26,603 nucleotides of DNA from Thermodesulfobacteriota bacterium (GCA_041572575.1 JBFFSH010000032.1:1-26603); one strand, 5' to 3'; counted from the first letter of the stretch, positions 1 to 26,603 are shown. A program made the numbers and translations. Notes: generated by a model not told the origin, from the sequence alone.

Positions 1-100
1 CGGCCGCTTTACATGCCGGCACTTCCAATACAAACATTTGTATTAGCTTGCTTATCTTACTATTTGATAGTTTTGTATTCTTAAGTAACTTCTTTTGCAT
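1..100 (-). CDS. IS1595/IS1016-like transposase, N-terminal fragment (partial)
   Basis: ATG at 100, open to the edge: MQKKLLKNTKLSNSKISKLIQMFVLEVPACKAA. Resembles the IS1016 transposase N-terminus (..RLSQYKQNKLIELFVAGVTARTAA..). Confidence 0.65.
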   Translation of the reverse strand, partial: MQKKLLKNTKLSNSKISKLIQMFVLEVPACKAA

Positions 101-140
101 AGTTTCAGCTTAGTATACTTTGCTGTCCTATGCGAGCTCC
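1..140 (-). mobile_element. Left end of an IS1595-family (IS1016-like) insertion sequence, truncated by the window edge
   Basis: Minus strand from 140 reads GGAGCTCGCATAGGACAGC, resembling IS1016-type ends (GGGGCT..TAG..AGC). The flank is AT-rich and a transposase-like ORF starts 40 nt inside. Confidence 0.6.
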
Positions 141-238
141 ATTATTAAATTAGATTTACGAATTATATAAAGCTTACCCCAGGGGAATTTTATTTAGGAA
201 AATATTTGTAAAAAAGGGAATAAATTAAATAAATAGAG

Positions 239-269
239 TTGAGGCAACTGTTATTTACAGTTGCCTCAA
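239..269 (-). terminator. Probable intrinsic terminator of the 1325-aa gene
   Basis: Perfect 13-bp inverted repeat TTGAGGCAACTGT-tattt-ACAGTTGCCTCAA, 40 nt past the stop, with T-rich sequence following on the minus strand. Confidence 0.7.
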
Positions 270-308
270 AATATTATAAATCCGAAAAATTATTACAATA
301 AAATCTGT

Positions 309-3300
309 CTAGCAATCAGAATCAGCTGCATCTATAAGTCCGTCACAATCATTATCTAAACCGTCTGAACATCTTGGTCCTTTTTCTTTTGAATGTGTAG
401 GTACACAGCTGCATGCAAGATCTCCGCTGCAATCGATATCATTACAGTCGATATCGCTGTCACAATCATCATCAATACCATCTGAACACATACTCTCTGA
501 TACCGGAGGTGTTCCACAGTCAGCAGAACATGTACACATATCCTCTCCACTCTCACACACTGCATCACCACACACAGGAGGCGGGCAGTCTATACCACAG
601 CTCGAGGTGTCTTCAGCTCCCTCACAGATAAGATCACCACAGCAGTAAGGTACTGAAGAGGTTTCAGTACATGAGAACGGGTCATTGTTGCACTGACTGC
701 TTCCACATACTCCACCTTCGCCACAGCAGTATTGAGTCTTTGGATTACCCTTGGTTTTTGAATTGCAGTCAGATGGACATGAGTTACAGTCTTCACCATC
801 AGCCGTCTCACATATTCCGTTTCCACATGAAGGACCGCTGCCTGATATGCAGTCATTTGGACAATTATTACAGTCTTCGGAGCCTGAACAAACTCCATCG
901 TTATTACATAAAGGTGGAGGGGTAGGAGTTGGGGTTGGAGTAGGAGTAGGTGTCGGTATTGTATTAATAATTTCATAATTTGCATTATCTGAACCCGTAA
1001 ATGTCTGCTCATTATCATCCGTAGCTTCCGCAGTAATCGGATAATCCGCATCTGCCGCACCTGGATCGGATGTCACACTCCAATCTACATTTGTTGACTG
1101 TCCGGAATCCAGATTCACTGTGGATGGATTAAAATTAGAACCCCATCCGCCGGGTACACTCGAGCTCATTGTAAAGCTTGTCGATGCACAGGCAAGGTTA
1201 TGAACATTTTGTACCGAGACTGTATAATTGAGCGTTTCCCCAGCCGTACCCGTCTGATCTGCAGGAGAGACTGAAATAATAGGACTTGCCTGCTCACAGA
1301 ACTGAAAAATGTATATACCGCCCTCAAGATTTGTCTTACCCGGTGCTCCGATAATTGCAGTTCTTCCGGATATATCAATCGATGATCCAAAGCTTATTCC
1401 TGTTGTTCCCTGATCTGTAACAATTGAGTCACCGTTTCCATTAACCGCAATCCAGAACGGTTCCTCAAATTGAGGCCCTGTACCTATTGCATTTCCAGAA
1501 AGTACTGTCCGGTTGCCGGTTGCAGGATCAATCACCAAAACCTCATCTCTAAAATTATCTACAACGGCAAGCTCTCCGCTAGCAAGTGTCGCTATGCCTT
1601 CAGGGAACTGAAGATCCGGGCCTGTACCGGTTGTATCATCTGCTATAATGGAACATGCACCTGTTGTGCTGTTGACTTCCAATATCGCCCAGTCTTCTAT
1701 TACTGAGGTTGACTCATTAAGATCAATGACTACTACTGCAAGATTATTGCTTGCCATTATATCTATTCCTAGCGGACGATTAAAAGACCTTCCCGCTACA
1801 CATGAAGTAGTATCAGCAAGTTGCTGAACATTACCCGTGGAGGTGTTTACTCGAGCTATTGACGGTTCAATTATATCTACACAACCCACGCAGCCAAACT
1901 GAAAACAGTCCGGCGGTATACAATCGGGATCGAGAGCACAATCGAAGCACTGTTGAGTACCATTTTCAATTATCATTTGTAAGTCAGTAACCACTACATT
2001 ACCGCTGCCCTCAAGCGCTATTCCAAATGGAAAACCGAGTGCTGGATAGCTGCCAGTATTATTAACTATTGATCTGCTGCCACTTACTCCGTCTATTTGT
2101 ATTACTATTGCACTTCCGGGGTCTGTGACAAATAGGTCTCCACCGCCGTCAAAATCAAGATCTATAGGTAGTACAAATGGAATTGAAGGAGCACCCGAAT
2201 TGTCTTCATATATAGCCTGGTTACCTGTAGCCGGGTCTACAGAAATGATTGCAGGTATACCCTTATCTGCTATTAAATATTTCTCTCCAGGACCAGGGTT
2301 TTCAACAACTATACCCTCGGGTTCTGATAACAAATTGCCGGTTCCCGTTGTATTGTCAGATACAATTGATCTGTTTCCTGTTGTGTCATCTATTTCAAAT
2401 ACTCCCAGTCCTTTCAGTGCACCAGTGCCGGGAGCCGCATCCGAAGCAGTAAATTTTTCAAGCGCTCCCCATGTACCGCTGAGCTCAGAGCCATAAAATG
2501 CTCCCGAACCATTTCCTCCGTCGTCATCCCCCGGAGAACCTACGAACATAAGGTCAGACATCACTACAACTGCTGAGCCAAGTGCATCAAAATCTTCGGC
2601 ATCAGACGCAGTCAATTTAATTATCTGCCCCCAATTATTAGCTCCGCCCTCGTCCCTTCCGAAAAAGTACACTGAGCCAGCATCTATTGTTGTTCCAAGA
2701 TCATCTGCTCCTGCACCAACAACGACTGTATCCATATCGATTGACACAGATATACCAAACACGTCATCATCCGCTGCATCAGAGGCTGAAATTTTCGAAA
2801 CCTCACCCCAGTTATCGGCACCGCCCTGATTCCTGTCATATACATAAGCTGCTCCAGAAATTGATACCCCGGCAATACTATGTGCAGGAGCACCGATTAC
2901 TGCCGTATCGACACTGATAGAAGACGCAAACCCAAAACTGTCATCTACCACTCCGTCAGATGCGGCAACTTTAGCTACTTGTCCCCAATTATCTACTCCT
3001 CCCTGGTCTTTCTGAAACACATAAGCCGCACCTTGTCCGCTGCTGTCACCCGGGGCTCCAACAATTAGTGTTTCTCCGTCTATTGTCACAGAAAATCCAA
3101 ACTGATTCCCTACTGTTCCATCAGTGGCTTCAAGTCTTTTGACTTGTCCCCAATTGTCTACCCCGCCTTGATTCCGAGAGAATATATATACCGCTCCCTC
3201 GTCCGTAGGACAGGAAGAAGTGGTTGTTATTGTATTTGCACCTACTGCGATAACATCTCCGCTTACGTCCACTGAAAATCCAAATGTTTTGCAGGCAGCT

Positions 3301-4286
3301 GCATCTGATGGTGTAATCTTTTTAAATTCACCCCAGTTGTTTACCCCACCTGAATCCTTTGTATGTATATATGCAGACCCAGAGAGGTCACCGTTATCAT
3401 TATCACCGGGAGACCCAACAATTGCCACATGGCCATCTATACCTACAGACTGGCCATATTTTGCAAGTACATCCGGATCACTGGCTGTGTGAATCAGTGT
3501 TTCCTGAATCATAATTGGGTCAATGACAATAGGATAAACAGCATTATTATCATCAATTTTTATTGATATAATATCATCGCTGATGCTCATAGAAGATGGA
3601 AGAACCTTTCTATTAGAGTCATAAGCTAATAGTTTTGAGTAGTTAAATTTTACTTCTCCGTTGTCTTTTTTCCATATTATTTCCTTACCGTATTTTTTTA
3701 CTTCTGGATGGAGTCTTGTGTCATATTCAACTTGTAATATGAGATTTGATTTATCATTATTTTCATTAGGTGAGCTGTATACGGTAAAACCCTGTTCGAG
3801 ACCAAACGGCTTATTTACATACCATTCTGTAATATTTCCCCGTTCATAATTTATTTTGTTAGCTGATGTAGATATATATGGCACAGATACTGGAGCAATT
3901 TCATTTTCATAGCCGAAACCCTTAAATCTAAGTCCAATATGCCATGTTGAAGTTTTATTGTATAAAGGAGTGATAGTGAGTCCATGATCATTAAAAGTTG
4001 CTGACAGATTATTCCTCTTAGTCTGTGCTTTATAAGTTCCGTCTACATCTTTTATGATCTTATAATCATCAATGTTCCTTCCAGTAGTTTCCAGAAGCAA
4101 TGGAACCAGCCTTTCGGGAATTCTGGGTTTATCCTCTTGTGTGATTACTTTCCGGGATGTATTAATATTGTTATCTGAGCTTAGAATCTGCCTTGAATTA
4201 TTGTTGAAAAGTACAAATACTGAAACAATTAAACAAAGAAATACTGCAGCTCCTATAAATATAGGATATTTAAGTTTGTTAATCAT
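309..4286 (-). CDS. Large secreted/membrane-anchored FG-GAP repeat (integrin-alpha-like propeller) protein with NHL-like propeller, NEW3/Ig-like domain, Pro-Thr linker and Cys-rich tail; putative adhesin
   Basis: N-terminal hydrophobic helix; EWYVN..GLEQGF..YPIVIDP domain typical of such proteins; ~7 TASD..FG.SV.I.GD..VVGA repeats; P.GI...G...V.D repeats; PTPTPT linker; DGxDxDCDGxID motifs; SD GGAGCGGG upstream. Confidence 0.85.
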   Translation of the reverse strand: MINKLKYPIFIGAAVFLCLIVSVFVLFNNNSRQILSSDNNINTSRKVITQEDKPRIPERLVPLLLETTGRNIDDYKIIKDVDGTYKAQTKRNNLSATFNDHGLTITPLYNKTSTWHIGLRFKGFGYENEIAPVSVPYISTSANKINYERGNITEWYVNKPFGLEQGFTVYSSPNENNDKSNLILQVEYDTRLHPEVKKYGKEIIWKKDNGEVKFNYSKLLAYDSNRKVLPSSMSISDDIISIKIDDNNAVYPIVIDPIMIQETLIHTASDPDVLAKYGQSVGIDGHVAIVGSPGDNDNGDLSGSAYIHTKDSGGVNNWGEFKKITPSDAAACKTFGFSVDVSGDVIAVGANTITTTSSCPTDEGAVYIFSRNQGGVDNWGQVKRLEATDGTVGNQFGFSVTIDGETLIVGAPGDSSGQGAAYVFQKDQGGVDNWGQVAKVAASDGVVDDSFGFASSISVDTAVIGAPAHSIAGVSISGAAYVYDRNQGGADNWGEVSKISASDAADDDVFGISVSIDMDTVVVGAGADDLGTTIDAGSVYFFGRDEGGANNWGQIIKLTASDAEDFDALGSAVVVMSDLMFVGSPGDDDGGNGSGAFYGSELSGTWGALEKFTASDAAPGTGALKGLGVFEIDDTTGNRSIVSDNTTGTGNLLSEPEGIVVENPGPGEKYLIADKGIPAIISVDPATGNQAIYEDNSGAPSIPFVLPIDLDFDGGGDLFVTDPGSAIVIQIDGVSGSRSIVNNTGSYPALGFPFGIALEGSGNVVVTDLQMIIENGTQQCFDCALDPDCIPPDCFQFGCVGCVDIIEPSIARVNTSTGNVQQLADTTSCVAGRSFNRPLGIDIMASNNLAVVVIDLNESTSVIEDWAILEVNSTTGACSIIADDTTGTGPDLQFPEGIATLASGELAVVDNFRDEVLVIDPATGNRTVLSGNAIGTGPQFEEPFWIAVNGNGDSIVTDQGTTGISFGSSIDISGRTAIIGAPGKTNLEGGIYIFQFCEQASPIISVSPADQTGTAGETLNYTVSVQNVHNLACASTSFTMSSSVPGGWGSNFNPSTVNLDSGQSTNVDWSVTSDPGAADADYPITAEATDDNEQTFTGSDNANYEIINTIPTPTPTPTPTPTPPPLCNNDGVCSGSEDCNNCPNDCISGSGPSCGNGICETADGEDCNSCPSDCNSKTKGNPKTQYCCGEGGVCGSSQCNNDPFSCTETSSVPYCCGDLICEGAEDTSSCGIDCPPPVCGDAVCESGEDMCTCSADCGTPPVSESMCSDGIDDDCDSDIDCNDIDCSGDLACSCVPTHSKEKGPRCSDGLDNDCDGLIDAADSDC

Positions 4287-4429
4287 TTTCCCCGCTCCTT
4301 TATTAAAGAATTATGATTAATTAAAAGTTTATTGTTTTATTACATATAAGTCTTCAACCCCACAAGATAAAACTCTTCTGCAAAGATTATTGGGACTTAT
4401 GGGATCAGGAAAAAGAGAAGTGATACCCG

Positions 4430-4522
4430 ATGTCAGCAGCCTGGCAGCCTGATTTCTCTCGAAACTTACGGCCCAATAGCTTTGCGTCCCACCCTTTCAA
4501 GTGGTTTGCCTTTTCTTATCGT
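4430..4522 (-). promoter_or_regulatory. c-di-GMP-I (GEMM) riboswitch
   Basis: Minus strand reads GGCAAACCACTT-GAAA-GGGTGGGACGCAAAGC...GGCCGTAA...AGGCTGCCAGGCTGCTGA, matching the GEMM consensus with a GNRA tetraloop and GACGCAAAGC junction. Located in the 5' UTR of the 1325-aa gene. Confidence 0.93.
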
Positions 4523-4530
4523 ACATTTAG

Positions 4531-4559
4531 ATATTAATTTTTATTAATAAAGAAGTCAA
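4531..4559 (-). promoter_or_regulatory. sigma70-type promoter for the riboswitch/adhesin transcript
   Basis: TTGACT-17 nt-TAATAT on the minus strand, putting the start site just ahead of the aptamer. Confidence 0.6.
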
Positions 4560-4584
4560 TAAAAATATTTTTATTTAAATTGTA

Positions 4585-6513
4585 TTAGCAGTCCGGATCG
4601 GCCCCGTCTGTAAATCCATCACAGTCATTGTCTAACCCGTCTGAACATCTTTTACCCTTTTCATTTGAATGAGTCGGCGTACAAGAACTACTGCATGCAG
4701 GATCCGAATCACAGTCACTGTCACTGCAATCTATAGCACCGTCACAATCATCATCACCGCCATCAGAGCATGACAATTCAGAAGCTGGTGGTGTACCACA
4801 GTCTGCAGAGCATGAGCAAATGTCTTCTCCTGTATCACAAGTGCCGTCACCACATACCGGTGGCGATCCGCAGTCAAGCTCACAGCTGCTGCTGTCTTCT
4901 GCACCCTCACATACTGCATCCCCACAGCAGTAAGACGCCGAAGTTGTTTCAGTACATGAGTATGGATCGGCATTACACTGGCTGCTGCCGCATACTCCAC
5001 CATCACCACAGCAATAGTGAGTCTTTGGATTGCCCTTGGTTTTTGAGTCGCAGTCAGAAGCACAGGAATTACAGTCTTCTCCTGCCGCTGCCTCACATAT
5101 TCCATTGCCGCATGAAGGTCCGCTTCCGGAAACACAATCGGATGGGCATGAATTACAGTCCTCCCCTATATCACAAGCTCCATTACCACATGTACTGCAT
5201 GTACCGCAGTCAGTCTCACATGTAGTACAGGTTTCATCCCCGTCACATGTGCCGTCTCCACAGCTTGAGCATGAACCGCAATCAGAAGGGCATGAAGAAC
5301 ATGTCTCTGAAGATTCACAAGTACCGTTTCCACATTCATCTGGTGTCGGGTCTAATACACCAGAACAGTCTCCAAGAGTATTTGTTGCATCTCCTCCTGC
5401 ACCAAATGTTACAGTTGCTACGACACATTTTACAGGTGCTTGTTGTGCGCTGGGTCCAGTAAGTTCATTGAATGCAAGGTTAATATAATAGCCGCTTATA
5501 TGAAATTTTTGTGTCTGTATTCTGATACCGTTAAAAAGACCAACCTGGTAGTCGTTAGGATCAGCCGCGTCCATATGAATATGCGGATCATAAGAGTTTG
5601 GATGATCTGCATGATAAGGACATTCGTTTACCCCCCCACTATCAAAACTCTCCCAAGGAACGCTCGAGCTGTCTTTATGAGTGTACTGCCTGTTCCATAG
5701 ATTTACATCAAACCATGAGGGGTTTACATTATAACCAAGAGAATCTGCAGTATTTCCCGGTTGCTGAACCAAATTGTCAGATTGGTCATATAAAAATAGT
5801 TCTACTCTGTTTATATCAACCCTGGGTGATTCTACAGTGATCTGAACAAACGGTTGAGAAAGATCTGCAATGGTACTATTAAAAGTAATAGTTGCCGAAT
5901 CTGTACTCACATACGGCAAGATTCCTACAGGGTTAATGCAGTCTCTTTGCCAGCTTGAAAACGGGTCTTCGGGCTTAGCATCCCTTATTTCCATATGGAG
6001 GTGATCAAAACCGCTTCCACTCTCACCGGAATAACCAATAAACTGTCCTTTGCTTACATTTTGTCCCTGGTTAACCACAGCGCTGTCCATATGAAGGTAG
6101 TTGCTGTGATAACATCCAGAATTGCTGCATGAGGTCTCGCCGTTTCTAAAATGCCTAATGATTATTACAGGATCAGAATAGCTTGGATGGTCACCCGCCG
6201 TTCTAACTTCACCGTCGGCAACTGCAAATACCGGTGTTCCTATAGGGGTAGCTATATCAATCCCTCTGTGAAAATCGTATCTCTCATTTTCTGATACAAG
6301 TGGCCTCGGCCCGAATACCGATCTTATCGGTAAATCTGTATGATCGGGATTTCCAAACCTTTCGGCAGGGCAGTCGTCTCCAACCTGCCATCCCGCAGGA
6401 GGATTTTCAGTAATTCTTCCGCAAAGCGGCCAGGCCATATTCGCATCAAACTGCTGAGTGAAAGCATCTGAAGATAACAAAAATACTAAAAGTAATCCTA
6501 AAAATCGATACAT
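4585..6513 (-). CDS. Secreted M23-family metallopeptidase with Cys-rich C-terminal repeats
   Basis: Signal peptide; HRGID (HxxxD) and HLH zinc motifs, plus YLHM and GYSGESG; CGxGxC...ExCxxCxxDC repeats; SD GGAGG. Confidence 0.88.
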   Translation of the reverse strand: MYRFLGLLLVFLLSSDAFTQQFDANMAWPLCGRITENPPAGWQVGDDCPAERFGNPDHTDLPIRSVFGPRPLVSENERYDFHRGIDIATPIGTPVFAVADGEVRTAGDHPSYSDPVIIIRHFRNGETSCSNSGCYHSNYLHMDSAVVNQGQNVSKGQFIGYSGESGSGFDHLHMEIRDAKPEDPFSSWQRDCINPVGILPYVSTDSATITFNSTIADLSQPFVQITVESPRVDINRVELFLYDQSDNLVQQPGNTADSLGYNVNPSWFDVNLWNRQYTHKDSSSVPWESFDSGGVNECPYHADHPNSYDPHIHMDAADPNDYQVGLFNGIRIQTQKFHISGYYINLAFNELTGPSAQQAPVKCVVATVTFGAGGDATNTLGDCSGVLDPTPDECGNGTCESSETCSSCPSDCGSCSSCGDGTCDGDETCTTCETDCGTCSTCGNGACDIGEDCNSCPSDCVSGSGPSCGNGICEAAAGEDCNSCASDCDSKTKGNPKTHYCCGDGGVCGSSQCNADPYSCTETTSASYCCGDAVCEGAEDSSSCELDCGSPPVCGDGTCDTGEDICSCSADCGTPPASELSCSDGGDDDCDGAIDCSDSDCDSDPACSSSCTPTHSNEKGKRCSDGLDNDCDGFTDGADPDC

Positions 6514-6554
6514 AATACCAATCCTCCATTAAGCTACTGACTAATTTACGATTA

Positions 6555-6584
6555 ATTATAACCTCTGTACTATTTAATAATCAA
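6555..6584 (-). promoter_or_regulatory. Possible sigma70 promoter of the M23 gene
   Basis: TTGATT-18 nt-TATAAT on the minus strand; the AT-rich context makes a chance match possible. Confidence 0.35.
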
Positions 6585-6748
6585 GTCTTAAATATTACAA
6601 AAGTCTAATTCAAAGGGATCGATAAAACAGGAACTGACGTAAAGAATATATTATCCCATACAAATCATCTTGGCTCATCAAGATATTTAACAGACTTAGA
6701 AATAGAAGATGTATGGACTGAACATCATACAAAATCTATACGGTTATT

Positions 6749-7846
6749 TTATGCTCTTCCCATCTGATAAATCCAGCGGTAATGCGATGCAATACCTTCA
6801 GAGAGGTTTTTATATGCATTGTATGTAATGCCAAATTCATTGCATGTCTTCTCGACAATTTTGGAAAGTTCAGGGTAGTGTACATGACAAATCTTTGGGA
6901 ACAGGTGATGCTCTACCTGAAAGTTAAGCCCGCCTACATACCAGTTAAGAATTTTATTATCTCTCGAGAAGTCTGCTGTGGTTTTTAACTGATGCACAAG
7001 CCAGCTGGAACCGAGTCTCTCATCGTCATTTTCATGCTCTACAAAATCCGCTTCTTCGTTACAGTGAGCAAGCTGGAACACTATAGTAAGAACAATGCCC
7101 TGGGCAAATACAATCAGAAAGTATGCAAGTGCTACTGCCCAAAATGGATAAAAGAACGATGGGATTACAAGAGCTAAAGAAAAAAACAAGATTTTACCAA
7201 AGAAAAACATAAACAGATCCCAGCCCTTTGGACGCGGAAAAGTATGGTTATGTATCTTCTTGGTTATGTAGTTATAGAAATCCTGATAAACATGCCAGTT
7301 GATTATGAGAAAACCGTAAATAATCCATATATAGATGTGTTGGTATCTGTGGAAAAAATATCTTTTTTGATGAGGGCTCAGCCTCGCAAATATGCCTGGT
7401 TCTATATCATCATCTATGCCTGTGATATTTGGATATGTGTGGTGCAGGTAATTGTGTTTCCAGTTCCAAAAATATGAGCTGCCTCCAATAAGGTCGAGGC
7501 TATAGCCCATGAGTTTGTTAATATAAGGGTTATTGGAATATGCTCTATGGTTACCATCATGCATGATATTAAAACCAACAGCATTTAATGCCAGACTCAA
7601 AGAAACGGCTGAGAGCACAATACCCCATGTTGGAAGGTTCATAAAAACCAAAAAAACATATGAAGCTATGAGCCAGGAAAGTACAATAGCTGTTTTGCCG
7701 TACATCCTGAGGTTGTCTCTTTTAGTTAGATTTTTATCGTTAAAGTATTCGTCCACTCTTGCCCTAAGCTCTTTTTCAAACTCTCTTACAGGCAAAAATC
7801 TGATCTTTCTATTACCTTCAAGTTCACTACTGTTTGTACCACTCAT
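6749..7846 (-). CDS. Membrane fatty acid (acyl-CoA/acyl-lipid) desaturase
   Basis: Three His boxes HDGNH, HNYLHH and QVEHH; GGLNFQ motif; several TM helices. Confidence 0.93.
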   Translation of the reverse strand: MSGTNSSELEGNRKIRFLPVREFEKELRARVDEYFNDKNLTKRDNLRMYGKTAIVLSWLIASYVFLVFMNLPTWGIVLSAVSLSLALNAVGFNIMHDGNHRAYSNNPYINKLMGYSLDLIGGSSYFWNWKHNYLHHTYPNITGIDDDIEPGIFARLSPHQKRYFFHRYQHIYIWIIYGFLIINWHVYQDFYNYITKKIHNHTFPRPKGWDLFMFFFGKILFFSLALVIPSFFYPFWAVALAYFLIVFAQGIVLTIVFQLAHCNEEADFVEHENDDERLGSSWLVHQLKTTADFSRDNKILNWYVGGLNFQVEHHLFPKICHVHYPELSKIVEKTCNEFGITYNAYKNLSEGIASHYRWIYQMGRA

Positions 7847-7984
7847 TGCCTTACATCCTGCATTAAATTATTTAACCGCCAATTTTATGCCCTAAAAGGA
7901 TATATTTCAACTATTATTTAAATTTAATAAATAAATATTGAAATGTAGAAAAGAAAATCGGGACTCATAGGAGCACTATTAATA

Positions 7985-8524
7985 TTAGTTATGCTCCTCG
8001 GCAAATAAATTATTCCACTTAATAGATTTACTTAAATATTTAGCTGCAGACACTATAAAATTATATTTATTTTGATCAAACTTGTTTATATAAGAAGTCC
8101 AAACAAGAATTGCACCCTTTGGTTTAGACAGGCTATCCACATTATCCTTTATGGGAAATCCAATAAATCCTTTTTGTATATTCATACCAAATTTGTTCGA
8201 TATCATTCTAAAATTTGTATCTTGTGATTCTAATACACTATTGGATTTAATAATGTTTCTTGCCAGATATTTTGTCTTTTCAATTCTTGAGAAATTCCTC
8301 GGGAAATCCTGATGCATATTTCTGTGAACTACTAATCTTAATTCATTGTTTTCTTCATCCACTATATAAATCATAAGATTGGCAATTTCTTTTATGCCTA
8401 TAAGATAATCAGCAAAACTGCTAAATATCTGGTCAATTACCTGCTGAGTTTTATAATCATAAGCAACACCCGGATCTAAATCACTGCTTCTAATATGAGA
8501 AGATATATTCATCATTGCCTCCAT
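7985..8524 (-). CDS. Stand-alone GAF-domain protein
   Basis: MIYIVDEENNELRLVVHRN ... FIGFPI ... GAILVW ... C-terminal helix pattern of GAF folds; no output domain. Confidence 0.7.
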   Translation of the reverse strand: MEAMMNISSHIRSSDLDPGVAYDYKTQQVIDQIFSSFADYLIGIKEIANLMIYIVDEENNELRLVVHRNMHQDFPRNFSRIEKTKYLARNIIKSNSVLESQDTNFRMISNKFGMNIQKGFIGFPIKDNVDSLSKPKGAILVWTSYINKFDQNKYNFIVSAAKYLSKSIKWNNLFAEEHN

Positions 8525-8571
8525 AATTTCAATTACAATGAATTCTTGTATTTATTCCTGTATTTATTAAT

Positions 8572-8587
8572 TGCAAACTTCATACCA
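8572..8587 (-). promoter_or_regulatory. sigma54 (-24/-12) promoter
   Basis: Minus strand TGGTATGAAGTTTGCA = GG-N10-GC, 47 nt upstream of the GAF gene start. Confidence 0.65.
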
Positions 8588-8698
8588 ATTAATTATTTAT
8601 TCAAAGAGGTTTAAAAGTTAGAATAATCGAGATTAATGCTTATAATTAATATCATATATAACTATTATAATTATTATTGTAATTAAACGGATCTAAGC

Positions 8699-9982
8699 AT
8701 GTGGGAACAAATAAGAAAAAATAAAAGAAACTCTGTCATCTTGGTTTTGTGCATGGCTGTTGTTTTGTTTATTTTAGGATATTTCCTTGGTGAATATCTG
8801 TACCCGGGATACGGTATTTATGGACTTTATGCAGCATTTGGCCTATGGTCTGTTCAGTCTACTGTTAGTTTTTTTGCCGGTGATAAGATTGTGCTTGGCA
8901 TAAGCAAGGCAAGAAAAATTAACAGGGACATGCATCCAACACTTTATAATGTTGTAGAAGAGATGAAAATAGCATCAAGCCTTCCAAAGGTTCCCGATGT
9001 TTATATTATCGATGATCCTGCCCTAAACGCCTTTGCAACAGGCAGAAAACCCGAGACATCTGCAGTCGCTGTAACTTCGGGGCTTTTAGAAGTTTTAACA
9101 AGAGACGAGCTTCAGGGTGTTATCGCTCATGAAGTGGCCCATATAAAAAACCGGGATGTTCTTTTTATGACCATGGTTGGGATAATGATGGGAACTATTG
9201 TTCTTCTTGCTGATCTCGGACTAAGGCATATGTTTTGGGGCGGAGGGGGACGCAGGAGAACTTCAAGAGACGAAGGTGGACAAATTCAGGCAGTAATAAT
9301 GATTATTGCAGTAATTTTTATAATACTCTCACCAGTTATTGCCCAACTTATATACTTTGCAATTTCAAGAAAAAGGGAATATCTTGCCGATGCAGGAGCT
9401 GTTCAGTTTACCCGGTACCCACTTGGTCTAGCAGGAGCTCTCGAAAAAATCGGCAGCAGCACTGACCAGCTAAAATCTGCAACCAAGGCTACGGCTCCAA
9501 TGTATATAGCAAACCCATTCAAAGGAAAGAAGCAAAGTCTTAAAAACCTCAGCAGTACACATCCTCCGCTTGATGAGAGAATAAAAATATTAAGAAACAT
9601 GACAGGAGCAGGACTCGGTGATTATGACAATGCTTATAAGAAAACAACTGGAAAACCTGTAGGAACAATCCCCAAATCTGCGCTGGAAACTGAAAAATCG
9701 TCACCACTTGGAACTGTTTTTCCTGAAATGGGCCTTGTGGCCGGAGCAGCGATTCAAAAAGAAGCAACTATGACCCCTGATGCTAAAATACAAATTACAA
9801 CAGATAAAGCAGAGGCACATATTAACCGCACAAGAGAAACTACTGATGCTCTATGGAAGTTAAATGAATACAAATTTATAGAGTGTGAATGTGATACAAA
9901 CCTAAAAATACCAGAAGCTTATTCAAATAAGGTAATTGAATGCCCTCATTGTTTAAAAAATCATAGAGTAGCTCAATTATGA
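8699..9982 (+). CDS. htpX: HtpX-like M48 zinc metalloprotease with C-terminal zinc-ribbon-like extension
   Basis: NAFATG, HEVAH (HExxH), SRKREYLAD and STHPP motifs; TM helices; C-terminal CxC...CPHC. Confidence 0.88.
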   Translation: MWEQIRKNKRNSVILVLCMAVVLFILGYFLGEYLYPGYGIYGLYAAFGLWSVQSTVSFFAGDKIVLGISKARKINRDMHPTLYNVVEEMKIASSLPKVPDVYIIDDPALNAFATGRKPETSAVAVTSGLLEVLTRDELQGVIAHEVAHIKNRDVLFMTMVGIMMGTIVLLADLGLRHMFWGGGGRRRTSRDEGGQIQAVIMIIAVIFIILSPVIAQLIYFAISRKREYLADAGAVQFTRYPLGLAGALEKIGSSTDQLKSATKATAPMYIANPFKGKKQSLKNLSSTHPPLDERIKILRNMTGAGLGDYDNAYKKTTGKPVGTIPKSALETEKSSPLGTVFPEMGLVAGAAIQKEATMTPDAKIQITTDKAEAHINRTRETTDALWKLNEYKFIECECDTNLKIPEAYSNKVIECPHCLKNHRVAQL

Positions 9983-10027
9983 GCTACTCCATGAATTATA
10001 CTTAATAACAAGAAGGATTTAAGAATT

Positions 10028-10588
10028 TTAAGAATTTAGGCTGATTTTAAAACGTTCCTGCCAGTTACCTCTCTTTTCTTCATATTTCATAGCCCATGCT
10101 ATGGATGTGGCTATCTGATTTACAAGATATAGTAGTGTCTTATCTTTTTGAGGATCATAGTTATATTCATCATCACTGAAAATCCATAAAGCCCCTTGAG
10201 CATCGCCAGTGTAGCTTAGAGAAATAGGAATACCTAATGCACCTTTTTTGTTTAGTGATCTTAAATCAAATCCAAATGATTCATCTTCCTGTACATTTTT
10301 AATATTTATAATCTTATTCTCTTTTATTACTTCCCATAATTTACCGCTCGATTCATCCATTTCCGATGAACTCTCTACATACCTTGGAGGTACATTTTTC
10401 TTTCCGGTTAGATGAGCCTTCCCTGTATCTTTATCAAGTAAATAAATCATCACGACATCAATATTGTAAAAATCCGTCAGATAATTCATTGATGTCTCAA
10501 ACAGATTCTCTGTTTCGTTTGTAGAACTCGCAAGCTTGTTTAAGTTCCTCATAACTTCTTCCTGATTTACTTCAGCATGTTGGATCAT
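10028..10588 (-). CDS. Stand-alone GAF-domain protein
   Basis: MIYLLDKDTG..L, INIKNVQED, ALGIPI, GALWIFS and LVNQIATSI are GAF hallmarks; SD GGAGG. Confidence 0.8.
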   Translation of the reverse strand: MIQHAEVNQEEVMRNLNKLASSTNETENLFETSMNYLTDFYNIDVVMIYLLDKDTGKAHLTGKKNVPPRYVESSSEMDESSGKLWEVIKENKIINIKNVQEDESFGFDLRSLNKKGALGIPISLSYTGDAQGALWIFSDDEYNYDPQKDKTLLYLVNQIATSIAWAMKYEEKRGNWQERFKISLNS

Positions 10589-10626
10589 TTCTTAATCCCT
10601 CCTGTTTGCTATTTGAAATAGTAAAT

Positions 10627-10642
10627 TGCAAATATAATGCCA
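10627..10642 (-). promoter_or_regulatory. sigma54 (-24/-12) promoter
   Basis: Minus strand TGGCATTATATTTGCA, near-consensus TGGCA-N6-TTGCA, 38 nt upstream of the GAF gene start. Confidence 0.75.
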
Positions 10643-10885
10643 ACTTTATATTTGTACCCATTTATGCTATATGCAACTTACTCAAAAACATAATTATCTA
10701 ATCATTTAAATGAGTTATGACATTTATCAATTAACTAAACTATTTAACCACGATAAATTAATATATATTTACTTCAAACCCAACGATCATAAAATATAAA
10801 GACGGGAATAAATTCCCTTAATTATTCTAAGTCTTTAATCGCTCTAATATAGACATTCCAAAATAATTGTTTTAATATTAATTGT

Positions 10886-11008
10886 ATGGGTCAATTAACT
10901 GAATTATTCTCAAATTTATCTAATTCTTTAGACGATATTCCCAATTACTACTATCTAGGCGCTGCGGTGCTTTTTGCCCTCATTTTTTATTTCGCAGTAA
11001 AAAGGTAA
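10886..11008 (+). CDS. Putative 40-aa single-pass membrane peptide
   Basis: MGQLTELFSNLSNSLDDIPNYYYLGAAVLFALIFYFAVKR*; hydrophobic helix followed by KR; below the ORF-track cutoff; no clear SD. Confidence 0.5.
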   Translation: MGQLTELFSNLSNSLDDIPNYYYLGAAVLFALIFYFAVKR

Positions 11009-11117
11009 TTGCGGCATTTATAGTACTATTTAATAAACATATTATAAAAACCAGTGTGGTAGAGTTTAAATACTCCTGCATGTTGGATTTCAGTTCTTTT
11101 TCAGATAAGATTCTTCC

Positions 11118-11705
11118 ATGCCAAGAAAAGCAAAAGTAAAAAGAAAGACTTCAGAAGTGGATGTTTCTATCGACATTAATCTAGATGGAAGTGGAAATTA
11201 CCAGATTTCTACTGGAGTAGCATTTTTTGATCACATGCTCGAACAGTTTTCCAAACATGGGTTTTTTGACTTAACACTAAAAGCGAAAGGTGATATTGAA
11301 ATAGACTTCCATCATACAGTGGAAGATGTTGGGATAACGCTTGGCGATGCTATACAAAAAGCGCTAGGAGACAAAAAAGGTATAAAAAGATTTGGTCATG
11401 CATATGTACCTTTTGACGAAACCCTGGTATTTGCAGCTGTTGATCTGAGTGGACGTCCTTTTTGCGTTTACAATATGCAGACCCCAAAAAGCAAAGTTGG
11501 TGAATTTGACACTGAACTTGCCGAGGAGTTCTTTAAATCTTTTACAAACTCTTTAAAATGCAATCTGCACATTGAACTTAAATATGGTGATAACCTGCAC
11601 CATATAATAGAGGCTACTTTTAAAGCAGTTGCAAGGGCGCTTGATACAGCTACCTCTATAGACCCGCGCTCAAACAAAATACCTTCAACAAAAGGGATGC
11701 TCTAG
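11118..11705 (+). CDS. hisB: Imidazoleglycerol-phosphate dehydratase
   Basis: [22 protein letters not shown] and PSTKG motifs. Confidence 0.97.
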
Positions 11706-11708
11706 GCT

Positions 11709-12350
11709 ATGATTGCCATTGTAGACTACGGCATGGGTAACCTTAGGAGTGTAAGTAAAGCTTTTGAAAGTCAGGGCTTTTCATCCAAGATTACTAATGA
11801 CTCTGATACCATTATGAGTTCAAACGGTCTTGTACTCCCTGGTGTAGGTGCATTTGGAGACTGTATTAAAAATCTAAAAGAATATAAACTCTTCGACTTA
11901 ATTCCGGAGTACATACAAACCGGAAAACCATACTTGGGTATTTGCCTTGGCTACCAGATACTTTTTGAAAGCAGCGAAGAATCCCCTGATCAAAAAGGGC
12001 TTGGGTTTATAAAAGGAAAGGTAATCAAGTTTGATTTTGAAAAAGAGTTAAACCTCAAAATTCCTCACATGGGTTGGAATCAGATTAATATAAAGAAACA
12101 ATCTGAGATATTAGATGGAATTGATGATAAAAGCTGGTTTTATTTTGTGCACTCATACTATCCTGTTCCTGCTGATAGCAACATAGTCGCAATTACAGCA
12201 GATTATGGAGGCGAATTTACAGCAGCCATTCAAAAGGATAACGTGTTTGCTTGTCAGTTCCACCCGGAAAAAAGTAGTGATCTGGGGCTTAAGATAGTTA
12301 GAAATTTTGCCAGAAAGTGTGGTCTGAGATTAGAAGATAAAGCTGTTTAA
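11709..12350 (+). CDS. hisH: Imidazole glycerol phosphate synthase glutaminase subunit
   Basis: DYGMGNLRSV, LPGVG, GICLG, PHMGWN and QFHPEKS; directly follows hisB. Confidence 0.97.
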   Translation: MIAIVDYGMGNLRSVSKAFESQGFSSKITNDSDTIMSSNGLVLPGVGAFGDCIKNLKEYKLFDLIPEYIQTGKPYLGICLGYQILFESSEESPDQKGLGFIKGKVIKFDFEKELNLKIPHMGWNQINIKKQSEILDGIDDKSWFYFVHSYYPVPADSNIVAITADYGGEFTAAIQKDNVFACQFHPEKSSDLGLKIVRNFARKCGLRLEDKAV

Positions 12351-14380
12351 TTCATTTCTGTATCAATATCTCCGGCATATATAGCTTTATAAGCTCCGTA
12401 AGTTCTTAACACTCGCCTCACATAATTTCTCGTTTCCCTAAATGGAATTTCCTCTACAAACTCATCCATATTAAGACCGGGAAATCTTTTTTGCCATTCA
12501 TAGATGCGGTGAGGCCCAGCGTTATAACCACCCAGGGCAAAAAATACATTGCCGCCAAATTCATCCAATACTTTCTTAAAATAATAAGAGCCCAGCCTTA
12601 TGTTTGTTTCAGGATCTGTAAGCTTAGCTTTACTATAGTTTTTGATCCCAAGCTCCTTTGCGGTTGTTCTTCCGGTAGCAGGAATGAGCTGCATAAGACC
12701 AATTGCTTTTGCTGGAGATACTACATCTTTTTGATACCTGCTCTCCTCTCTCATTATGGAGTAAACAATGTTTTCATCCACTCCGTAGAGCTTTGAATAT
12801 TTCTTTACAATTTCACTATACCCCTGAGGGTATGAAAGCCTCAGAGCATCCGGATGGTTAATACCCTGAACTACTTGAATGGCATTATAAAAATCATTTG
12901 CTTTACTATATAGAATACTAAGGTCGATAAAATCACTGACTGATTTTGCAGCATTATGAAGATATTTCACTTCAAGAAGCGCATCATCTAATATGCCAAG
13001 TTCAATAAGCAGTAGCGCCTTTGCTATTCTCTTCGAATCAGATTTTGATGTATCCAGTGTTTCATTTTTAATTTTTGATTTATCATCATAACCGGTTTTT
13101 ATCTGAGCGAGATAGGGGTAATATGATGGGAAAAATCTTCCGGCAAGACGTTTATAAATATAATTAGCCTGTTTGTCATTTCCCAGTTTTTCTAACGTAC
13201 GCGCGCTCCAGTATTCCGATCTCGTAGAAGTAAAAGACGAGCCTGAGTTAATGAATCCCGTAAATGTATTGTGTGCCTTTAAATATTCATTTTGTTTATA
13301 ATATATCCATCCCAGGTTCCATGACGCTTCTTCTGCATATTCTGTTTTAGGATATTTTTTTATTAACTGCTCATACACTTTTATTGCATCATCAAGTTTT
13401 TTATCTATCTCGTAGAGCTTTGCAGCGTTAAATAGTGCCTGAGGAGCAAAGTGACTGTTTGGATGGCTTTTTACAAGCTGCAGATGTATATTTGCAGCAA
13501 GCTCATTCATATCCTGCTTAGCCCGGATTTGAGCCTGCCAGAACAGCGACTTGGATGAATTTATTTTACCCAGTATCTCAAGTGCTCTAGTATAATGCCC
13601 GATCCTCAAATAACTGATGGCAGTGTTTACCTTAACAGCTAAAGTCTGCGGAGATTTTTTATAGTTTTTAAGAGCTGAATTCCAGTTTGAAGAGATGAAA
13701 AATTTTTGAGCCCTGCTGTAATAATCATTTGGAGAAATTTTAAATAGAAGATTGTTATCTTTAGCAATGTTAAGAGCCAGCTCATTTGAAAGTTTAGAAT
13801 ATTTAGAGGTTGGATACTGTATCCACAGGCTCTTGTAAGTGTTTATAGCCTCCTGTAATTTATTCTGCCCCTTTAGCGAATTTGCAACACCGAATAAATA
13901 CTCCGGTTTTTTCTTATCTTTTATCTCTGCACTATAAAGATCCTGGTAAAGCTCCCTGGCTTTTGCATATTCTTTTTGCTGAAAATAAATCTCGGCAAGA
14001 CTCTCAGAAACTCGTTTTTTAAGAGTACTATTTGGATATTTACTTGCAAGCTCATGATACAGCTTTAAAGCCATATCATTATTTTTTAGCTTATGATAGG
14101 AAAAAGCTCTGTAATAAATATTATGATCAGATAAAACTGGAAGCTTATCCGATACATTTTCAAAAAGCTCGATGGCCTCAGAGTAATTTTCTTGTTTTAC
14201 ATTACAATAGGCACGTCTGTATATATTGTTTGCTTCATTAGACCTCTCTTTTTCACCAAGTACCACCTCACAATCAATAGGTACCGACGCCCTTAGATCA
14301 GTGTTAAAAGCTGCAATAAAAACAAAAAATCCAAAAATAATTTTTAGTAGTTTTTTCATAGAAAGAATAAATTTCATCAT
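12347..14380 (-). CDS. slt: Soluble lytic murein transglycosylase (Slt70-like) with TPR repeats
   Basis: Signal peptide, TPR helices, and SLT motifs REES, GLMQL, YNAG and ETRNYV. Confidence 0.92.
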   Translation of the reverse strand: MMKFILSMKKLLKIIFGFFVFIAAFNTDLRASVPIDCEVVLGEKERSNEANNIYRRAYCNVKQENYSEAIELFENVSDKLPVLSDHNIYYRAFSYHKLKNNDMALKLYHELASKYPNSTLKKRVSESLAEIYFQQKEYAKARELYQDLYSAEIKDKKKPEYLFGVANSLKGQNKLQEAINTYKSLWIQYPTSKYSKLSNELALNIAKDNNLLFKISPNDYYSRAQKFFISSNWNSALKNYKKSPQTLAVKVNTAISYLRIGHYTRALEILGKINSSKSLFWQAQIRAKQDMNELAANIHLQLVKSHPNSHFAPQALFNAAKLYEIDKKLDDAIKVYEQLIKKYPKTEYAEEASWNLGWIYYKQNEYLKAHNTFTGFINSGSSFTSTRSEYWSARTLEKLGNDKQANYIYKRLAGRFFPSYYPYLAQIKTGYDDKSKIKNETLDTSKSDSKRIAKALLLIELGILDDALLEVKYLHNAAKSVSDFIDLSILYSKANDFYNAIQVVQGINHPDALRLSYPQGYSEIVKKYSKLYGVDENIVYSIMREESRYQKDVVSPAKAIGLMQLIPATGRTTAKELGIKNYSKAKLTDPETNIRLGSYYFKKVLDEFGGNVFFALGGYNAGPHRIYEWQKRFPGLNMDEFVEEIPFRETRNYVRRVLRTYGAYKAIYAGDIDTEMN

Positions 14381-14394
14381 ATTAGTTTAGTTAA

Positions 14395-15216
14395 TTAAAC
14401 TACCGACTTAGGATCAAAATAGTCTCTAAGGCTCTCTCCCAGCATATTAAACGAAAATGCTGTTACAAATATAGCGATGCTTGGAAATGCGATTAAGTGT
14501 GGAAATGTTCTCATCCCCTGCCAGCCGGTGCTTGCAAGAGTACCCCAGCTCGACTCTGGCGGCCTTATTCCAAGCCCCAAAAAACTTAGAGTGGATTCTG
14601 CCAATATTGCATAAGGCACAGAAAAAGTAAGGGTGATTATCAGCGGGCTTAAGATATTTGGGAATATGTGTCTGAAAAATACTCTAAGCGGTGAAGCCCC
14701 CAGGCTTCTTGCAGATTCTATAAAGTCATAGTTTTTCACCTGTAAAACACTCCCTCTTACAACTCTTGCAACCCTCATCCATCCCGTAACACTTAGAGCA
14801 AGAATAATTCCAAAAAGGCTCTGACCCAAGATAAGCATTACCAGTACTATCAGCAACAAATCCGGAAGGGAATAGAATACGTCAACAATTCTCATTAGAA
14901 GTTCATCTATCTTCCCACCCAAATACCCCGATAGCCCTCCATATGCGGTTCCAATGAAAAGCGCCAGAAGAGCAGTCCCTATGGCTACAATCATAGATAC
15001 CCTCGAGCCATATATAACCCTGCTTAGAAGGTCCCTTCCTTCCTGATCCGTGCCCATAGGGTGTGCTTTTGATGGAGATTGCAGAATATTGGAAAAATTT
15101 GTCTTATCATATTTGTACGGAGAAATAGCGGGCGCAAAGATTGCGATGCAAACAATTGCTGCTATTACAGCTGAGCTTACTATTAATTGTATTTTTAGAA
15201 GCAAGGTTAAACCCAA
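14395..15216 (-). CDS. Peptide ABC transporter permease (OppC/DppC family)
   Basis: HPMGTD..GRDLLSR, EAA loop FIESARSLGAS, ESTLSFLGLG; TTG start is uncertain. Confidence 0.92.
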   Translation of the reverse strand: MGLTLLLKIQLIVSSAVIAAIVCIAIFAPAISPYKYDKTNFSNILQSPSKAHPMGTDQEGRDLLSRVIYGSRVSMIVAIGTALLALFIGTAYGGLSGYLGGKIDELLMRIVDVFYSLPDLLLIVLVMLILGQSLFGIILALSVTGWMRVARVVRGSVLQVKNYDFIESARSLGASPLRVFFRHIFPNILSPLIITLTFSVPYAILAESTLSFLGLGIRPPESSWGTLASTGWQGMRTFPHLIAFPSIAIFVTAFSFNMLGESLRDYFDPKSVV

Positions 15217-15234
15217 GATTAAATTAAAATTATA

Positions 15235-15585
15235 TTAATCTTTTTTATTGTACGAGGCCCTAACGATAGTTTTGATTCCTCCCCTTACGTTAAAGTCTCC
15301 CGTGACTGTTGCTCTAATAGGTTTACATACTGAAACTACATCATCAAGTATTTTATTTGTTACATGCTCATGAAACTCACCCTCGTTTCTGTAGGCAAAC
15401 ATATAAAGCTTAAGGGATTTAAGCTCAATGCAAAGTTTATCCGGTACATATTTAATGTTTATAACAGCAAAATCAGGCTGGCCTGTTTTTGGACAGAGTG
15501 CGGTAAATTCAGGGCATGTAATATCAATCTCATACTCCCTTCCCTGATATTCATTCTCAAATGTTTCTAATATTTTTTTATCCAT
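15235..15585 (-). CDS. queF: NADPH-dependent preQ0 reductase (preQ1 synthase), unimodular type
   Basis: PEFTALCPKTGQPDF, ELKSLKLY, FHE and RGG motifs. Confidence 0.96.
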   Translation of the reverse strand: MDKKILETFENEYQGREYEIDITCPEFTALCPKTGQPDFAVINIKYVPDKLCIELKSLKLYMFAYRNEGEFHEHVTNKILDDVVSVCKPIRATVTGDFNVRGGIKTIVRASYNKKD

Positions 15586-15724
15586 TTTGTTTTCAGATTA
15601 ATAAAATTACGAATTAATGGCAATGCTCCACGCACAAATATTGCCATTTTACTTTAAATTTTCAAACAATTGGGTGTAAGTCTTGACTGATGGGCAATTT
15701 TATAAAATAATAACAGTCTTTTCC

Positions 15725-15798
15725 TGGGGCATAGTACAATGGCAGTGCGGCGGACTCTGGCTCCGCAAATCTAGGTTCGAATCCTAGTGCCCCAGCCA
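15725..15798 (+). tRNA. tRNA-Gln (anticodon CTG)
   Basis: Cloverleaf: acceptor TGGGGCA/TGCCCCA (U1-A72), anticodon arm GCGGA-CT CTG GC-TCCGC, T arm CTAGG-TTCGAAT-CCTAG, 3' GCCA. Confidence 0.97.
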
Positions 15799-17265
15799 TT
15801 CAGAATAGGTAGTGCAATCTACCATTAAATCGAATGGTTTTTTCAAATGATATTCGAGGGTTACGCCTCTTAACTGCAAGTTCGAAAATACATAGTTTAT
15901 AAGTTTGCGTTTTTGCTCTATATTCGAACTTTCAAATATTTCATATGCCTTGGATGCTAGAGAAAGTACAGTCTTTACAGTAACTTGGAAAGATTCATCA
16001 GCTTTGAGATATTTTTTTATTTGTTCATTAATATCGTACTGCCTATTTTTGAGCTCTTGACATTTTCTTTCATGGTCATCCGAAGTAATACTCTCATCTA
16101 TTAATAGGTCTAGTAGCCTATCTAATTTCTTTTGTATATCTTTATTTTCTTTTTCTAGTTCAGTTATAGCCCTTGCCTGATGATCTTTTTCTGAATCGTG
16201 CATAACTTTCAAATGTTCAGTAACTGATAAAAGCATATCTTTTTCAATTCTTATAGACTGAAACACATCTTTAATTTGATCTAGCACTATTTTTTCTGGA
16301 ACGAACATTTTTTTACCCGGATTATTCGGGTCTCTACAAATTAGATATACATATTTACCTTTCTTTAAATCAGAAGTAACAGCTTTTCCAGAAATAGCAC
16401 ATGTTAACAATCCTCTGAAAATGAATGGTTTTTTAGTCTGTCTAGGAGCTTTTGAATTTGAACGCCCTGTTCTAATTTGCTGACATTTATCCCAAGTAAA
16501 TTTATCAATTATTGGTGGATATTTATGTTTATATAGTTTTCCAACTGACAACATTTCCCCATAGTAAAATGGGTTCTTAATCATATGATGTATTTGACTT
16601 GTTGATAAGTAAGTTTTTGTATTTTCTTTATTTCTAAGACCCCACTCTTTAGCTTTTTTTGCTAATTCTCCAAATGAATATGCACCAGTTGAATATTCAA
16701 CAAACAATTTCTTAACTACAAATGCTCAGTCTTTATCAATAACAATTGAATTTCTACCACTATCGTTATCAGAAACATTCGTATAGCCTATAGGAGCCTT
16801 GCCACCCCATTCACCATTCTCTCTTTTTGTATGTAAAGCACTTCTGACTTTCTCACTTAATATATCTACTTGATTTTGTGCTACTGCAATGCCAATATTC
16901 CATACGAGTTTATCACTTGCACTAGAATGCTTATGAATAATTTTATTTTCGTTAATAAAATGTATTTCAATGATCTCATCGTTAATATAATTATCTAACA
17001 AAGGATACTCTTTAAAACTTCTCTGCAATCGGTCTATGTGTGTAACGACTAAAGCGATAGTTGAATGTTGTCTGCTGATATAATCTAGCATTGCTCTAAA
17101 TTCTTTTCTATCTCCACGAGTAGAAGATTCTACAATCTGATATGTTTTGATAACATCTAAATTTTTTCTATTACAGTAATCGGTTAACTGTTCAGTTTGT
17201 GTTTGTATACTGTAGCCATCTTGCTGTTCCTTACTTGATACCCTTGCTAAAATTATTGCTTTCAT
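15784..17265 (-). pseudogene. Large serine recombinase (493 codons) interrupted by one in-frame TGA at 16726-16728
   Basis: True start MKAIILARVSS (ATG 17265); catalytic RVSS..Q, ES and DRLQR motifs; recombinase domain NPFYYG, HKYPPII; coiled coil. The two track ORFs are in one frame: ..IDKD*AFVVKKLFVEYSTG.. Confidence 0.88.
15789..15795 (+). repeat. Left attachment-site core (GCCCCAG) inside the tRNA acceptor stem
   Basis: Context GTTCGAA-tcct-AGTGCCCCAG, shared with the right junction. Confidence 0.6.
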
Positions 17266-17287
17266 AATACTAATTATTGCTCCTTTC

Positions 17288-20200
17288 TTACATAAACTCA
17301 ATCTTATCAATCTCGCCCATGAGCCGGCCGGTCTCTGTGAGCGCGACGATGATCTTCTGGTAGTGCATGATGTCTTCAAATGAGAGCCTGCGTCCTTTTC
17401 TGTCTTTGAGCCATTTCTGGGCGGGCTGGTAGCCGCCGATGTAAAATTCCCACGCCGTCTGCGGGACATTATCAAAATACTGCGTCTCGTTGATCCAGAC
17501 CCTGCCGCCCGCATATTTAACCCTGCCGACCTCGTTGTCCCCGCTCTGCGGATAGTTGGTTATACGCTGACTGACCACGGGCGATTCGAGCAGGTGGATT
17601 TGCCTTATCTGCCCGCCAAGCTCAACCAGCTTCCAAAAAGTTTCTGCGTCTTTTGGATAAGGAACCCTCGGAAAATCTATCTTTAAAAACTCCTTAAACT
17701 TCTCCCTGTAAGAAGGGGAGTGGAGCACGGCGTATATGTAGTCCAGAATATCTATGGGCGCAAATGTATTTTCGGTCTCCTCTTTTTCATTTGTAAATGT
17801 CATCCCCAGCCCGGCCTCAATCTCCTTTACTATATCCGGATTCAAATTCGGCGTTCTGCCGGTATTACCTTCCAATGACCCCTGCTCATTGTCTGGGTAG
17901 AGGTAGAGTGGGAATACATAATTTAGTTCACCTGTCTGCATAGAAACATTGCATCTTTCAGATATTGTATTTGAAAGAAATATATGTTGGAAATCAAACG
18001 ATGTTTGTCTTTTACACAAAAGTAGAGCTATATTTTTCTTAAATAGTAAATGTCTCATCACATCATGCCTGGGTCTCCATAATATTCCTTGGCTATTTTC
18101 TGAATATAGTGTATGTCTGATATCGAATGGTCTGTAAGATATCAGTGTTTTAACATGTTCACTAGCACTCTCTACATCATTTTTTACTTGTAGTGTCTTG
18201 TGATGAGCTAAATTATATTTTTTGGATATTTCACTTACATCTAAATTCAATAAGTCTAGCTCGAGTTGCTTTGTCTCAATATCAGTGAAATTTATAACAA
18301 ATTTATCCTTAGCTGTTTCTATGCCTGAACTGTAAATCTTCAACATTTCATTAATAGGAAAATATGAATTATATTCATCTTCAGAAGCAAAATCTTTTGG
18401 AACGAAAAAATAATAATTATTTTTCGGATTTAATCTCTTCCATTCAATTGATTTTATATCAGATTCAAACAAATACTTATATTTTTCATCTTCAATTCCA
18501 TATACATCGCAGTGATAAATATCTGTAGGATTATTTCTATCAGTGGTCTTGATAAAAATATTAATACTTACACCGATTATGATATCAAACACGTTGTCGT
18601 CCTTATCTCCACTAGGTGTTGTTTCGTTTTTTCTAGTACTACCATGCAAGTCTAAAATATATATTTTATTAAAACTATCCATTAGAGACCTTCTCATAAT
18701 TCTATGAGTAGTACCATCTAGAAAACTATTATTTGATATAAATGCAAGTACTCCTTCTCCATTTTTTTCTATTATATGTTGGGCATATCTTATAAACTTA
18801 ATATAATCATCTTCAATATTATGTTTTCTTTCATTCAACCCCTTTTTATAATCAGTAATAAGGTTCTGAATCCATTCCCCTTTATTACTACTACTCACAC
18901 TATACGGCGGATTGCCGAGGACGACCATCACGGGGGTGTCGCGTTTTACCTCGTTTGCCTATTTGGCCTCGTTGGCAAGCCATGTTGAAAACAGGCTTCC
19001 GGTCTCCTCGTGATACTCTTCAAGCGCATTGGTGAGGTAAACCTTGAGCCGCTTGTTAGACTGGTGCTTGTAGCCGGTCTCTTCCAAAAGCATGCCGAGC
19101 TTGAGGTGCGCCATGGCATAGGGAGCCATGAGGATTTCAAAGCCGTGCAGGCGCGGTATGAGGTGCTCGTCCACGTAATTGTTCCAGATGCCCTGCCGTC
19201 CCTCAAAGCATTTGTGTATCTGCCTTATGACCTCGGCAAGGAACGTGCCCGTGCCGCAGGCGGGGTCGAGTATCTGCACCCTGTGAACCTCTTTGTCTAT
19301 GTTCCTGTAGCCCGAGCTGTAACGCTGGTCTGCCACCTGCGTGTCCTGCTTTAGCGTGATCCTGGACGTGTCGGCAAGCCCTGCCGAAAGCCCGAACTCG
19401 GTCTTTAAAATATCATCCACCGCCCGCACTATGAAGTTCACCACAGGCTCCGGCGTGTACCACACCCCGCGGCTCTTTCTCAGCTTTGGGTCATACTCCG
19501 AGAGAAACGTCTCGTAGAAATGAATAATGGGGTCGTGCTGCTGCGTGGCCCTGCCAAAGTTTTGCAGGAGAGCCTTTACGTCTGTGAGCCTGAATATATC
19601 GGCAAGCGAGTTCACTATCCACTTCTGCCTGTCATCCAGATCATATCCGGCGATGTCATGAAAGAGCTTTCTTAAGAAAGGGTTAGTCTTCGGGATAAGC
19701 TCTGCCGCCTCCTGCCGTGAAAAATCCCCGAGCGTGGGATCGTGAAGACGCGCGGCAAACATGCCGTAGGCGATGGTCTGGGCATAGATGTCGGCAAATG
19801 TCTTCGGGTCTATGTCGTGAATCAACACCTTCTTAAAAGCCTCGAGCTGCTGTTTGATGTCACTCTCTGCGTTTTCTTCCAAATCCTTTATCAATGCGTT
19901 TTCAATAACATGCGCAAACATCCGCGCCTTTGCCGCCATGAGCTTTGATAGCCTCGATGCGGACTTTATCGTCTGCCCCACGAACCGGCAGAAGTTAGTG
20001 ATGAGGTCTGTGAAGTGGTCGAAATTTTCAGGCATAGGAAGGACGGAGTTTCCTTCTCTCTTTCCTATTTCCACGGTCTCTTTAAGCTCGCCGTATTCGT
20101 AGAAGCGGAATTCGATGTAATTTGTGATGATGAGGTTTTCGAGCGCCGCCCTGTAGCGGTCGAACTGCTCTTTGAATTCCTTATTGTCTAGGTCTTTGTC

Positions 20201-20419
20201 TATGTCCTTTGCCTCGATAAACCCGATGTGTATGTCGCCCTTTGATATGAGATAGTCCGGCGACCCGCAGTCTGTGACCTTCGAGGGCTCGTTTGTGATG
20301 AGATAGCCCGCCGGCGCCATCTTCTTTAGCAGGTCGTGCAGGTCGGGCCTGTAGCCGTGCTCTTTTGTGTGTCCTGATTGATGCCTTTTATTAAGATCAT
20401 TTATATATTCTGCGAGCAT
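17288..20419 (-). pseudogene. Type IIG/ISP-like fused endonuclease / N6-adenine methyltransferase / specificity protein (1043 codons) interrupted by one in-frame TAG at 18959-18961
   Basis: PD..EAK nuclease motif, GVWYTP, motif I ILDPACGTGTF, motif IV GNPPY, and C-terminal YIYAVLHSPSYR..DFPRVP..IGGYQ..KWLKDRK. Junction reads ..LANEAK*ANEVKRDTPVMVVLGNPPY. Confidence 0.88.
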
Positions 20420-20421
20420 AA

Positions 20422-21582
20422 TTAATTTAAAACCTTATGTTTATTTGATTGAAATACATCAGACATTTCCAATTTGTTAAATTTATTTAAATCTGCATAT
20501 ACTTTTTTAAACATGTCTGTCTTATTAACAGACTTGAAATCAATATTATCAAGATCAGATTTTAAATTGTACCACGACCTGTCTGATTGGTTATCAAGCA
20601 AATTCCTCAGACCCTTGGATCCTATTGATTCAATTATATAGATAGCGCCAATTAATTGAAGTATTTTTGAATTTTTATAGTTTGCAGCTTTATTTATTTG
20701 AATAAAGTAATCCTCTGGCTTTATTTGTTTATCCACACCTATAAACCATTCATCAAATATAGCATCAAAATGGTAAAGTAAGATTTTCTTAGAAATAGTA
20801 CTATTAAATAAATTGTTGGATGTAATTCCCGAATTAATACCCGTCTTTTTCAGTATGTTTTCTATAGTTCTCTTATTACCCAATCTTATCTCCATTCTAA
20901 TAACATCAGGGTTATTAGTTTCTTTATATTTCTTGAATAAATCAAGCTGCATGTCATTATCCCTTTCTATTGCTCTTTTATCTGACACCTTAGCCTTTTC
21001 GAGGTCTTTAATCTTATCATAAAACACTATTTGATATGAGTTAGTATGATAACGTAAAGCATGACCGCCATTTCTAAAATCTGTAGTGCTTAAATCTAAT
21101 CGTTTACTGATGTTAACTTTATTTAATTCAGATAATATCATGGCACTATTCAGGTGTTTATCCAAGATTATATTCTTTGAGTAATGAATCGAAGATACTT
21201 TGGCATTTTTCAGTGCATCAATAGTAGTAACAACACCCATAATTAATAATTGATCTTTTAGCTTGTAAATCAGCCTATCAAAATCGTTATCTTCCAGTTC
21301 ATCGAAGTTATTTCCAAATAATAGTTTAGGAGCTGAAAACTCTATTTTGAGCTGAACAAAAAAGCCATTAGGTTTATTTCTCATAAAAAGTGTGAGTCTG
21401 GGTAAATATCCATGCCTTTTTTTATCATCTTTTGTAGGATTATTTACTGATCTCAGATAGTTTCTATTGGATAACTTATAATACGGTTCAAACATTATGT
21501 TTTCAGCACTAGGATTAAACCTTTGAGGTTTATTAATTAAGAATGAAGGTCTTTCTAAAATTATTGAGACAGTATCTATCAT
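20422..21582 (-). CDS. Putative rolling-circle replication initiator/relaxase (Rep_trans, phage gene II/X-like)
   Basis: Likely start MIDTV (ATG 21582, 4 nt after the upstream stop); EFSAPKLLFGNN, FYDK (candidate catalytic Tyr) and RMEIRL motifs. Confidence 0.65.
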   Translation of the reverse strand: MIDTVSIILERPSFLINKPQRFNPSAENIMFEPYYKLSNRNYLRSVNNPTKDDKKRHGYLPRLTLFMRNKPNGFFVQLKIEFSAPKLLFGNNFDELEDNDFDRLIYKLKDQLLIMGVVTTIDALKNAKVSSIHYSKNIILDKHLNSAMILSELNKVNISKRLDLSTTDFRNGGHALRYHTNSYQIVFYDKIKDLEKAKVSDKRAIERDNDMQLDLFKKYKETNNPDVIRMEIRLGNKRTIENILKKTGINSGITSNNLFNSTISKKILLYHFDAIFDEWFIGVDKQIKPEDYFIQINKAANYKNSKILQLIGAIYIIESIGSKGLRNLLDNQSDRSWYNLKSDLDNIDFKSVNKTDMFKKVYADLNKFNKLEMSDVFQSNKHKVLN

Positions 21583-21586
21583 ATCT

Positions 21587-21781
21587 TTAGTGTTTATAAA
21601 TATTGATTTCCTCTGTAGATTGAGAATTATCATCATTTTTAATATTGAGATTGTTTTCCTTAACGATTTCCAGAAGAGTTTCGAAGAAACCTAAAAGATT
21701 AGATTCTGATTCTATTTCATTAGAACCCGGATATTTTTCTTCAAGAAGATTTCTTAATGATGGATACAAATCTTTCTTCAT
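21587..21781 (-). CDS. Small hypothetical protein (64 aa) coupled to the rep gene
   Basis: ATG at 21781 preferred over the GTG at 21826; helical NLLGFFETLLEI motif; stop abuts the rep start. Confidence 0.55.
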   Translation of the reverse strand: MKKDLYPSLRNLLEEKYPGSNEIESESNLLGFFETLLEIVKENNLNIKNDDNSQSTEEINIYKH

Positions 21782-21873
21782 ATATATACAGCATATGAAG
21801 AAGAATTGATTTGTCGTTTCAGTCACCCAGTTTCACCACAAATCACCACAAATTGGGGTACTTTTAGCAATAT

Positions 21874-22587
21874 TCAGGTGATTTTAATGTGATTAATACC
21901 TAGATCATCAAGTGTCTGTTTATCGACTGGATTTCTGAACATTATGTTGGTTTTATTAATTGAAAAAAAAGCTCGGCCTAATTCTTTTTTAAATCCAAGC
22001 TCCTTAACAATATCATGTAAACGTTTAGCACCTAATTTAACACGTGCTTCATTTATTAATTGATCTCTTGTAACCAAATTATTAGGGTTTGTGTATAAAT
22101 AACTAAATACTAAATCATTAACACTGTTAAAATTAGGTCTTGCCAAAAGAAAGATATCATTAAGTATGATTTCTCTATTATCAGTATATTTAATATTAAG
22201 AGACTTTTCTTCAGTTGGTTTACTAGATTTCGATTTTACTTTTCTTTCAATATGTTTTGCATTGGCAAGTATATATTCTTTGTAAAAACCATCAAATTTC
22301 CTCAATAATTTTAATTTGTAGCTTTCTTCCACTATTGGATTTATTTCTATACCAAAGTTTTCATCTCTAAATAATTTTCTTGGTGATTTACATGAAAGCG
22401 ATTGAATTTTGATGATCTTGTCATCTTTTTCGAATTTGTGGAGTAAGTTATCTAAATCAATTATAGAGAGTTTCTTAGTCCAATCACCATTTGGATGTAA
22501 CAATACTGTATCACCTTTAGGCGATTGTTTTTGTATTGATTTAATAGCGACCAAGACAAAAAAAGTATTTATTATTGTGTCCATCAA
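21874..22587 (-). CDS. Hypothetical protein with possible C-terminal winged-helix domain
   Basis: 237-aa ORF in AT-rich DNA; VFSYLYTNPNNLVTRDQL resembles OmpR-type winged-helix segments. Confidence 0.6.
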   Translation of the reverse strand: MMDTIINTFFVLVAIKSIQKQSPKGDTVLLHPNGDWTKKLSIIDLDNLLHKFEKDDKIIKIQSLSCKSPRKLFRDENFGIEINPIVEESYKLKLLRKFDGFYKEYILANAKHIERKVKSKSSKPTEEKSLNIKYTDNREIILNDIFLLARPNFNSVNDLVFSYLYTNPNNLVTRDQLINEARVKLGAKRLHDIVKELGFKKELGRAFFSINKTNIMFRNPVDKQTLDDLGINHIKIT

Positions 22588-22665
22588 TTAAATTTTAATT
22601 GGATATAATACTTATTTATACTAGAATTAAATATTAATATATTTCCATAATAATATACATATAAT

Positions 22666-23616
22666 ATGAACAAAAATTTAGGGACATTAAATAGAGTTGA
22701 TTTAAGAGATTTTTGGAAAGATGAAGCTAGAGAATTTACACCTTGGCTATCCAAAGAAGAAAACCTCAATATTTTAGCTAATACTTTAGGACTTGATTTG
22801 GAATTGGTCAATACAGAAGTACATGTTGGAAATTTTAATGCCGATATTTTAGCCCATGATATTTCAGATGAAAGAAAAGTAATAATTGAAAATCAGCTAG
22901 AAAAGACTAATCATGATCATTTAGGCAAAATAATAACATATGCATCGGGCCTTGATGCTGAAGTAATTGTTTGGATATGTAGTAAAGTTACAGCTGAACA
23001 CCGTAAAGCAATTGATTGGTTAAATGAAATAACAGACGAAAAAATATCTTTCTTCGCATTAGAAATAGAATTGTGGCAAATCAACGATTCAGCACTAGCA
23101 CCAAAATTTAATATTGTTTGTAGTCCAAATGAATGGGCTAAATATGTCAAGAAAACCGCGACCCAGAGAGAGTTAACCGAAACAAAGCAACTTCAATATG
23201 AATTTTGGAATTCATTTAAAGAATATATGGAAGAAATAGGCACATCTTTAAAATTAAGGACACCAAGACCAGCACATTGGTATAGTGTCTCAGTAGGTAG
23301 GTCACAATTTACTATCGGTTTAACAGTAAATACACAGCTGAAAAGATTAGGATGTGAAATATATATAAGGGGAGTAAATGCCAAACGCGCTTTTTCAGCT
23401 TTAAAAGAGCAAATACATGATATTGAAAGTGAATTAGGATATGAATTAGATTGGCAGGAATTACCCGATAAACAGGATGCTAGGATAATATATTATACAG
23501 ATGGGAATATTTTAAACCGTAACTCTTGGAATCAACATTTTTCGTGGTTTAAAGAACACTCTGAGAGTTTTCATCGAGTTTTTTCTAAAAGAATAAGGAA
23601 TATTAATTTATCTTAA
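22666..23616 (+). CDS. DUF4268-type protein with N-terminal endonuclease-like (PD-(D/E)XK) domain
   Basis: EAREFTPWL, ADIL..VIIENQL..HDHLGK, Q..FW..F and IESELG..LDW motifs. Confidence 0.8.
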   Translation: MNKNLGTLNRVDLRDFWKDEAREFTPWLSKEENLNILANTLGLDLELVNTEVHVGNFNADILAHDISDERKVIIENQLEKTNHDHLGKIITYASGLDAEVIVWICSKVTAEHRKAIDWLNEITDEKISFFALEIELWQINDSALAPKFNIVCSPNEWAKYVKKTATQRELTETKQLQYEFWNSFKEYMEEIGTSLKLRTPRPAHWYSVSVGRSQFTIGLTVNTQLKRLGCEIYIRGVNAKRAFSALKEQIHDIESELGYELDWQELPDKQDARIIYYTDGNILNRNSWNQHFSWFKEHSESFHRVFSKRIRNINLS

Positions 23617-23620
23617 TTGG

Positions 23621-24376
23621 ATGTCAGAATTTTATACTCCGAAAAAAACTAGAAATCTTTACGATCCTGAGAACACAAGGCCGTTCAAATTAAGCAGATC
23701 AAAAATAGAATTATTCATGGAATGTCCTAAGTGCTTCTATTTAGATAACAAAATAGGAGTCAGAAGGCCACCTGGCTTTCCATTTGCTCTAAATAGTGCT
23801 GTTGATGCATTACTAAAAAAAGAGTTTGATTTATATCGAGAAGATGGAACTAAACATCCGATAATCATTGAGTATGGTGTGGATGCAATCCCTGCAAAAC
23901 ATGTGGATTTAGATGATTGGAGAAACAATTTCAGAGGTGTTCAATATCTTCATGAACCTACTAATTTACTGTTATATGGGGCCATTGATGATCTGTGGAT
24001 TAACTCCAAAGACGAATATATTGTAGTTGATTATAAATCGACAGCTAAAGAAGAGGAAGTAACTGCTTTGGATAAGGACTGGATGGATGGTTATAAAAGA
24101 CAGATGGAAATATACCAGTGGTTATTAATGCAAAATGATTACAAAGTTTCAGACACTGGTTACTTTGTATATTGTAATGGAAGGACAGACCTAGATAGAT
24201 TTAGTAGAAAATTATTATTCAGAAAAACATTGATTGCATATGCTGGAAAGCATGATTGGATTGAAGATGTTGTATATAATATATATCAGTGCCTAAACTC
24301 TGAAGAAATTCCATCAAGTAATGCTAATTGTGATTTTTGTCGGTATAGAGAAGCTGTAGATGATGTACTACAGTAA
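23621..24376 (+). CDS. PD-(D/E)XK (RecB/Cas4-like) nuclease
   Basis: LSRSKI...CPKC, GAIDD, VVDYKS, QMEIY and C-terminal CDFC. Confidence 0.85.
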   Translation: MSEFYTPKKTRNLYDPENTRPFKLSRSKIELFMECPKCFYLDNKIGVRRPPGFPFALNSAVDALLKKEFDLYREDGTKHPIIIEYGVDAIPAKHVDLDDWRNNFRGVQYLHEPTNLLLYGAIDDLWINSKDEYIVVDYKSTAKEEEVTALDKDWMDGYKRQMEIYQWLLMQNDYKVSDTGYFVYCNGRTDLDRFSRKLLFRKTLIAYAGKHDWIEDVVYNIYQCLNSEEIPSSNANCDFCRYREAVDDVLQ

Positions 24377-24429
24377 AATATCATAATATTATTTGCTCTG
24401 CTTTTCGTAGAACAACCAAGTAATCCCGA

Positions 24430-24455
24430 GTTCGAAGAGTATACAAGAGCCCCAG
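24430..24455 (+). repeat. Right attachment site (core GCCCCAG at 24449-24455)
   Basis: GTTCGAA-gagtataca-AGAGCCCCAG mirrors the tRNA 3' end. The minus strand continues the recombinase frame for 22 codons to a TGA at 24381-24383. Confidence 0.6.
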
Positions 24456-24668
24456 AAATTACTTTTCAGGTTTTGGCTACAACTATTTAATAATAGTTAA
24501 TAAGACAAGAACTTTACTAAAAACAGAATAGTTTTTAACCCTTGCCACTCCTTTTGAATAAGTGTATCGCTTAGGTTAATGAGTGTGCCAAAACCAATGT
24601 AATATTGAAGACAACGGCTCTCAAATCAAGACGTACTGTTGGCCCTGGAGTGAGCAAAAACGTGTAAC

Positions 24669-25613
24669 TTAGATTGCAGTGAAACCAAGCCAGACACTCC
24701 AAGCAATGAGCAGAATACCCATTACTCTTCCAAACACAACACCAGCAGGCAGCACTTTTTCCACAAGAACGAGCAACGCGAGGCCAATTATCCAAATCAG
24801 GTTCATGACACCCCCATAGAACAGGAGGGCCATTAGAAACCAGCAACATCCTAAACAGAATGCTCCGTGTTCTATACCCATCCTGAATGCGCCCCAAACG
24901 CCTGGGTGCCAATTCGTAGACAGGAAGCTAATCGGGGACCTGCAATGGCGCAGACATACTGTCTTGAACGGTGTTAGTTGCCAGACGCCAGCCGCTAGTA
25001 ATAGGCCCGAACTCAGAAGTTTGCTCGTCGACATCATCATGTCAGAGAGAAGTTCTCCGCGTACCAACGCCCATTGTACGACTACCGCAATTAAACTGAA
25101 TACCCCCCACATAGCCAAGTAGCCGGCGATAAACACAGTCGTGGGCATTAGTAGTCGGTATGAAGGAATTATGCTTGGTCCAGTGCCGTCAACATGTGCA
25201 AACCCCTTTCTCGTAACCACAGCATGCAATAGCACCATAGGTGCTGCACTAGGTAGCATCATTGCAATCATCATAAACCACCACATCGAAAACATAAGAA
25301 GTGCATAGCTCGGCGTCCATGTGACACGTGATACAAACATGTTTGCCATGTTCGATTGGCTGCTAATCCATGTCATCGTTTCATGGCGAGACATAATGTC
25401 CGTGCCCGGAATTGAAGTCTCCATGCTCATCTGGACCGGAACAAACACAGCCATCTCATGTGGATACATGCCTGTTCCCGCCCCGGCTAAGAGATACAGC
25501 CAACATGCCGCAATCACGGTAACAAGAACAAATATTACTACTTCCCGGTCTCGACGTAAGACTACCTCAAGCATATCAGTAGAATTTACTGGAGAACGCT
25601 TGGTCTTAATCAT
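24669..25613 (-). CDS. DUF2182-family predicted metal-binding integral membrane protein
   Basis: MWWFMMIAMMLPS, QLTPFK..CL..CRSP and CLGCCW.LM.LLF.GGVMN motifs. Confidence 0.9.
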   Translation of the reverse strand: MIKTKRSPVNSTDMLEVVLRRDREVVIFVLVTVIAACWLYLLAGAGTGMYPHEMAVFVPVQMSMETSIPGTDIMSRHETMTWISSQSNMANMFVSRVTWTPSYALLMFSMWWFMMIAMMLPSAAPMVLLHAVVTRKGFAHVDGTGPSIIPSYRLLMPTTVFIAGYLAMWGVFSLIAVVVQWALVRGELLSDMMMSTSKLLSSGLLLAAGVWQLTPFKTVCLRHCRSPISFLSTNWHPGVWGAFRMGIEHGAFCLGCCWFLMALLFYGGVMNLIWIIGLALLVLVEKVLPAGVVFGRVMGILLIAWSVWLGFTAI

Positions 25614-25642
25614 TTTGTCGGGCTTTCCACGCTAATACTGAT

Positions 25643-26311
25643 TCATACTCCAAGCCATGCTGTGAGCCTTGATCTTTCACGGACCAACCCATCCTGATTG
25701 AAGTGGTGAACACAAAAATGCGCCCATGAATCTTCGAAAGCCATCTCCATATCGCCCGCCACCGAGGTCGTGCCTAGCCCAATTTCTGCATAGGTAAACT
25801 CAAAACTGCCACTAGGACGCGCCAACGCAATGTGGAACGGCTCATCATCAAATTCGTTTATTATCGGCCTGCCGCTACTGCTCATGATGCCCGGTATATT
25901 AACCCTCGCGGTTCTGAGTTCAAAGTTCGCTTCGAGACTAATCGGAAGGAACAATGTTTCACAAAATTCCGAGCATGTGGACGCGAATACGGAGAAGAAA
26001 TTGCTTAATGGTTTGCATGCTCCACCTGAGATAATTGCTTCAAGCGCTACACGTTGTGCTTTACTCGCACGTTCGTCGATAATAATCTGACGTTTACCAT
26101 TTCCATCCTTTATCTCCCTAGGCCACTTGTATAGCCCAGCCCAATTCAATCCTGTGAGTGGAGTATCATTGAAGTGGCCTTCAACAATATTACCAACAAA
26201 GGCAGATTGGCAATAACCGTGGGTACTAGGTAAGTAGAACTGGCAACCACAATTCACAGCACAATTGCAGTTATCATATGTTTCACTCTTAAACAGCCAT
26301 TGATCAGCCAT
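25643..26311 (-). CDS. DUF1326-family protein
   Basis: CNC...CGC..P..G.C, G....L.GL and IDERA...QR.AL..I motifs; usual partner of DUF2182. Confidence 0.88.
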   Translation of the reverse strand: MADQWLFKSETYDNCNCAVNCGCQFYLPSTHGYCQSAFVGNIVEGHFNDTPLTGLNWAGLYKWPREIKDGNGKRQIIIDERASKAQRVALEAIISGGACKPLSNFFSVFASTCSEFCETLFLPISLEANFELRTARVNIPGIMSSSGRPIINEFDDEPFHIALARPSGSFEFTYAEIGLGTTSVAGDMEMAFEDSWAHFCVHHFNQDGLVRERSRLTAWLGV

Positions 26312-26445
26312 ATTGCTGAACCTCTTCTGATTAGCTCCGTCCCTTTCCCACTAGGGCGTCTGCTCACCAAGGATAGCTCATCTATGCCTTATAACTAATA
26401 GTAATCAGTCTAAAAACAATAAAATTATACAACTTTAAGGCCGTA

Positions 26446-26603
26446 TGACCTTCACCCTGCAAACTGAACCAGGTAAAAGTAGAGAAATCTGGCAAAATAA
26501 TGCAATAAATCAGGAGGTATTTTGCCATGAGGAAGTCAAGATTTACAGAACAACAGATAGCTTTTGCTTTAAAGCAGGCGGAGACAGGGACAAGGGTATC
26601 CGA
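26446..26603 (+). mobile_element. Left end of an IS3-family (IS407-like) element, truncated
   Basis: Begins 5'-TGACCTTCACCC, an IS3-type TG end, followed by an SD and orfA. Confidence 0.8.
26527..26603 (+). CDS. IS3-family transposase OrfA, partial
   Basis: AGGAGG SD; MRKSRFTEQQIAFALKQAETGTRVS matches IS407-group OrfA N-termini. Confidence 0.85.
   Translation, partial: MRKSRFTEQQIAFALKQAETGTRVS

Follow-up and report, generated by a model that had tools for sequence, protein, structure and literature searches.

An 8.7-kb mobile island of a Thermodesulfobacteriota bacterium is inserted at the very end of a glutamine tRNA gene, where the gene for its large serine integrase runs into the antisense strand of the tRNA, and the native end of that integrase lies stranded at the far boundary of the island. 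Among related elements, near-identical enzymes exist in both states, tRNA-ended and native-tailed, and the pattern of substitutions shows purifying, protein-level selection on the stranded tails. On balance, we favour a reading in which integration trades the native tail for an antisense-tRNA end and leaves an enzyme that is likely weaker, with excision expected to restore the full form.

The DNA analysed (the window) is the 26,603-nt stretch JBFFSH010000032.1:1-26603 of assembly GCA_041572575.1. The features discussed below are as follows.

15725-15798, + strand: tRNA-Gln(CTG), target of the integration; the element side contributes its CCA (15796-15798)
15775-15781, + strand: T-loop motif GTTCGAA, -19 to -13 relative to the presumed crossover; putative binding site for the zinc-ribbon domain on the attB-type arm
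15789-15795, + strand: attL core GCCCCAG, tRNA positions 67-73; crossover probably at C71-A72 (15793-15794)
17265-15784, - strand: large serine integrase, 493 codons, 3' end in the antisense tRNA; resolvase, recombinase, degenerate zinc ribbon and coiled coil
16085-16093, - strand: motif in the integrase gene adjoining the start of relatives' truncated remnants; possible rolling-circle nick site
17288-20419, - strand: Type IIG / ISP-like restriction-modification gene, interrupted by an in-frame TAG at 18959-18961
20422-21636, - strand: probable rolling-circle replication initiator, 404 aa (Phage_CRI / G2P-like lead)
21587-22587, - strand: ORFs of 79 and 237 aa, the only ones that might encode a directionality factor or regulator
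22666-23616, + strand: DUF4268 protein, PADLOC PDC-S11 candidate defence gene, cargo
23621-24376, + strand: cargo gene for a PD-(D/E)XK nuclease, transcribed towards the stranded tail
24381-24448, - strand: stranded native C-terminal integrase tail, 22 codons plus TGA, in frame once excised
24430-24436, + strand: GTTCGAA of the attP-type arm, 5 bp further out (-24 to -18); its other strand encodes Leu-Arg-Thr of the tail
24449-24473, + strand: attR core and right arm; the arm is repeated at five junctions on contig C62

Element boundaries and the empty site

The island (15789-24448) is bounded by two GCCCCAG cores that start at 15789 and 24449, 8660 nt apart, and GTTCGAA precedes each of them, by 7 nt on the tRNA side and by 12 nt at the right-hand core. 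These repeats had been described in the initial annotation, and the coordinates bear them out. They likewise confirm that the integrase frame reads the tRNA CCA, on the other strand, as a Trp codon (Trp490, conserved in 117 of the 121 aligned proteins) and stops at a TAG (15784-15786) in the T-stem, at tRNA positions 62-64. Joining the cores in a script keeps the frame open, as had been claimed, giving 514 aa (excised) versus 493 aa (integrated), and the stop of the tail (24381-24383) lies 4 nt from that of the nuclease (24374-24376). Taken alone, the core and the open frame are weak evidence, with 0.33 copies of a 7-mer expected by chance per 10 kb of one strand and a p of ~0.26 for an open 22-codon frame. 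A relaxed motif-plus-core pattern, searched genome-wide, gave five hits at the 12-nt spacing, three at 7 nt (the tRNA's own) and 0-1 at any other. Letters common to the site pairs of relatives narrow the crossover to tRNA positions 71-73. The element boundaries and the placement of attP inside the integrase gene are both supported.

The predicted empty site, an exact joint of 15788 to 24449 that skips 8660 nt, is present in Logan contigs from three of eight sequencing runs, although its short side has only 23 letters, under the 30-letter caution threshold. In run X13 the depth is 16.8 at the joint, 30.6 in the element interior and 52 on either flank; the joint and element stand at 2.8 versus ~6 in X15, and at 10 versus 12.6 in X4. 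Because the flank contig begins at 24449 in all three runs, the joint is tied to this copy rather than the C62 repeats. Chromosomes with the empty site are most simply explained as a coexisting element-free lineage or as the product of an intact integrase from outside. The circle junction was seen in none of the eight runs; contigs lose rare variants, and X11 and X17 scarcely cover the element. The queF-tRNA stretch was unmatched in the sole same-genus genome, which is 74% complete.

The empty site does leave a tRNA gene without an encoded CCA, as had been foreseen, but this is ordinary for the genome: an encoded CCA terminates just 26 of its 43 predicted tRNAs, and a PF01743 nucleotidyltransferase is found. 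None of the contrary outcomes named in advance arose, whether an empty site joined to other sequence, a longer tRNA repeat downstream or homologs devoid of the tail.

This genome contains six copies of a ~45-bp site, and the right junction is one of these. Since the right arm recurs at five C62 junctions, the DNA flanking it probably belongs to an older stacked cassette rather than to ancestral host sequence. Of 101 genomes of the order, 21 contain the junction pattern; a few of these hits are coding matches unrelated to it, and the reversed control gave none. A CRISPR or chance origin of the repeat was rejected: its copies, kilobases apart, border blocks of several genes and encode the tail motif.

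The integrase gene of this copy and its neighbours

The two pieces of the integrase match PF00239 (E 3e-24) and PF07508 (E 6e-11), its catalytic Ser10 is invariant across 73 homologs, and residues 1-476 of a homolog model align with solved integrases at Z 15-18 and rmsd 9-17 A. The zinc ribbon reaches 22 bits against the PF13408 cut-off of 25.3. NCBIfam equivalogs of SCCmec Ccr and XisF scored below their cut-offs (CcrB 83 versus 900 bits, XisF 84 versus 375 bits).

The pieces are separated by an in-frame TGA (16726-16728) at codon 180, where 114 of the 121 aligned proteins carry Arg. Three trivial readings of this stop were rejected: recoding, as TGA is a normal stop of the genome and closes 185 of its 1046 long ORFs; frameshift, as the break is an in-frame stop; and assembly error, as the same letters appear in all seven runs with covering contigs (the source sample possibly among these) and 64 contigs contain the downstream 307-aa piece. 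The matches listed include no intact homolog exceeding 70% identity. This island copy is probably a dead remnant. With a stop at codon 180 it is unable to switch, so the switching that the initial annotation attributed to it is not borne out, and no circle junction speaks for it either. Truncated integrases also occur in relatives, where 11 remnant loci begin at coding nt 1167-1178.

For the 404-aa protein, the Phage_CRI / G2P-like lead has a score of 0.96, with the family on 19-31% of members and recognition below 2300; the protein has no match in Pfam, PHROG or NCBIfam, and its homologs co-occur with many integrase loci. The 79-aa and 237-aa ORFs have no family match, the latter giving a weak ScpB-like match alone (E 0.0056).

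Two C-terminal classes and the role of the tail

The proposal that homologs fall into two C-terminal classes was confirmed by an alignment-based classification of 119 proteins: 55 stop no more than 4 aa past the Trp and 44 continue through the T-arm, while 11 have a native tail with the pattern W-x7-R-T, 7 end otherwise and 2 are partial. At the DNA level, 92 of 191 related loci (a set that leaves out L153 and L154, which have no profile hit) overlap a tRNA or tmRNA, with 16 ARAGORN labels; a distant homolog, L148, terminates in tmRNA. An automatic, uncurated count finds CCA as an in-frame Trp codon in 64 or 58 of 91, depending on the anchoring. The native-tail flag was raised for 15 of the 191 loci, two of which (L112 and L118) were false on inspection. 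A search of GenBank phages returned just two records, both unannotated.

Individual loci document both states directly. L141 and L142 share 298 identical nt and diverge 6 nt into the tRNA-Gln, and the pairs L148/L150 and L273/L283 diverge in a similar way. BLAST with natural tails located the native tail 8-9 kb upstream, at the distal site, in four loci (L263, L103, L095 and L116). L215 is a circular contig of 12,648 nt with a 167-nt terminal repeat at 99.4%; it lacks a tRNA and carries a Rep gene alongside a native-tail integrase of 518 aa, and no such repeat occurs in any of the 92 tRNA-type loci, mismatches allowed. L215 is likely a free circle carrying the native tail. A strict search for an attR with shifted motif plus core, up to 10 kb from each of 56 distant integrases linked to a tRNA, showed no enrichment at any shift (at the 5-bp shift, 0 versus 1 for core 7/7 and 18 versus 14 for core 5/7), and no convincing right end was found for a paralogous tRNA-His element on C24.

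The evidence for selection comes from 18 tail copies in relatives, grouped by DNA identity alone and, as close kin of one family, non-independent. In the integrase frame, their pN/pS is 0.31 and one of the 18 has a stop, versus 0.71-2.15 and stops in 10-18 of the 18 in the five other frames; identity drops from 75% to 33% beyond the stop. The tail of the present element is natural-like solely where it overlaps the att motif: its first 7 scored residues resemble 11 natural tails (6e-5 of 142,011 background windows), while the next 12 do not (0.13). In the five C62 site copies, similarity to the tail ends at Arg-Thr. A protein search with the tail alone (P0026 residues 470-521) returned only the self-match. 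In the AlphaFold model of homolog P0046, helices span residues 485-497 and 500-510, and solved integrases match this model no further than residue 473-484.

On the left arms, the GTTCGAA motif is displaced by 5 bp between the two site types, and the attP spacing is present in 11 of 11 native-tail loci, which were hand-picked. Both right arms lack the motif at the expected place. The zinc-ribbon domain may read the T-loop GTTCGAA of the tRNA as attB and the GTTCGAA 5 bp further out as attP, and a cut at tRNA positions 71-72 would make many tRNA types usable as targets. Integration would then swap the 22-residue native tail for one residue and a stop, both read from the antisense tRNA. The integrated enzyme would likely be a weaker, core-only form that helps to keep the island in place, and excision would return the full-length integrase. 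The tail, modelled as two helices outside the shared integrase core, may be required for efficient integration from the circle, and in about half of the clade an AA end might shorten the life of the circle form. The analysis suggests that the tail likely tunes integrase activity, with lower activity after integration the most likely outcome; a precedent for reduced activity is Mx8, as cited in PMC4701971. The integrated form retains the whole canonical core, so the tail may be dispensable.

An AA end marks a ClpX degron, and the tail could mainly be a degradation tag of ClpXP or Tsp type that makes the circle form short-lived, with integration stabilizing the same enzyme poised for excision. 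AA ends 12 of 26 distinct native tails (partly hand-picked, kin included) versus none of 164 tRNA-derived ends and 6 of 1334 long genome ORFs; the host tmRNA tag ends in ALAA, ClpP is encoded, and the phage BPs repressor offers a precedent (PMC3694055). We nevertheless think this explanation unlikely, as 14 of the 26 tails have no AA end, among them that of this element (IIL) and the order-level tails (mostly LVG, LVS and LSG), and selection acts along the whole helix rather than on the end alone.

It is improbable that the tail is a built-in directionality element, the tailed form integrating and the tailless form excising with no need for a separate factor. The element has no recognisable recombination directionality factor (RDF), the tail follows the zinc-ribbon/coiled-coil region, right arms without the T-loop motif may let attL resemble attB, and native-tail junctions occur in the chromosome (L283 and L194). 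RDFs are diverse, however, and either the 79-aa or the 237-aa ORF could be one; ordinary intermolecular attL x attR chemistry also explains L283, and the model provides no contacts. Quite improbable, in our view, is that the overlap arose as a side effect of a compact layout, with the tail serving folding or the att site and no meaningful difference between forms: tRNA-derived ends vary freely from 2 to >40 residues, the strongest tail motif falls together with the DNA motif and McMurdie lists such a trivial explanation (PMC3146451), but third-position-biased change and open frames reach ~19 codons past the att arm, and AA ends are enriched.

If the tail governs activity or direction, as on the favoured reading of a weakened integrated enzyme, this would be a new means of controlling serine integrases. 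The clade would supply integrases directed at conserved tRNA ends, and tool mining should consider that a chromosomally annotated integrase would be the amputated form, its native end kilobases away. A bolder picture, which we consider doubtful, is a widespread clade that uses the universal T-loop of tRNAs as attB, retargets freely among tRNAs, replaces the directionality factor by tail amputation and has residents re-tailed by incoming cassettes, as in L283. Were it true, a new cassette at a tRNA would re-tail the resident integrase, and stacked islands would regulate each other's mobility.

Relation to known systems

Large serine integrases are carried by a few tycheposons, and Mx8 and SSV1 presumably have a tRNA as their integration target. 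The serine version of the tail exchange, initially taken to be new, is already in print for DsiB (PMC3146451) and for rumA ICEs (PMC4701971). Our literature search did not find a tRNA-targeting large-serine clade with this swap, such as the one that our sequence comparisons suggest at about 13 tRNA types; it covered main texts, and the Durrant tables, as supplements, and the TIGER database may list such elements. The main text of Durrant 2022 contains 'tRNA' 0 times (PMC10083194). Islander (2014, PMC4383910) stated that tRNA-gene targeting by serine integrases was not known, and the small serine recombinase of phiRSM is a published exception (PMC3816273).

Mx8 and SSV1 have attP inside int (as cited in PMC4701971 and PMC4383910), and in Mx8 the integrase loses a 112-residue end on integration, gains 13 residues in its place and becomes less active (as cited in PMC4701971). 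These are tyrosine recombinases, however, with unrelated chemistry and a far larger swap, whereas serine-family domains are found here. In phage BPs, attP also lies in a gene, so that integration strips a C-terminal degradation tag (Broussard and Hatfull 2013, PMC3694055), but the gene in question encodes the repressor, with a separate integrase, and the tag was put to the test, whereas the AA-type tag of the present clade is putative. The zinc-ribbon motif of the Listeria LI/A118 integrase occupies attB 11-19 and attP 16-24 (Rutherford 2013, PMC3783163), and the motif of this element, at 13-19 and 18-24, falls inside these ranges. The Listeria motif is on both arms with attP outside the gene, whereas our motif is on left arms with attP in the gene. 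In streptococcal rumA ICEs, attR lies within the serine integrase gene (Ambroset 2016, PMC4701971); they differ in a protein-coding target, conjugation, triplet or single integrases of another lineage and the lack of an antisense tRNA.

The closest likeness is to DsiB of the Dehalococcoides ssrA islands (McMurdie 2011, PMC3146451), an opposite-strand large serine recombinase whose 3' end always overlaps attL and whose stop falls in the RNA gene itself or in the following island, the likeness drawn here being one of arrangement. Those islands, too, stand in tandem, many without an integrase, as the six junction copies do here. DsiB targets the tmRNA T-loop with a 20-bp repeat, whereas this element uses tRNA acceptor ends (tRNA-Gln) with a core of at most 7 bp, and it belongs to a module of six genes that includes another recombinase (DsiA), ParB and Mom, whereas here one recombinase has a Rep-like partner. 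Full function only on the circle was proposed for DsiB in 2011, and this conjecture becomes testable: the crossover is placed within a few bases, near-identical enzymes occur naturally in both forms, and selection acts on the tail.

Integrase frame, tRNA target and homologs

The features at and around the element, an island of 15789-24448, are as follows.

17265 to TAG 15784-15786, minus strand: large serine recombinase (integrase) frame, ending inside the tRNA-Gln T-stem
15725-15798, plus strand: tRNA-Gln(CTG), the target gene, holding the integrase stop in its T-stem
15789 and 24449, plus strand: two copies of the core GCCCCAG, bounding the element
17288-20419, minus strand: restriction-modification gene, type IIG/ISP, with its own in-frame TAG at 18959-18961
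Other element genes: a probable rolling-circle initiator (a lead only), two ORFs without assigned function, a DUF4268/PDC-S11 gene and a PD-(D/E)XK nuclease

The initial annotation described an integrase frame that enters tRNA-Gln and proposed that joining the cores would replace its end with a 22-codon native tail (24381..24448, minus strand). The coordinates were confirmed, Trp490 being the tRNA CCA read on the opposite strand, and joining the cores by script reproduced a product of 514 rather than 493 aa, with the frame staying open into a tail whose stop lies 4 nt from the nuclease stop. GTTCGAA precedes the core by 7 nt at 15789 and by 12 nt at 24449. Since the core alone (0.33 expected) and the open tail alone (p about 0.26) each lie within chance, outside evidence was required. 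We now regard a C-terminal swap between integrated and excised forms as very nearly certain.

The two expected C-terminal classes are present among 119 protein homologs: 99 have tRNA-like ends (55 stop at most four residues after the Trp and 44 read through the T-arm) and 11 have a W-x7-R-T tail, with seven other and two partial. A further set of 191 loci was drawn from genomes, from viral contigs and from metagenomes (two that had no profile hit were left out); the hosts include Alphaproteobacteria, Chlamydiota, Patescibacteria and Bdellovibrionales. Of these loci, 92 run into a tRNA or tmRNA, with 16 labels in all, and 13 have a true native tail; 57 fall in no class, including many that lie at a contig end or lack a tRNA call, and 27 are short.

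The same enzyme is found in both states. Loci L141 and L142 are identical over 298 nt and then diverge 6 nt into tRNA-Gln, and L148/L150 (tmRNA) and L273/L283 (tRNA-Thr) are further pairs of this kind. A native tail lies 8-9 kb distant in four integrated elements (L263, L103, L095 and L116). L103 and L116 are tRNA-Tyr elements of about 8-9 kb with a chlamydial genome among their hosts; beyond the far end of L116 come tRNA-Thr and tuf, a core tRNA-tuf cluster thus being interrupted by the element. In L283, a 770-bp cassette sits between tRNA-Thr and the resident integrase and so provides the latter with a native tail within the chromosome; the cassette (L283:2987-3829) is an HNH-like mini-cassette. 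L215, whose integrase is 46% identical to that of the window and has the native tail, is circular as assembled, with a terminal repeat of 167 nt; it has a Rep gene and lacks a tRNA, and circular assembly occurs in none of the 92 tRNA-type loci. This 12.5-kb circle, which has type I restriction-modification genes beside integrase and Rep, would suit experimental work well as an intact model. Against this picture, when 56 loci were scanned blindly by motif for distal sites, the yield did not rise above control.

From the letters that paired sites have in common, the crossover can be placed within tRNA positions 71-73. Centred on C71-A72, GTTCGAA occupies -19..-13 on the tRNA side and -24..-18 on the right, offsets that agree with the zinc-ribbon positions of the Listeria integrase (attB 11-19, attP 16-24, in the excerpted text of PMC3783163). 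The motif or a close variant occurs at attP spacing in all 11 chosen native-tail loci. The right arms do not carry it. Read as part of the site, this T-loop motif would account for the range of tRNA targets within one clade.

Empty chromosomes, repeated sites and state of the copy

Contigs from 8 public sequencing runs (of 24 listed), most of which may be the source population and so are not independent, were aligned to the region. The predicted empty site, 15788->24449, is present in three of the eight, albeit with a short side of only 23 letters, under the 30-letter length at which the software advises caution; joint depth versus depth inside the element is 16.8 vs 30.6 (X13), 2.8 vs about 6 (X15) and 10 vs 12.6 (X4). 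Flank contigs start at 24449 in these runs and at 24444 in the others, and X13 has a depth of 52 on both flanks, which argues that the empty path leads into this flank rather than into a repeat at another place. The occupied state alone is seen in X7, X9 and X12. The suggested search for a circle junction found none among contigs of the 8 runs, X11 and X17 barely covering the element, and the empty chromosomes would most simply be an element-free lineage.

A 45-49-bp site with both arms has five copies between small gene blocks on another contig of this genome, C62. These extra copies of the right-hand site (C62:365-6645) bound blocks of 1-3 genes without an integrase. C62 opens with an apparent IS end, and an IS3 start closes the window; from their sequences, the two may be one array. 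X7, X9 and X12 contain additional right-site copies with different upstream sequence. Among 101 genomes of the order, 21 contain the left arm, often repeated downstream of tRNA-Gln, and a reversed control gave none. CCA is mostly kept at junctions in relatives and is absent from all six in this genome; the right site being one of these repeated junctions, the empty site probably marks the boundary of an older cassette. The empty tRNA does lack an encoded CCA, as predicted, but this is ordinary here, CCA being encoded in 26 of 43 predicted tRNAs; two of the 15 tRNA-Gln(CTG) genes shown from relatives also lack it. With so many tRNAs lacking CCA and a PF01743 enzyme encoded, its loss is harmless.

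The integrase copy in the window is broken. An in-frame TGA (16726-16728) interrupts it at codon 180, a position held by Arg in 114 of the 121 proteins aligned; TGA serves as a normal stop in this genome, and no variant letter was present across the 7 runs covering the position. The sole other integrase homolog in the genome lies on contig C24, shares 28% identity and runs into antisense tRNA-His in the same layout; it is unlikely to act on the window element. It is the intact 494-aa serine integrase of a paralogous element (C24:1-4193) with Rep-like gene homologs and a far end beyond the contig; relatives G025, G030, G034 and G087 share the tRNA-His layout. The middle of the type IIG/ISP gene is GC-rich (up to 57% vs 35% for the element), which suggests a mosaic.

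An ATTAC motif inside the integrase gene (16085-16093, minus strand) resembles rolling-circle nick sites. Eleven truncated integrase remnants in relatives (L027-L032, L035-L039) all start at coding nt 1167-1178, just before it; L192 and L197 start elsewhere, and L202 starts at the motif after an indel. Elsewhere on the minus strand, 309-6513 encodes two large secreted proteins (FG-GAP repeats; M23 peptidase) with a near-identical C-terminal cysteine-rich region, and short GAF-like paralogs (7985-8524 and 10028-10588) lie either side of an M48 peptidase gene.

Function of the tail and known systems

In the AlphaFold model of homolog P0046 (73 sequences, mean pLDDT 89), helices span 485-497 and 500-510. 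Solved integrases align to this model only up to residues 473-484, by which the integrated form is predicted to be the canonical core minus an appendage. Most likely, and in our judgement with slightly better than even probability, the circle would produce the full-length enzyme, integration would remove the two C-terminal helices, and the weaker core-only enzyme would favour remaining integrated, in the way reported for Mx8.

AA ends occur in 12 of 26 native tails and in 0 of 164 tRNA-derived ends; the window tail ends IIL. That integration instead removes a degron is a doubtful alternative, and that the tail is a built-in directionality element is improbable. Tail copies from 18 relatives, grouped by DNA identity and being kin of one family, change mostly at third positions over codons 10-28 (0.19, 0.17, 0.38). 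The integrase frame has a pN/pS of 0.31 and a stop in one of 18 copies, against 0.71-2.15 and stops in 10-18 of 18 for the five other frames. The att-overlapping part of the window tail matches natural tails (6e-5), and the part beyond does not (0.13). A swap without consequence is likewise improbable.

Our search of open-access main texts found no description of a tRNA-targeting large-serine clade with a tail swap. In the excerpted texts, Islander (PMC4383910) states that tRNA genes were not known as serine-integrase targets, a phiRSM review (PMC3816273) describes a small serine recombinase that targets tRNA-Ser and whose gene does not contain attP, and the tycheposon preprint reports large serine recombinases in 27 of 937 elements and stacking at tRNAs. 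The proposal that a serine recombinase carries attP within its own gene is borne out, although the design was already published: excerpts describe integrase overlap, conjectured full function only on the circle and tandem integrase-less islands for DsiB, the Dehalococcoides integrase at tmRNA (McMurdie 2011, PMC3146451), and overlap of site and integrase gene, citing Mx8, for rumA ICEs (Ambroset 2016, PMC4701971). The window element resembles the DsiB islands in working principle and differs from them in target and gene modules; it is a real element with a known design, here as a variant.
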